Position numbers and translations under genes: made by a program | Part shown: positions 1 through 64,000 of the stretch, piece by piece | Position numbering within the stretch: the stretch's first letter is position 1 | Layout of the letters: each line of letters opens with the position of its first letter | Assembly: GCA_964486045.1 (NCBI GenBank) | Contig: CAZALK010000001.1 | Coordinates: 96,001 to 160,000, forward strand | Direction: 5' to 3' | Origin: an uncultured archaeon | GTDB taxonomy: Archaea > Asgardarchaeota > Lokiarchaeia > Sigyniarchaeales > SOKP01 | DNA: 64,000 nt | Notes under the pieces: model-generated | What the model was told of the DNA's origin: nothing | What the model saw: only the letters and a program-made list of their open reading frames with translations | Databases searched by the model: none

Positions 1-320
1 CTGCTGCTATAACTCACGGAGTACTAAAATTCGCAGAAACCTATGATGAGAAGTTTAAAAAATACGGTGGAAATTTACCAGATCCAATAGCTCAATCAAT
101 GGTTTCTTCAGCGAGTCAATACAAATATATTTGTGCTAAATTAGCAAAGGAAGTATGCTTTGAGTCAGCCCAAACCATGGGGGGGGCCGGAGTGTGCGAT
201 AATACCTTAATGTATGATTATATTGGTGTTTCGAGGATTTTGGAAGTTGTTGGAGGCACGAAGGAAGTCCAAAAACTGATAATGTCAAGGGGTTTAAGGC
301 GATTATTCAAAAACCTTTAA
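1..320 (+). CDS. Acyl-CoA dehydrogenase, C-terminal part (5' end outside window)
   Basis: Frame is open from position 3. 'AQTMGGAGV...ILEVVGGTKEVQKLIMSR' matches the ACAD C-terminal signature (Q..GG.G / I.eGT.E.Q). Confidence 0.85.
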   Translation, partial: AAITHGVLKFAETYDEKFKKYGGNLPDPIAQSMVSSASQYKYICAKLAKEVCFESAQTMGGAGVCDNTLMYDYIGVSRILEVVGGTKEVQKLIMSRGLRRLFKNL

Positions 321-397
321 AAATCTTATTTTTTATAAAAAGAAAAGTATAAGTAAGAAAATAAAGGATAAAAAATTTAATTTAGAAATTTGAGTAG

Positions 398-604
398 TTA
401 TTCTTCATCTTCGGCCATTAAACCTTCGATTTTAGTTTCAAATTCTTCTACTTTAGTAGAAAGGCCTTCAATTTTAGCGTAAGTTTCACATTTGTTGCAA
501 GCTCCTTCCTCCTGACATTTCTCCTCGGTATCGCAATTTTCTTCTAAGGCTTCTATTTGATCCAATAACCCATCTTTCTGTTCTTCAAGTTCCGTTATGC
601 TCAT
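398..604 (-). CDS. Small acidic coiled-coil protein with four-Cys motif (C-x5-C-x5-C-x2-C)
   Basis: ATG at 604 follows a GGTGA SD-like site. Heptad-like helices flank 'CDTEEKCQEEGACNKC'. Confidence 0.65.
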   Translation of the reverse strand: MSITELEEQKDGLLDQIEALEENCDTEEKCQEEGACNKCETYAKIEGLSTKVEEFETKIEGLMAEDEE

Positions 605-749
605 AATTCTCACCAAATTATTATGAATAAAATAGTATGTGATTCCTTATTTTTTTTTTTATTTTATTATGTAAATATCAAGAATTAACATATCAATAAA
701 AATAATTATGAATATTACCAAAGCTACTATTAATCGATAAATAAAAAAT

Positions 750-1403
750 TTAACCGGCTGAAGTAGTTTGCACTTCTTCCTCTTTTCGAATCTTTTTAAT
801 TCTTTTCTTTTTAGTGGCGTTTTTTATAAAATTAAGAGTTTCATTTGGTACATCCAATTCTTCAATCTCAAGATCATGTATCATAAAATCCAACCCAACT
901 GTTAATTTATAATTTTCTTCAAATCTTTTTTTGGTAACAACGTTTATTAATGTGGATTTTCCGACAGCTGCAGCTCCTACGAGAAGAATTTTGAACCTAA
1001 AATGCTTCGAATCTACGACTTCACCTAATCTTGGCTGTAAATCTATTAAAGATGTTAAAGCTAATCTGTGAAATAATACTTCCACGTTTAAATTTTTTAA
1101 TGCTGATGTCTCTATATACTCAAATAGATTATATTGGTTTACCATTTGGATTATTTTTTCTCGTGGAATGGTTTCCCCAATATCTTTTTGTAAATCATCT
1201 TTATTTCCAACTAAAATAATAGGAATATTTCCAGAACGTTCCCGGATATCGTTGAAGTATTCGTTAATTGAATCAAATGTATTCGGGCGTGATAAATCAA
1301 AAACCAGAGCGACTGCTGCTACACCTTTGAAAAAATCAGTTTTAAAAAAACTAAACCTCCCTTGTCCTCCAGTATCCCATAAAGATAATGTAATGGTTAT
1401 CAA
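750..1403 (-). CDS. Rab-like small GTPase, circularly permuted (G3-G4-G5-G1-G2)
   Basis: WDTGGQGRF (G3), GNKDD (G4) and ETSAL (G5) are followed by FKILLVGAAAVGKST (G1) and YKLTVGLDF (G2). Polybasic C-terminal tail. Confidence 0.85.
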   Translation of the reverse strand: MITITLSLWDTGGQGRFSFFKTDFFKGVAAVALVFDLSRPNTFDSINEYFNDIRERSGNIPIILVGNKDDLQKDIGETIPREKIIQMVNQYNLFEYIETSALKNLNVEVLFHRLALTSLIDLQPRLGEVVDSKHFRFKILLVGAAAVGKSTLINVVTKKRFEENYKLTVGLDFMIHDLEIEELDVPNETLNFIKNATKKKRIKKIRKEEEVQTTSAG

Positions 1404-1473
1404 ATTTAGTTCAAAGCCTCTTTAGTGTCTCTTGAATCCCAAACAATAATTTTTTCATCAAAGTCTTATGTTA

Positions 1474-3522
1474 TTATTTAATTGAGAGCAAATCCATTTT
1501 ATCGGCAATAGTTTTATTTAATTCTGTCATCTTTTTCTCTAATGTTTTAAGTTCTTTCTTAATTTCCTCATATCTACTCTCTTGGTTATTCAATTTTTTA
1601 ACGTATCTTTCTTTTAAGGAAACGGATTGGCTATCATCACCTAAAACAGAGATATTATCTCGTAACCTAGCTTGCTCATCAGTCATTAAATCTCGTTCTT
1701 CATTCAGCTTCTCTTGTTCATCTCTTAAATTGTTTAGGGTGTGAATTAATTCTGCGATTTCTTTTAATTGATTTTCAAGATCAGGATCTATAAATTTTTG
1801 TTTAACATAAAACCCAATTCTCTTGAAGAAATCGTCTTTGGAATAATTCCAAAGATAATTACTGGAATAATTTTCTTTTTGTTCTTTTAATTTAAAATTT
1901 ATTGCATCTTTTGGTTTTAAGGTTATCTTAAACCGCCAATAATTTGGGGTTTCTTCAGGATCCACAGGCTTTTCGACAATTTTATAGCCAGAAGATTTAG
2001 GATGATCTAAGTATAGCTCTTTCTCTTCTTCCGTTTTATTTCGAATTTTATAAGTCGTCATTGAATTTGTATAATAATATTCATAGGAATATCCACCACC
2101 AAATTTAACTCTATGAACATTCAGATTTTGAATTCGTTGCTCATGAATAACAATTACAGCCTGTTCAACAGCATAATTTAACAATCTCGTATCATCTTTA
2201 TTTAAAAATGGAATTATGGCTTCCCCGGCTAGATTATCATCATATATTATTGTAACGGGTCCACTCTCTAAAGTTAGGTTAGTGTTATTGGTTATTTCAA
2301 GGCAAGCATTTGGATTTTTATCATGATCGTTTTTATTATAAAGTAAAATCCTTTTTGCTTTAATCGACTCTGTAAGAATTGGAACCAGAGCCGATTTCTT
2401 TCTCTTAATGGTTACTGGATTTGTAATATTATACTCAAATAATTCTCCCAAATCTTTCGTTTGAGTTTTTGCTCCAGCCTTCAGTTTATCCATGATCACA
2501 CCATCAGATATATCCCCTCCGATTCCTCCAGTTGCAGCAGCTGGCGCACCAAGTGAGCGTTTGGCCATTCCTCTATTCCTTGAGCTCTCTGCTTTAGCCA
2601 TTCTTGGTGCGGGAGCAGGCATTGCGATATCGTAATCGTCAAATTCTTCCATAGCCAATCCTTCCTCAATTTCTGTTGGTCTGGCACTTAATACTTTCGG
2701 GGGTTGGATTACAGGACGCTGAATATATATTGGGAAATAAAAATTATATCGAAAACTGACAGGGAGACCACTTATTAAAGATAACTCAATATCTTCCCAG
2801 TCCTGATTTGTAGTGTTTTCTATGAGCCCCCAACCAGACAATAAACACTTCTGCTCCATAGCTTGTTTTTTGCTCATTATTAATCTATAGGAAGTCTTCC
2901 AGATTGGTGCCTCACGAATATATGAGACAAAAATATTTCTATCAATATCGTCCACTCCCCCAGATTCACAGTTTATCACTATCTTCTTAGAATCTTTTTT
3001 CTTTCCAGCAATTACAGTATCTAAAAAGAATTTTAAGTCTTTCTTGATCTCTTCATTTAATATCTCAAAAGATCTGACTTCTGAGAATGGGATCTTTACT
3101 ATAATATCATCATCCTGTAGGAGAACTAATATCTTCTGGATGATTTTATCGAATTTGCTTAATTTTTCAACAGTTTCAGTTCCTATTATCTTACCTGTAA
3201 CACTTTTGTTTCCACCAATTGTTAAACTTACGCTGGCACCTTTTATTTGGGTAACAAGTGAGGAGAAAGAATCTATATCAGGTATATTTAACATTATTGA
3301 TTTTAAGAGTTGTGAAGTCTCTAAAGCTGCGTCGTAAGAAATAGACGATATATATCCTTTTTCACTAGTATCTAAAACAAAAAGAGATTTTAAAACATCA
3401 TTCATCTCATCAATTTTGAACTCAAGCTCAAATGTGCTTGATCCTTTTAATGTACCCTCAAGGATATAATAGGAAACACCATGTTTAAAAATTATAACTT
3501 TTTTAACTTTGAGTTTCGACAT
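1474..3522 (-). CDS. DUF4139/DUF4140-like protein with C-terminal coiled coil
   Basis: 'VIIFKHGVSYY', 'MNDVLKSL', 'WKTSYRL', 'IENTTNQDWEDIELSLISGLP', 'LGELFEY...PVTIKRKKSALVP' and a central low-complexity Pro/Ala/Met segment are typical of DUF4139 proteins. Confidence 0.75.
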   Translation of the reverse strand: MSKLKVKKVIIFKHGVSYYILEGTLKGSSTFELEFKIDEMNDVLKSLFVLDTSEKGYISSISYDAALETSQLLKSIMLNIPDIDSFSSLVTQIKGASVSLTIGGNKSVTGKIIGTETVEKLSKFDKIIQKILVLLQDDDIIVKIPFSEVRSFEILNEEIKKDLKFFLDTVIAGKKKDSKKIVINCESGGVDDIDRNIFVSYIREAPIWKTSYRLIMSKKQAMEQKCLLSGWGLIENTTNQDWEDIELSLISGLPVSFRYNFYFPIYIQRPVIQPPKVLSARPTEIEEGLAMEEFDDYDIAMPAPAPRMAKAESSRNRGMAKRSLGAPAAATGGIGGDISDGVIMDKLKAGAKTQTKDLGELFEYNITNPVTIKRKKSALVPILTESIKAKRILLYNKNDHDKNPNACLEITNNTNLTLESGPVTIIYDDNLAGEAIIPFLNKDDTRLLNYAVEQAVIVIHEQRIQNLNVHRVKFGGGYSYEYYYTNSMTTYKIRNKTEEEKELYLDHPKSSGYKIVEKPVDPEETPNYWRFKITLKPKDAINFKLKEQKENYSSNYLWNYSKDDFFKRIGFYVKQKFIDPDLENQLKEIAELIHTLNNLRDEQEKLNEERDLMTDEQARLRDNISVLGDDSQSVSLKERYVKKLNNQESRYEEIKKELKTLEKKMTELNKTIADKMDLLSIK

Positions 3523-3602
3523 AGAATTATTATAATGTTAGAATAATTTAAATTTTAATACGTTAAGAAATAGATTTTTTAAAAACAACATAAACAATTT
3601 TG

Positions 3603-4064
3603 TTATAGCTTTTCTTCCAAGATTTCAAGCAAATCTTCTTCTAGAGTTGAAGATTTTTTTGGATTTTCTACGATAATACCCAGAAGATCACCACTTTCAT
3701 TGAAGAAGTAAAACGTTGGGAACCTTTTTAAATTAAACTTGGTTTTGACTGCTTCTGGAGGAGAATATAGAATTTTAAAATTCTCATCTTGATTTTTCAT
3801 CAACTTCATTATTTTTATCATTCTTGGTACATTTCTGGTACAATCTGGACACCCATTTTTCCCTAAAACAACAATCTTTAATGTTTTTTTTTTTTCGTTA
3901 AGAAGCTTGTTAATTTTTTCTAAAATATCTAATTTTGGTTCATAGGTTTTATAGTTTAAAGCGATTTTTTCTTTATATTCTTTTAAGTATTCTTCAGGGT
4001 TCATTGTTGGTGAAACAAGATCTCCCCATTTCAAATTTTTTAAATCAATTTTTATGTTTATCAT
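3603..4064 (-). CDS. Thioredoxin-family protein (GCPDC), paralog 1, with internal deletion
   Basis: CxxC motif and cis-Pro 'RFPTF'. Lacks about 19 aa present in the two paralogs. Confidence 0.85.
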   Translation of the reverse strand: MINIKIDLKNLKWGDLVSPTMNPEEYLKEYKEKIALNYKTYEPKLDILEKINKLLNEKKKTLKIVVLGKNGCPDCTRNVPRMIKIMKLMKNQDENFKILYSPPEAVKTKFNLKRFPTFYFFNESGDLLGIIVENPKKSSTLEEDLLEILEEKL

Positions 4065-4072
4065 AAAATCAT

Positions 4073-4576
4073 CTATAGCTTACGTTCCAAGATTTCAAGT
4101 AAATCTTCTTCCAGAGTTGAAGAATATTTAGGATTTTCAATGATAATACCCAGAAGATCACCACTTTTATTAAAAAAGTAAAACGTTGGAATTCTTTTTA
4201 AATCAAATTTAGGGTCGTTTGCTTCAGATGGTGACCATTCTTTATGCCAAATAGCTTCTCCGGGCATATGTGAAGCATTTGTCATAATACCAAATAGAAT
4301 TTTAAATTTTACCTCTTTATTTTTCATCAACTTTACTATTTTTATCATTCTTGGCATATTTCTTCTTGAGTCTGGACACCAGTTTGCTCCTAAAGCAACA
4401 ATTCTTAATATTTCTTTTTTTTCTTCCAGAACCTTGCTGATTTTTTCTAAAATGTCTAATTTTGGTTTGTATGTTTTATAGCTATCCCGGATTATATCCC
4501 CATATTCTTTTAAAAAGTCATCAGGGCTCATTGTGGGTGAAACAAGATCTTCCCATTTCAAATCATCTGTTGCCAT
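4073..4576 (-). CDS. Thioredoxin-family protein (WCPDS, monothiol), paralog 2
   Basis: WCPDS and RIPTF motifs; highly similar to its neighbours. Confidence 0.85.
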   Translation of the reverse strand: MATDDLKWEDLVSPTMSPDDFLKEYGDIIRDSYKTYKPKLDILEKISKVLEEKKEILRIVALGANWCPDSRRNMPRMIKIVKLMKNKEVKFKILFGIMTNASHMPGEAIWHKEWSPSEANDPKFDLKRIPTFYFFNKSGDLLGIIIENPKYSSTLEEDLLEILERKL

Positions 4577-4843
4577 ACGTTATAAGATATTCATTTAAGG
4601 TTAAAAAAATGATCATAATAGTTCATAAAATCATATTTGAAACCAATATAAAAATAGAAATAAAAAACAAAGAGAATAAATCAAAGAGGAATACTTAATT
4701 CCAATTATAACTAAGGAAATCTTATCTGATTTTAACATTCATAAAGTTTTGGGCGGTCAATTGCTTCATGTTGATATTTTTATGATAAGTTAAGCAAGGA
4801 TACTGCTTTCTTTCACCTGAGAATATTTTAATGATTATGACTG

Positions 4844-5347
4844 TTATAGCTTACCTTCTAAGATTCCAAGCAGGTCTTCTTCTAGTGTCGAAGAAAATTT
4901 AGGATTTTCAACAATTATGCCTATTAGATCATCATTTTCATTAAAAATGTAAAAAGTTGGGATTTTTTTTAAATCAAATATGGCTTTAACTGCTTCTGGA
5001 GGAGAACGTTTTTTATGCCAAATAACTTCTCCAGGACGATGCAGTGCATTTACGACAATACCATAGAGGATTTGAAGATTTACGTCTTTATTTTTCATCA
5101 ACTTAATTATTTTTATCATTCTTGGCACATTTCTTCCACAGTCAGGACACCATTTTGCCCCTAAAGCAACAATCTTTAATGATCCTTTTTTTTTGGTAAG
5201 AAGCTTGCTGATTTTTTCTAAAATGTCTAATTTTGGTTTGTATGTTTTATAGTTATCCCCGATTATATCCCCATATACTTTTAAATATTCATCAGGGCTC
5301 ATTGTGGGTGAAACAAGATCTTCCCATTTCAAATCATCTGTTACCAT
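4844..5347 (-). CDS. Thioredoxin-family protein (WCPDC), paralog 3
   Basis: WCPDC and KIPTF motifs. Confidence 0.9.
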   Translation of the reverse strand: MVTDDLKWEDLVSPTMSPDEYLKVYGDIIGDNYKTYKPKLDILEKISKLLTKKKGSLKIVALGAKWCPDCGRNVPRMIKIIKLMKNKDVNLQILYGIVVNALHRPGEVIWHKKRSPPEAVKAIFDLKKIPTFYIFNENDDLIGIIVENPKFSSTLEEDLLGILEGKL

Positions 5348-5452
5348 ACGTTATAAGAATTCATCCAAGATTATAAAAATTATCATAATAGTTCATAAAA
5401 TCATACTATAAACCATTTTTTTATATAGAACTCTTATCCAAGAAAAGAGATA

Positions 5453-6007
5453 TCATTTTTTTTGAGGAATCTTATTTTTTAAGATTAGTTTTGTTAATAA
5501 TTGATAAATTTTATGAACGTTCTCTCCAGTCTTAGAACTACACTCTATAAATCCGTCAGCACCTTTAGAATGTGCTACTTCCATTGCCTTTCTTGTTGAA
5601 ACTTCCTTAAGGTGAATTAGATCTGTTTTACCACCAACAAAAATAATAGGAATTTCGTAACTTATTTCTTTATTAATTATTTCATACCAATCATCAACGT
5701 GTGCTAAGGAGCCATAGTTGGTAATATCAAACATAAAAATCGCTCCATTAGCGCCTCGAATATAAGAAGGAAACAAAAATCTAAAGCGTTCTTCACCAGC
5801 AAAATCCCAAATCTGAAGTTTTACGTTGAAGTTATCTATAATTATAGCTTTAAGTAAGAACTCTACTCCAATCGACATTTGAATGTCTGCTTTAAAAAGA
5901 TTTGTTAAGAATCTATGAGTTAAAGTGGTCTTTCCAGTTTGAGAATCTCCGAATATGACAATTTTAAAAGTGTATATTTCACTTGACAACCCTAAAACCC
6001 AAATCAC
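5453..6007 (-). CDS. Rab-like small GTPase
   Basis: GDSQTGKTT, SIGVEF, LQIWDFAGEERFRFL, GKTD and ECSSKTG motifs in normal order. The true start may be the downstream TTG. Confidence 0.9.
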   Translation of the reverse strand: MIWVLGLSSEIYTFKIVIFGDSQTGKTTLTHRFLTNLFKADIQMSIGVEFLLKAIIIDNFNVKLQIWDFAGEERFRFLFPSYIRGANGAIFMFDITNYGSLAHVDDWYEIINKEISYEIPIIFVGGKTDLIHLKEVSTRKAMEVAHSKGADGFIECSSKTGENVHKIYQLLTKLILKNKIPQKK

Positions 6008-6176
6008 TAAGATTTTTTCTATGTTATTTACCTGATTAATAAGGCATCTGACATATATTAAATATAATATTGTTTTACGGCTTAAAAATTTAACATTAAA
6101 ATCAAAAGAATACTCTGTGCTAAAATTTAGATTCAGAATAAGTAGAACTTGTATTTTTTTTTATGCAAATAATTAA

Positions 6177-8507
6177 TTAGTGCAAATCCTTATTGATCAG
6201 ATTACCTAACAAAGATAATGCTCCTTGTTTATCTAATGGTTCGTTTGAGTTACCACATTTTGGAGACATAATGCATGCTGGACAACCATTCTTTGTTCTA
6301 CAACTACATGATTTAATTAACTTAAAAGCCATTAATATTAGTTCATTTAAGTTAAAATAAAGTGATTCTGAAACCCCAATGCCACCTCTATAAGCATCAT
6401 AGATATAGATTATTGGCTGTTGCTTAATAGGATCGAAATCTATTGAAACTCCACCTAAATCCCAACGAGATATCTGGGCTAGTGCTGGAGCCATCGCAAT
6501 CATCGCATGTTCAATAGCATGAATGGTTCCTCCTAAATCATATCCGTTCAATTCTAATTCTTTTTGAGATTCAAATGGAATTGTGAACCATACGGCTTGT
6601 GATTCAAATCTTATGATTGGGATATCCTCAAGTGGATGCCTTGAGCGGATCTCTTGAGTTAAAGTGTCAACAACTTTGTAGGAATAATATTCATACTCTA
6701 CTTTCACTTTTCCAAAAAACGAGGTTATTTTATCATCCTCTCCTGCTACACCTTGATAAATTACTTCAAGAGGAGTAATGTCCGTATGCTTTAAAGATTG
6801 AGTATAATAATCCACATTTTTTTTAGAAAGATATACCATTCTCTCTTCCATATCGAGATCTTCCACTAGATATGATTCAGTTTCGTAAAGATAAACTGCA
6901 CCGGGGTGTAAATCTCGATACACAAAGCTATCACCTTCAACAGTTAATAGTTGTTCACCAAATTCAGTTCTTAGCATAACTTTGAAACTTTTAGCAGAAA
7001 GATCATTTAATCCATACTTTTCATTTGGAAAAAAATCACTATTCCAATAATACCGATCTCCCCTCTTCATGAGCAACGATTCTGAAACCAATTCTTCTAG
7101 GCATCCCAAAAAGTAATTTTTATCCGGGACTCCAAATTTCTCATATTCATCGATTTTAATAGGAATCTCCTTAGACGCACAGCAGAGGTGGTTCTTAGTA
7201 ATATATTTATTATTTAATGTAATCAGAGCTTCTTCTTGAATGGGTCCAAATAGTTGATCAGGATTATGAATGTAAAATAAATCTAATGGATCTGCCATAG
7301 GTATCAGAGTTGAGATGGAGAGATCAGTCCCCCTTCCAGAACGACCAATTTGCTGTTTGAAGCTTGAAATTGTCCCAGGGAAACCAGAGCTTATTGTAGC
7401 ATCTAGAGAACCGATGTCAATTCCTAATTCAAGAGCATTGGTAGAACTTACGCCTAATATTTTTCGGCTTTTGAAGCCTTGTTCTATCTCTCTTCTTTTC
7501 TTTTTGCTAATGCCGGCTCGATAACTGAAAATTTTATCCTTTATGATTGGAAGAGCTTTTCTTGTCCAAATTGCCTGCAATTCAGCCATTTTTCTAGATA
7601 ATGTAAAAGTTAATGTTTGTAATCCACCTTTGAATCTTAAATGGCTATTAAATAGGTTTTTGGTTTCCTGATGGGGTGAACGATATTTTTTTGAAATAGT
7701 GTCATAAGGTAAGTCCCATAAAATAACTTTCTTAACTCCTGAAGGGGAATCATCTCGATCTATAACCTCAAATGTTTCTCCAACTAATTTTTCACTAAAT
7801 TCTTTGGGATTATAAATAGTAGCACTGGATAAAATCCACTGTGGTTCTACATTGAAAGCGTCAAGCATTCTTTTAAATCTTCTGAGAAGGAGTGCAAAAT
7901 TTGAACCAAAAATACCGCGATATATGTGAATCTCATCTAGAACGACATATTTCAAATTCTTGCATATCCGACTCCATCTCTTTTTAAAACTTGGCAAATA
8001 GAAATGAAGCCCATAAGGGTTAGTTATAATAATATTAGCATTGTTTAAGACGAACCTCTTTTCATTCGCATCTATATCCCCATCATAAACTCCAATTCTA
8101 TTTTGTTTTATATTAGTATCTGTTAATAACTGAGATAAGACAGTGAATTGATCTCTCGCTAAGGCTTTAGTTGGAAAAATATAAATAGCCGTTGTTTTTG
8201 GGTTCTCTAAGATTGACTGTACTACAGGAAGATTATAACAGAGTGATTTCCCAGATGCTGTAGAAGTTACAATAACTGTATTCTTCTCTTTACGAATTAA
8301 ATTTATTGCATCTGTCTGATGACGCCACAGATTTAAATGATTATTATCTAACCAACGTTGAAGTCGTTTTCTTAATGGCTCCTCTAATTCACCATATTGA
8401 GCTTTTTTTTGGGGAATATGCTCAATATGATAAATCTGATTGGAATAATAATCTTGAGACTTAATATAGCGTAAAAAATCTTCGAATTCAACCATAGATA
8501 GTTTCAA
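6177..8507 (-). CDS. DEAD/DEAH-box helicase with C-terminal DUF1998 Zn domain (Hrq1/MrfA/SftH-like)
   Basis: TASGKS, PTKALARDQ, DEIH, SAT, TNALELGIDIG, QQIGRSGR and a C-terminal CSC..GCPAC...C motif. Confidence 0.92.
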   Translation of the reverse strand: MKLSMVEFEDFLRYIKSQDYYSNQIYHIEHIPQKKAQYGELEEPLRKRLQRWLDNNHLNLWRHQTDAINLIRKEKNTVIVTSTASGKSLCYNLPVVQSILENPKTTAIYIFPTKALARDQFTVLSQLLTDTNIKQNRIGVYDGDIDANEKRFVLNNANIIITNPYGLHFYLPSFKKRWSRICKNLKYVVLDEIHIYRGIFGSNFALLLRRFKRMLDAFNVEPQWILSSATIYNPKEFSEKLVGETFEVIDRDDSPSGVKKVILWDLPYDTISKKYRSPHQETKNLFNSHLRFKGGLQTLTFTLSRKMAELQAIWTRKALPIIKDKIFSYRAGISKKKRREIEQGFKSRKILGVSSTNALELGIDIGSLDATISSGFPGTISSFKQQIGRSGRGTDLSISTLIPMADPLDLFYIHNPDQLFGPIQEEALITLNNKYITKNHLCCASKEIPIKIDEYEKFGVPDKNYFLGCLEELVSESLLMKRGDRYYWNSDFFPNEKYGLNDLSAKSFKVMLRTEFGEQLLTVEGDSFVYRDLHPGAVYLYETESYLVEDLDMEERMVYLSKKNVDYYTQSLKHTDITPLEVIYQGVAGEDDKITSFFGKVKVEYEYYSYKVVDTLTQEIRSRHPLEDIPIIRFESQAVWFTIPFESQKELELNGYDLGGTIHAIEHAMIAMAPALAQISRWDLGGVSIDFDPIKQQPIIYIYDAYRGGIGVSESLYFNLNELILMAFKLIKSCSCRTKNGCPACIMSPKCGNSNEPLDKQGALSLLGNLINKDLH

Positions 8508-8790
8508 TACCTATAATGCGCAATCTCAATTAAAAATTTCAATGGGAATAGATTTATTCATTTATCTAAGACTCTAACCTTACCATCTATAGATATCATC
8601 CTAAGCCTAATCTTTTTTAATAGTTACACTTTAATGCTAAAGATTTATTTCAATGAGTTTTAAAATCAAACCTAATCTTTTAGTTTTATGAATCGTTCAT
8701 TAAACTCTTAAAACTTTTTAACAATCTTTTAACAACCTTTTTATAAAATAAAATCAAATTTAAATAAGCAAATTACCTTTCCTAGTACAC

Positions 8791-9798
8791 ATGCTTGATT
8801 CTGAATGGAATAAAGTTGATTATGATAAATTCGTAGAATCCTATAATAATGAAATCATAGTTGATTCTGCACCAATCATACTTTATTCAAAAAAGGATAA
8901 AGAACATGAAGCTTTTACCTCATTAATAGCCTTCTTTTTCATTACTGGGTTTTTACTCATTTATATAGCTGTATCTTACTTTATGGCATCAATTTTTTTT
9001 AGTCTTCCTGTTTTTATTATTCTCATTGTAATTGGGGCAATCAGTGCTGTTCTTCTTATGGTCAATTATCTTAAAACTAATATTTTTATCAAGCCGTTAG
9101 AATGTTGGTTTGAAGTCTTTGAAGGAAAACCTAAAAATGGGACTCGTTTCTACTGTCTATCATACTATCCAATATTTACGGGTATGTGCCATCCAAACAA
9201 AGTAAAAAATGTGGTTTACAAAATTTACCAAGAGCAGGTTTTAAAAAGTAAAATTTCCATCTCCCAAATTGAAATTTATATTAAGATGGATCAAATAAAT
9301 AAAAAAATCACTGAAAAAATTGGCTATTTCATCCAATATGGAGAAGGTAGTCCATTTACTAATGAAAGCATTGAGCAAACATCTTGGAAATTTTTTCCTT
9401 ATGATAAATCAAAAAAAGAGAATTTTCTTGCTATAGCTAATTGGATACATCAATATGAGTGGAGAGATGATCTTGAATACGATTTTGACAAATTACACGA
9501 ATATGCTCCTTGGATAATTCAGAGATGGGATGAACTTAATTTAAAACCCTTGACCGATGATTTTAAAGAAAAAATTAATTGGCCTTTAAGAAATATTGAG
9601 GTTTTTCCGAAATTAAAGCCATGGGAAGAAGAATTTGAGCTACAGATTTATAGTAACCCAAAAGCTTATGAAGACCTTACAATAGTAAATAAAGCATTAG
9701 AAAAATTTATTGGTCCGGAAAAAAACGTCGAAAAAATAAGAGAAGTTAAAGATAAACTAATGTTGATTAAAACATATTTTAGAGATTTAAATTCTTAA
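8791..9798 (+). CDS. Hypothetical membrane protein (two N-terminal TM helices)
   Basis: Long ORF with two hydrophobic stretches at about aa 44-93. Confidence 0.6.
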   Translation: MLDSEWNKVDYDKFVESYNNEIIVDSAPIILYSKKDKEHEAFTSLIAFFFITGFLLIYIAVSYFMASIFFSLPVFIILIVIGAISAVLLMVNYLKTNIFIKPLECWFEVFEGKPKNGTRFYCLSYYPIFTGMCHPNKVKNVVYKIYQEQVLKSKISISQIEIYIKMDQINKKITEKIGYFIQYGEGSPFTNESIEQTSWKFFPYDKSKKENFLAIANWIHQYEWRDDLEYDFDKLHEYAPWIIQRWDELNLKPLTDDFKEKINWPLRNIEVFPKLKPWEEEFELQIYSNPKAYEDLTIVNKALEKFIGPEKNVEKIREVKDKLMLIKTYFRDLNS

Positions 9799-9925
9799 AC
9801 ACTGTTTTTACAACTACCTCATATAAATAGAGTCACTACTTTATTATTTATAATTTCAATAAAAATCTTAGATAATAAATATAAAAATACTTATCAAATA
9901 AGCAAAAAAAGAGGTAAGAGTAAAA

Positions 9926-11326
9926 TTGGAACTATTACAGAATGTTACCAACATTGAAATTCCAACTAATAAGATATCCTATGACAAGAAGACTAATGTA
10001 TTTTCTGTAGAAATATTAAATTTCATGTTTGTAGGAATTTATAAGAAATCTGTGAGAATAAGCAAAATTCTGGATGATATTTTCGCTTCCTTAGGAGATA
10101 TTCCATTTGAACGTGATGACGTTTATTTCTTAGATTATACTACACAAATTAAAATTCATGGAAATACAAAATTAAAAAACTTAGATCTCTTAGGTAAAAA
10201 GAAGCTTGAAAAACAGAAGGGAAAAAGGGGAAAAAAGGCAAAGGAAAGTACACCTACAAAATTCAAAGAAATATTGGAGGCTGAAGAGGAAGATTTTGAT
10301 GAAGATATGATTGGGTTAGCTTCAGTCGGAAAGGATGTTAAATTTGAAGATGAAGAAGCTATGGAAGAGGGGGGTTTAATGAGAGATGAACGAGAAAAAC
10401 GAGATGTTGCAAGAAAAGTAGAATCCCCAAAAGCCAAGAAAAAGTCTATGCCCCCTGCTCCAGGAGGTGGAGCATTAATAGAGCCTTCTGAACCTATAGT
10501 ATCTGAATCTAAACCAGCAGAACCAGCAGCGCCACCGCCCCCATCTTCTGATGCATATGGAGGAGTTAGAACTCCCTCACCGGAGAAACCTACACTTTCG
10601 ACTACCGAAGCCGAAGTACCTCAAACTACAGTTTATGATATTAATATGGGGCTCCAATATTTTTCAGTCATGATGGAGAAAAGAAGCTATCTGTTTTATG
10701 TATATTTTTCACATGAGGAATTGAAAATACTGGACGAGGAGGGGAAAACGATTTACAAAACGACTATTAAAATAGTGACAACAAAGAAAGAACCTCCTGT
10801 TTTAGATCTCAAAATTGAAGGAGAAGGATTTGAAGCTCATCCCCTATTTGGAAAAGTCGAAGTTAGCAAAGATGCTGTAAATCCCCCGGTTATGATTTTC
10901 TCGATAATGCCATTGAAATCTAAAGAAAAAAAAAAGAAAAAAAAAGAACATGAAAGAAGATTTTTAAATGTGTATATCGAGTTTGAAGAGAAAATAATTA
11001 GCCATACAATTCTTTCAATAATAGTGCAACCTAAATTTTTCCGTCTTGATATTGGCCCTTTAAATTTGAACCTTAGTAAAGGAACTGCATTTATAATTTC
11101 CTTTATTTCTATTTTAATCGCTGGAATTTCATTAGTTTGGATATTACTTTCCTTAAATCCTTCTTCAGGCTTTATGGATTACCTGGGTGGATTAGTACCC
11201 GGCTTAGGTTCGATAATATTTATAGTTATTTTCTTATATACGCTACTAAAAGAGGGAATTTATCCTCTTAAAGAAAAGATTAGTGCTTTCTTAAATTTTG
11301 ATCAGTCCGGTGTACTTATAAAATAA
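9926..11326 (+). CDS. Hypothetical membrane protein with acidic/Pro-rich linker and two C-terminal TM helices
   Basis: GAGGT SD before the TTG start; low-complexity middle region; two hydrophobic C-terminal segments. Confidence 0.65.
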   Translation: MELLQNVTNIEIPTNKISYDKKTNVFSVEILNFMFVGIYKKSVRISKILDDIFASLGDIPFERDDVYFLDYTTQIKIHGNTKLKNLDLLGKKKLEKQKGKRGKKAKESTPTKFKEILEAEEEDFDEDMIGLASVGKDVKFEDEEAMEEGGLMRDEREKRDVARKVESPKAKKKSMPPAPGGGALIEPSEPIVSESKPAEPAAPPPPSSDAYGGVRTPSPEKPTLSTTEAEVPQTTVYDINMGLQYFSVMMEKRSYLFYVYFSHEELKILDEEGKTIYKTTIKIVTTKKEPPVLDLKIEGEGFEAHPLFGKVEVSKDAVNPPVMIFSIMPLKSKEKKKKKKEHERRFLNVYIEFEEKIISHTILSIIVQPKFFRLDIGPLNLNLSKGTAFIISFISILIAGISLVWILLSLNPSSGFMDYLGGLVPGLGSIIFIVIFLYTLLKEGIYPLKEKISAFLNFDQSGVLIK

Positions 11327-11331
11327 ACTCT

Positions 11332-12237
11332 TTATAATCTTTCCTTTATTTTTTTTAAATCATCCCAAAATTTCATTTTGTTTTTGCTTAAATCCTTTTT
11401 TCTTAGCTTTACAAAGTACAAAAGTCTTTTAGCTATAAAGGGATAATCATTAATTCTTAATGATTTTATTAACCCAGCAGATTCTGCTTTATCAATCATA
11501 ATTTCACTCATAATACCAATATAATTAGAATCACTTACTGTTGTTATAATTGAATCATTGTTATTTATTTCTAGCTCAAAATTTAATTTTTTATAGTCTG
11601 GAAATTGTTGGGTGAATGTTTCTCTCATTCCTGAACCCTTTTCTCTCCACACAAAAGGATATTTTATAAGTTCTTGAAAATCCACCATATTGGGATCTTT
11701 AACTAATTCATGAGAAGGAGAGCAAATAAATTTGATTTCTTCTTCACCAATTGTGATGCAATCGAAATCCTTCTCATTATAATTCATAAAACTACCAATA
11801 CCCGCAAAATCAGCCATCCCCTTTTTTAAGTTTTCAATAGATTTCTTGGAATTGTTAATTATTATTTTAAAGTTTACATGTGAGTTTTTACTTCTGAATT
11901 CTGTAATATAACGTGGTAAAATATGTGAACCTGGAATTGTTGAAGCAGATATGATAATGTTTTCGAGAATAAAATCTTGAGATTTGGCAATTTCTAATTT
12001 GCATTTATCATATAAATCGATTATCTGTCGAGCATTTTCAAGTAATGTAGCTCCTGCTTTAGTTAATTCAAATTTTTTTGTGGACCGATCAATAAGGACA
12101 ACCCCACCAAAATCTTTTTCTAACTGGAAAATTTGGTGTGATATGGTACTCTGAGAGAGAGGAAGCTCCTTTGCAAGTCTCGAGAAACTTTTATATTGAG
12201 TTAACATGATAAAGTTTCTTAAATATTCAATATTCAT
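11332..12237 (-). CDS. LysR-family transcriptional regulator (CysL / selenium-metabolism-associated type)
   Basis: N-terminal HTH 'SFSRLAKELPLSQSTISHQIFQLE', plus 'ASTIPGSHILP' and 'REKGSGMR'. Confidence 0.9.
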   Translation of the reverse strand: MNIEYLRNFIMLTQYKSFSRLAKELPLSQSTISHQIFQLEKDFGGVVLIDRSTKKFELTKAGATLLENARQIIDLYDKCKLEIAKSQDFILENIIISASTIPGSHILPRYITEFRSKNSHVNFKIIINNSKKSIENLKKGMADFAGIGSFMNYNEKDFDCITIGEEEIKFICSPSHELVKDPNMVDFQELIKYPFVWREKGSGMRETFTQQFPDYKKLNFELEINNNDSIITTVSDSNYIGIMSEIMIDKAESAGLIKSLRINDYPFIAKRLLYFVKLRKKDLSKNKMKFWDDLKKIKERL

Positions 12238-12319
12238 ACTTTTAATCCACTTTAATTAAATTTTTCATGATAACATGATAGTATTCTTATAATATACAGT
12301 TATTAAACTATTTTTATTT

Positions 12320-12334
12320 ATCGATTTTTTTAAT
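12320..12334. promoter_or_regulatory. Candidate LysR box (AT-N11-AT) in divergent promoter
   Basis: ATCGATTTTTTTAAT lies between the LysR gene and dsrE. The AT-rich background makes this weak. Confidence 0.3.
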
Positions 12335-12418
12335 AAACCATTACGAAAAAATTAATAAATCTCATATTGTTTATTCAATCAAAGTAAACAATACAACTAT
12401 ATCAAAATTTGGATATTT

Positions 12419-12781
12419 ATGATGAGCGAAAAAAAAAAAACTTTTACTATCATCATCGCAGATGGTCCATATACAAAAGAGCGACCTTTTACAATGCTAC
12501 GATTTGCTTACACCGCATTATTAGAGGATCATAAAATCAATATATTTCTAGTTGAAGATGGGATTTTTGTTGGAAAAAAGAATCAAGATCCCGCAGCTTA
12601 CGAAAATGTTGGAAAATGGATGAAAGATGTAATCGCTGAAGGTGCAACCGTGAAAGCATGCGGTGTTTGTATGAAAGCGCGTGGAGTAGCCGAAGAAGAG
12701 TTAATTGATAACATTAAGAAAACAACTATGAATGGATTAGTTGAAATGTGTGCAGAATCAGATAATGTCCTATTTAGTTAA
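12419..12781 (+). CDS. DsrE/TusD-family sulfur-relay protein
   Basis: 'IIADGPY', 'IFLVEDGIF' and 'ACGVCMKARGV'. Confidence 0.88.
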   Translation: MMSEKKKTFTIIIADGPYTKERPFTMLRFAYTALLEDHKINIFLVEDGIFVGKKNQDPAAYENVGKWMKDVIAEGATVKACGVCMKARGVAEEELIDNIKKTTMNGLVEMCAESDNVLFS

Positions 12782-12803
12782 ATAAAGTGAGGATTAATTA
12801 AAA

Positions 12804-13031
12804 ATGGGAGACTCGCGTAAATTAGACTGTTCTGGACTCGTTTGTCCAATGCCAGTGGCAAAGACAAAAAGAAAACTGCGTGAAATGGAGAGTGGAGAAA
12901 CAATTGAAGTTACCGGAGACTTCGCAGAAGCAGGTGAAAATATAAAGCGGTACATAGAAAAACATGGTGATAAACTTCTAACATTTAAAGTTGATGGCGA
13001 GAATTACTACTTGAAAATTGAGAAAGCATAA
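12804..13031 (+). CDS. tusA: TusA/SirA-family sulfurtransferase
   Basis: 'LDCSGLVCPMPV' (CPxP motif); 75 aa; GAGGA SD. Confidence 0.88.
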   Translation: MGDSRKLDCSGLVCPMPVAKTKRKLREMESGETIEVTGDFAEAGENIKRYIEKHGDKLLTFKVDGENYYLKIEKA

Positions 13032-13254
13032 AGAAGATTTTTTCAGATAAATCACTTTATATTTTTAATATTTTTTTTACGATTTTTGAAATAAAAAGAG
13101 CATATTAAAATTTTAATTTTAAATTCTATTCCTAATGACTAGGTTCATTAGTTTTATGGAGTACTTAGTATTTCTATAAATACTAAAGTTTATTTAAAAA
13201 ATGGTTTTATAAGAATATTAATTAACGCACAATAGTAAATTTTTTACAATAACA

Positions 13255-13914
13255 GTGGTGTGTTCGCAATATTTGAATGCTAATGAAATTTTGGAAAAAT
13301 TAAGAAGAACAATTATAGAGGGAATCCCAGAAGATGCAATTGACTTAGTTAATAAATCTTTAGAAGCTAAGGTTGATCCCAAACAAATACTAAATGACGC
13401 TATATTAAAAGGAGCGGAAGAAGTTGGATTAAAATATGAAAACGGGGAATTTTTTCTTGCTGATATGTTATTAGCTGCAGATGCTATTAACGATTCTATG
13501 GATATTATTAGACCAAAGTTGAAAGAAGGAAAACAAGAAACAATGGGAAAAGTTTTAATTGGGACACCAGAAGGTGACCTTCATGACATTGGTAAAAGTC
13601 TGATCATAGCACTCTTAAATGGAAGAGGAGTCGATGTAATTGATTTGGGAGTTGATATCCCTCCTGAAGAATTTCTAGATGCTGCTAAAAAAGAAAATCC
13701 AGATGTAATAGGATTAAGTGGTTTATTAACCGTTTCCATTTCTAAAATGATAGAAACAGTAATGCTACTCAAAGATGAAGGAATAAAAGCAAAAATTATT
13801 GTAGGTGGAGGTATTCTTTCAGAAGAATCATGTAAAAAGATAAATGCTGATGCTTGGGCTAAAGATGGATGGGAAGGGGTAAAGAAAATCATAAAATTAT
13901 TAGAGGGAGAATAA
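13255..13914 (+). CDS. Corrinoid (B12-binding) methyltransferase protein, MtaC/MtbC-like
   Basis: 'GDLHDIGK' (DxHxxG), 'SGLL', 'IVGGG'. Likely start is the TTG at 13273. Confidence 0.92.
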   Translation: MVCSQYLNANEILEKLRRTIIEGIPEDAIDLVNKSLEAKVDPKQILNDAILKGAEEVGLKYENGEFFLADMLLAADAINDSMDIIRPKLKEGKQETMGKVLIGTPEGDLHDIGKSLIIALLNGRGVDVIDLGVDIPPEEFLDAAKKENPDVIGLSGLLTVSISKMIETVMLLKDEGIKAKIIVGGGILSEESCKKINADAWAKDGWEGVKKIIKLLEGE

Positions 13915-13915
13915 A

Positions 13916-14992
13916 TTGCCATATGATTGGGATGCATCAAGAAAGAGAATCATCGGAACATTTTTTGGGACCAATAAAATTGATAGAGTTCCTTATTTTC
14001 CATTAGCTTGTGAAGAAATTATATGTCGAATAACAGGTAAAACTTATAGAGAAATCATAGCTTCTCCAAAAAATTATGCAAATGCTGCTATTACAACATT
14101 TGAATTTTTAAAAGCGGATACAATTTCGATTCCAACTGCTTATGCCGGTCCGGGAGAAGCATTGGCTTTTGCTGAAGCAAACAATAAAAAGGAATCTATA
14201 AAATGGTTCGATTATAAAGTATTCATGGCAAAGCAAGGGGTTATATGCAAGACAGAAGAGGATATTGATAAACTAGAAATCCCAGATCATAGAAAAATAT
14301 CTGTGTGGGATACAAGTATATCCGCTATTGAAATAATTAATAAAAAAATAGGAATGGGTGGGTTATGCCTTGGAATTTGGTCTGTAGTTCAAGAATTAAG
14401 AGGTGTACAAGCTTATAGAGACATGCGTCGTAATCCGGATTTATTATTAAAATTATGCGAAAAAGTGTATGAATCACAGATGGATATCCTTAATTTTTAC
14501 CGTGAAAAAGTAGGAGGTGTTGGAATAATTTTCTTTACTGGTTATTCTTTTAACAAACATATGATGAGTTTCGAGGACGCAATGAAATTTGAGGGACAAT
14601 TTATTAAAAGAATCCAAAAAGAAACGAAAGCCGGTATAATTCTCCATAATTGTGGCACGACTCCTTATTTCAATGAAGTTTGTGATGAAATAGATTTATT
14701 AGCTGTGAATGGTTCCCATCCTTTAAATATTGAATATTGGGTAAATTTTAAAGAAAAATTCCCAAATGTGACAATTATAGGTGCAAATATTGATGTTAGT
14801 CGAGAATTACTAAATGGTTCTCCTCAAGATGTTGAAAATAAAGTAAAAGAAAACATCAAGAATTTAGCTACTGGTGGAAAATATGTAGTTGGACCTATTT
14901 GTTGCCTTCCGTGGGGTGTCTCATTAAAAAATATTATGACAATACCAAAAGCGATAAAAAAATGGGGGACATACCCTCTAAATTTTAATTAA
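13916..14992 (+). CDS. Uroporphyrinogen-decarboxylase-fold methyltransferase (MtaA/CmuA-like)
   Basis: 'DRVPYFP', Zn-ligand-type 'LHNCG' and a C-terminal 'PICCLP'. Starts 1 nt after the corrinoid protein stop. Confidence 0.8.
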   Translation: MPYDWDASRKRIIGTFFGTNKIDRVPYFPLACEEIICRITGKTYREIIASPKNYANAAITTFEFLKADTISIPTAYAGPGEALAFAEANNKKESIKWFDYKVFMAKQGVICKTEEDIDKLEIPDHRKISVWDTSISAIEIINKKIGMGGLCLGIWSVVQELRGVQAYRDMRRNPDLLLKLCEKVYESQMDILNFYREKVGGVGIIFFTGYSFNKHMMSFEDAMKFEGQFIKRIQKETKAGIILHNCGTTPYFNEVCDEIDLLAVNGSHPLNIEYWVNFKEKFPNVTIIGANIDVSRELLNGSPQDVENKVKENIKNLATGGKYVVGPICCLPWGVSLKNIMTIPKAIKKWGTYPLNFN

Positions 14993-15088
14993 GCAATTTT
15001 AATAAGTAGCTCAGTTAATATTAATCTTCTAAACATTTCTACCACAGAAAATAACAAAGAATAATATGGACCAGAAATTTATATCCTC

Positions 15089-15886
15089 TTAAGGTATTTT
15101 TCGACAGCGAATAATTAAAAACCAAGGAATTATTAGACTATCATAATATCCTGGATATTTCTTAATAGTATCATCATCAGCATAAGGTTCACAAAATCTA
15201 TCTAAGGTGAAACCTTTTTCAATTAATAAATTCAACCATTCAGACAAAGTTCGGGTAAACCTTGGGATTTTGAAGTTTTCCATTTTTGCGGTAATTTCTT
15301 TAGGAGCTGCGGCAAATAACCATTCCTCAAGTTCCCCATTATGATTCTTAAAATAGTCTTTTACAGTAAACCCAATCTTTAACCCTTCTTCACTCCTAAC
15401 CCATTTATGATCAATACCAGAAAAACACGGGTGGAAGAATTGAAAACTGAAAGAATCCTCCTGATTTTATAACCCTATAGGCTTCTTCTATTGCCCTCTC
15501 GTTTTGTGCCATATCCATAAGACTCATCGTAGCTATAGCAAAGTCAAAATAATTATTTGTAAAAGGAAGATTTGTCCCACTAGCTACTTGATATTTGATA
15601 CCTAATGATTCCTTTTCTTCACTTTCTTTTGCATACTTTATAAACACTTTAGAAATATCAATTGCTGAAATTTTTGCTCCTAATTTTGCGGCTAGACGAG
15701 TATTATATCCTTTTCCACATCCAATATCTAATCCTATTAAATTTGTAACGTCAGGTAAAAGTTCAAAAAAAGCTGGGGAATTGATTAAATTTCTACCTCA
15801 TCATACCCCAATCTAGCAAGTTTCGTCCAGTTTTCAGCATTTCTATCCCAAAATTGACCAACTTCTTTATTATCCAATTGAATCAC
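15089..15886 (-). pseudogene. Class I SAM-dependent methyltransferase with two frameshifts
   Basis: Three frames join into 'FWDRNAENWTKLARLGYD / RNLINSPAFFELLPDVTNLIGLDIGCGKG...FFQFSI / HPCFSGIDHKW...FTRTLSEWLN'. There is a 1-nt loss near 15797 and a 1-nt gain near 15435. Confidence 0.8.
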
Positions 15887-16021
15887 TAAAATAAATTTTT
15901 AAATAGATTTTACTTTTGCTGAATAAAAAATTCATATTCAATCTTTATTTCAAATTTGATTATAAATAATAAAAAAAAATAAAAAAAAAAGATTTTTCAG
16001 AAAGCTTGGGTTATTTAATTC

Positions 16022-16918
16022 ATGTCTTTACAAAAAATGACTACAAAAAAGTTTATTGAAAAGAAGAATCAAGGTGAAAAATTAGTTACCATAACGGCCT
16101 ATGACTATTCAATAGCTAAGATTGTCGATATGTGTGGGTTTGATTTAATTCTAGTAGGAGATTCACTTTCACATGTAATTCTTGGACATAAAACCACGTT
16201 AAACGTTACGGTGGATGAAATGATCCACCATACTAGAGCAGTTTCTCGGGGTGTATCAAATGCATTATTAGTGGGGGATATGCCGTTTCTTTCATATAAA
16301 GTAGACATAAAAGATGCTGTATATAATGCGGGAAGGTTTATCCAAGAAGGAGGGGCTGAGGCAGTTAAAGTAGAGGGAGGTACAGAGATTTTACCAACTG
16401 TAAAAGCTATTCTTGATGCAGACATTGAAGTCATGGGACATATTGGATTAACTCCTCAAAAAGTTTATCGATTTGGTGGGCATCTAGTCCAAGGAAGAAC
16501 TGTCGATGCAGCAAAGAAGTTAATAATGGATGCAGTTAATTTACAGAATGCGGGTGTATTTTCGATTGTTTTAGAGGGCATACCATGGCAGATTGCGAAG
16601 TTGGTAACAAGCACACTCGATATCCCAACTATAGGAATTGGAGCGGGACAATATTGTGATGGGCAGATCATAATTATTTATGACATGTTAGGGATTTTCA
16701 CAGAATTCAAACCAAAATTTGTTAAACACTTCGGTAATATCGGGGAAGGTATCAAAAATGCCCTAAATTCCTACAAGGATGAGATAGTTAACAATTTATA
16801 TCCAGATATAGCTCATTCCTATGAATATCCCTCAGAAGATTTAAGTGAAATTAATGATTGGTATGAAAAAGGTGAAGTCGAAGAAGAAGCAAAAAGATTA
16901 AAACAAAATTTAGCTTAA
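16022..16918 (+). CDS. panB: 3-methyl-2-oxobutanoate hydroxymethyltransferase
   Basis: TAYDY, LVGDSL, DMPFLSY, AVKVEGG, GHIGLTPQ and IGIGAG...DGQ motifs. Confidence 0.96.
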   Translation: MSLQKMTTKKFIEKKNQGEKLVTITAYDYSIAKIVDMCGFDLILVGDSLSHVILGHKTTLNVTVDEMIHHTRAVSRGVSNALLVGDMPFLSYKVDIKDAVYNAGRFIQEGGAEAVKVEGGTEILPTVKAILDADIEVMGHIGLTPQKVYRFGGHLVQGRTVDAAKKLIMDAVNLQNAGVFSIVLEGIPWQIAKLVTSTLDIPTIGIGAGQYCDGQIIIIYDMLGIFTEFKPKFVKHFGNIGEGIKNALNSYKDEIVNNLYPDIAHSYEYPSEDLSEINDWYEKGEVEEEAKRLKQNLA

Positions 16919-16985
16919 ATTCAATGTGTTTCATTAATTCTTTTTTAATACATTTTCTAAAAAAAACAGACACCCGCACACAGTT

Positions 16986-17303
16986 ATGAATACTATTTCC
17001 AATTTTTCTGATCTTGAAAATAATCTCGAGAAAAAGGTTGTGATTATTGGAGAAATTGCTGAAGCTATATGGCAGCATCTTACTACAATTGTAGATTCTC
17101 ACCCATTCATGAACTACTTTGATTTGAGTGATGGTTATCAAATTATAATATACACAAAAGACCAAATCTCGTGTAACGATAAAATTGAAGTCATAGGTAA
17201 ATTAATTAAAGTCGAAAGTCGACATAAGGATCCAAGATCTAAAATAAGCGATAAATTTTCCGAGTTTCAACTTATCACTGATTCATGGAAGTGTGTAGAT
17301 TAG
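16986..17303 (+). CDS. Small hypothetical protein, possible OB fold
   Basis: Beta-rich pattern 'KVVIIGEI...KIEVIGKL'. Confidence 0.5.
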   Translation: MNTISNFSDLENNLEKKVVIIGEIAEAIWQHLTTIVDSHPFMNYFDLSDGYQIIIYTKDQISCNDKIEVIGKLIKVESRHKDPRSKISDKFSEFQLITDSWKCVD

Positions 17304-17334
17304 TCTATCCCTTTATTATATAATTTAAAAAAAA

Positions 17335-18528
17335 TTAACGCTTTAAATTGGCATTAACCCAGTCAGTGTAGCCTTTTGCTTCCAGTTCTTTTGGTACAGC
17401 TTGAAAGAATTGCGTTGTTATTTCTTTAACGTGCCTTGCAGCAATCGGATGAAACATCATGGCCAAATCTAAGCCGACGAGGCTCAAGCAGAGAGCATTG
17501 ATAATTTCCCACATAGGACCTCTATATTGCCTTAATCCCCACTGAGGAGCTACTTTTTCACTCATCCATGCTTCTCGAGCACCCCATGCGTTTGTTGTTC
17601 CTCCACTAATTGGGTAAGCAAGGTCTGTTTCTCCTAAGAGTCCTGCTATTCTCATGCGTTGGTAGATACTGAAACTATACTCCATCCCGTAACCTAGCGT
17701 AGCACAGGTAGGATCCATTACTATCCGATTAGGAGCAAGTCCAAGCTCCAGGGCATCTTTATTCATCTTAATTTGATTGTTAAGATCTAAACTTGTCCAG
17801 AGTAGGCAGTTATGATCATATTTAACCGCGAGGGGGATAACTTCTTCCCATGTGGCTTTGTCTGCTGCTGAGAGCATAAGAGTTTCGCTTTCTGTTGCTG
17901 CTGCTGTAACTTCAAACAACTCTATATCCTTTTTCTTATTTCCAGAACAACCAATGATGACAGGAACATCAACAGCTTGGAGTATATCTTCAAGAAATTT
18001 ACGAGACTGTGAAACTGGAGCATCTCCCATAGCAGGATCAATTGTCAATGAGTGAAATGTTATACATTCCGCCCCAAATTTATCAACGGCAAATTTGGCC
18101 CATTCAGCGGGATCTGCTAGCACTTCTTTATATTGCTGTTTAATAGGCTTAGGAAGCACCATCTTATCACCCATGTCAAACACGTCATAGGTGACTAAAG
18201 GTGGGTTAGGATTTTTTTTATCCAATCCCAGAAAATTGTAAAAAGGTGGTACCACTTCTCCGCCAATTGTTGCCTTTTTCCCATTTGATCGAATAAGTTC
18301 TATTGTTTCAATTTTCCCTGGATAGTCTAAATCAAGCGAAAATTTAGCTGGAGTCCATTCAGCCTTTCCTGGCACCCCTGGTATTACCGCTTGAGCCATA
18401 GTTTGAACAATACCGGGCAACATTTGAAGCTCGAGATATTCAGCGAATAAATCGACATCGGTAAGCTCAACTTCTTCCGTGTCTTTCATAAATTCTGCTA
18501 ATTTTTTGCTAAGTTCTTCAAACGATAT
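17335..18528 (-). CDS. cdhD: Acetyl-CoA decarbonylase/synthase delta subunit (corrinoid Fe-S protein small subunit)
   Basis: 'TIGGEVVPPFY', 'DPAEWAK', 'VPVIIGCSGN..KD', 'DPTCATLGYGMEYSFS', 'NAWGAREAW', 'MMFHP'. First ATG is at 18489; a possible ATA start is at 18528. Confidence 0.93.
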   Translation of the reverse strand: MSFEELSKKLAEFMKDTEEVELTDVDLFAEYLELQMLPGIVQTMAQAVIPGVPGKAEWTPAKFSLDLDYPGKIETIELIRSNGKKATIGGEVVPPFYNFLGLDKKNPNPPLVTYDVFDMGDKMVLPKPIKQQYKEVLADPAEWAKFAVDKFGAECITFHSLTIDPAMGDAPVSQSRKFLEDILQAVDVPVIIGCSGNKKKDIELFEVTAAATESETLMLSAADKATWEEVIPLAVKYDHNCLLWTSLDLNNQIKMNKDALELGLAPNRIVMDPTCATLGYGMEYSFSIYQRMRIAGLLGETDLAYPISGGTTNAWGAREAWMSEKVAPQWGLRQYRGPMWEIINALCLSLVGLDLAMMFHPIAARHVKEITTQFFQAVPKELEAKGYTDWVNANLKR

Positions 18529-18669
18529 TTAAATCACTTCTATTTTATTATTTAGTATTTTGATAGATAGGGAATTGTAGAATAAAATTTAAGTTTATTT
18601 AAAAGGGGGGTGCGACGAAATTAGTCATATGATGGAGGATTATGATAATCTTCAAATTCATTTGAATGG

Positions 18670-19182
18670 TTAAAATTTTTCCCACTTTTTCTTATACAGG
18701 AAGATTATTATCCCTATAGCGGAGATTGATGTAATTAATATGATCTCCATTTGAAATCCTGGAATTATTGGAAGATAATATCTGGTTAAATCCTCGGTGC
18801 TTGCTAAATTATACGTATCTGGACCCCCTCCAACTAACATTACCTCAATGTAATAAATTTTTGTTTGGGAGGCTGTAAAATTTATATAAGGGTTGTCAAT
18901 CAAACTATAGTCAATCACGCTACTAAAAATTCTATTATCAAGGCTTTTATCTGCTTTTACATACGATTCTATTGGGCGCGTTTCAAAAAGGAAAAGAGTA
19001 AAATTACCAATCTCATTATGTGTAACACTAATTTCTGTACTATTCCCTTCTCCTAAGTCAAACAAGAAAAAAGCATAATTTCCGTCATTAATATAATCTA
19101 CATATGTGAAAGCTTTTACATTGATGATTGGTACTATGAGGAAAAATAAGGAGCAGAAAAATATGATTTTTTTATAATTCAT
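18670..19182 (-). CDS. Secreted surface protein with Loki-CTERM/PGF-CTERM-like sorting signal
   Basis: Signal peptide ending VKA. C-terminal 'IPGF' + TM helix + 'YKKK'. Confidence 0.75.
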   Translation of the reverse strand: MNYKKIIFFCSLFFLIVPIINVKAFTYVDYINDGNYAFFLFDLGEGNSTEISVTHNEIGNFTLFLFETRPIESYVKADKSLDNRIFSSVIDYSLIDNPYINFTASQTKIYYIEVMLVGGGPDTYNLASTEDLTRYYLPIIPGFQMEIILITSISAIGIIIFLYKKKWEKF

Positions 19183-19413
19183 TATTAATTTACTTCGAAT
19201 TCTATTAAAATAGATATTTTATTCATAATTTTAAAATTTTTCATTTTTAATTTGTTTATAATTGGAAACCTTTTTATTATTTTAGATTAGATTTTACAAT
19301 TATCGCTTATTAGAATTAGTAAAAATCATTTTAGTAAATTATTGTTTACTAATTTAAAATTTGTGTAATGATTGAGCGAGATAAATACATTTAAGTGTTT
19401 TTAATTCTCTTGA

Positions 19414-20331
19414 TTAATATTTTTCAATCTGAATTATGGGTTCAATAATTTCACTTAAAATTTGCCTAGATTCAGCCCAGAAGTAAAATAGCTTGTTATT
19501 AAAGGGCATAATAACTGCTTTTCCAATCTCAAAATAGAGATCGTTTTTTATCTCAAGAGTCTCTTTCAACTCCTCTGAAAAATATTTTGAATTTTGAAGG
19601 TCGCTAATTTCAATTTGCATCTTAAAGCTTTGAAATGTAATGTTAAAGAATTCAACCTTTTCATCAAGTAACTGAATTTGTTTTATATCAAAAAAATATG
19701 ATTTTATTTCTTTAGTTTTTCTCTTTAAACTCTGAGTAAAGAATTCAAGGGCATTCTTATCACTTTGAATATCATAACCGAATGTAAATAAATGGAAGCT
19801 ACAATCTTTTAAGATACTCGCATGAGGTGCATAAAGCATACAGTCATAAACCTCGTAATCAAACATTGGGATATTATTTCTTTTTACATAGGAATGAATC
19901 TTCCAACCTGACATTATCAGTGGTTCAAAATATTTTCTTATAATTGGATCAATTTGATCGAGAGTTATTTCTATACCTTCTTGAAATATATTTTGTAATG
20001 GTTTGGCATTGGTCTCTTTAAATTTCTGCAAGTGGTTTATTTCATCTTTTTTTTTTTGAATGAGGTGGTCAATAAACTCTATCGGTTTAACGGCAATGTA
20101 AATTGCTGCATTTTTAGATTTTTCAGCATATCCACCTTCAATAACGCATCCAAGATCAATTAATTCATGTAAAATAGGGTATATATTAGTCCTTTTGATA
20201 TCAGTAATATGATCTAAATCACGAACTATGCTTCCATTCCTCCCAGCTTTTATTAAAGTGAAATAGATCAAGGATTGATTATGAGTTAAGCCAATGTTTT
20301 CTAACAATTCAATGAAATTTTCTTCTCTCAT
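19414..20331 (-). CDS. TrmB-like winged-helix transcription regulator
   Basis: 'LENIGLTHNQSLIYFTL...IKRTNIYPILHELIDLGCV...YIAVKP'. Likely start is MREEN at 20331. Confidence 0.75.
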   Translation of the reverse strand: MREENFIELLENIGLTHNQSLIYFTLIKAGRNGSIVRDLDHITDIKRTNIYPILHELIDLGCVIEGGYAEKSKNAAIYIAVKPIEFIDHLIQKKKDEINHLQKFKETNAKPLQNIFQEGIEITLDQIDPIIRKYFEPLIMSGWKIHSYVKRNNIPMFDYEVYDCMLYAPHASILKDCSFHLFTFGYDIQSDKNALEFFTQSLKRKTKEIKSYFFDIKQIQLLDEKVEFFNITFQSFKMQIEISDLQNSKYFSEELKETLEIKNDLYFEIGKAVIMPFNNKLFYFWAESRQILSEIIEPIIQIEKY

Positions 20332-20445
20332 GATGGAAATCACACTTAAATATGTATATATGTATATATACACAAATAACATTTAAATTTTAGTATTGAT
20401 ATTATTAAATAATAAGGTTTAATCTATACTCAAGATGATTTTGAA

Positions 20446-21318
20446 ATGAAATTAGAAAACTTAGATTTTGAAAAATATCATGGATTAGGAAATGACTACA
20501 TCATCATTGACGATATTAAATGGAATATCCCAGAAAATAAAAAATCAAAATTAGCATTAACCTTATGTGAAACCCACTTCTCTGTTGGAGCAGATGGGTT
20601 AATCTTTGTTGAAAGTGCCAAGAAAGCCGATATAAAGATAAGAATCTTCAATATCGATGGATCGGAAGCTGAGCTCTGCGGAAATGGCGTCAGATGCTTT
20701 TCTAAGTATGTTTATGAAAATGATATTGTCAAGAAGGAGGAGATTAGTATTGAAACGTTAAAAGGAATTATAGGTGCCAAATTAAATCTCAAAGACGATA
20801 CTGTGGAGAGTGTTCAGATTGATATGGGACCTCCTATTTTAAATTGTGAAGAAATACCAGTTATTTCTGAGGGTCTCTCAAGCAAAGTTGTGAATGAGCC
20901 CATTGTTATAATAGATAAAATATTCAACTTTACAGCAGTATCAATGGGAAATCCACATGCGGTAATTTTTGTAAAAGAACAATTAAATGACGATGAATTG
21001 AATAGGTATGGTTCTACAATAGAAGCTCACGAGCGTTTTCCAAATAATGTCAATGTAGAATTTGTTAAAATTATAACAGAAGAGGAATGTATTTTACGGG
21101 TATTTGAAAGGGGTGTTGGTATCACTAAATCCTGTGGGACAGGTGCTTGCGCTTCAGTAGTAGCAGGCTCTATTCTTGGGATATTAAAAAAAAATGCACC
21201 TATAACAGTACATAACGATGGTGGAGACCTTAGAATAACCTACTTTGGGAAGACAGTTCTAATGGAAGGTCCAATTAAAAAGGTTTTTACGGGAGTTATT
21301 GAAAAATTAGAAATTTAA
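20446..21318 (+). CDS. dapF: Diaminopimelate epimerase
   Basis: KYHGLGNDY, CGNGVRC, SMGNPH, ERGVG.TKSCGTGACA. Confidence 0.96.
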   Translation: MKLENLDFEKYHGLGNDYIIIDDIKWNIPENKKSKLALTLCETHFSVGADGLIFVESAKKADIKIRIFNIDGSEAELCGNGVRCFSKYVYENDIVKKEEISIETLKGIIGAKLNLKDDTVESVQIDMGPPILNCEEIPVISEGLSSKVVNEPIVIIDKIFNFTAVSMGNPHAVIFVKEQLNDDELNRYGSTIEAHERFPNNVNVEFVKIITEEECILRVFERGVGITKSCGTGACASVVAGSILGILKKNAPITVHNDGGDLRITYFGKTVLMEGPIKKVFTGVIEKLEI

Positions 21319-21340
21319 TTAGAATATCTAGATTATTATC

Positions 21341-22654
21341 ATGGATTATACTAAATGGTTAAAAAACAAAGATTTAGAATATAAAGGTGGTATTTTACAA
21401 TTTGCTAATCTGAATACAATAGATATTGCAGAAAAATATGGCACACCGATTTATGTGATTAACGAAGAAATGATACGAAAGCGGTATAAAAAATTAAAGG
21501 AAAACTTGGATTCAGTATATAAGAAGAATTTTGTACATTTTGCAGTAAAATCTAATTCAAATTTATCGGTTTTGAAAATACTAAACTCGGAGGGGGCTTG
21601 TTTTGACTGTACATCTACAGGAGAAATTTATGAATGTTTTGAAGTTGGTATTCCTCCAGAAAAGATAATTTTTACTGGAAATATGTTTACCAATGAGGAT
21701 CTTAAATTTGCTGTTAAAAATAAGGTCCATGTTAACTTAGACAGTATTAGTCAATTAAGACGATTAAATAAAATCCATGATGAATTAGGTTTTGAAAAGC
21801 AAATAATGTCATTTAGAATAAATCCAGAATTCGGAGCAGGTCATCATTCTCATACAATAACAGCTGGAAAAATGATAAAGTTCGGCATATTAGAGAAACA
21901 GGTTATAGAAGCATACTCACTAGCAAAAAAATTAGGATTTAAAAGGTTTGGGACTCATATACATATCGGTTCTGGCATCCTCAATGCTTACGATTATGAA
22001 AAGGCTGTTGAAAAATACTTAACTATTATTACTCAATTAACCGATACGATTAATATTAATTTAGAATTCATAGATTTTGGAGGGGGTTTGGGAATTCCTT
22101 ATCATCCAGAAGAAGAAGAGTTGAATTTAGATATTTATAAAGAAATAGTTGTCAAAAAATTTAAAACCCTAGTTAATAGCGGAGACCTAGGTGAGCCGCG
22201 TTTTATCATTGAACCGGGGAGATATTTATCTGCTGAAGCAAGTATAATTGTATCTCAAATTAACACTATCAAAGATAATGGTTATAAGAAATTCGTAGGC
22301 GTAAATGCGGGATTTAATACACTAATTCGACCTATTATGTATGGATCGTATCATCATATCATCCCGTGTTCAGATAACAAAGAGAGGAGTATGACCAAAT
22401 ATGATGTAGTCGGCCCTATCTGTGAATCTGGAGATATTATAGGTAAAGAAAGAGTATTACCTGAATTAAAAGAAGGAGAGTTTCTTGCTATTTTAGATAC
22501 TGGTGCTTATGGATTTGTAATGAGTAGTCAATATAATTCTAGACCACGGCCAGCAGAAATTTTGATAGCCAATGGTCAAACCTTTAAAATCAGGGAAGAA
22601 GAAACATATAATGATTTATATAGAAATCAAATAATTCCTAAACACTTAAATTAG
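21341..22654 (+). CDS. lysA: Diaminopimelate decarboxylase
   Basis: AVKSN (PLP Lys), HIHIGS, DFGGGLG, EPGRY, GPICESGD, GAYG...YNSRPRP. Confidence 0.96.
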   Translation: MDYTKWLKNKDLEYKGGILQFANLNTIDIAEKYGTPIYVINEEMIRKRYKKLKENLDSVYKKNFVHFAVKSNSNLSVLKILNSEGACFDCTSTGEIYECFEVGIPPEKIIFTGNMFTNEDLKFAVKNKVHVNLDSISQLRRLNKIHDELGFEKQIMSFRINPEFGAGHHSHTITAGKMIKFGILEKQVIEAYSLAKKLGFKRFGTHIHIGSGILNAYDYEKAVEKYLTIITQLTDTININLEFIDFGGGLGIPYHPEEEELNLDIYKEIVVKKFKTLVNSGDLGEPRFIIEPGRYLSAEASIIVSQINTIKDNGYKKFVGVNAGFNTLIRPIMYGSYHHIIPCSDNKERSMTKYDVVGPICESGDIIGKERVLPELKEGEFLAILDTGAYGFVMSSQYNSRPRPAEILIANGQTFKIREEETYNDLYRNQIIPKHLN

Positions 22655-22734
22655 GGTTTTGTCTAATTCATATAATTCGCAAAAATTATAATTTTAAGAA
22701 TTCAATAATATATTGAGATAAAATTATATCAAAT

Positions 22735-22850
22735 GGGATTATTAGGGCTTGGATACCCCTTATTAATCTCGATGATGTGTTGGCATTATGAAATCTACTC
22801 TTAGTAGTAAACACAAGAGGATTAATGATAATACTGATCTGCACTGATAA
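22735..22850 (+). ncRNA. Candidate box C/D-like (double K-turn) small RNA
   Basis: 5' hairpin at 22735-22770. C-like ATGATG at 22772, D'-like ATGA at 22788, stem AATC..CTCTT/AAGAG-GATT, C'-like ATGATAA at 22825, D box CTGA at 22844. Confidence 0.5.
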
Positions 22851-22871
22851 TTTCTATAATTTTATCTCATT

Positions 22872-23693
22872 TTATAGACCGAGAACTTCCCGAGTCGAAT
22901 AAATCTTATCTTCTTTTGCATCCACTATAAATTTAATGGCTATTATGGAACCGTCAGCAAAACATTCTCGACTATGAGCTTGGTGCTTGAATTCAATCCT
23001 CTCTCCTGGTCCCGCATATAAAATTAAATGATCCCCTACAATATCACCTCCTCGAATAGAATGAATTCCAATCTCTCTTTTAGCACCAATGAGACGTTTA
23101 CTAGGTCCGCGTTGCCTTCCAAATTTTGCGATCTTTCCAAAATCAGAACCTATGGTATCGCTTAAGATTTGCCCTATTTTTAGCGCTGTTCCACTAGGAG
23201 CATCCACTTTCCTATGATGATGAGTTTCAAGTATTTCAATATCCCAATCTGCTAAGTAATTAGTTAGTATCGAAGCAATCTTGAATAAAACGTTTACTCC
23301 GGTTGCCATATTTGGAGAAATTACAGAGGGGGTGTGGTTTCTTTTTATTTCCCCCTCAAATTTATCAAGAAACTCTTGAGATAAAGCTGTAGTTCCAATA
23401 ACACATCTGATTCCATTTTCAACACATAACATACAGTTTTTTTCTGTTGCTGCAGCTACCGTAAAATCTACGGCTACATCAGGTTTTGTTTCAGTTATGA
23501 CTTCCCCGAGATTTTCTACATCAGTCACTTCTATTTTATTTGGATCACTTGTACCAACGATGTTAGCTAATTTTTCCCCTATATTTTGGGTGTCACAAGC
23601 CGCAACAACATTAATATCTTTATCCTCTAATGCTAATTTACTAATTAACTTACCCATCGAACCTGTCGGTCCGAAAATCAGTAATTTAATCAT
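22872..23693 (-). CDS. dapB: 4-hydroxy-tetrahydrodipicolinate reductase
   Basis: GPTGSMG, VDFT, GTT, ETHHHRKVDAPSGTA, RGGDIVGDH. ATG at 23693 follows GGAGGT. Confidence 0.96.
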   Translation of the reverse strand: MIKLLIFGPTGSMGKLISKLALEDKDINVVAACDTQNIGEKLANIVGTSDPNKIEVTDVENLGEVITETKPDVAVDFTVAAATEKNCMLCVENGIRCVIGTTALSQEFLDKFEGEIKRNHTPSVISPNMATGVNVLFKIASILTNYLADWDIEILETHHHRKVDAPSGTALKIGQILSDTIGSDFGKIAKFGRQRGPSKRLIGAKREIGIHSIRGGDIVGDHLILYAGPGERIEFKHQAHSRECFADGSIIAIKFIVDAKEDKIYSTREVLGL

Positions 23694-23714
23694 ATTTAGA
23701 ACCTCCAAGGATGT

Positions 23715-24614
23715 TTAAATAATATCTAAATCCTTTAAAACACTTTTAATTCGTTTTTGATTTTCCTTTAAGGGAGGTGTCATGGGTAATCTCATTCTAT
23801 TATCCATCAAGTCCAATTCATTTGCTGCATATTTGACTGGTCCAGGATTGGTTTCAATGAATAATACCTTAAATAAATCATACAACTGTAGCTGCATCTC
23901 TCTTGCTTTTTTCCAATTATTATTTAGCATACTTTTAGTAAATTCGACTAATTTTGAAGGGATAATATTCGATGCAACGCTTACAACACCTTTTCCGCCT
24001 AATGCCATAACATGATATGTCATACTGTCATCACCACTTAAGACAATAAAATCGTCTGGAGTAGTTTTAATGATTTTCGTTATTTGGTCTATATCACCAC
24101 TAGCACATTTAATCCCTACGATATTATCCTTAGCATATGCGAGTTTTGAAACTGTTTCAGGTTCTATATTTCTTCCAGTACGGCTTGGGACGTTATATAT
24201 AACTATCGGTAGGGATACAGAATCCGCTATTGCTGAGAAGTGATCCATTAGAGAATGTTGAACGGGTTTATTATAGTAGGGTACTACAATTAATGCTCCA
24301 TCAGCACCAACCTTTTCAGCGTATTGGGATAAAGAAATAGCTTCTTTAGTCGAATTACTTCCTGCTCCGGCTAACACAAAAGGATCTTTCCCACTCTTTT
24401 TTGCTTCATCAACAGTAATGTCCATTGCTACATGGTGTTCTTCATGTGACAGCGTAGCACTTTCACCAGTTGTACCCATTGTTAAGAGCTGAGCCCCATT
24501 TTCGATTTGAAATCTTATAAATTCTCTGTATTTTGCTTCATCAATAGTTAAATCTTCTCGAAAGGGAGTAATCATCGCTGTAATTACATTTTTAAGTTTT
24601 TCAATACCAGGCAT
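23715..24614 (-). CDS. dapA: 4-hydroxy-tetrahydrodipicolinate synthase
   Basis: GTTGESATL, PYYNKP, YNVPSRT, GIK, SGDD, ETNPGPVK. Confidence 0.96.
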   Translation of the reverse strand: MPGIEKLKNVITAMITPFREDLTIDEAKYREFIRFQIENGAQLLTMGTTGESATLSHEEHHVAMDITVDEAKKSGKDPFVLAGAGSNSTKEAISLSQYAEKVGADGALIVVPYYNKPVQHSLMDHFSAIADSVSLPIVIYNVPSRTGRNIEPETVSKLAYAKDNIVGIKCASGDIDQITKIIKTTPDDFIVLSGDDSMTYHVMALGGKGVVSVASNIIPSKLVEFTKSMLNNNWKKAREMQLQLYDLFKVLFIETNPGPVKYAANELDLMDNRMRLPMTPPLKENQKRIKSVLKDLDII

Positions 24615-24866
24615 GATAATTTTATTTACTAAATTTTTTACTATTCTATTAAAGCAAGTATTAGAAAAAATCCTTTATAAGCCTTATTAATATCATAAAT
24701 AGTTTTTTTAACGAGAGAATGAATTCGACATTTTTAAAAATAAGATTAAGAAAATTGGAGAATTATCTTTTTTAATAATGGATAAATGTTAAATATGTAA
24801 ATTATTACTTTCATATTTATATAGTGAATGATGTATGTGTGGGAAATTAGAAGGAATTAAACTCTT

Positions 24867-26747
24867 TTGAATATAAATCATCCATATCTTCAACTTTCAA
24901 ATGAGAAAGTTAAAGAAATTTTAAATGTAATTCCAAACCCGGTATTTGTTTGGCAAAGAAAAGAAGGGGATTTGGTTTTAGTAGATTATAACAAAGCAGC
25001 AGAAGTCATCACTGAATTTAAGGTTAAGGAGTTAATTAATTTAAAGGCAACAGAGATATATATTGACAGACCTGAAATGATAAAAGATTTAAACCGGTGT
25101 TTAAATGAAAAATTAAATTTTTCAAAAGAAGTGAAATATAAATTTATTAGTACTGGGATGAATAAAACCCTTTATGTAACACTTAGTTATATTTCACCTG
25201 ATTTTGTTTTTGTATATACAGAAGATATTACTGAACAAAAAAAAGGAGAAGCCTATCTAAAAAAATCAGAAACAGAAAAATCAATTATTTTGGCAAGTAT
25301 ATCTGAACTTATTGTGTTTCAGGACCTGGACAATAACATAATACGAGCGAACAAAGCCGCAGCTGACTCTGTTCAAAAAAAATTACCACAATTAATTGGT
25401 CAAAAATGTTTCTCAATATGGCACAATCGTGATACACCTTGTGAAATTTGCCCTGTCAATAGAACTGTGGAAACATCTCAAATAGAAACTGATTCTATTG
25501 CCTCACCAGATGGGAGAAACTGGATAATAACAGGTTACCCCGTGTTTGACAATTCTGAAAAACTAGTTGGTGTTGTTGAAGTAGCGAATGATGTTACAGA
25601 ACGTATTAAAGCACAACTAAAAATTAAGGAATCAGAAGAGAAGTATCGATCACTTTTTGAAAATATGACAGCTGCTTTTGCATATCATGAAGTTGTCACT
25701 GATGAAAACAATAAACCAATTGATTATAAATATGTAGAAGCCAACTCTGCATTTGAAAAACTTACTAGTTTAAAACTAGATGATTTAATTGGAAAAAATG
25801 TAACTGAGGTACTACCAGGAATAGAAAATGACCCTGCTGATTGGATTGGTAGATTTGGTGAAGTTGGACTAACAGGAATACCGCTTTCTATTGAAGATTA
25901 CTCAGAACCTTTAGATCGGTGGTATAAGGTTTCTGGATATTCTCCTAAAAAGGGTTTTTTTGCCGTAACCTTTACCGACATTACCAATCGGAAAAAGACA
26001 GAAGAAAAATTGAAGGAATCTGAAAAAAAATATAGGGACGCCTTTAATCGGAGTAATTTATACAAGGATATATTTACTCATGACATAAATAATATCCTCC
26101 AGAATGTGTTATCGTCATTAGAGCTTTCTAAAGCCTTCTCTCATGAAGTTAATAAAAAACTTGAATACGAAGAAGTCATGAATCTCATTAATAGACAAAT
26201 TATTCGAGGAAAAAAACTAGTAAAAAACATACAAACTCTTTCTCAAGTTGATAAGTATAAGGAAGATCTTTCTTCAATCGAAATATTAAATATGTTAGAA
26301 AAAACAGTTAAAATCTTAAAAGAAAACAATCACGACAAAACAGTAGATATCACAATTACAGCATCTCAAGATGAATATTATATAAAAGCAAACAAATCAT
26401 TAAGAAAAATTTTTGATAACATTCTTGATAATGCCGTATATCATAATGGAAGTTTATTGATAGAAATTGTAATCAGCATCTCAAAAGAACGTAAAGATGA
26501 AACTGATTTCATCAAATTTGAGTTTATTGATAATGGCATAGGAATTCCTGATCCTATGAAAGATAGTATTTTTACTAGAGAAATTAAAGAAAACGATATA
26601 CCCTCAGGTATTGGGTTAGGCTTATTACTTGTAAAAAGATTAGTAGAAAGTTATAATGGAGAGATAAGAGTTCAAGATCGAATTATAGGAGATCATACTA
26701 AAGGAAGTAAATTTATTGTTTTAATCCCAGAAAAACAGATCCATTGA
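24867..26747 (+). CDS. PAS-domain sensor histidine kinase
   Basis: Three PAS domains (one with 'CFSIW..PCEICP'); H-box HDINNILQ; N, G1 (DNGIGI) and G2 (GIGLGL) boxes. Confidence 0.92.
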   Translation: MNINHPYLQLSNEKVKEILNVIPNPVFVWQRKEGDLVLVDYNKAAEVITEFKVKELINLKATEIYIDRPEMIKDLNRCLNEKLNFSKEVKYKFISTGMNKTLYVTLSYISPDFVFVYTEDITEQKKGEAYLKKSETEKSIILASISELIVFQDLDNNIIRANKAAADSVQKKLPQLIGQKCFSIWHNRDTPCEICPVNRTVETSQIETDSIASPDGRNWIITGYPVFDNSEKLVGVVEVANDVTERIKAQLKIKESEEKYRSLFENMTAAFAYHEVVTDENNKPIDYKYVEANSAFEKLTSLKLDDLIGKNVTEVLPGIENDPADWIGRFGEVGLTGIPLSIEDYSEPLDRWYKVSGYSPKKGFFAVTFTDITNRKKTEEKLKESEKKYRDAFNRSNLYKDIFTHDINNILQNVLSSLELSKAFSHEVNKKLEYEEVMNLINRQIIRGKKLVKNIQTLSQVDKYKEDLSSIEILNMLEKTVKILKENNHDKTVDITITASQDEYYIKANKSLRKIFDNILDNAVYHNGSLLIEIVISISKERKDETDFIKFEFIDNGIGIPDPMKDSIFTREIKENDIPSGIGLGLLLVKRLVESYNGEIRVQDRIIGDHTKGSKFIVLIPEKQIH

Positions 26748-26870
26748 TGCTCTACCTTATCTTTTAAGAATCAATGTTGTTTAAATCAAAAAACTCATTA
26801 AAAATATTCATAAACCTTAAAAGAATTGATTTTGATTTATTTACTAATTCATTTCAATCAGCTTGTTAAA

Positions 26871-27872
26871 ATGAAGATAGACTATCTTGACAAATTTAAA
26901 GGTACATTGTTAGGAGTAGCAATAGGAGATACTCTTGGACATCCTTTTGAAGGTGTCTTACATAATGATATTATTTCAAAATTTGAAGATTTTGAAGAAT
27001 TCATTCAAAAAAATAAAAAATTATTTAACACTTATACTGACGATACCCAATTGACAATTCACACAGCAAAAGCGTTGATTCAAGGAAATGGCTATAATAC
27101 AGACAATTTTGTAAGAGAATATATTTTATGGCTAGAAGATCCACCAATTGGACCGGGTTATGGTTGTATATCTTCAATCCAGAAGTTAAAATATGGAATC
27201 CATTGGAAAAAAGCTTCCTCAAATTCTGGCGGAAATGGTACAGTAATGCGAATCGCACCAATTGGATTGTTTTATTGTAAAAACCTTAAAGAGTTAAAAA
27301 GTTCCGCCATTAAATCAAGTATTATTACCCATTCTCACCCGGCGGCTTCAGCTGGAGCGATCGTTATAGCAAGAGCAATAGCTTTTTTAATAGAGAAAAA
27401 TCCAAAAACTGGTTTTTCTATTGACGAATTTTTTAAAGTGATAATTTCTGCGATCTCTGGTTCACAAGAAGAAATATGGGAAGAATTCATTGAAATTTTA
27501 AATAAATTAAAGTCTAATTTAGATATGCCAATCGAAGCAGGTTTGATTAAATTTTCTCAAATTGGTGTTAAATCTCCATATTTTATTGAACAGTATTTGG
27601 GTCAAGCATTTGTTCACCCATATGCAATAAGCACGGTGGTTTGTTCGATTTTTATCTTTCTCAAAAGCCTGTCTTCATTCCAGAGGTGTATTTTTGAGCT
27701 CGCAACCGCAGGAGGAGATAGTGATACAGTTGGAGCAATTGGAGGAAGTTTAGCAGGAACATACTTTGGAAATAATAATATTCCGATAGTCTTAGCTAAA
27801 ATGGTTAAAAACTATAAGAAAATTTTAAAATTGAGTGAGGATCTTCATTATAAATTTACTAAAAGGTTATAA
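26871..27872 (+). CDS. ADP-ribosylglycohydrolase (DraG/ARH family)
   Basis: GVAIGDTLG, YTDDTQ, SGGNGTVMRIAP, ITHSH, GGDSDT. Confidence 0.93.
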   Translation: MKIDYLDKFKGTLLGVAIGDTLGHPFEGVLHNDIISKFEDFEEFIQKNKKLFNTYTDDTQLTIHTAKALIQGNGYNTDNFVREYILWLEDPPIGPGYGCISSIQKLKYGIHWKKASSNSGGNGTVMRIAPIGLFYCKNLKELKSSAIKSSIITHSHPAASAGAIVIARAIAFLIEKNPKTGFSIDEFFKVIISAISGSQEEIWEEFIEILNKLKSNLDMPIEAGLIKFSQIGVKSPYFIEQYLGQAFVHPYAISTVVCSIFIFLKSLSSFQRCIFELATAGGDSDTVGAIGGSLAGTYFGNNNIPIVLAKMVKNYKKILKLSEDLHYKFTKRL

Positions 27873-27887
27873 AACACAGACCTTGAT

Positions 27888-28457
27888 TTAATTAAGAACC
27901 TCTTTTATTAAATTTAAGCATGAAATACAAAATTCTGGTAATTTTTTGTCAACATCTTTTAAACTATTAGAAAATCGCATTACACACAAATTATTGCAAT
28001 GTTTTAACCCAAAAGTGTGTCCAAGTTCGTGAATAGCTTCTTTTAATATTCGATCTTCTAAATTTTTTCCAGTTTCATGTTTCCTGTATATCATGCGGGA
28101 TTCCTTATAAAATTTTTCTCTAAGACGAGTTAAGGAAATTAAAGCTACTCCAGATCTCATGTTGGCTAAACCAAATACAAAATTGTGTTTTTTTGAGTAA
28201 ATATCTTCGTCGAGAATTCCAAGTATCCGAAAGAACTCCTTATTTAGAGATTCACTTCTTATTTTCTTTAGTATTGTTAAAGCATTGAATTGTTTCTTGG
28301 ATTTATTATACTCTGAGTCTGTTAACGGTATCATATCCTTTTCTATTTTAACCGTAATATTAAACTCACTTAATTCTCGCTCTAAACGGCTCTTTAAACC
28401 AATTAATAGGTTTTGACCTAATTTACCTATTTTTTGCAGATATATAATTCTTTTCAT
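27888..28457 (-). CDS. Archaemetzincin (M54 Zn protease)
   Basis: 'NFVFGLA' and 'KEAIHELGHTFGLKHCNNLCVMRFS...FCISC'. Confidence 0.92.
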   Translation of the reverse strand: MKRIIYLQKIGKLGQNLLIGLKSRLERELSEFNITVKIEKDMIPLTDSEYNKSKKQFNALTILKKIRSESLNKEFFRILGILDEDIYSKKHNFVFGLANMRSGVALISLTRLREKFYKESRMIYRKHETGKNLEDRILKEAIHELGHTFGLKHCNNLCVMRFSNSLKDVDKKLPEFCISCLNLIKEVLN

Positions 28458-28643
28458 GCCAATTACAATATAGGCTATAACCGTAAATGGTAATGTTCCC
28501 ATATAAAAGATATAATTTTAGATTTAAAAATCATATGGTGAACACTAACCCTTAAATAAAAAATTAACTTCTAATTTACTCGTACTGATTAAAAATTTTC
28601 CTAAATTTCACCTTTTAGCAAAATTTCTAGGGTTGGGCTAAAA

Positions 28644-30521
28644 ATGACAGAACTTAATAGTATTCTAGAAAATTCTGTTGAGAAATATCGAAACTTAATA
28701 CACAATATTTCGGATGTTATTGCGGAAATAGATCTCAACGGTATATTTACTTATGTTAGTCCGCAAGTTTATACAATATTTGGCTATAAACCCGAAGAAT
28801 TAATTGGAGCTAAATTCTTTTCTTTTATTCATCCAGATGACATGCCATCTATTATCGAAACTTTTGAAAAAGCAATAAATTCTAAAAAATCTTGGTCTTT
28901 CGATTTAAAGGTAAGACATAAAGAAGGTCATTATATTAATGTCTTAGCAAATGGAAATTTAGTGAAAATTGATGATAATTTAAAAATCGTTTGTATTTTG
29001 AAAGATATCACCGAAAGAATTAAACAAGAACAAGCTCTAAAAGATTCTGAAGAATCTTTTAAAAATATTGCTGACTCCTCTCTGGTGGGAATCAACATAA
29101 TACAAAATAATTATGTGGTTTATACAAATGACGCGAGTTCTGAAATTATAGAATATTCGGTTGAAGAAATTGAAAATTGGTCTATTCAAGACCTCATAAA
29201 TTTAATCGATCAAGAGGATTTACCCCTTATTCAAGAAAAATTAAAATTAATAATGGAAGAACCAAAGGACACTTTAATTCGATATTCATGTAGATTACAT
29301 ACAAAATCAGGTAAATTGAAGTGGGTAGAAATTTTTTCCAAAAACATTTTATTCAACGGAAATGAAGCGATTTTATCTTCCATAATTGATGTCTCAGAGA
29401 AAAAACAAGCTGAGAAGATGTTAAAAGAATCTGAAGAATTATTTAGAAAGGTAAGCGAAAAAGCATACTATGGAATAATTCTCACTAAAAGTGATGGAAG
29501 AATCTACTATTGGAATAAGGCCGCTGAGAACATCTTTGGGTATTCTTATAAAGATACAGATGGAAAAAACATTTATGATCTTATAATACCTGAAGATTAT
29601 AAAGCTGAATTTAAAAAAGGAGTTGAAATTTTTAAAAAAACGGGACAATTATCTCTGGATGGAAAAGTATTGGAATATCCTGGTAAAAAAAAGGATGGGA
29701 CCTTAGTTTCCTTAGAAATTTCTTTTTCTAAGGTTAGAATTAACAATCAATGGCATGCTCTGGCGATCTTCAGAGATATTACAGAAAGGAAAAAAGTTGA
29801 AACAAAATTAAAAGAAATTAACCAGTTAAAATTAGAAATACTTGAAAGAACATCGCATGAGCTAAAAACACCCCTCATTTCGATAAAGGGATTTACAGAT
29901 TTATTGCTTGATTTACATAAAGAAAAATTTGACACCGAAACGGTCGCTATTTTAGATGAAATTAAACAAGGTGCAGAAAAGCTTGAAGCAATAATTAACA
30001 AATTTCTAGAAACTTCTTATTTAGAATCAGGAAAAGTACAAATTAACCCAATTGAAGATGATTTATCATTTTTAATTAAGTTTTGTGTTAAAAATTTACG
30101 CGGCCTAGCGAATACGCGAAATCTTTTTATCAGTTTAGACGTACCAGAAAAATTAATAGTTAAATTTGAGAAAGAGAAGCTACATGAAGTAGTTAGCCAC
30201 TTAATAATCAATGCCATAAAATATACCCCCCCATTTGGAGAGATAAAGGTTCAATCTGAAATTAACGGTGATTTTATAGTTGTGTCAGTTGAAGATAGTG
30301 GAATTGGTCTAACAGAGGAGGAAAAAAACAAAATTTTTAAGCAATTCGGGAAAATCGAACGTTACGGTCAGGGTTGGGATATTGGTATCGAAGGAACAGG
30401 AATGGGTTTATATACTTCAAAAAAAATTGTAGAGCTGCATGGAGGAAAAATCTGGGCTGAATCTGAGGGAAAAAATATGGGTTCTAAATTTTGTTTTTCA
30501 CTCCCTTTTGGCAAAGATTAA
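28644..30521 (+). CDS. PAS-domain sensor histidine kinase (canonical HisKA)
   Basis: Three PAS domains; SHELKTPL; NAIKYT; DSGIG; GTGMGL. Confidence 0.93.
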   Translation: MTELNSILENSVEKYRNLIHNISDVIAEIDLNGIFTYVSPQVYTIFGYKPEELIGAKFFSFIHPDDMPSIIETFEKAINSKKSWSFDLKVRHKEGHYINVLANGNLVKIDDNLKIVCILKDITERIKQEQALKDSEESFKNIADSSLVGINIIQNNYVVYTNDASSEIIEYSVEEIENWSIQDLINLIDQEDLPLIQEKLKLIMEEPKDTLIRYSCRLHTKSGKLKWVEIFSKNILFNGNEAILSSIIDVSEKKQAEKMLKESEELFRKVSEKAYYGIILTKSDGRIYYWNKAAENIFGYSYKDTDGKNIYDLIIPEDYKAEFKKGVEIFKKTGQLSLDGKVLEYPGKKKDGTLVSLEISFSKVRINNQWHALAIFRDITERKKVETKLKEINQLKLEILERTSHELKTPLISIKGFTDLLLDLHKEKFDTETVAILDEIKQGAEKLEAIINKFLETSYLESGKVQINPIEDDLSFLIKFCVKNLRGLANTRNLFISLDVPEKLIVKFEKEKLHEVVSHLIINAIKYTPPFGEIKVQSEINGDFIVVSVEDSGIGLTEEEKNKIFKQFGKIERYGQGWDIGIEGTGMGLYTSKKIVELHGGKIWAESEGKNMGSKFCFSLPFGKD

Positions 30522-30760
30522 AACTATATTTTGAGTATCCAAATTCGATTTAATATTATCTCAGATTCCTTCTTTTTTTGTTGAAATTTTCAATGAAAAA
30601 ATTAAAAAATGCGGTTATTAACGATAAAACTTTTTTAGATAATTAGTTTTTCTTATCTATACTAGCTTATAAATAAGAAAAGTTATTTAATTTTTAAATT
30701 ATCTTCCAAATTAAAGAGCTTTTTGAGAAGATCTTTAAAAATGTTAGCCCGTTTAGTAAG

Positions 30761-30862
30761 GGGAGGGTAGTCTAGCTTGGTATGATACTATAGGATGTTG
30801 TTCTATAGCATAAATCTTGGTTTGGGACCAAGGGGTCGAGGGTTCAATTCCCTCCTCTCCCA
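30761..30862 (+). tRNA. tRNA-Pro(TGG) with 28-nt BHB intron at position 25/26 (30787-30814)
   Basis: Acceptor stem GGGAGGG/CTCTCCC; D arm GTCT...TGAT; anticodon arm CTTGG-TTTGGGA-CCAAG; T arm GAGGG-TTCAATT-CCCTC. No encoded CCA. Confidence 0.92.
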
Positions 30863-30976
30863 TTTTACTATTTTTAATCTTTAGAGAACAGAAATTAAAG
30901 GGTTTTTAATAAATTAACTTTCTTGAAACATCCTTCATCGGATATTTGTATTTTGAAAAACATAAAATAGTGTATT

Positions 30977-31255
30977 TTAAATATTTGGCAAATCTTCAAT
31001 TTCTAATGATTCTTCTATATTAAAATAAATATCTGGAATTAAATCTTGCACGGTAGAGAAGAGGGACAAAATCATTGCGGGGTTTTCTGAAGAAACTATA
31101 TAATATCGCGTAAATCTACTCAGTTTAGAAATGCTTATTTTATTTTCAAAAAATCGAAATATTTGGTGAATACTGTCATTGAAATCTTTATCTTTTTGAA
31201 TGTATGCTACAATTCTTTTTTTTTTATTTTTTTTAATCTTTAATTTCAATATCAT
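30977..31255 (-). CDS. Small hypothetical protein
   Basis: 92-aa ORF filling the gap downstream of the polyferredoxin. Confidence 0.55.
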   Translation of the reverse strand: MILKLKIKKNKKKRIVAYIQKDKDFNDSIHQIFRFFENKISISKLSRFTRYYIVSSENPAMILSLFSTVQDLIPDIYFNIEESLEIEDLPNI

Positions 31256-31343
31256 TCTGATACCTTTAAATAATAAATATTTATTAATTAACTCAATTAA
31301 TGGTAATTAAGACAGAATCTATTTAAACAAGGATAATTTTATT

Positions 31344-32450
31344 TTAGGTTTCTTGATTCAGAAATTTACTTAGTTCCTTTCTTACTTTCTCTGTCTTCTT
31401 ATCTTTAATCCAGTAGCGGATTTTTGAAGATCTTAGGAATGTTTGGACTTTTTCATTTAATTCTGTGAGTTTCTTTTTATCTTCCTTGGATAATTGAGGG
31501 ACATCTTCTTCAATCTTTTCAGTTAATTTTTGGACTTCTTCTTCAATAAGGGGGATTTCAATCTGCTCTTTACCATTAACGAGTCTTTTTCTCATTATCT
31601 CCTTGAAATTTTTTATCCACCCTTTAATCCAAGGATAATTTCCAGATTTTTTAGGATCATTAATTACTACGTCCCTCCTCTTAACAATTATCAAATCATC
31701 TGGGCAGGAGTTTTCACATGCGCCACAATAAAAGCATTCATCCTCATTGCATGCTATTTTTCCGTATTTTTTAACATCTTCTGCTTTTTCTGGTATAAAA
31801 AAAGATTCTGTTGGGCAAATATTAACACAAGCTTTACACCCTTGAGGATCGCACTTATGTAGCATATTCTTTTTAATTATAACCTCCCCTTTGATCGGAG
31901 ATGCAATACGAAAACATTTGGTTGGGCATTCTTTTTGAATTGTAAAATAATCTCTAATATTATTCCTTTCCCTTACTTTTAAGCATAATTGACATATTTC
32001 ATTATTTGAATCTTCAATACAGTTATCTAAATCAATTTTAAAAAACTCCCCAATAGAAGGGAATTCATCCAAATCAATTTGGTCTATAGGTTTAATATTC
32101 TCATGGAATGCATCGTTTGGGCAAATAACGGCACATAACATACAGTAGCAGCATTTCTCATGATCTATCAAGATTTGTGGGTTACTATCGTCCAGGATTC
32201 CTTGAGCTATATCCGAAATGGGACCAAGTTCTATAGCATCAACAGGGCAAACTATTTTGCATAAAGAACACCCTACACATTTTTTAATATCATAAGTTAG
32301 CTTTTTATCAATATTTTGAAACTTCCATTTAAGTATCAATTGATCTGGTGTAATATCTATAACTTTTTTAATCTCTTCCTCTTCCAAGTTTTCTTTATCT
32401 TGTATATTCTTAGAAATCTCGACCACTCGATAAACTTTCTGAAAATCCAA
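31344..32450 (-). CDS. 4Fe-4S polyferredoxin (FwdF-like)
   Basis: Four CxxCxxCxxxCP-type motifs plus a degenerate central Cys cluster. Confidence 0.85.
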   Translation of the reverse strand: MDFQKVYRVVEISKNIQDKENLEEEEIKKVIDITPDQLILKWKFQNIDKKLTYDIKKCVGCSLCKIVCPVDAIELGPISDIAQGILDDSNPQILIDHEKCCYCMLCAVICPNDAFHENIKPIDQIDLDEFPSIGEFFKIDLDNCIEDSNNEICQLCLKVRERNNIRDYFTIQKECPTKCFRIASPIKGEVIIKKNMLHKCDPQGCKACVNICPTESFFIPEKAEDVKKYGKIACNEDECFYCGACENSCPDDLIIVKRRDVVINDPKKSGNYPWIKGWIKNFKEIMRKRLVNGKEQIEIPLIEEEVQKLTEKIEEDVPQLSKEDKKKLTELNEKVQTFLRSSKIRYWIKDKKTEKVRKELSKFLNQET

Positions 32451-32704
32451 TAATTTAAGCTACAATTTAAAAGATTGTTCTCTAATTTTATTTAAAGAAA
32501 AAGGAAAAAAAAATCTTTCGATAATATTCTACAATTTTCTGCTTGAATTCGATAACAGAAATTATATTTTGATCTTTATGACAAAAAAGTTAAGCATAAA
32601 TATTATAATTATTGCTATTTTCTTTAATGATCAAAACAAAAAAAATATGGATTATGTCCTATTTTTAATTATTTTGTCATTGAAAATATAAACAGGGATA
32701 TTTC

Positions 32705-34231
32705 TTGATTGATAAATTTAAAAATTTAAAACTTGACCGCCAATGGTATTCCACGACCCTAAAGAGTATTGGTGATGGGGTAATAGCAACCGATAAGGAT
32801 GGTAGAATATTATTCCTTAATTCGGTAGCAGAGACCATAACAGGTTGGGCTTTTGAAGAATCAACCGGTTTAGATTTAGAAAAAGTTTTCAATGTTATGA
32901 ACGAAGAGACTAGTGAAAGAGTTGATAACCCTGTGGAAAAAGTTATTGCAACTGGAAATGTTGTTGGTCTATCAAATCACACAATATTAATAAATAAAGA
33001 AGGAAAAGAAATTCCCATTGATGATAGTGGTGCTCCTATAAGGAATGAAAAGGGTGAAATAATCGGTGTGGTACTTGTTTTTAGAGATATTTCTGAAAGA
33101 AAACGATCACGGGAAAAATTAAGACGAATAGAAGAGGATTTTCAGAAACTGTTTAACAGTATGGTTACTGGTTTTGCTCATCATAAAGTTGTCTTTGACG
33201 ATAAAGGAAAGCCCATAGATTATATTTTCTTGGAAATAAATCCGATGTTCGAGAAATTAACCGGGTTAAAAAAAGAAGATATCATTGGAAAAACCGTTAC
33301 TGAGGCGCTTCCTGGAATAGAAAATTCAGAATTCGATTGGATCAATTTTTATGGGGAAGTTTCACTTACTGGGGAAAAAAAAGAATTTGAACAATTTGCA
33401 GAACCCTTAAATAAATGGTATTCTGTTGAAGTTTACAGCACTAAAACGGGCTATTTCACTACTATTTTTTCAGATATAACCAGAATTAAACAAACAGAAC
33501 AAAAATTGAAAAGTTCAGAAACAAAGTATCGAGAAGCTTATAATCGAGCTCAATTTTATAAAGATCTTTTTGCTCATGATATAAATAACATTTTACAGAA
33601 TGTTCAATCTTCTACTGACACGTTAATGCTAGCCAGAAAAACTGGAGAAGAAAAAGAAATTTCAAATGAGATGCTAAAAACCATTAAAACTCAAGTTAGT
33701 AGAGGTGCAAAATTAGTATCTAATGTCAGAAAACTCTCTGATATTGAAGATACTGAATTTCATTTAAAGCTAGTTGATTCAATTACCTTTTTAAAAAATG
33801 CAATAAACTTCGTAAATGAAAGTTATAAAGAAAAGAACCTTACTATTGAACATGAATCCGAAAATAATGAATATAATGTAAAAGCAAATGATCTTATATT
33901 AGACGTATTTGAAAATATATTAATAAATGCAATAAAACATAATAGAAAGCAAAATATCGAAATAATTATAAAAATCTCTAAAGAGAAAAAAGACGAAGAC
34001 CATTTTGTTAAATTCGAGTTCATAGATAATGGTATAGGTATACAAGATGAAAGGAAACAAATGATATTTCAAAGATCTAAGAGAACTAGTGTTACTGGAA
34101 TGGGATTGGGCCTATCTCTAGTAAATCACATCATAATGAAATACAAAGGGCAGATTTGGGTTGAAAATAAAGTTAAAGATGATTACTCTAAAGGTTCCAA
34201 TTTTATTTTATTAATACCTGAGGTGAAATAA
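32705..34231 (+). CDS. PAS-domain sensor histidine kinase
   Basis: 'SIGDGVIATD' PAS domain and a second PAS; AHDINNILQ; DNGIG; GMGLGL. Confidence 0.92.
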   Translation: MIDKFKNLKLDRQWYSTTLKSIGDGVIATDKDGRILFLNSVAETITGWAFEESTGLDLEKVFNVMNEETSERVDNPVEKVIATGNVVGLSNHTILINKEGKEIPIDDSGAPIRNEKGEIIGVVLVFRDISERKRSREKLRRIEEDFQKLFNSMVTGFAHHKVVFDDKGKPIDYIFLEINPMFEKLTGLKKEDIIGKTVTEALPGIENSEFDWINFYGEVSLTGEKKEFEQFAEPLNKWYSVEVYSTKTGYFTTIFSDITRIKQTEQKLKSSETKYREAYNRAQFYKDLFAHDINNILQNVQSSTDTLMLARKTGEEKEISNEMLKTIKTQVSRGAKLVSNVRKLSDIEDTEFHLKLVDSITFLKNAINFVNESYKEKNLTIEHESENNEYNVKANDLILDVFENILINAIKHNRKQNIEIIIKISKEKKDEDHFVKFEFIDNGIGIQDERKQMIFQRSKRTSVTGMGLGLSLVNHIIMKYKGQIWVENKVKDDYSKGSNFILLIPEVK

Positions 34232-34232
34232 G

Positions 34233-34601
34233 TTAAAAACGATTTTTATTGCTGAGGATGATAGAGATCTTCAAAGGTTATATGAACTACTCTTAAAAAT
34301 GTCGGGATTCCAAGTATTAGGGATTGCGAATAATGGAGATGAGGCAATAAAAATGTTTAAATCATTTCAAAAAAAACCGGATATCATAATCTTAGATTAT
34401 AGAATGCCGATTAAAAATGGGATTGATGCTCTGAATGAAATCTTAGAAATTGATAATAGCTCAAAAATTATATTTGCAAGCGCTGATAGAACTATAAAAG
34501 AGGAAGTGTATCTTCAAGGAGCAATGGGATTTTTAGATAAACCATTTACGCACAAGAAATTGATGACTGTATTAAAAAGTATTCTAAATGACTCACCCTA
34601 A
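34233..34601 (+). CDS. Single-domain response regulator (receiver)
   Basis: In-frame 'LKTIFIAEDD' lies upstream of ATG 34299. DIIILDYRMP, ASA and KPF motifs are present. Confidence 0.88.
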   Translation, partial: LKTIFIAEDDRDLQRLYELLLKMSGFQVLGIANNGDEAIKMFKSFQKKPDIIILDYRMPIKNGIDALNEILEIDNSSKIIFASADRTIKEEVYLQGAMGFLDKPFTHKKLMTVLKSILNDSP

Positions 34602-34649
34602 AATAATATACAATTTGATACTTACCCCGAGATTACTATTTAAAACGGA

Positions 34650-35150
34650 TTATGAATAATAATCATAGCTTCCTCTATCGAAATCATAGATATACTCAAT
34701 AGGGATCCCATCTCGTTGGAGATCAGGAGGAGCATAAATTAACTGTAAATTAGGAAAGTAAGCACCAATACCCTTCTTTGCAAGTACAATAGCTGGATGG
34801 TCGGCTTCTTTAAATATCGCTTCACTTACTCTCAAGGTGATAGAGCGACATTGCATTTCATTTAGGGCTCCTAGGGCATGAATATATTCATGTAAAAGGA
34901 TGTGATATGTATAAGCCCAAAGAATTTCATAAGGTTGTTCTCTAAGGAGTATCTTTAAGGGCGTTTTATTCATGACAATGTCCGTTCCTGGAGAAAAATG
35001 CATTCCTCCAATAAATCCTCCTTGGTACATCCCCATTTCGACTAGTCCTAAAGTTAATCCCGCTCTTTTTTTACCTGTTATTTTTCGAACATCATTTTTT
35101 ACCTGTTCGAATATTACCGGCATTTTCTTTTTCAGTTCATCGAGTGTTAT
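34650..35150 (-). CDS. Zincin-like metallopeptidase (HEXXH)
   Basis: 'YHILLHEYIHALG..NE'. First ATG at 35123; possible ATA start at 35150 after GAGGT. Confidence 0.7.
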   Translation of the reverse strand: MTLDELKKKMPVIFEQVKNDVRKITGKKRAGLTLGLVEMGMYQGGFIGGMHFSPGTDIVMNKTPLKILLREQPYEILWAYTYHILLHEYIHALGALNEMQCRSITLRVSEAIFKEADHPAIVLAKKGIGAYFPNLQLIYAPPDLQRDGIPIEYIYDFDRGSYDYYS

Positions 35151-35184
35151 TTTGATTACCTCAATAAAATTATAAAACTAATTT

Positions 35185-35973
35185 TTATATATCAAAGAAG
35201 AAAAAGTTATCTTCATCTTCATACATAAAATCCATCAATTTAGATAAATCTCTTAACAAGTAACTTATCGATATTTTATTCTGAGCTCTTCTTATTTTTC
35301 CCATATCTGAGAAAAAAATATCATCTATTAATGTGTCAATATTTATTCTTTTAAAATATTTAGTTGGATTATAAAAGATTGTGTAAAAGATTTCCTTTTC
35401 CAGATTCGGTTGCTCTCTCTTTTTAATATCTTTGTCATATAAATCTCTCATTATATTTTTTAACTCAATTATAAAGCATTCTTTATCACGTAACAGCACA
35501 TTTCTTTCGACTTCCAATTCGCTAATATTTTGTTCAACTTCTCTTATTCTTGCTCCCAAAAATCTAAGCTTCTCATTTGGATTACTGATTTTTTGATAAT
35601 CTACATGACAACTAGTGTCTTTTAGTTTCAAATTTTCTCTGAAGTCATCAATTTTGGAGACGGCATATGTGATGCTATAATAGTCTGGAGTGATGTTAAT
35701 TCTTAAAGAAAGATTACTCTTAATCCTGTATTTAATATTTCTTGGATCTGCACCAAAGCTTTCAATAATATTATAATCAGTAAGTGATTTAAGCTGTGAG
35801 TGAATAGCTTGTCTTGAGATCTTCCTTCCAAATGAAGCAGCTAATTCTGAAGCGCCCAGTGGTACTTTAGCTAATTTAGAGAGAATAATTCTTCTCGTTG
35901 GGTTTCCCAATATCTCAAGTAAATTATCCAAACTAAGAAACAATTTCGTTCCCCTCTGCTCTTCCAATTCCAT
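35185..35973 (-). CDS. ArsR-type winged-HTH + coiled-coil regulator (Phr/HSR1-like heat-shock regulator)
   Basis: 'LLEILGNPTRRIILSKLAKVP...ISRQAIHSQL'; lies downstream of hsp20-cdc48. Confidence 0.75.
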   Translation of the reverse strand: MELEEQRGTKLFLSLDNLLEILGNPTRRIILSKLAKVPLGASELAASFGRKISRQAIHSQLKSLTDYNIIESFGADPRNIKYRIKSNLSLRINITPDYYSITYAVSKIDDFRENLKLKDTSCHVDYQKISNPNEKLRFLGARIREVEQNISELEVERNVLLRDKECFIIELKNIMRDLYDKDIKKREQPNLEKEIFYTIFYNPTKYFKRINIDTLIDDIFFSDMGKIRRAQNKISISYLLRDLSKLMDFMYEDEDNFFFFDI

Positions 35974-36027
35974 TAAGATAACTCCTTATCTTTTTTTCTC
36001 TTAATAATTAAATTAGCATTAAGATTT

Positions 36028-38256
36028 TTAACGATATAACCCTTCTGAGGGTTGTTCTTTTGAATAACTTTCATGTGATACTCGTGCTTTCTCAGCAGAC
36101 TTTAAAACTTTTTTAATCGCATCCTCAAATTCAGCTTTTGAAACTTTTACTTTTTTTACCGACATAGCATCTTGTGTATTGATATCTGTATTCAATACTG
36201 CCTTGCGAATAGTTAAAAGTGTGGCTTCTTCACATATTGCTTTAATATCTGCTCCAGTATAGCCTTTTAATTCTTGTGCCATCTGATTATAATCTACATT
36301 GGATGCTAAAGGTTTATTCCTAAGGTGAATTTTGAATATCTCTTCTCGTGCTTCTTTATTTGGCATTGGTATCTCTACATGCCTTCCAAATCTTCCTGAA
36401 CGTAATAAAGCCGGATCAAGCATATCTGGCCTATTAGTTGCTGCTAGTAAAATGACATCTTTCAATCCTTCCAGGCCATCCATTTCAGTAAGTAGTTGAG
36501 AAACGACTTGTTCAGTTACCTGAGAACCTGCAAAACGTCCTCTCATTCCCGCAATTGCGTCTATCTCATCAAAGAATATGATGCAAGGGGATGCAGCTCT
36601 AGCTTTACGAAATGTTTCTCTTACTGCTTTTTCGCTTTCACCAACCCATTTAGATAGGAATTCTGGTCCTTTTACAGATATAAAATTAATCTCAGTTTCA
36701 TGAGCTAGAGCTTTTGCTAATAAAGTTTTTCCGCTTCCAGGAGGGCCGAAAAGTAATATTCCATTTGGAGGTCGCGAATTTAAATGATTATAGAGCTCAG
36801 GATACTTTAATGGCCATTCAATTACTTCTCTTAGTTGTTGGATTGCGTCACTTAAACCACCAATGTCATCCCAAGTCTCAGATGGTTGAGTAATTAAAAC
36901 TTCTCTTAAAGCCGAAGGTTCAATACCATTCAACGCCGTTTCAAAATTCTTCATAATAATTTGAAGATCCATAAGAATTTCAGGGGGAATTGGTTTGTCC
37001 AAGTTAATATTTGGTAATATTTTTCGTATTGCGAGCATAGCTGCTTCCTTTGCCAGTGATTCAACATCCGCTCCGACAAATCCGTGTGTTTTTTCAGCCA
37101 TAAGACGTAAATCAACATCATCATGTAAAGGCATACCACGAGTATGAATTAGTAGGATATCATACCTACCATCTGTATCAGGAACTCCAATCTCAATTTC
37201 TCTATCAAATCTACCAGGACGCCGAAGTGCTGGATCAATATCATTAACTCGATTTGTCGCACCAATTACAATAATTTCGCCTCTACCTTCTAAACCATCT
37301 AATAATGAAAGCAATTGAGCCACTACTCTTCTTTCTACCTCACCTGTAACCTCTCCTCGTTTAGGAGCAATTGAATCTAGTTCATCGATAAAGATAATTG
37401 AAGGAGACATATCTTTTGCCTCTTCGAATACTTTTCTTAAATTTTCTTCACTTTGACCATAAAATTTGCTCATAATTTCAGGTCCACTTATCGTGATAAA
37501 ATGTGCCTCAGTTTCATAGGCAACAGCTCTAGCGAGTAATGTTTTGCCAGTACCAGGAGGACCATGGAGTAAAACACCTTTGGGGGGATCAATACCTATT
37601 CGTTTAAAAAGTTCAGGATGCCGAATGGGTAATTCAATCATTTCTCGAATTTTCTGAATTTCCTCTTCCAACCCACCAATATCTTCATATGTAACCCTTC
37701 TATTTTCTAACTCTTCTATTTCTTTATGAGATTTCTCAGATATTGTAATTTTTGTCTCTAAATGAATTCTTACAGCATCGGCTCGAGGAGCGTAATCAAT
37801 AACGATAAAATCAATCCTTCTACCCATCGCATTAAAACTCAGAATATCACCCTTAGTAATAACACGATTTTCTAACATCCTCACTAAACGATTTGGATCC
37901 CGTATTATTACCGACTCTTCTACTCCCGCAAAAGTTATTCTGTCGGCTAAACTTGCCTCAATCTTACGAATTTCTACAATATCATCTAAAGACGCATTTA
38001 AATTACGTCGCAATGAAGAGTCTATTCTTACGACATTCCTTCCTTTATCTTCATCCTTTCCTGGATATAACAATGCTGCAGTCTTTTTCCCAGATACAGC
38101 ACTAACAATTTCAATTACATCTCCAGTTTTAAGATTCATCTCTTTTATTACAAGAGGATCAATTCTTATTCGACCTCTTCCTGCATCTCCCTTATATGCA
38201 TCCTTGATTCTTACTTTTTTCTCTCTTCCCTTATATTCACTGGATATCCCACTCAT
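36028..38256 (-). CDS. cdc48: CDC48/VCP-family AAA+ ATPase
   Basis: N domain; two AAA modules ([16 protein letters not shown]); C-terminal HbYX 'LYR'. Confidence 0.96.
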
Positions 38257-38319
38257 ACTTTCCTACCTCGTTTTTGTTTACTGAAATAATTATTTTTAAT
38301 ATCATTATTTTATTCATTT

Positions 38320-38940
38320 TCAGGTTACTTTACTCACATTTATTATTGTCACGCCATTATTTACTTCTAATTCACAAGTTTCTTCTGAGGTTTGAAAGGG
38401 TAGAGGTATAGTCGTCATATATCTACGCCTATCATTCTCCGCCTTGAAATCTAACTTCCTTCCCCCTTCTCTGAATCTAATTTCTATATCCTCCCTCTCA
38501 ATGCCAGGAATCTCAATTAGAATTTCAATAGAACCTTCACGGTCACATACTTCTGTATATGGTTCTAAAATTGATAAATCATTATGATTGTTTTTTTCTT
38601 CAAATGATTCTAAAGAAAGAGTTTTCGCATCAATTTCTTTTGTAGACTGGGAATCGTAAATTTCTCTTACGTTTGGGAGTTTAGATAAATCTGTATCTTC
38701 CAAATGTTCCCATACTTTTTTACTATCAATATTTCCCTCAATTTTAATTTCTGGTTTTTCCATATCACTCTCAAAATGATATGAGATTTTAAAACCTTTA
38801 ATTTTCTCCCTATTGGGAGCTTTAACTCTTTTAATTTCTGATTCTGGAAGAAATAAAAAATCTATTTCAAACATATCTGAATCTAATTTGAAATATGTTT
38901 TAATTTTATCAATAAAATCATCAAATTCGTCTTGCATCAT
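38320..38940 (-). CDS. Hsp20/alpha-crystallin family protein
   Basis: 'EPYTEV...IEIPGIEREDI...VNNGVTII'. Confidence 0.75.
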   Translation of the reverse strand: MMQDEFDDFIDKIKTYFKLDSDMFEIDFLFLPESEIKRVKAPNREKIKGFKISYHFESDMEKPEIKIEGNIDSKKVWEHLEDTDLSKLPNVREIYDSQSTKEIDAKTLSLESFEEKNNHNDLSILEPYTEVCDREGSIEILIEIPGIEREDIEIRFREGGRKLDFKAENDRRRYMTTIPLPFQTSEETCELEVNNGVTIINVSKVT

Positions 38941-38965
38941 TTACCACGTTAATTTTCAGTATTAA

Positions 38966-38985
38966 TGTCAATTTTTAATTGTCAA
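38966..38985 (-). promoter_or_regulatory. Candidate operator: TTGACA direct repeat upstream of hsp20
   Basis: On the minus strand TTGACA-N8-TTGACA lies between a TTTTATA box (about 39023-39029) and the start codon. Confidence 0.35.
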
Positions 38986-39070
38986 CAATTAATATTTTAC
39001 ATCTAGAATATGATCTAGGATCTATAAAAACTTAACGTTTCTGAAAAATAAGGGAGAAAAGCCTGAGAGC

Positions 39071-41035
39071 CTAGTTTGATGGTAAACAGTATTGCTTTTT
39101 TAATAATTTATTTATTTCATTTTCATCAACGTTGAATAGTTCAAAGAATAACTTATCAATTGAATTTTGTATAATATTATTATCACAGTATAATAATGCA
39201 TTCATATTTTTTAGGGTTAATTGGTCATTTTTTAAGGGGAAAAAATTATTTGAAATCAGTTTTTGGTAAGTTTCTTTTCCTTCAATTTTCGAATATTTAT
39301 CGTCAGTGGTATTAATAAGTAAAGTAGTAAGTTTTTTGATTAAATTTATAATAGCAAATTTTTCAAAAGATTGGAAATATTTAAGGCAGGGGATCGGTAA
39401 TCCATGCTCAAGTTTTGTTTTACTTCTTTTTATATTGATGTTTTTAGCTTTAAATAAAAAGGAAACAAGTTTAGAGTTCAGATAAGCAAGTGTAAATAAG
39501 TAATCTATTTTGTTATTTGTTAACGGCCAAAGGAAATAAGTATCTGAAGTAGCATAATAAGGATCACATGAATAACCGAAGACATTTTCTCTCGAAATGA
39601 ATTTAAAAAAGATTTTTTGTTTGTTTTCGTAAAAAGGTTCGAGATCTACTAGCCTATCTTTTCCATTTTCATCTATTCTTCGGATGAAAGAACCTCTTCT
39701 GGGATAATAAAAGTCTTCAGGATTTTCCTTAGCATTAACTAAGATCTTTCGTAAACTTATTTCAAATTGCTTGAGATATTTAGTGAGAGCTGGATATTTC
39801 AGCTCAAGTAATTTGTTTCTCTCAGATAATGTTTGCTGATTGAATTCACGTTTATTGAAATATAATAAATATCCAATAGAATTTTCAGTATTATAGCCAT
39901 AGGGTTTAATAGATTTACTTTTAAATAACTTTTTAAGTCGGTTCTTTTCTATTTCATTTAGTTTCAAGTATTTTCCGTTGACTTGCACATAATAATTGTT
40001 ATTTTGAATTTTTAGTTCTTACCCTTCTTTTAAGATAAAGATACTGTCACTTATCAAAATTAGACCATTACGTATAATGAAATAATCTTGGATTTTTAAT
40101 ATGGATCCATTGTTTTCACAGTAAAACTCAATTTTATCGACAATCTCTTTTATTTTCTGAGTGTAAATTAGGTTCCAATTACCTGTTGGAGATAAATCAT
40201 TATTAGTTAGAGCAGAATTATATTTTCTTACATATTTCGAATTTGGATTCACAATTAAATCTCTGAAAAACCGTTTTTTCAATCCTTCCTCAATAAGTTG
40301 AGATTCACTACTTCTTAAGGTTTGGATGATTTGAATTTTCTTATTTTTTTTTCTTATTTTTTCTTGCTCTGTCTTTTTTTGTAATACGAAAATACAATTA
40401 TGTTGTCCCTTTGCTCCTTCAAATATATTTAAACTTGATAGATCTATATATTGAATTAAATAACATTCATCTAGGATATGTGGTTTTAATAATTTTATAC
40501 CTGTTTTTTGAGATTTAGTAACCCAATAATTTGTCGTAATATACGAGAGAAGTCCTCCCGGTTTTAATTTTTCTATTCCTAAATGAATGAAGAAGTAGAA
40601 CAAATCCATATTCCCTATGAAAAATTTGGCGCAAATGGGATAATTTTTTATGTATTCTTGGAAAATTTCAGCATTGTAGTTTTGACCCAGATAGGGGGGA
40701 TTCCCAATTATGAGATCAAATTTCTCTGAAATATTAGAACTTAAAAAATTATCAAATCTAAATTTTATTTTCGGAAAAGAATCAGTTAGAATTTTTTTCA
40801 GAGATAAATCCATCTCATATGCATATATATTTGAAAATGAGTTATTTTTCAGATGTTTTAAAAATATACCTTCCCCTGCCGATGGTTCTAAAACCTTAAA
40901 ATTTCGAGAAATTTTGTTATTATTTTTCTGAATAAAATTTACACAGTTTTTCACCATAAATTCTGCAATATAATCGGGTGTAAAAATTTGTCCGATAGTG
41001 TGATTTCTGTTGATATCAATCTTTTTTGAAACCAT
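39071..41035 (-). pseudogene. N6-adenine DNA methyltransferase (Eco57I/TaqI-like) interrupted by one in-frame TAA
   Basis: GQIFTP, LEPSAGEG and GNPPY motifs; TaqI-C-like 'LAYLNSKLV'. The two ORFs share a frame: ...GAA GGG TAA GAA CTA... at 40019-40021. Confidence 0.82.
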
Positions 41036-41153
41036 ATGATCTTAATATTAATTTAAAAATCTATAAAATTGGTGGTTTAAATTATTTTTCATAACTTGAA
41101 ATATCCTATTTATTAGGGATTTAAAAAAAGAAAGCATTGTGAAGCTATTTCAC

Positions 41154-42677
41154 TTAGCTATGGTGATGTTCTTGATGCTCCATCTTAATATTGATAGGTT
41201 TTAAATTCCCAATTGCCCAACCGGGAACTTCATTAAGAGAAGGATGGATAACCATAGAATTATAGATAGGCATAAAAGATCCTGCTTCTGGACATGCCAT
41301 TTCTAATCTCGGGAAATTACGATCACTTTGAGGTTCTGGTGATGAGCATGTGAATCCAGAATTCATTAAATATGCGAATGGTTGAACTAAAATCGCAGCA
41401 TTAGGGCCAACTATATGAGCCCCTAGTATTCTATAAGTTTTATCAACAATTAATTTTGCAAATCCATCATCTTCATCATTACTGGTAAATCCCATCGCAA
41501 AACCCTTGGCAACGCTTGAGTAATTCTTTTTTGCTACAAATATTTCATGTCCTTTTTCTATTGCTTCTGATTGAGTCATACCTACGTGTCCTATTTGGGG
41601 ATAAGTAAAGATCGCCCAGGGTACAGCAGAATAATCTACGGACTTCTTTTGGTCTTCTGGTCCGAAAATATTATTAGTGCAGATTTCTGCTTCATAGTTA
41701 GCTTTATGTCGAAATTGATAGCGCCCATTGGCGTCACCAAAACACCAGATATTTTTTGTACTTGTTTCTAAGTATTGATTAGTTTTAATCCATCCTCTTT
41801 CATCAGTATCAACACCAGTCTTTTTCACATTCAATATATCTGCATTTGAGCGTCGTCCAGCAGCAATTAGTATTTCCTCGGCTGAAACTTCAATTTCTTT
41901 CCCATTATTCATATTTTGGGCAATTATAATTTTATTCTTTTTCTTACCCATTGCTTTAATCGCTTTGTGGTTTACATAAACAGTCATGTGCTTCTTGAAA
42001 TTCTGCTCTAAAAATTTACTAATCTCAGGTTCTTCGGTTGTTATTAAACGTGGAAGCATTTCTACTATAGTTACCTCAGTTCCCATTGCGGAGAATATGT
42101 GAGCGAACTCAGCAGCAATTACTCCTCCACCTATGATTATAAGGCTTTTCCAAGGTTGTTTTGGAAATTTATCACCAAAAAAACTTTTGTTAGTTACATA
42201 ACCAACTTCTTCTAATCCTTCAATTGGGGGTATAATTGACCTAGCTCCAGATGTGATAACAAACTTCTCCCCTTTAAATCTCCCGAGACTTTTCTTTCCG
42301 TCTTGAGACTTTACTTCCATTTCAAGTTCACCAACAAATTCACCAACACCTCTGTACAATTTTAAGTTTGGTAAATGTGATAATCCTTCCTCCATTTGCT
42401 TGCTTTCATCAATTTGTGACCACATTCTTTTGGAAATTAATTCCCAGTCTATTTTTTCAATATTAAAATGAATCCCCACTTTTTTTGCATGTTGAGCCTC
42501 TCGAATTAAATCAGCAGGATGAACCAATACTTTAGAAGGAATACAACCACGTGTTAAGCATGTTCCACCCAATTTCGTATCTTCAATTAAGGCACACTTC
42601 ATTCCGACTTGAAGACCTACATTTAAGACACTTAAACCAGCCCCACTCCCGATTACTACTAAATCATAAGTTTCCAT
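41154..42677 (-). CDS. Pyridine nucleotide-disulfide oxidoreductase (dihydrolipoamide dehydrogenase / mycothione reductase-like)
   Basis: GSGAG, GGTCLTRGCIPSK, GGGVIAAE, GD and IHPSLNE motifs. Confidence 0.9.
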   Translation of the reverse strand: METYDLVVIGSGAGLSVLNVGLQVGMKCALIEDTKLGGTCLTRGCIPSKVLVHPADLIREAQHAKKVGIHFNIEKIDWELISKRMWSQIDESKQMEEGLSHLPNLKLYRGVGEFVGELEMEVKSQDGKKSLGRFKGEKFVITSGARSIIPPIEGLEEVGYVTNKSFFGDKFPKQPWKSLIIIGGGVIAAEFAHIFSAMGTEVTIVEMLPRLITTEEPEISKFLEQNFKKHMTVYVNHKAIKAMGKKKNKIIIAQNMNNGKEIEVSAEEILIAAGRRSNADILNVKKTGVDTDERGWIKTNQYLETSTKNIWCFGDANGRYQFRHKANYEAEICTNNIFGPEDQKKSVDYSAVPWAIFTYPQIGHVGMTQSEAIEKGHEIFVAKKNYSSVAKGFAMGFTSNDEDDGFAKLIVDKTYRILGAHIVGPNAAILVQPFAYLMNSGFTCSSPEPQSDRNFPRLEMACPEAGSFMPIYNSMVIHPSLNEVPGWAIGNLKPINIKMEHQEHHHS

Positions 42678-42825
42678 AATTTCAACTTTGTTTATATTAT
42701 TTTTAAAGTTTATAGTAATATTTTAGATAAGAACTATGAAAATTTCTTCGAAATATCTCATTCGAGAAAAGTTAATAAATATCCCATCTGAAATTAGAAT
42801 ACAGGAAGTGAAAATAGAAGTCTAA

Positions 42826-44778
42826 TTAAAATTCTTGAAGTAATAAAACAAAATTGCTTCCTTGTTTGTATTCTCCTTTAACTCTATCTTCAACCCAAAT
42901 ATCTCCAATATAACTATCTATTATTTTTTTTACGAGAGATAATCCAAGACCCATTCCCTTGCTTTTTTGGCTCTTCCGTGTTCCTTTCTCAAATATACTT
43001 TTTTTTCGATAATCAGATATCCCAAGCCCATTATCTTTAAATTCCATCCTGATATAATTCTTTTCTTCAATTATTTCTCTGTTAATTTCTATAATTATCT
43101 CAATTTTTGTCGAAATGTTATGCCTAACAGCATTTATCAAGATGTTCTCAAATACGTCCAATAAGAGGTTATTAGCCATTACAAAAACTTTATTCTCTGG
43201 TTTATTTATTTTAACATCCACAATTCTTGCCTGAAAGCTATTTTTGAGAAATGTTTCTGCATTTTTTAAAAATTTAATAGCTTCAATTTTTTCTAATTCA
43301 ACTCCCGATTCTTCAATTTCATTTATTTTTCTAACATTTTTAATTAATTTCCTTCCTCTCTCTACTTGTTCATTAATGATCTCATACAATTCACTTATCG
43401 TATGTAATTTTTCAGGATTGTTAAGGTAGAGTGAGCTGAGCTCGGCTGAAGAATTGATATTTTGGAGTATATTGTTGATATCGTGAGCAAAAATATCTCT
43501 ATAGAGGTTTGCTTGATAATATGCTTTTCGATATTTTTCTTCAGACTCCTTTAATTTATTATCCATTTCCTTTGGATCAGTAATATCGCGCAAAATTGAG
43601 TGAAGATAGGTCTTTTTATTGATTATTATGGCTTTTGCATGAATTAATATATCCCTTACTTCACCTGATTTAGTTTTATATTTCGATTCAAAAACATCAA
43701 ACCCCTGTTTGACGATTCTTTCAAGGTGGGCTCGATATTCATCGTTTCCCTCCATCATATCAAAGTCTGGTACTCTAATATTATTAAACTCCTCTCGTGT
43801 ATAACCGAGATTTTCATGCATTTTATCATTAAAATCTACGATCTTGCCATTTTCTGTATCGAGAACGATTATCATATCTCCTGCTTGCTCAAAAAGAGCG
43901 CGGTATTTAATCTCTGAATCTCTTAATTCCTTAGCTCTAACTTCTATTCTTTGTTCTAGTTCTTTATTTAATTTTTTTAATTTATCTTCAGATTCTTTTA
44001 ATTTATTTTCTGCCATTTTATGATCAGTTATATCGGCGATCATTCCTATACCATAAAGTGGCTTTCCATCATTTCCTCTAATTATCGAAGCAGTGAGATT
44101 CCCCCACAAAATTTTTTTATTCTTTTTAAAAAAACGTTGTTCGAGGGCGAAAAATGGTATCTCTCCTCTGATTAATTTTTCTTTAAGTCTGTTTTCTTTT
44201 TCTAGATCTTCAGAATGAGTTATATCTTGAATATTAAGGTTAAGTAATTCTTTCATTGTGTAACCAAACATATTAACCATCATCGAATTAGCCATCGTTA
44301 TGTGGTTATTTTTTAAATCAATTATAGTCATCCCAAGAGAACTCTCCTCAAAAACTTTACGAAATCTTTCCTCTGATTCTTTTAAAGCTTCTTCAGCTTT
44401 TTTTTTATCTGAAACATCTTTATAAATCGCTACTATTAACCCAGAAGGCAATTTATAGACGTAATTTTCCACCCATTGAGAAATCCTTTCATCTTTATAT
44501 TGTGAGATTGGATGATTTTCTGATTTTCCTGATCTCCAAACTCTTTGAAACACTTCAAATAAACCTAAATCTTTTATCCCTGGGAAAATTTTAGTTACTA
44601 GTTTACCGACGACCTCTTTTTGGTTAACTTGACTTATTTCCTCTCCTGCTTTATTTAGATCTTTAATTATAAAATCATTTCCGTCCTTAATTGGTTTATA
44701 TACTGCAACTCCGCTGCTCATATTATCAAAAAGTTCTCTAAATACTTTTTCTGATTCAATAAATGATTTCTCTATCAA
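42826..44778 (-). CDS. PAS-domain sensor histidine kinase
   Basis: Three PAS domains; AHDINNILQ; DNGLG; GMGLGL. Confidence 0.92.
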   Translation of the reverse strand: MIEKSFIESEKVFRELFDNMSSGVAVYKPIKDGNDFIIKDLNKAGEEISQVNQKEVVGKLVTKIFPGIKDLGLFEVFQRVWRSGKSENHPISQYKDERISQWVENYVYKLPSGLIVAIYKDVSDKKKAEEALKESEERFRKVFEESSLGMTIIDLKNNHITMANSMMVNMFGYTMKELLNLNIQDITHSEDLEKENRLKEKLIRGEIPFFALEQRFFKKNKKILWGNLTASIIRGNDGKPLYGIGMIADITDHKMAENKLKESEDKLKKLNKELEQRIEVRAKELRDSEIKYRALFEQAGDMIIVLDTENGKIVDFNDKMHENLGYTREEFNNIRVPDFDMMEGNDEYRAHLERIVKQGFDVFESKYKTKSGEVRDILIHAKAIIINKKTYLHSILRDITDPKEMDNKLKESEEKYRKAYYQANLYRDIFAHDINNILQNINSSAELSSLYLNNPEKLHTISELYEIINEQVERGRKLIKNVRKINEIEESGVELEKIEAIKFLKNAETFLKNSFQARIVDVKINKPENKVFVMANNLLLDVFENILINAVRHNISTKIEIIIEINREIIEEKNYIRMEFKDNGLGISDYRKKSIFEKGTRKSQKSKGMGLGLSLVKKIIDSYIGDIWVEDRVKGEYKQGSNFVLLLQEF

Positions 44779-45009
44779 ATTTTCCTCAATCTCCTGTTTT
44801 TCTTCAAATTTTCTTATGCAACTATTAATGCTATATGTTTCTTTTCATTTATTTTGATTAAATCTTCTTTAAGTCTATTAAAGCACATATATAGTTAACT
44901 AATTGTATTTAAATCTATGTGGTTTATTCTTATATCCGATTAATCTTTATGAAATAATAATGAATTTAAGACGTTGTAGTTGGTACTCTCAACTTGCGAA
45001 AAATAATTT

Positions 45010-45765
45010 TTATTTGTCGGAACCAACCGGGATTAATAATACAAATTTAGAGCCTTTTGAATAATCTCCATTGATTCTGTTCTCAACCCAAATAATTCCA
45101 CTATAACTATCGATAATTTTTTTTACAAGCGATAATCCAAATCCCATTCCTTTACCATGTGTGCCCTTTATAAAGCTAGTGTTGAATATCCATTCCTTTC
45201 GATCATCAGTTATTCCTATACCGTTATCAATAAATTCGACTTTTATGTAACTCCGATTTTCTTTTAAGGATTGTGTGATCTGAATAGTAACATCAACGGA
45301 ATTATTTAAGTTATGGAGAACTGTATTAATCAAAAGGTTCTCAAAAATTTCGACTAACAATTCGTTTGCTTCCACCCAGATATTATCCTTAAAAGGATTG
45401 ACTTTAATATTTAATTTTTTATCTCGAAAATTTTTTTGTACGAAATTGATCGCTTCTTCTAATGGTTTAATTATATTTATTTGCTCTGTTAAGTTGTTTA
45501 TTTTTTTTATTTGAGATAAATTTCGAGCATTTGATATTAGTTTAATTCCACGCGCTATCTGACCATTTATTATGTCGAATTGTTCACGAACTTTACTTAT
45601 TTGAGATGAATTGCCTAAAAAGATTTTACACAATTCGGTGGAACTTCGAACATTATTAAAAATATTGTTTATATCATGAGCAAGGAACTCGAAGGATTTT
45701 GAATTCTGAGACTTTTCATCTATTTTCTTTAACTCCCTTTTTTTTGCTGGATCTTTGAGATTCAA
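45010..45765 (-). CDS. Sensor-less histidine kinase (H-box + HATPase only)
   Basis: AHDINNIF at about aa 30; DNGIG; GMGFGL. An in-frame stop lies two codons upstream of the TTG start. Confidence 0.85.
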   Translation of the reverse strand: MNLKDPAKKRELKKIDEKSQNSKSFEFLAHDINNIFNNVRSSTELCKIFLGNSSQISKVREQFDIINGQIARGIKLISNARNLSQIKKINNLTEQINIIKPLEEAINFVQKNFRDKKLNIKVNPFKDNIWVEANELLVEIFENLLINTVLHNLNNSVDVTIQITQSLKENRSYIKVEFIDNGIGITDDRKEWIFNTSFIKGTHGKGMGFGLSLVKKIIDSYSGIIWVENRINGDYSKGSKFVLLIPVGSDK

Positions 45766-46062
45766 ATTTTATTCTCTTAATACTTTTCTTGATGTCGATT
45801 TTTTTTAAACTAAGGCATGGCATTATAATCTTAGATTTCTAATTTAAAATTATTCTAAAAAGCAATAAAGAAATGATAGCAATTAAAATTAGATCTTTTT
45901 TTCTTCTTCATATTTCTTAGATTGGCTTTAGGATAATCCTAATTCTTCTTTTTTCAATCTATTTTAATTCTATTTAAGACATAAATTTGAACTCATTGAA
46001 AATAATTCCTGTTTTTTCTTTAAATATTTCTGTTTCTATCCTGCAAAAGATAATAGATTTCT

Positions 46063-49000
46063 GTGAATTTAATGAAAAAAAACTCAAAAGTTATAATTAT
46101 TTTTCTCATATTTGTTGTAATTGTGTGCTTTTCTCAAGTGACCATGGAAGGTAAGGTAGAAAATCTACCTAACAGTTTAAATTCGCCTTCAGAAGCTAGT
46201 TTTAATAGTTTAAACTCTGTCTTTGATGAAAAAATTGACGCTTATAATACTTTTGGATTCTTTCCTCAAGTTTATGGCTCATCCTTACAAGCCACTTATT
46301 ACGGGCTATATATATTAGACTCTATTGGGAAGTTAGATGGCTTAAATAAATCTAAGTTTACCCAATATATTATGAGGCATTACAATTCCAGCTCAAATCT
46401 GTTTATAGATAGATTTGCCAACCGATATTTAGACACTGATTTTTCTCATTCATATTACCCTCTTTCAACCGTTCTTGAGATCAACAGTTATGCGATCCTA
46501 TCATTGTCACTCCTGGATGAATTAAATTTAATAAATATTAGCAAATCAATTGATTTCTTGTGGAGTTGTTATAATCCAGTTTCAAGCGGTTTTATTGGAC
46601 AGCCATATGATCCCCAGTTGGAAGCGTATTTCAAAATTTCAACCATGGATAATACCTATTTTGCAGTTACAACCTTAGATTTGTTAATGGGAAGTTGGTC
46701 AGGATATACTCAACAAAAAAGCGAATTAATTGTTTATATTAATTCCCTTCAAATGTCAGGTGTTATGGGTTGGAAACTCGGGGGATTTAAAAATGATGAT
46801 GCCTCATCTTTTAATTCACTCACGATTCTATTTGAGCCAAATTTACTCTCTTCATTTTACAGTATAAAAACTTTAGAGGTGTTTGGGATGGAAAGCACTA
46901 TTAATTATCCAAATTTTTATAATTTCTTAGGCTCTCTTTATGACTCTGCGAATCATTTTTTTCGAATATCACAATTAGATTTTAATAACAACTTCACTAA
47001 CTTAATAGCTACAGCATTAGGATTAGAACTTTCAGATATTACGGGTTTTGTTTCTTTTAATCGAACTGAAGTATTAAATTTTCTTTATAATAACAGAAAT
47101 TCACTGGGAATGTGGGATGCTTCTACTACTATTCAAAAACATGAATTAATAGATACTTTCCAGATTATGAGGACCTTGCAAAACACGAACGAGATCATCA
47201 TGCTTAATTTTAATGATAGAAATCAGATTAGTTATAATAGCCTATCTTATTTTTCAAGTAGCAATAGTAGCTTTTCTCTCTTATCAAAAGATTATAATAC
47301 AATCAGTTTACTCTATACCATAATAGAATCATTTAATCTGTATGATAGAATCTCTGAACTGGACATCCAAGGGTTATATACTACTATTACTGAATCCTAT
47401 TATTATGACGATTATTATAGATATGATGGATTTATCTCTTATACAAATATTGATACAAATCATATTGGTTTCAGATCCTATCCCATTGAATTTTACAGTG
47501 CGGGAAATAAAGAATATTTCGATGAGATCGGGTATCTTTTTTCGCATAAAGCTACCTTTCAAGCCTTAAGATCTTTAAATAGGTTGTTTAAATTAGATGA
47601 TTTTGGATTAACGCATGATTTATCGAGATTAGTAGGAAATATCATCGATACCCAATTTCTTAACTCTTCCTACCCTGACCAACATGGTGGGTTTTTACCC
47701 ATTATGGAATATGATCCTCAGTGGAGAGAATTTCTAAGTAAAAACATATATCTTGAATATTCGTATTACGCAATTAAGGCATTGGAATTACTTAGCGAAC
47801 ACTTGGGGTTGGGAGGAGTAAACAACCTTACTTTTAATAAAAGTGCTTTAAACCTCTATATCCATAATAAATTTTTCGAAGATGCAACAACTCTTTATTT
47901 TCAACCAGATCATAGTACCCAGCCAGAAACCCTAATCGAGAATACCTACTATGCTATCTATATCCTAAAACAGATTAATTTTTCCGATGTGGATGAGCAG
48001 AAAATAGCAAACTTCGTATCCACTAACATCAATTACTCAAATATAAAAAGTGTCTATTTTGCATATAAACTCTCAAAACTCATTGCTCCAGAGATTTATC
48101 TAAACTATGATTTAATTTATCAGTTAATTGGCGCTATTTACGACGATGCTATAAAAGAATATTACCTAACAACAGATAAAGAAGAAATAATGCAAGAAGC
48201 TTTTTTATGGATATGTGATATGGTTGTAAATGACTTAAGCATCTCTACAACCACGATCAATATTGAGTATCTTGCAAATTCTGAATTCTTATCTACGGGA
48301 AATAATATAAATTTCAGTATCGTCTCGAAATATGGTGGAACTTACTGGTTCTGGGTGAATGGAGTACTTACCAGTTCAAGTACATTTCAATCTAATAGCG
48401 AGAATATATCCCTCTCTCTTGATAGTTATGCAAACATGTTAGGAAACTTTACGGTTAAGATTAACGCTACTGCCCTAGATGGTCAATATGCAGAGGCTAC
48501 ATCTACTTTTAGTGTGTATTCTGATTCAAGTACAGTTGTCAATGTTGAGAACCTTTCAAATTGTGAATTTTTATCAATAGGAAATAATATCACTTTCAGT
48601 ATTACCGCCAAATATAGTGGAACTTACTGGTTTTGGGTTAATGGGATACTTGGTAATTCAAGCACATTTCAATCTTATGGTGATAATATATCAATTTCTC
48701 TTAATAATTATACAGATACGTTAGGAAACCATACGATTAAAATAAACGCTACTGCGCTTGATGGTCATTACGGAGAAATGATATCCAATTTTAATGTATA
48801 TTCTGATTCAAGCACTATTGTAAACATATTATCTCTTAATAACTATGAGTATAGCACTACAGGACATAACATTAATTTCAGTATACATTCTGATTATCCA
48901 GATTGGTATAATGTGTCAATAAACGGTTTTGAGATCAGTTCAGGTACTTATTATGATGATCAAGTCTTTAATATCTCTATTGACAGTTATGACATAGGTA

Positions 49001-51456
49001 ATCATGATATTGTTATTTGGGCGCGAGGATTAGATAATAAAGAAGGGGTTGCAAATGGAAATTTTTCAGTGTTTTCCACTTCTGAAACTATTTTAACGAT
49101 TCACACAGTAGATAATTATGTATATAACTCAACGGGAAATGTTATTAATTTCAGTATTAGCTCTGATTTCCCCGAATATTATACCATCGAAATTGATAAC
49201 GTTGTTGTTGGTGAGGGTTTCTATATTAATAATGTCCCCATACTCTTTTCGGTTGATGGTTATAACATAGGATTACATACAATAACGATCTGGGCAAATA
49301 GTACCGATAAAAAAATCGTAAACTTAACTGTTGATTTTGATGTATTTAGCCAATCTTTTTTGGAAATTGAAATACAAAATCTCCAAAATTATGAATTTAA
49401 GTCAAAAGAGAATTATATCTTATTTTTTATTAATGCCTCGTTTCCTGATTCATTTAAATTCTATATAAATGGAGAGTTAAATTTTTCTGGAATTTATTTG
49501 TATGGGGGGGAGTTGTTTAACTTCTCTATTGATAGTTATTTTGTGGGCGAACATAATGTATCAATTTGGGCAAATTCTACAGATGGAAAAGAATTCCAAT
49601 ATGTTTCAAGTTTTACTGTATATTCTCTTTCAAATACAATAATTAATATCGCAGAATTACCAGATCATGGATTTCTAACTACGGGTAACTTCGTCAAATT
49701 TAATATTAGTTCCCTTTATCCCAATTATTATATACTATCAATAGACGGACTAGAAGTCAATAGAAGCGACTATGAAAGTAATATCTATTATTATGTTCCG
49801 ATTGATGGGTATGCTATGGGCCTTCATTCTCTTTTGATCTGGGCTATTGGGGAAGATGGGAAAGTCGGGACTGCTTCAGGACAATTTAATGTGTATTCTA
49901 ATTCAACCACAATTATAACTGTAAATCAAATTCCTAGTTATGAGTTTATGACTACGGGGAATATCATCAATTTTTCCATAAACTCTAACTATATTGGGAC
50001 CTATAATGTCTCAATAGATGGAATTCTAATTGATAGTGGTAATTATACTGTAGATGGGATTATAATATGCTCATCAGATGGATTTATTGTAGGCGTTCAT
50101 AATGTTTCAATCTACGCGAAGAGTATCGATGGAAAAGAGACTCAATACCACAGTAATTTTATAGTCTATTCAAATTCAACTATTTTGATAAATGTACATG
50201 GGCTTGGGGGGCTTGAATTTATGTCTACAGGAAATTCCTTAAATTTCTCAATATATTCAGACTTCCCTGATTATTATGAATTGTGGATTAACGGGATTTT
50301 AGTATCGATTGATAATTATTCTAGCGGTAGTTATATCCTATATTCACTTGATAATTACACGAACATAATAGGAAATCATTCCGTCTATATTTGGGCGATT
50401 GGGAAGGATTTTACAGTGGGAAATATCTATGCGGAATTTAGTGTGTATTCAGCCTCATCTACAATAATTTCCATCAATGAATTAGGAGGCTGTAATTTCA
50501 TGTCTACAGGAAATACCTTAAATTTCTCAATATATTCAGACTTCCCTGATTACTATGAATTGTGGGTTAACGGGATTTTAGTATCGACTGGTAATTATTC
50601 TAGCGGAGGTTATATTTTATATTCCCTCGATAATTATACCGATGTATTAGGAAACCATTCTGTTTATATTTGGGCTATTGGTAATGATTTTATTGTGAGT
50701 TCTGTCTATTCAGAATTTAGCGTGTTTTCGGCTTCATCTACAATACTTACCTTAAATGAACTGAAAGACGCCGAATTTTTGTCTCGAGGAAATTATCTCA
50801 ACTTTACAATTTTCTCTACGTATCCTGATTATTATGAGTTGTGGATAAACGGAATTTTAATTTCTACTGATAATTACTCTAGCGGAACTTACATTTTGTA
50901 TTCCCTTGATAATTATACAAGTGTTATAGAAAATCACACAATTTTTATATGGGCGGTTGGATTGGATGGAAAAGTAGGATCCTTGACAGTAGAATTTAAA
51001 GTACTCTCACTATCGAATGATATTTCTATTACAATTATTAAGCTTGATGATTACGAGTATAACTCTACTGGAAATGAATTACAATTTAGTATAAATAGTA
51101 AATATCCTAAATACTTTATAATAACCATTGATAATGTCATGGTAAGCTCTAAAAACTACACAGAAGGAGGATTAAATATTATTTCAATTGATAATTATGG
51201 TCTGGGATTACATAACTTAACGATTTGGGCAATTGGGTTAGATGGAAAAGAAATTGAGGTTGAAACAGTGTTTATAGTTTATTCCGAAATTGAATTAGAC
51301 AGACCAGTAAATAAAACTAAATTTCATCCACCAGTAACAGCCATCGTCCTTAGTAGCATTCTCATAATTATACCTAGTATGTTTATTGGTGTTTCCCATA
51401 GATATAAACAAAAAGTAAAATCAATCCTGCATTTGAAAAAATCCAAATTTCATTAA
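46063..51456 (+). CDS. Large membrane-anchored surface glycoprotein: prenyltransferase/squalene-cyclase-like alpha-barrel repeats + 11 Ig-like repeats
   Basis: Signal peptide; repeated 'TYYA/G..L..L' helices; 11 beta repeats of about 90-94 aa; C-terminal TM + basic tail; many N-x-S/T sequons. Confidence 0.8.
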   Translation: MNLMKKNSKVIIIFLIFVVIVCFSQVTMEGKVENLPNSLNSPSEASFNSLNSVFDEKIDAYNTFGFFPQVYGSSLQATYYGLYILDSIGKLDGLNKSKFTQYIMRHYNSSSNLFIDRFANRYLDTDFSHSYYPLSTVLEINSYAILSLSLLDELNLINISKSIDFLWSCYNPVSSGFIGQPYDPQLEAYFKISTMDNTYFAVTTLDLLMGSWSGYTQQKSELIVYINSLQMSGVMGWKLGGFKNDDASSFNSLTILFEPNLLSSFYSIKTLEVFGMESTINYPNFYNFLGSLYDSANHFFRISQLDFNNNFTNLIATALGLELSDITGFVSFNRTEVLNFLYNNRNSLGMWDASTTIQKHELIDTFQIMRTLQNTNEIIMLNFNDRNQISYNSLSYFSSSNSSFSLLSKDYNTISLLYTIIESFNLYDRISELDIQGLYTTITESYYYDDYYRYDGFISYTNIDTNHIGFRSYPIEFYSAGNKEYFDEIGYLFSHKATFQALRSLNRLFKLDDFGLTHDLSRLVGNIIDTQFLNSSYPDQHGGFLPIMEYDPQWREFLSKNIYLEYSYYAIKALELLSEHLGLGGVNNLTFNKSALNLYIHNKFFEDATTLYFQPDHSTQPETLIENTYYAIYILKQINFSDVDEQKIANFVSTNINYSNIKSVYFAYKLSKLIAPEIYLNYDLIYQLIGAIYDDAIKEYYLTTDKEEIMQEAFLWICDMVVNDLSISTTTINIEYLANSEFLSTGNNINFSIVSKYGGTYWFWVNGVLTSSSTFQSNSENISLSLDSYANMLGNFTVKINATALDGQYAEATSTFSVYSDSSTVVNVENLSNCEFLSIGNNITFSITAKYSGTYWFWVNGILGNSSTFQSYGDNISISLNNYTDTLGNHTIKINATALDGHYGEMISNFNVYSDSSTIVNILSLNNYEYSTTGHNINFSIHSDYPDWYNVSINGFEISSGTYYDDQVFNISIDSYDIGNHDIVIWARGLDNKEGVANGNFSVFSTSETILTIHTVDNYVYNSTGNVINFSISSDFPEYYTIEIDNVVVGEGFYINNVPILFSVDGYNIGLHTITIWANSTDKKIVNLTVDFDVFSQSFLEIEIQNLQNYEFKSKENYILFFINASFPDSFKFYINGELNFSGIYLYGGELFNFSIDSYFVGEHNVSIWANSTDGKEFQYVSSFTVYSLSNTIINIAELPDHGFLTTGNFVKFNISSLYPNYYILSIDGLEVNRSDYESNIYYYVPIDGYAMGLHSLLIWAIGEDGKVGTASGQFNVYSNSTTIITVNQIPSYEFMTTGNIINFSINSNYIGTYNVSIDGILIDSGNYTVDGIIICSSDGFIVGVHNVSIYAKSIDGKETQYHSNFIVYSNSTILINVHGLGGLEFMSTGNSLNFSIYSDFPDYYELWINGILVSIDNYSSGSYILYSLDNYTNIIGNHSVYIWAIGKDFTVGNIYAEFSVYSASSTIISINELGGCNFMSTGNTLNFSIYSDFPDYYELWVNGILVSTGNYSSGGYILYSLDNYTDVLGNHSVYIWAIGNDFIVSSVYSEFSVFSASSTILTLNELKDAEFLSRGNYLNFTIFSTYPDYYELWINGILISTDNYSSGTYILYSLDNYTSVIENHTIFIWAVGLDGKVGSLTVEFKVLSLSNDISITIIKLDDYEYNSTGNELQFSINSKYPKYFIITIDNVMVSSKNYTEGGLNIISIDNYGLGLHNLTIWAIGLDGKEIEVETVFIVYSEIELDRPVNKTKFHPPVTAIVLSSILIIIPSMFIGVSHRYKQKVKSILHLKKSKFH
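50221..50778 (+). repeat. Recent 279-bp intragenic tandem duplication (repeats 8 and 9)
   Basis: 'atgtctacaggaaat.ccttaaatttctcaatatattcagacttccctgatta...' occurs at 50221 and 50500. Confidence 0.85.
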
Positions 51457-51494
51457 GGAAATTAATCGATGAATGTCATAACGGTCATTGTCTT

Positions 51495-51767
51495 TAGTGT
51501 TTAATTTTTTAATTTGAGATATATTTTGAGAATTTGATATTAATTTAATTCCACGGGCTATTTGACCATTGATTATCTGAAGTTACTCACTAATTTTTCT
51601 TATTTGAGTTGAATCACCTAAAATAGTTTTCCTTAATTCGGTAGAACTTCAAATATTATTAAAAATATTGTTTATGTCATGAGCACGGAAATTAAACGAT
51701 TTTGAATACTGATTTCCTTGATTTTTTGCCTTTAACTCCCTTTTTTTTCAGGATCTCTGATATTCAT
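51495..51767 (-). pseudogene. Degenerate 5' fragment of the sensor-less histidine kinase (paralog of 45010-45765)
   Basis: Aligns by eye with about 45495-45765. Has a 1-nt deletion in the A-run and in-frame TGA and TAA. Its ATG overlaps the upstream stop (TAATG). Confidence 0.85.
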
Positions 51768-53269
51768 TATCCCACGAGCATGGAGGGTAATATCTTAGCT
51801 AAGGGAACGGCTAATCCACCGAGGAGAGAACCAATTGAACCAATTTTTTTAAGATAAGTTTTTATATCTTTTGATACTTTCACTGACCGCGTCTTTCCTT
51901 CGATAATTGTCCCATCTTCTGAGAGTAAGAATATCTGGATTGTTTGTTCTCCTGTTGCTCTCGGTTCTAAAGTTAACCACGTTGTATCTCCATTTTCTAG
52001 CATGCTTGATAATACACCTGCAATATCACTCCCTTCAGATGAGATTAAGGGAATGGGTTTATCAGGTATTAAAAAACTTCCCCGACCCTCAACCTCCACC
52101 TCTAGTTTTAATTTTGAAGGTTCAAATCCTGGAGCATTTATTTTAATTATGTATTTTTTAGCATCTGGAAAATTATTATAGAGAAAACAAAAAATGTTTA
52201 ATTCTGAATTCAAAAATACAACTTCCTGAGCAGTAGAATCCATATAAATTGGATCTTTTGATATTCGTTCAATATTATCTGCGAGTTCTAGTTGTAATCT
52301 ATCTATTATATTGAAAAATCCAGGATTAAATTTTTTGATATACGCAAAAAGCTTTCCGATATCATTTTGAGAAAAATGCCATATATTTTCTATTAGCATA
52401 CCCTTTTCAATATCAAAAGTATCTGAATCAACATCGATTACTTCTTTTAGTTCTTGATTGAACTGTTCCTCAGTTAATACATCTTGGAACTTCAAATAAT
52501 ACAGAAATAATATCTTTTCCACGGCAAATGTAATTGGTAGCTCATCAGGTTCATCTTCTTTTATTTTTTGTATAAAATTTGGAGTTAGTATTTTATTTAT
52601 TTCTGTTAAGTATTCATCCCATTTGAGGAAAGTAACTGGATCTAAATGATTTGATAGTATTTCCGCGAAAAAATTATCTAAGAAAATTTGGTGGGTTGTA
52701 GGTTTGTAAAAGTCTTGAAGTCCATTAACATCATGAATATTAAGATTCAAACTTCGGATTAATAATGCTAAACCTAAACCTACTAATGAAAATCCCGCTG
52801 CTGCGAATCCCAAATTAGTTCCCATATCTCCTTCCCCAAATAAAAGCATTACGAGGAATAGTATTAAAGCAACAAGACAAATCACAGAAATAATTTTTAA
52901 TAAGTTCGTAACTCTCTTTACATTGTTCGCCAATAAATCAAACCCGTCAAGACTATCTATTGGTCTACCCCTTTTTCTTTCAAAGTTTAAACGCATTTTC
53001 AGTGATGATTCCGTTGAATTAGCACCTAAGAAGAGCATTATTGAATTGAATAAGTAGATTATTAGAATGGCATAAAAAATTATAATCAAAGTAGGATCAA
53101 GAGCATTGAATAATGTAAGAATTGTAATTGCTACGAGTGCTATAGGAAGTACAAAAAGTAATAACTTCCCCACTTTTGACATGTAACTTATCATATTCCC
53201 TTGAAATTTTTCTTTTTTGAGAATTTGTGATAAATCCTTTTCGAATTCTCTCTCCATCTTTTCTATCAA
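51767..53269 (-). CDS. Hypothetical polytopic membrane protein (4 N-terminal TM, soluble domain, C-terminal hydrophobic tail)
   Basis: Hydrophobicity pattern over a 500-aa ORF. Confidence 0.65.
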   Translation of the reverse strand: MIEKMEREFEKDLSQILKKEKFQGNMISYMSKVGKLLLFVLPIALVAITILTLFNALDPTLIIIFYAILIIYLFNSIMLFLGANSTESSLKMRLNFERKRGRPIDSLDGFDLLANNVKRVTNLLKIISVICLVALILFLVMLLFGEGDMGTNLGFAAAGFSLVGLGLALLIRSLNLNIHDVNGLQDFYKPTTHQIFLDNFFAEILSNHLDPVTFLKWDEYLTEINKILTPNFIQKIKEDEPDELPITFAVEKILFLYYLKFQDVLTEEQFNQELKEVIDVDSDTFDIEKGMLIENIWHFSQNDIGKLFAYIKKFNPGFFNIIDRLQLELADNIERISKDPIYMDSTAQEVVFLNSELNIFCFLYNNFPDAKKYIIKINAPGFEPSKLKLEVEVEGRGSFLIPDKPIPLISSEGSDIAGVLSSMLENGDTTWLTLEPRATGEQTIQIFLLSEDGTIIEGKTRSVKVSKDIKTYLKKIGSIGSLLGGLAVPLAKILPSMLVG

Positions 53270-53454
53270 CTTTTTAATTGGTATATTTTAAATTATGTAA
53301 TTAGAATAATAGAACTAGATATTTATAATATTATTGCAACAAAAAACATGAAAATTAAAAAGTTGCAAAATGAGATTTTAAAATAATACTTTTCAACTGT
53401 GATGTTGAATTAGATAGAAGAAATTTTAAAGTTCATTAAGTAGTATAACACATT

Positions 53455-55806
53455 TTATGCCTCTGGTATCAACACAATAAAATTACTTCCTTTGGAGGAA
53501 TCTCCCTTAACTTTATTCTCAACCCAGATTTCACTATTATAGCTATCTATGATTTTTTTTACTAGGGATAATCCAAGACCCATTCCCTTACTTCTCTTAT
53601 CTTTCCTTATTCCTTTTTCAAAAATACTTTTCTTACGATAATCCGAGATACCTATGCCATTATCTTTAAATTCTACTTTTATGAAATTTCCATTTTCTCT
53701 ACTCTCCATGGAGATGTCAATAAAGATCTCAATTTTTGGATTTTCATTATGCTCTACAGCATTAATAAGTATATTTTCAAAAACATCTAGTAAAAAACTA
53801 TTGGCTTTTCCATTTTTTTTTTTACCATTATTGTTAACTTGTATATCTATTTCTCTTGTTTGGTAATTCATTTTAAGAATCTCAATTGCTTTTTCAAGAT
53901 ATTTGCTAATGTAAATTTTTTCTAATTGAATTTCAGATTCGTCAATTTCGGTTATCTTTCGAATGTTATTAATTAATTTTTGCCCTCTTGTAACCTGTTC
54001 ACTAGTAATTTCGTTTAACTCTTTTACCGTATGTAATTTCTGAGGATTATTTATATAGAGGGAGCTGAGCTCCGCGGAAGAATTAATATTTTGAAGGATG
54101 TTATTCAGATCATGAGCAAAGACATCTCGATAAAGATTAGCCTGATAATAAGCTTTCCGATATTTCTCCTCAGAATCACTTAATTTTTTTGTTCTTTCTT
54201 TAACTCGGAGTTCCAATTCTTCGTTTAATTTTTTTAAGTTTTCCTCTGATTTTTTTAATTTCTGTTCAGAAATTTTTCGCTCAGATATGTCCTCAATCAT
54301 CCCTAAACCATAAAGAACATTTCCATCCTTATCTCTAATTATCGAACTTGTAAGATTACCCCATAAAATTTCATTATTTTTTTTGAAATAACGTTTTTCC
54401 AATGTGAAGAATGATATATCTCCTCTAATTATTTGTTCCAATAGCTCGAGATCATTATAATCATCTTCAGGGTGAGTTATATCTTGAATTTTAAGAGCAG
54501 TAAGCTCTTCTTCTGTATAACCCAACATGGTACATAACATAGTGTTAACCTTTGATAGTGAAAAATCATCTAAATTTATAATCGCCATTCCTAAAGGACC
54601 CTCTTCGAAAATCTTCCGAAATCGTTCTTCAGATTCCTCTAACTTTTTTTCTCCTAGTCGTCTTTCGGTTATATCGTTAACTTGATTTAAATAATATTTA
54701 ACAGATTCTTTATCTTCAGAGTAAATTGGACTAATCATGGCATCAAAATACAAAGAACCAGTTTTCCCAGCTCTCAAGGTTTCTTCAACTTTTTTAAAGT
54801 CGTAAAGAACTTCGAATTTAACAGTTTCACCTTTTAAAATTCTTGTCTTAATATCCCTGGGCATATTTGGATCATCAAGAATATCAAAACCTTTTAGTTG
54901 TTCAACATCTGTTATGTTAATTAAATTGAGACAAGCTTTATTTGCATCAACGAGTTTGCCATCAGAGTCATAAAGAGTTATTGAATTTGGTGACTCCATG
55001 AAAATGCTTTTAAATCTTAATTCTGAATCGAAAAGCTTTTGTTGTACCATAATGCGCTCAGTAACATCATGATTAATTGTAACCATCCCTTTTGGATTAC
55101 CTTCGTCATCCTTGATAATAATTGAGGCTGATAAAATATTAATTAGAGTTCCATTTTTATGGTACTGAATTACTTCACCTTTCCATACCCCTTTTTCAAA
55201 GAATTCTTTTTCCACCTCTTCACGAGTCTCATATATAAACTCTACAGGAATAATCTCGTCGATAGTTTTTCCAATTGCTTCATTCTTCTTATATCCATAT
55301 ATTTCCTCTGCAGTTTTATTCCAACTCGAGATTTTATAATCTAAACCAAGATAAAATATCGCACTTTGAGCGTTTTCGACTAAAAGTTGAGATTCTTCTA
55401 AGGATGTCTGTAATGCTTTTTCTATTTCTTTTTGTTCCGTAACATCATCGAAGATTGCTACGATGTGACCTGAAGGGAGTTTAAAAACGTAATTTTGTAC
55501 CCATATTGTAATTCTTTCATCACTATACATACTTGTAGGATGAGTTTCAGCACTTCCGGTTTTCCAGACTCTTTGAAATACTTCAAATAAGCCAAACTCT
55601 TTAACTCCTGGGAAAACTTCAGTTAACATTTTTCCAATTATGTCGTCTCGTTTAATATTGCTTATTTTCTCACCAGCATTGTTAAATTCCTTGATAACAA
55701 AATCCTCTCCATCATTAAGCACTTCATATATCCCCACACCACTACTCATATTATCAAAAAGCTCTTTGAATAAATTTTCTGACCCAAAAATTGATGCTTC
55801 AGTCAT
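53455..55806 (-). CDS. PAS-domain sensor histidine kinase
   Basis: Four PAS domains; AHDLNNILQ; close paralog of 42826-44778. Confidence 0.92.
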   Translation of the reverse strand: MTEASIFGSENLFKELFDNMSSGVGIYEVLNDGEDFVIKEFNNAGEKISNIKRDDIIGKMLTEVFPGVKEFGLFEVFQRVWKTGSAETHPTSMYSDERITIWVQNYVFKLPSGHIVAIFDDVTEQKEIEKALQTSLEESQLLVENAQSAIFYLGLDYKISSWNKTAEEIYGYKKNEAIGKTIDEIIPVEFIYETREEVEKEFFEKGVWKGEVIQYHKNGTLINILSASIIIKDDEGNPKGMVTINHDVTERIMVQQKLFDSELRFKSIFMESPNSITLYDSDGKLVDANKACLNLINITDVEQLKGFDILDDPNMPRDIKTRILKGETVKFEVLYDFKKVEETLRAGKTGSLYFDAMISPIYSEDKESVKYYLNQVNDITERRLGEKKLEESEERFRKIFEEGPLGMAIINLDDFSLSKVNTMLCTMLGYTEEELTALKIQDITHPEDDYNDLELLEQIIRGDISFFTLEKRYFKKNNEILWGNLTSSIIRDKDGNVLYGLGMIEDISERKISEQKLKKSEENLKKLNEELELRVKERTKKLSDSEEKYRKAYYQANLYRDVFAHDLNNILQNINSSAELSSLYINNPQKLHTVKELNEITSEQVTRGQKLINNIRKITEIDESEIQLEKIYISKYLEKAIEILKMNYQTREIDIQVNNNGKKKNGKANSFLLDVFENILINAVEHNENPKIEIFIDISMESRENGNFIKVEFKDNGIGISDYRKKSIFEKGIRKDKRSKGMGLGLSLVKKIIDSYNSEIWVENKVKGDSSKGSNFIVLIPEA

Positions 55807-56116
55807 GATTTATCATGTTATTTAGCACTTAGATATAATAAATTCGATTTTGTAATGAAGCTAGAACTATCTAATCTTTAACCTCTCATAAAATCACCTA
55901 AATAGTAGGTTAATTGTTTATAAATATTTGGTGTTAAAACCTTAAAAGAGATGATAATATTCACTGCTGTAAATTTTTCAATCAAAGATAAAGATTTAAA
56001 TTTGAGATTGCTGCGAATATTGAGAATTAAATGAAATTAGTGCTAATCCAGAAAAACAAAAGTAAAAATTCACAGTTTAATTCTAACTAATAATACTTGA
56101 ACGAGGCTGTTTTACA

Positions 56117-57142
56117 TTGTTCTTTTCAAATTTTAATTCGGAAATAAATAAAATTGAAGATGTTCATCAAATCAAAATTGATGTTCCATGGTCAGTGAAA
56201 AATGTAAGCGTGTATCTGTTTGACCATAATGGGAGCAAGATTCTTTTTGATTCAGGATTTAAGATGGCAAATTGGAGTAAACTATTTTTCTCAGCCCTCA
56301 GCAATATTGGTATATCAGTACAAGATATTAATTATTGCTTTATATCCCATAATCATACTGATCATGTTGGATTAGCCCCCACATTAAAGAAAAAAAATCC
56401 GAATCTTAAAATTTTAATGCATGATATAACCAATGAAACCCTTAAATGGCAAACTGATGATGAAAAGTTATATGAAATTGAAAAAGAAGCTAGAAAAATC
56501 GCAGATCAAATGATACAGTATGGATTCAACGAAAACCAATCCGAAAGAGCAGTGCAGTTTCTTAGTTATTGGCCCAAATTACGCCAGTACCAAAAACCTG
56601 ATATAATTTTACATGATGGAGATAAAATATTAAACGATTTAGAAATAATTTGGACTCCTGGTCATAGCTTTGGTCATATTTGCTTGTTCAATACAAAAAA
56701 TAAATTCTTATATTGCGGGGATCACATACTGAGCCGAATTACTCCGCATATTGGGAATTATATTATTCCAAAATTTCTCACAGAACAATATAAAGGTTAT
56801 GATTTCAATAATATTCTCCGTCATTATTTGGATTCACTAGACCGTATCGATAATCTTAATCCAAAAATAATATTCCCTGCTCACCAAGATATAATCTATG
56901 AACCTCACAAAAGAATTTCAGAAATCAAAGATCACCATAAAAATAGGTTAACAGAGATATCAAGAGTAATCAAAGACAACCCCCTTACACCGTTAAGAAT
57001 CTCCCAGTTACACTTTGGAGATCTAGATGATACTAATTCATATTTGGCACTTTCTGAAGTGCTTGGTCATTTATTTTTCCTTGAAAATCAAGAATTAGTA
57101 AAATCTGTAGAGAAAAATGGGAAGATATTATATTTTAGTTAG
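56117..57142 (+). CDS. Metallo-beta-lactamase-fold hydrolase with C-terminal wHTH
   Basis: SHNHTDH, TPGHSFGH, GDH and PAH motifs. Confidence 0.9.
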   Translation: MFFSNFNSEINKIEDVHQIKIDVPWSVKNVSVYLFDHNGSKILFDSGFKMANWSKLFFSALSNIGISVQDINYCFISHNHTDHVGLAPTLKKKNPNLKILMHDITNETLKWQTDDEKLYEIEKEARKIADQMIQYGFNENQSERAVQFLSYWPKLRQYQKPDIILHDGDKILNDLEIIWTPGHSFGHICLFNTKNKFLYCGDHILSRITPHIGNYIIPKFLTEQYKGYDFNNILRHYLDSLDRIDNLNPKIIFPAHQDIIYEPHKRISEIKDHHKNRLTEISRVIKDNPLTPLRISQLHFGDLDDTNSYLALSEVLGHLFFLENQELVKSVEKNGKILYFS

Positions 57143-57212
57143 AAATATAGAAATAATTATAATCTGAGGAAATTAATTTATACATCAGAAAAATGTTGTA
57201 AAAAGTGGTATT

Positions 57213-57737
57213 TTAAGAGGACTGGGATGACTCTGTTCTTTCAAAAATTGTAGATATTTTTGTATTATATATTTTATAAGTGAATCCTTCAGGAATTTCC
57301 TCATCCAAAATTTTGATGAGATTTTTGATTCTATCGGCTTCAGGTTTGAATGATTCATCATATTTATGAAAGTAAATTGAGACTTCAAAAGAATAACCTA
57401 CTGATTTAACTACAGTTAGTATTTCTCTTAAAAAAACTACAGAAATAAAGTATACGTTTTCATCTTGAATATCAATAACATAAATAATCTCATCCGTTTG
57501 AGCAATATATTTTTTCATGTTTAGTTTATATTTCTTTCGATACTGTTCTTGCCCGCCAAAATCCCATAATAAAAATTCTGATGTCTCATCTTCAAACTTA
57601 GAGATCTCTATTTCTGTTGTAGGGATTAAAGAAGTAAAGGATGATAAGTTTGTAATCTTCTGCATTGAAAGAGATATAGATGTCTTCCCACTATTTGCTA
57701 AACCTAATATTAAGACCTTCTTCTTTTTTTTCTCCAT
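57213..57737 (-). CDS. Small GTPase, Rag/Gtr- or Arf-like
   Basis: GLANSGKTS, PT, WDFGGQ and HKYD (HKxD-type G4). Confidence 0.85.
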   Translation of the reverse strand: MEKKKKKVLILGLANSGKTSISLSMQKITNLSSFTSLIPTTEIEISKFEDETSEFLLWDFGGQEQYRKKYKLNMKKYIAQTDEIIYVIDIQDENVYFISVVFLREILTVVKSVGYSFEVSIYFHKYDESFKPEADRIKNLIKILDEEIPEGFTYKIYNTKISTIFERTESSQSS

Positions 57738-58082
57738 ACAAGTTAATAGGAAAAAAATTATTATTTAAAATCTTATTATAACATAGATTTAAATATGGAA
57801 TAAAGAAGTCTATAAATAGACGGTTTTCATCTTTGGTCTGAAAAAATACCTTCTTTTTAGATTCTAGTTAACTTTTTATTATTTGTTTCTCTTTGGTCTT
57901 CCATGTATCTTAGTGTTAGACCTAGTTCCCATAATTAGGATACTCCTAAACTCGATTATTTATAAGAATATATGTGATAGTTTTATTAAAAATTGGGATA
58001 TAAAAGTGTAATAAACTGAATTAATATTTTCTCTTTTCAATAAATATCAGTTCTCTAAAAAAAAATATGAAAAATGAACAGT

Positions 58083-59012
58083 TTAACTCTTTATTACTTC
58101 AATCAATTTAGGAAAAATTCTTGTATAGTGCGCTGCCAAACAATGAACTCCCGCTATCAACCCTTTTGACTTTAATTCGGTTATAAAAGGTTTAAAAAGG
58201 TCATAATTCAATTGGTCATAGGTTTTTTTTTGTTCTTTTTTATCAGAAACGCTTGTTTTAACTCGTTTCCATCTCTCGAGAATATCTTTTGGGACATCTA
58301 CTCCAGAACCAAACGTATCAAATTCCTTTGCTATAGAATAACTTTTAATGGGAAAAATTCCTAGAAATAAAGGTATATTGTATTTTTTAAGTTCCCTTAG
58401 AAATTCGATTGCAATATCTATATTGCAGACTACCTGAGTTTGAACAAATTCTGCCCCGGCTTCAACTTTTCTGCTAATTTTCAATATCTCAGCCTCCATA
58501 GGATCTGAATTAGGATTAGCCGAACTTCCTACATGGAGTTTCGGAGGATGTTTAATTTCATGACCATTGATTGAGCCTGTATCCACCATTTCCCGTACAA
58601 GTTTTATTAGTGTAGCAGAGTCTAAATCAAAGACTGGTTTCGTTTCTGGGCAATCACCTAATGCAGTATGATCACCAGTAAGAGAAAGAATATTATGCAG
58701 TCCTAATGCGTGGGCACCCATTATCTGCCCAGCGATACCAATTTTATTGCAATCTCTAGTTGTTAATTGCCACACACATTCTAATCCTGCTTCTCTTTGA
58801 ATTATATGAGCAGCTACCATTGAATTAATTGTAACATTTGCATGAGTACTATCAGTTACATTTGCAGCAACAACATAAGGTGCCATTTCTCTTGCTTCCT
58901 GAATCAAATTTGAAAGATCACACGTTTTTTCTGGTTCAATTCTACCAGTTAATACAAATTCTCCCTTTTTAATCGACTCTCCTAGTTTAGAAAAGACTTT
59001 TTTCTCTGTCAT
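58083..59012 (-). CDS. metF: Methylenetetrahydrofolate reductase
   Basis: NVTD, QLTTRDCN, LSLTGD, VFDLDS and KVEAGAEFVQTQ motifs. Confidence 0.9.
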   Translation of the reverse strand: MTEKKVFSKLGESIKKGEFVLTGRIEPEKTCDLSNLIQEAREMAPYVVAANVTDSTHANVTINSMVAAHIIQREAGLECVWQLTTRDCNKIGIAGQIMGAHALGLHNILSLTGDHTALGDCPETKPVFDLDSATLIKLVREMVDTGSINGHEIKHPPKLHVGSSANPNSDPMEAEILKISRKVEAGAEFVQTQVVCNIDIAIEFLRELKKYNIPLFLGIFPIKSYSIAKEFDTFGSGVDVPKDILERWKRVKTSVSDKKEQKKTYDQLNYDLFKPFITELKSKGLIAGVHCLAAHYTRIFPKLIEVIKS

Positions 59013-59018
59013 CAGCCT

Positions 59019-59684
59019 TTACCTCCAAACTACTTCTCGTTGATGACCTGATTCACTCCAGTTGACAGGATTCCTTAATTTAATAAATAAATCTAATCTT
59101 CCTAAGACTTTCAAACGGTTGAAAATTAATACCCATCCACAATCTATTTCAAAATTCCCAACTTCACATTTACCATGAACCATTCCACCACAAGGCCCAT
59201 TCATCAGTGATTTAGCGCAAGTTGTAATTGGACAAATTCCACCAGTCTCGTTTAGCAAACAATCACCACACCCGTTACAACGTTGGTAAAATCTTCCAAT
59301 TCTCTCCGTCATCCCCATAAATTCAGTATTTGTTGCGATAAACACAGGGATATCTGGATGCATTCTAGAAAGTATTTGAGAAATGCTTGCAACACCTAAT
59401 CCACAACTTAATGTTAATATCGCGTTAATATTTTGCAAATCTTCTTCAATTTTTCGAAAATCCTTCATCATCACTCTATTATCGCATACTTCCTCAGAAA
59501 CCATTGTAACTACTACCTCAAACCCTTCTTGCTCTAGTTTTTTGACAATCTCTTTTGCTCCTTCGGTACCTCCCGTTTGACACATAGCCGCACAATTACC
59601 ACAGGAGACCAACCCAATTTTGTTCATATTCTTTAACACGCCTAAAATCTCTTCAAAAGGCTTTTTTGTTGTTATAATAGTCAT
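59019..59684 (-). CDS. metV: MTHFR small Fe-S/Zn subunit (MetV)
   Basis: CGNCAAMCQTGG, SCGLG, C..CGDC...TGGICP...CAKSLMNGPCGG...CEV...CGW. Confidence 0.9.
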   Translation of the reverse strand: MTIITTKKPFEEILGVLKNMNKIGLVSCGNCAAMCQTGGTEGAKEIVKKLEQEGFEVVVTMVSEEVCDNRVMMKDFRKIEEDLQNINAILTLSCGLGVASISQILSRMHPDIPVFIATNTEFMGMTERIGRFYQRCNGCGDCLLNETGGICPITTCAKSLMNGPCGGMVHGKCEVGNFEIDCGWVLIFNRLKVLGRLDLFIKLRNPVNWSESGHQREVVWR

Positions 59685-60058
59685 TTTATTTGTAACAGCG
59701 ATTTTATTAGTTTTGATTATTTTATCAATATTTGAAATTAAAGGATAAATAATTGAATAAACCTATTAAAATTATTAAAAGGTAGCATAACCATGGATTA
59801 AAAAAAAGGGATATAATAGGAAAACTTCTTCTTATATAATCTAATCATACTCGATTTCTCGCAATCGAATCCTTACTTCACGAGGAATCAAAGATTTTCT
59901 TATCATTGTCAAAACATTCACGTATAGAGTTTTCAAATTATCCATTTTTGCTTGATGAAAAATATGAAATTCGAGTGAAAAAAATCAATATAGTCAAAAA
60001 AATGACTTGCAAAATAGCAAATAATGACTTTTTTTTTTAAAGAAATATTAATCTAATC

Positions 60059-61729
60059 ATGGGAATTGAGAAATATTTACCAACATTAAAACTAGTTAAA
60101 CCAATAGGTGGTTTTCATGGAGTTTCAGCTATTTTCCCCACATTGAAGGATGTAATAGATTATGAGGAGCATAATATTGTAATAAATCATGGTTACCCAC
60201 GATTTGTAACTCATCCAATAGTTAAGATAATTGAAAATAAATATAAAAAAAAATTTGGGGCAATAGGTGCAATTAGTTGTCACAGCTATGAAGCTGCAAT
60301 TTTCTTAGTTGTCGATTACTGTTTCAGACATGGGAATAAGATATATTTTGATAAGGGGGTACCATTAGAGTTTTATAATATGCTTAATGAAAAATTTCCT
60401 AACCTTGTCAAAAGGACTGAAATGGCAGACGCAAATATATTGTTTATCAAAACTCAAGGAAATAAATTCCAAAATGATGCTAAAGGAAAAATTGTTATTG
60501 GTATTTTAGAAGATATCAATTTAGGAGATGACTTAAAAAACTTAGGATTCAACATAATACTTCATCATGATAAGAAACATGATATTGGGATAATATTAAT
60601 TTTTAGCATAAGATATGCTATGTTAGATATTCTACGAAGGCATTGTGGATTCAATGTGAGTTCTCGAAAATTAATTAAGAAATTTAGATCTTCTAGTGAA
60701 TTAACAAAAGGTTATGATTATAATCTAAGAAAAAGAATAGCAGAATTAGAAAAAACATCCCCAGAATTTTGTTTTTTATATTCATCTGGCATGGTAGCAG
60801 TTTTTAGTTCAATTTTATCTTTAATATCCTCAAAAAAAGGCAAAATTATCGCAATCGGCTCATTGTATGTTGATACTCTTAGAATTTTAGAGAGTTGGCT
60901 TGAAAAGTATGACTTACCTAAACCAGTTTTTATTAGAGATAATTTTGTTGAGAATTTAAAAAACTGTATTGATTTGAATACAGCGGGAGTTATTGTCGAG
61001 ATTCCCTCAAATCCTTTAATTCAATTGGTAGATATCGATGAAATTGTGAGGATTTCTCATTCTAAAGGTGCAAAAGTAATAGTTGATAATACTGTTGCTA
61101 CACCATATAATTTTAATCCTTTCCTTTACGATGTTGATATAGTTGTTCATAGTACAACCAAATTTCTTAGTGGAAAAAACAATCATATTGGTGGAGTAGT
61201 CTTAATTAATGAAGAGGAATTGGAGGAAAAATTCGAAAATTTTAGCAAAATTACAAAATTAAAAATGGATTTCAATGATGTTAAAGTCTTATCTCGAAAT
61301 ATTAGGAGATTTGAAGAACGAATGGAAAAAATAAATAATAATAGTGAAATTGTTGCTAACTTCTTGAATAATCATGAATTAATCAAAAGGGTATATTATC
61401 CATCAATAAAAAATGATCAATATCACCTACTTATGAAAAAGTATCTTAAGGGGGGAAGCGGATTATTAAGTTTTGTTTTAAAGGAATCTACTGAGGAGAA
61501 CGCTAAGAAGTTTTACGATAATTTGCTCCCTCCAATTTTGAAGGGTCCAAGCCTAGGTTCTGAAAAAACTTTATTATGTCCGTATGTCATAATGGCTCAT
61601 TATCATGATTCAAAAGAGGAATTAGAACAACTAGGTTTTGATTTTTATTTGATGAGGATGTCTGTAGGAATTGAACCAGTTGATAAAATAATAAGAAGCC
61701 TTGAAAATGGTCTTAAGAATTTAGAGTGA
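60059..61729 (+). CDS. PLP-dependent Cys/Met metabolism enzyme, Str2-type cystathionine gamma-synthase-like
   Basis: SSGM, EIPSNP, DNT, HSTTKFLSG (PLP Lys), KGPSLG...PYVIMAHY, and N-terminal GYPRF. Confidence 0.82.
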   Translation: MGIEKYLPTLKLVKPIGGFHGVSAIFPTLKDVIDYEEHNIVINHGYPRFVTHPIVKIIENKYKKKFGAIGAISCHSYEAAIFLVVDYCFRHGNKIYFDKGVPLEFYNMLNEKFPNLVKRTEMADANILFIKTQGNKFQNDAKGKIVIGILEDINLGDDLKNLGFNIILHHDKKHDIGIILIFSIRYAMLDILRRHCGFNVSSRKLIKKFRSSSELTKGYDYNLRKRIAELEKTSPEFCFLYSSGMVAVFSSILSLISSKKGKIIAIGSLYVDTLRILESWLEKYDLPKPVFIRDNFVENLKNCIDLNTAGVIVEIPSNPLIQLVDIDEIVRISHSKGAKVIVDNTVATPYNFNPFLYDVDIVVHSTTKFLSGKNNHIGGVVLINEEELEEKFENFSKITKLKMDFNDVKVLSRNIRRFEERMEKINNNSEIVANFLNNHELIKRVYYPSIKNDQYHLLMKKYLKGGSGLLSFVLKESTEENAKKFYDNLLPPILKGPSLGSEKTLLCPYVIMAHYHDSKEELEQLGFDFYLMRMSVGIEPVDKIIRSLENGLKNLE

Positions 61730-61772
61730 TTTAATTAATTAAACAAAAAGGAGTTATAAAAACAGAGACGAA

Positions 61773-62471
61773 ATGGTAGATGTAGAAGAAATTGCTTGGT
61801 CCGTTGAAAAGGATCTTCTCGAAAGAGAGATTATTGTAAAACAACCTTATAGAGATTTGGACAAAAATCAAGATTATTACTTAATATCAACTCCAAACGT
61901 CTTTAAAAAGGATCATATCTTTATTATAGCCTCCGGGCATCCTGAAATTGCCGGAGTTTGGTCAAATACTCTATTAAGTGAAGGGAGAATAGAGGAATCA
62001 AGCATGGAATCCTATTTTAAAGCATTTCATAAAGAAAACTGGGGTTTAGTGGCATTGAATCCACATCTAATTGAGGATGACTTAGTTGGGACAAACTATT
62101 TCAATCAATTAGGAAAAATAATAGAAACATCGAAACCTGAGAGTAAATTCGGATTTATAGGTTTTTCTATGGGTGGTAGGATTATTTATGATTTCTTAAA
62201 TAACAATAAGAGTTTAATAAAGAATGTAATTGCTATTGCTCAAGTAGATCCTGTTATTCAAAGTTTTAATTGGGATAAAATTATCATAAACAATCTCGAA
62301 GACAGAACAATTTTATTTGCATCAAGCACAGACAAATATAGATTTGGGGCTATTGCATCAACAATTTTAAAAATCTCAAGTACTCCGGTAGAGGGTAAAC
62401 ATGGAGCACTTCCAAGTAGATGTTTGGAGAGTATTATCGATTTTTTTAAAACTCAAATCAAAAAATTATAG
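61773..62471 (+). CDS. Alpha/beta-hydrolase-fold protein, FAM172A/Arb2-like
   Basis: 'IIASG..IAGVWSNTLL...WGLVALNP', GFSMGG, 'AIAQVD', 'ASS', 'H...SIIDFF'. Confidence 0.72.
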   Translation: MVDVEEIAWSVEKDLLEREIIVKQPYRDLDKNQDYYLISTPNVFKKDHIFIIASGHPEIAGVWSNTLLSEGRIEESSMESYFKAFHKENWGLVALNPHLIEDDLVGTNYFNQLGKIIETSKPESKFGFIGFSMGGRIIYDFLNNNKSLIKNVIAIAQVDPVIQSFNWDKIIINNLEDRTILFASSTDKYRFGAIASTILKISSTPVEGKHGALPSRCLESIIDFFKTQIKKL

Positions 62472-62532
62472 CCCTGGAAGTTATTTATTGAATCTTAGTT
62501 TTCCTTTTAATTTTTTGCATATCATAAATGTT

Positions 62533-63711
62533 CTAACTTTCTTGAGTAGCTCTTGGCCGTTTGTTTATATGTATTTTTTCGAAGATAAAATGGCTCAATA
62601 GATAGCAAAGGATGACTGTTAGAGGAAATACAATGGTGAATTTTATAACAGGTAATATGGGTATAAATGCAAATCCGAGGGATACAAAGACAAGGACGGG
62701 TGGGTGAATTAGGTACATAGGAAATGCGCTAGAAGATAGGTTCTTTAGAATTTTTCCTTGCTTGTTGAATTTTGCATAAAAAATCTTAATTAATACAAAA
62801 ATCATCCCCATAGCTATGACATTTTCTACAACAGCAAATACAAGAGCATGCAAATTAAATCCCCCAAATAAGACACTATAATCTGAAACTATTCCCAGAG
62901 CCATAAAAGCGTATATATAAAATAATACAAACATAACTGCTATTATAATTGACCAGACTTTGACATGATTTCTAGTCATCTTTTCAAACCAATCATATCG
63001 AACAGCAATAACACCAATACTGAACATCATGAGATACGGAAAGAAAAATCCGAATGGGATTCCCAGCGGAAATTTGTCTACAGGAGAGATTAAGCGAATT
63101 AAAAAAGTAGCAAATCCTAAACTAATGGCTAAAAAGAGTAAATAGATATAACTTGGGATTGAAAATTCCTTTTGGATTCGACTTTGCACTGAGTCGATCT
63201 TTGTTATCTGACGCCATAGAGCATAAATAGCAGTAAAAATTAATAAAAGAAAGAGGTACCACATAGGACCAGTTCTTGTAAGAAAACCGATAAATACTTC
63301 CAGTGATTGAAATTGGCTCAAATAAAAATCTATTAAAGATCCTTGTGGTTCTATAATATAAGCCAAAAGAGGATTAATTAGCAAAATATATAAAACGAGA
63401 GGAATACCAAGACGTAGAAGCCGTTCTTTCCAGAATGAGGATGCGCCTTTTTTATCATAACTTTTGGGAGTAAAATACCCACCCATTAGAAAGAATAATC
63501 CCATAAGTGAGGCTTGAAAAAGACCTCCAATTGAGCTTAAAATTGTAAAAAATATAATGCTGAAAAGATCACTTGGTGATGCCTCAATATAATACCACCC
63601 ACCCGACCCACCATAAGTGACCCTCACGTGTTGGAATATCACGAGAATAGTAAATAAGACCTTAATATTATCTAGGAAAAAAAGCTTTGGTTTCTTAGGT
63701 TCTGTATTCAT
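62533..63711 (-). CDS. Acyltransferase-3 (OpgC/MdoC-like) membrane protein
   Basis: 'LDNIK...LVIFQH', 'MGLFFLMGGYF', 'RLLRLGIP', 'GPMWYL', 'MYLIHP'. Confidence 0.9.
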   Translation of the reverse strand: MNTEPKKPKLFFLDNIKVLFTILVIFQHVRVTYGGSGGWYYIEASPSDLFSIIFFTILSSIGGLFQASLMGLFFLMGGYFTPKSYDKKGASSFWKERLLRLGIPLVLYILLINPLLAYIIEPQGSLIDFYLSQFQSLEVFIGFLTRTGPMWYLFLLLIFTAIYALWRQITKIDSVQSRIQKEFSIPSYIYLLFLAISLGFATFLIRLISPVDKFPLGIPFGFFFPYLMMFSIGVIAVRYDWFEKMTRNHVKVWSIIIAVMFVLFYIYAFMALGIVSDYSVLFGGFNLHALVFAVVENVIAMGMIFVLIKIFYAKFNKQGKILKNLSSSAFPMYLIHPPVLVFVSLGFAFIPILPVIKFTIVFPLTVILCYLLSHFIFEKIHINKRPRATQES

Positions 63712-63870
63712 AAGAATGATAACCTCTGATTAATCATAGTTTTTTTAATAATATTACTTTATTAGAATTATCCAAAAATTTGGTTCTAATAAAACTTTTT
63801 AGATTCCAATTTAATAAATAAAAACTTAGAACACGCATTTATATTATTTAACAATAATAAAAATAATACC

Positions 63871-64000
63871 CTATTTTAAAGCCGGTTCTATTAGACCTAG
63901 ATCGATCATAGTTTGTCCGGTTTCGTACAACGTATCCTTGATGGTATGAGTCTTTAGGCCAAGTTCCTCGCGTGCCCGATCACAATGTGCAAGTGGTGCT
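63871..64000 (-). CDS. 3' end of probable NAD-dependent epimerase/dehydratase (5' outside window)
   Basis: Translates as '...CDRAREELGLKTHTIKDTLYETGQTMIDLGLIEPALK*', resembling extended-SDR C-termini. Confidence 0.55.
   Translation of the reverse strand, partial: APLAHCDRAREELGLKTHTIKDTLYETGQTMIDLGLIEPALK

What the first reader, a model, noticed from the sequence alone, without database searches (positions are those of the whole stretch)
61773..62471. Apparent archaeal homolog of eukaryotic FAM172A/Arb2
Seen motifs run colinearly with FAM172A as I recall it: IIASG..IAGVWSNTLL (LIHGSG..RAGQWARRLI), SMESYFKAFHKENWGLVALNP (TQIPFIKRA..EGYGVIVLNP), FSMGG (HSYGG), VIAIAQVDPV (VTAVALTDSV), FASS (WVSS) and H...SIIDFF (H...SIFKFF). 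Established: Arb2 domains occur in fission-yeast Argonaute chaperone Arb2, class II HDACs Clr3/Hda1 and FAM172A (AGO2 nuclear import, chromatin). The archaeal protein keeps a GxSxG nucleophile elbow and a C-terminal His. Inference: a candidate eukaryotic signature protein and possibly a catalytically active ancestor of an RNA-silencing/chromatin cofactor.
Basis: partly seen in the sequence, partly recalled or inferred. Interest (0 to 1): 0.75.

Follow-up and report, generated by a model that had tools for sequence, protein, structure and literature searches.

The report
Prokaryotic ARB2 hydrolase in methionine clusters
This archaeal gene is a true relative of the human disease gene FAM172A/ARB2A, but it is rare, shared with some bacteria and usually sits among cysteine and methionine genes, so it most likely acts as a small enzyme in sulfur amino-acid metabolism rather than in RNA silencing.

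Summary
The ORF (61773-62471, 232 aa) and its motifs are real, and it is a true ARB2/FAM172A-family member: Pfam Arb2 passes its cut-off, and the best solved-structure matches are the Clr3 and Hda1 ARB2 domains.

The gene is in 7 of 400 Asgard genomes and at least 22 bacterial genomes. None of 32 carriers tested has an Argonaute Piwi domain. The Ser-Asp-His triad is kept in FAM172A too, so it does not mark an 'active ancestor'. Trees cannot place the eukaryotic branch, so an Asgard origin is neither shown nor excluded.

The new result is the gene context. In this clade the gene ends a cysK-metX-metW-aminotransferase-metB operon (5 of 5 loci follow metB). In bacteria it sits beside ThiS-type (HcyS) sulfur carriers, Cys/Met enzymes or cysteine desulfurases (14 of 29 loci). 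In one Planctomycete family, 8 of 8 genomes with the intact gene have HcyS, against 12 of 112 without it.

Best reading: an accessory serine thioesterase of homocysteine/cysteine metabolism, with homocysteine thiolactone as first candidate. The substrate is inferred, not shown. The scan had noted only this same stretch.

The parts
61773..62471 (+). Stand-alone ARB2-family alpha/beta hydrolase, 232 aa, 26.4 kDa, pI 5.6
62166..62168 (+). Ser132, nucleophile elbow G-F-S-M-G-G
   Evidence: Ser in 51/52 prokaryotic and 20/24 eukaryotic rows; between strand E125-131 and helix H133-144 of the model
62247..62249 (+). Asp159, probable acid of the triad, just after strand E152-158
   Evidence: Asp 50 / Glu 2 of 52 prokaryotic, Asp 24/24 eukaryotic rows; geometry not measured
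62400..62402 (+). His210, probable general base
   Evidence: His 52/52 prokaryotic, 23/24 eukaryotic rows
61935..62006 (+). Conserved loop and short helices after the third strand (G55-P57-E58...W63...M78); ARB2-specific segment, probably the position of the dimer 'arm' of Hda1 (inferred)
   Evidence: W63 invariant in all 76 rows; E58 in 51/52 prokaryotic rows but not in eukaryotes; arm described in PMC5036196
60059..61729 (+). Cys/Met-metabolism PLP enzyme (cystathionine gamma-synthase-like, 556 aa with about 220-aa N-terminal extension); 43 bp upstream, same strand, probable operon partner
   Evidence: PF01053 E 1.8e-75; NCBIfam below all cut-offs; same adjacency; gap
58083..59012 (-). Methylenetetrahydrofolate reductase (MetF), divergent neighbour; supplies methyl-THF for homocysteine methylation (established knowledge)
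   Evidence: PF02219 E 1.2e-32
59019..59684 (-). MTHFR C-terminal-like Fe-S protein (DUF5981), paired with MetF
   Evidence: PF12225 E 7.3e-33

Best explanation
A cytosolic, cap-less serine hydrolase of the ARB2 family that works as an optional accessory of cysteine/homocysteine/methionine biosynthesis. Shown: ARB2 fold, conserved Ser132/Asp159/His210, repeated placement in Cys/Met and sulfur-carrier clusters, dispensability. Inferred from alpha/beta-hydrolase chemistry: Ser132 attacks an acyl-sulfur (or acyl-oxygen) bond, forms an acyl-enzyme, and His210/Asp159 activate water to release it. Inferred and least certain: the substrate is a small side product of the pathway, first candidate homocysteine thiolactone, which methionyl-tRNA synthetase makes when it edits out homocysteine; hydrolysis returns homocysteine for methylation. 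Odds by step: ARB2 family 0.97; active hydrolase 0.85; works in Cys/Hcy/Met metabolism 0.65; small-molecule repair thioesterase 0.4; Hcy-thiolactone specifically about 0.2.
For: Triad conserved across 52 prokaryotic rows. In this clade the gene follows the metB-like gene in 5 of 5 loci, three of them with the full cysK-metX-metW-aminotransferase V-metB run. Three other supported branches link to different sulfur genes: HcyS-type ThiS beside it in PVC bacteria; Cys/Met enzyme or a full ThiF-MetY-ThiS-Rrf2 plus MetX-like and Hom cluster in the Desulfobacterota-like branch; cysteine desulfurase-like gene or the HcyS operon in the SAR324 branch. In all, 14 of 29 bacterial loci. In one Planctomycete family 8/8 intact carriers have HcyS versus 12/112 non-carriers (Fisher p 1.5e-7; 2.5e-4 with only the four newly found genomes; kin are not independent), and the genome with a stop-interrupted copy lacks HcyS. 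Accessory, not core: 2 of 9 Asgard genomes with the metB-like gene have it, and MetX and the JAB peptidase sit in the same clusters. The clusters use different routes that share homocysteine/cysteine as product. Precedent: human BPHL, an alpha/beta serine hydrolase, hydrolyses Hcy-thiolactone, a metabolite made in all organisms studied (PMC11312131).
Against: No result here shows a substrate or any activity. Seven other Asgard loci and about half of the bacterial loci show none of the sulfur genes searched for; some neighbours there were not annotated. None of the 7 Asgard carriers has an HcyS-type carrier. Six bacterial loci pair it with a lone HcyS-type gene, which fits a carrier-directed role better. 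Relatedness inflates the co-occurrence statistics.
Confidence: 0.4

Rival explanations
1. The enzyme acts on the ubiquitin-like sulfur carrier itself: it trims the residues after the C-terminal Gly-Gly, or hydrolyses a carrier thiocarboxylate, thioester or amide, as a serine-type counterpart of the JAB peptidase.
For: A lone HcyS-type gene is the immediate or near neighbour in L042, L043, L047, L052, L057, L061 and G707; most of these carriers have a single residue after Gly-Gly. 18 of 22 bacterial carrier genomes have HcyS. Lokiarchaeal Met/Cys clusters also hold a ThiS/Urm1-like gene, ThiF and TusA, and this genome has them on contig C2.
Against: JAB is present in the same operons, so no replacement is needed. 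The Lokiarchaeal carriers already end in Gly-Gly. No HcyS-type carrier in any Asgard carrier genome or in two SAR324 genomes.
Confidence: 0.18
2. A general small-ester hydrolase unrelated to sulfur metabolism that travels with these clusters by chance or co-regulation.
For: Many loci have unrelated neighbours. A genome whose operon is 85-96% identical to that of G184 lacks the gene. Generic esterases follow closely in the structure search, Z up to 17.1.
Against: Four separate branches each link to different sulfur genes, in different orders and orientations; within-family co-occurrence with HcyS.
Confidence: 0.2
3. An O-acyl transferase or deacylase for homoserine or serine (a MetX-like ping-pong enzyme), supplying or removing the activated precursor of the neighbouring PLP enzymes.
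For: MetX is itself an alpha/beta hydrolase with a similar elbow (established knowledge); the gene lies directly after the enzyme expected to consume O-acyl-homoserine.
Against: A full MetX (PRK00175 471 bits, cut-off 331) and CysE are in the same cluster; the protein matches no NCBIfam model at E 1e-8 and its model has no large cap domain.
Confidence: 0.1
4. One reading: an Asgard forerunner of the eukaryotic cofactor that already works with Argonaute or histones.
For: Real ARB2 homology. The Hda1 ARB2 domain binds histones through a dimer arm (PMC5036196), and a segment at about that position is conserved here.
Against: No Piwi match in 0/7 Asgard and 0/25 bacterial carriers, while 26/400 Asgard genomes have one. 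Most known carriers are bacteria. It lacks the N-terminal extension and the NLS-bearing insertion of vertebrate FAM172A. Neighbours are metabolic.
Confidence: 0.04

Closest known systems
FAM172A / ARB2A (animals and other eukaryotes; Pfam PF22749)
   Same: Same fold (TM 0.84 to predicted FAM172 models), colinear motifs, Ser/Asp/His and the invariant Trp shared.
   Different: About 21% profile identity; no N-terminal extension, no NLS-bearing insertion; elbow G-F-S-M-G-G versus A-H-S-Y-G-G; prokaryote-specific Pro-Glu in the loop; metabolic gene context; no Argonaute found in the genomes.
ARB2 domains of class II HDACs Clr3 (5ikk) and Hda1 (5j8j)
   Same: Top two solved-structure matches, Z 19.2 and 17.6, over residues 1-230.
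   Different: Stand-alone, not fused to a deacetylase; 13-14% identity. Hda1 ARB2 is described as a histone-binding dimer whose arm disrupts the substrate pocket (PMC5036196); dimerisation was not tested here.
Protein-thiocarboxylate methionine pathway (Wolinella HcyS/HcyF/HcyD/MetY/Sir; neighbourhood type 4e in PMC1779556)
   Same: Bacterial homologs lie in or beside clusters with ThiS, ThiF, JAB, sulfite reductase, TusA and a MetY-like enzyme.
   Different: The passages read list no alpha/beta hydrolase in that neighbourhood. The gene is absent from most such genomes in the family tested (12 of 20). The Hcy gene names and mechanism are from my own knowledge plus PMC8191291; the primary paper was not available.
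Human BPHL (valacyclovirase, Hcy-thiolactonase)
   Same: Alpha/beta serine hydrolase with a Ser-Asp-His triad acting on Hcy-thiolactone (PMC11312131): a functional precedent.
   Different: Different family; BPHL was not among the listed sequence or structure hits, and its triad spacing differs (S122-D227-H255 versus S132-D159-H210). An analogy only.
Homoserine O-acetyltransferase MetX
   Same: Same superfamily and pathway; encoded in the same operon.
   Different: A separate 375-aa gene in the cluster; this protein does not match MetX models.

Membership tests
ARB2 / FAM172A family (PF22749) | Pfam Arb2 score above the curated cut-off | tested here: met
   33.1 bits vs 26.8
ARB2 / FAM172A family (PF22749) | Fold closer to ARB2 domains than to generic alpha/beta hydrolases | tested here: met
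   Clr3 Z 19.2 against best generic 17.1; Hda1 17.6 is tied with generic. Atlas TM 0.83-0.84 to eukaryotic ARB2 vs 0.73 generic
ARB2 / FAM172A family (PF22749) | Reciprocal profile match with eukaryotic FAM172A over most of the domain | tested here: met
   hhalign 98.4%, 193 columns; eukaryotic profile's only clear hit in the genome
ARB2 / FAM172A family (PF22749) | Arm-mediated homodimer and histone binding (shown for Hda1) | not tested
FAM172A/ARB2A as Argonaute or chromatin cofactor | An Argonaute partner encoded in the same genome | tested here: not met
   No Piwi match in 7 Asgard and 25 bacterial carrier genomes; many are incomplete MAGs, though G015 and G016 are single contigs and G000 is 99% complete
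FAM172A/ARB2A as Argonaute or chromatin cofactor | Bipartite NLS insertion splitting the domain (vertebrate FAM172A) | tested here: not met
   Insertion absent in all prokaryotic rows shown, and also in several invertebrate rows
Eukaryotic signature protein (Asgard + eukaryotes) | Absent or nearly absent from bacteria | tested here: not met
   23 loci in 22 bacterial genomes of four groups; Atlas cluster 72% Bacteria. Still rare: a lower bound of 22 among 185,579 species genomes, against 7/400 Asgard
Eukaryotic signature protein (Asgard + eukaryotes) | Widespread in Asgard archaea | tested here: not met
   7 of 400 genomes, in two families only
Eukaryotic signature protein (Asgard + eukaryotes) | Eukaryotic sequences branch with or within Asgard sequences | tested here: inconclusive
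   AU test rejects none of 8 hypotheses, p 0.22-0.60. The preference for Heimdall branches (weight 0.53-0.60) vanishes without one long branch (0.10-0.12)
Active serine alpha/beta hydrolase | Nucleophile elbow Ser plus conserved acid and His | tested here: met
   S132, D159, H210
Active serine alpha/beta hydrolase | Triad geometry and measured activity | not testable with these tools
   No coordinates returned; no assay
MetX homoserine O-acyltransferase | Match to MetX models | tested here: not met
   No NCBIfam hit at E 1e-8 for this protein, while the separate neighbour passes PRK00175

The most novel reading that the evidence does not exclude
The eukaryotic ARB2/FAM172A domain descends from an Asgard serine hydrolase of homocysteine or ubiquitin-like sulfur-carrier chemistry, and human FAM172A/ARB2A, which keeps the whole triad, still has a related activity (removing Hcy-thiolactone or a thioester on a ubiquitin-like protein) behind its nuclear roles.
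Probability: 0.1. Interest if true: 0.85.

Novelty: new variant of a known kind. Interest (0 to 1): 0.55.

Why it matters
FAM172A/ARB2A is mutated in some CHARGE-syndrome patients and is studied as an AGO2 import and chromatin factor (PMC10205598). In the papers I could search, no substrate for it appears, yet its Ser-Asp-His set is conserved. A 26-kDa stand-alone prokaryotic homolog inside Cys/Met operons gives a concrete substrate class to test and an easy protein to assay. It also adds an unassigned enzyme to the protein-thiocarboxylate and trans-sulfuration clusters, and is a cautionary case for signature-protein calls: real homology, patchy distribution, bacterial members, unresolved origin. 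No paper on prokaryotic ARB2 proteins was found, although Pfam already labels these sequences automatically; the library lacks most subscription papers.

Tried and rejected
Complex prediction of a Planctomycete homolog with its adjacent HcyS-type carrier returned 'no answer' (score 0.01, mark 0.32); not used as evidence either way. Sequence search of the PDB found nothing significant. Foldseek E-values did not separate ARB2 from generic esterases; TM- and Z-scores did. The careful IQ-TREE runs did not finish, so quick trees with SH-aLRT only are reported. Apparent attraction of eukaryotes to a Heimdall sequence was rejected as long-branch driven. 'It replaces JAB' and 'it is MetX' were rejected because both genes occur in the same clusters. 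The 99 weak Asgard matches cover only the elbow region and were treated as generic hydrolases. The ThiS near L045 is the thiamine ThiS/ThiG/radical-SAM set and was not counted. The promoter/terminator scan was at chance level. Belanger 2018 (PNAS) and the Wolinella primary papers could not be read; my recollection that Belanger reported Ser294-dependent serine-hydrolase probe labelling of Fam172a is unverified. One Pfam call failed on a frame slip, so neighbours of the Heimdall loci were checked only against my own seed sequences. Clr3, Hda1 and fission-yeast Arb2 sequences were not in the trees; 23 of the 24 eukaryotic rows' sources are animals or unnamed, so eukaryotic sampling is narrow.

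Full report
1. Observation. Its GC content (0.318) is like the genome's (0.312). The genome is a Lokiarchaeon (Promethearchaeota) by inference: a 73%-identical homolog is named Promethearchaeota, and a same-family genome carries the locus titled Promethearchaeia.

2. Family. Pfam Arb2 (PF22749) passes its cut-off, 33.1 against 26.8 bits. A single-sequence search of 1.84 billion representatives reaches animal FAM172A at E 3e-4 after 31 closer hits. The family profile matches three eukaryotic sequences at 98.4% over 193 columns, and a eukaryotic profile picks this ORF alone from the genome. The AlphaFold model (pLDDT 89.7) matches Clr3 (Z 19.2, rmsd 3.0, 206 aligned) and Hda1 ARB2 (Z 17.6) first; the best generic hydrolase has 17.1, so only Clr3 stands clear. 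Among predicted structures, a mostly bacterial Arb2 cluster has TM 0.92, eukaryotic ARB2 proteins 0.83-0.84 and generic hydrolases at most 0.73. Membership is secure.

3. Catalytic residues. Ser132 (G-F-S-M-G-G), Asp159 and His210 are kept in 51, 52 (two Glu) and 52 of 52 prokaryotic rows, and in 20, 24 and 23 of 24 eukaryotic rows; 116 of 119 retrieved FAM172A-like proteins have the Ser. The triad therefore does not distinguish the archaeal protein from FAM172A. Activity is inferred from conservation; geometry was not measured. Prokaryotic members lack the N-terminal extension and the NLS-bearing insertion of vertebrate FAM172A.

4. Distribution. Full-length homologs occur in 7 of 400 Asgard genomes: four of this genome's family and three of a family inferred to be Heimdallarchaeaceae from a named relative. 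A pattern-limited scan of 185,579 species genomes gave 25 loci, 23 of them bacterial: Planctomycetota, Kiritimatiellota, Thermodesulfobacteriota and SAR324. The family is rare everywhere; Asgard are richer in it per genome, but it is not confined to them. None of the 7 Asgard or 25 bacterial carriers tested has a Piwi match, while 26 of 400 Asgard genomes do. For the 7 Asgard carriers about 0.5 overlaps would be expected by chance, so this shows no association rather than exclusion.

5. Phylogeny. Eukaryotic sequences form one group on a branch of more than 3.5 changes per site. Asgard sequences do not form one group; the window's clade lies nearer to PVC bacteria than to eukaryotes (quick trees). 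AU tests reject none of eight placements (p 0.22-0.60). Branch-by-branch placement favoured Heimdall branches, but this vanished when one long branch was removed. The window's clade does score highest against the eukaryotic profile (median 46 bits; other groups 6-31), which may reflect slow evolution. An Asgard origin is about even odds by my judgement; it is not shown.

6. Gene context. In the window the gene lies 43 bp after a Cys/Met PLP enzyme, beside a MetF pair. In relatives at 62-70% identity it follows the same gene in all four loci, and in three it ends the run cysK-metX-metW-aminotransferase V-metB-like, with cysE, rrf2, thiF, tusA, nifS/nifU, sat or dsrE nearby in one or more. This genome holds the other operon genes on contig C2. 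The metB-like gene is in 9 of 400 Asgard genomes and only two have this hydrolase, so it is optional. In bacteria, 14 of 29 loci have a sulfur gene close by: an HcyS-type ThiS in ten (three with ThiF and a MetY-like gene, two of these also with JAB), a Cys/Met enzyme in one, a cysteine desulfurase-like gene in three. 18 of 22 bacterial carrier genomes have the HcyS-type carrier, against 3 of 200 other genomes of one carrier's class. Within one Planctomycete family, 8 of 8 intact carriers have it against 12 of 112 non-carriers, and the one genome with a stop-interrupted copy lacks it. Kinship inflates these figures, but four separate branches link to different sulfur genes. Seven other Asgard loci and about half of the bacterial loci show no such neighbours.

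7. Mechanism. The clusters make homocysteine or cysteine by different routes and already contain MetX and JAB, so an accessory role fits best. I put first a repair thioesterase for a small side product, with Hcy-thiolactone as lead candidate; human BPHL is a precedent from another family (PMC11312131). Confidence 0.4. Rivals: action on the ubiquitin-like carrier (0.18), a general esterase that hitch-hikes (0.2), an O-acyl transferase or deacylase (0.1), an Argonaute or histone cofactor (0.04). No result here shows a substrate.

8. Novelty and verdict. Databases already tag these proteins as Arb2. I found no paper on prokaryotic ARB2 proteins or on this context, within a library that lacks most subscription journals. 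It is a new variant of a known kind: a stand-alone prokaryotic ARB2 hydrolase tied to sulfur amino-acid metabolism, useful as a test bed for the orphan triad of FAM172A. Interest 0.55.

Noticed in passing
window 60059-61729 (+): The Cys/Met PLP enzyme has an extra N-terminal part of about 220 aa outside the Pfam match and passes no NCBIfam cut-off; it is found in 9 of 400 Asgard genomes, all in one family. From memory its GYPRF motif resembles fungal Str2-type cystathionine gamma-synthases (untested).
   Followed up: partly
G000 contig C2 36567-60657 and 81207-83373: A cluster with a ThiS/Urm1-like gene ending Gly-Gly, cysK, rrf2, apparent sulfate-assimilation and tetrapyrrole genes, metX-metW-aminotransferase V; thiF-tusA-thiI-like lie further on. 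The rest of the operon, split from the window pair.
   Followed up: partly
L125 (G207) versus L118 (G184): Operons 85-96% identical in protein sequence, but G207 lacks the ARB2 gene at the matching position: a clean recent gain or loss.
   Followed up: partly
L049 / G414:C200:6058-6735: ARB2 homolog interrupted by one TAG; this genome also has no HcyS-type carrier.
   Followed up: yes
L105:3995-4750 (similar genes in L106, L109): A permuted papain-like amidase (Peptidase_C92, YaeF/YiiX) sits between JAB and sulfite reductase in some HcyS operons; another unassigned hydrolase in this pathway.
   Followed up: no
G409, G410, G417: Several bacterial carriers have two HcyS-type genes: one in the full operon and a lone copy beside the ARB2 gene; most lone copies have a single residue after Gly-Gly.
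   Followed up: partly
L050:896-3778: A 960-aa fusion of JAB, sulfite reductase and TusA domains in a Desulfobacterales HcyS operon.
   Followed up: no
L044:5001-5873: A phosphoinositide phospholipase C-like gene (PF16670) directly upstream of the ARB2 homolog in a Lokiarchaeon of the same genus.
   Followed up: no
window 57213-57737 (-): Small Arf/Rag-like GTPase, ordinary for Asgard genomes.
   Followed up: no
window 62533-63711 (-): Membrane acyltransferase-3 (MdoC-like) gene convergent with the ARB2 gene; not seen beside the homologs examined.
   Followed up: partly
Atlas searches: C2orf69 is the next family by features (0.84, a lead only); eukaryotic Arb2-kinase (oomycete) and Arb2-syntaxin-18 fusion clusters exist.
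   Followed up: no
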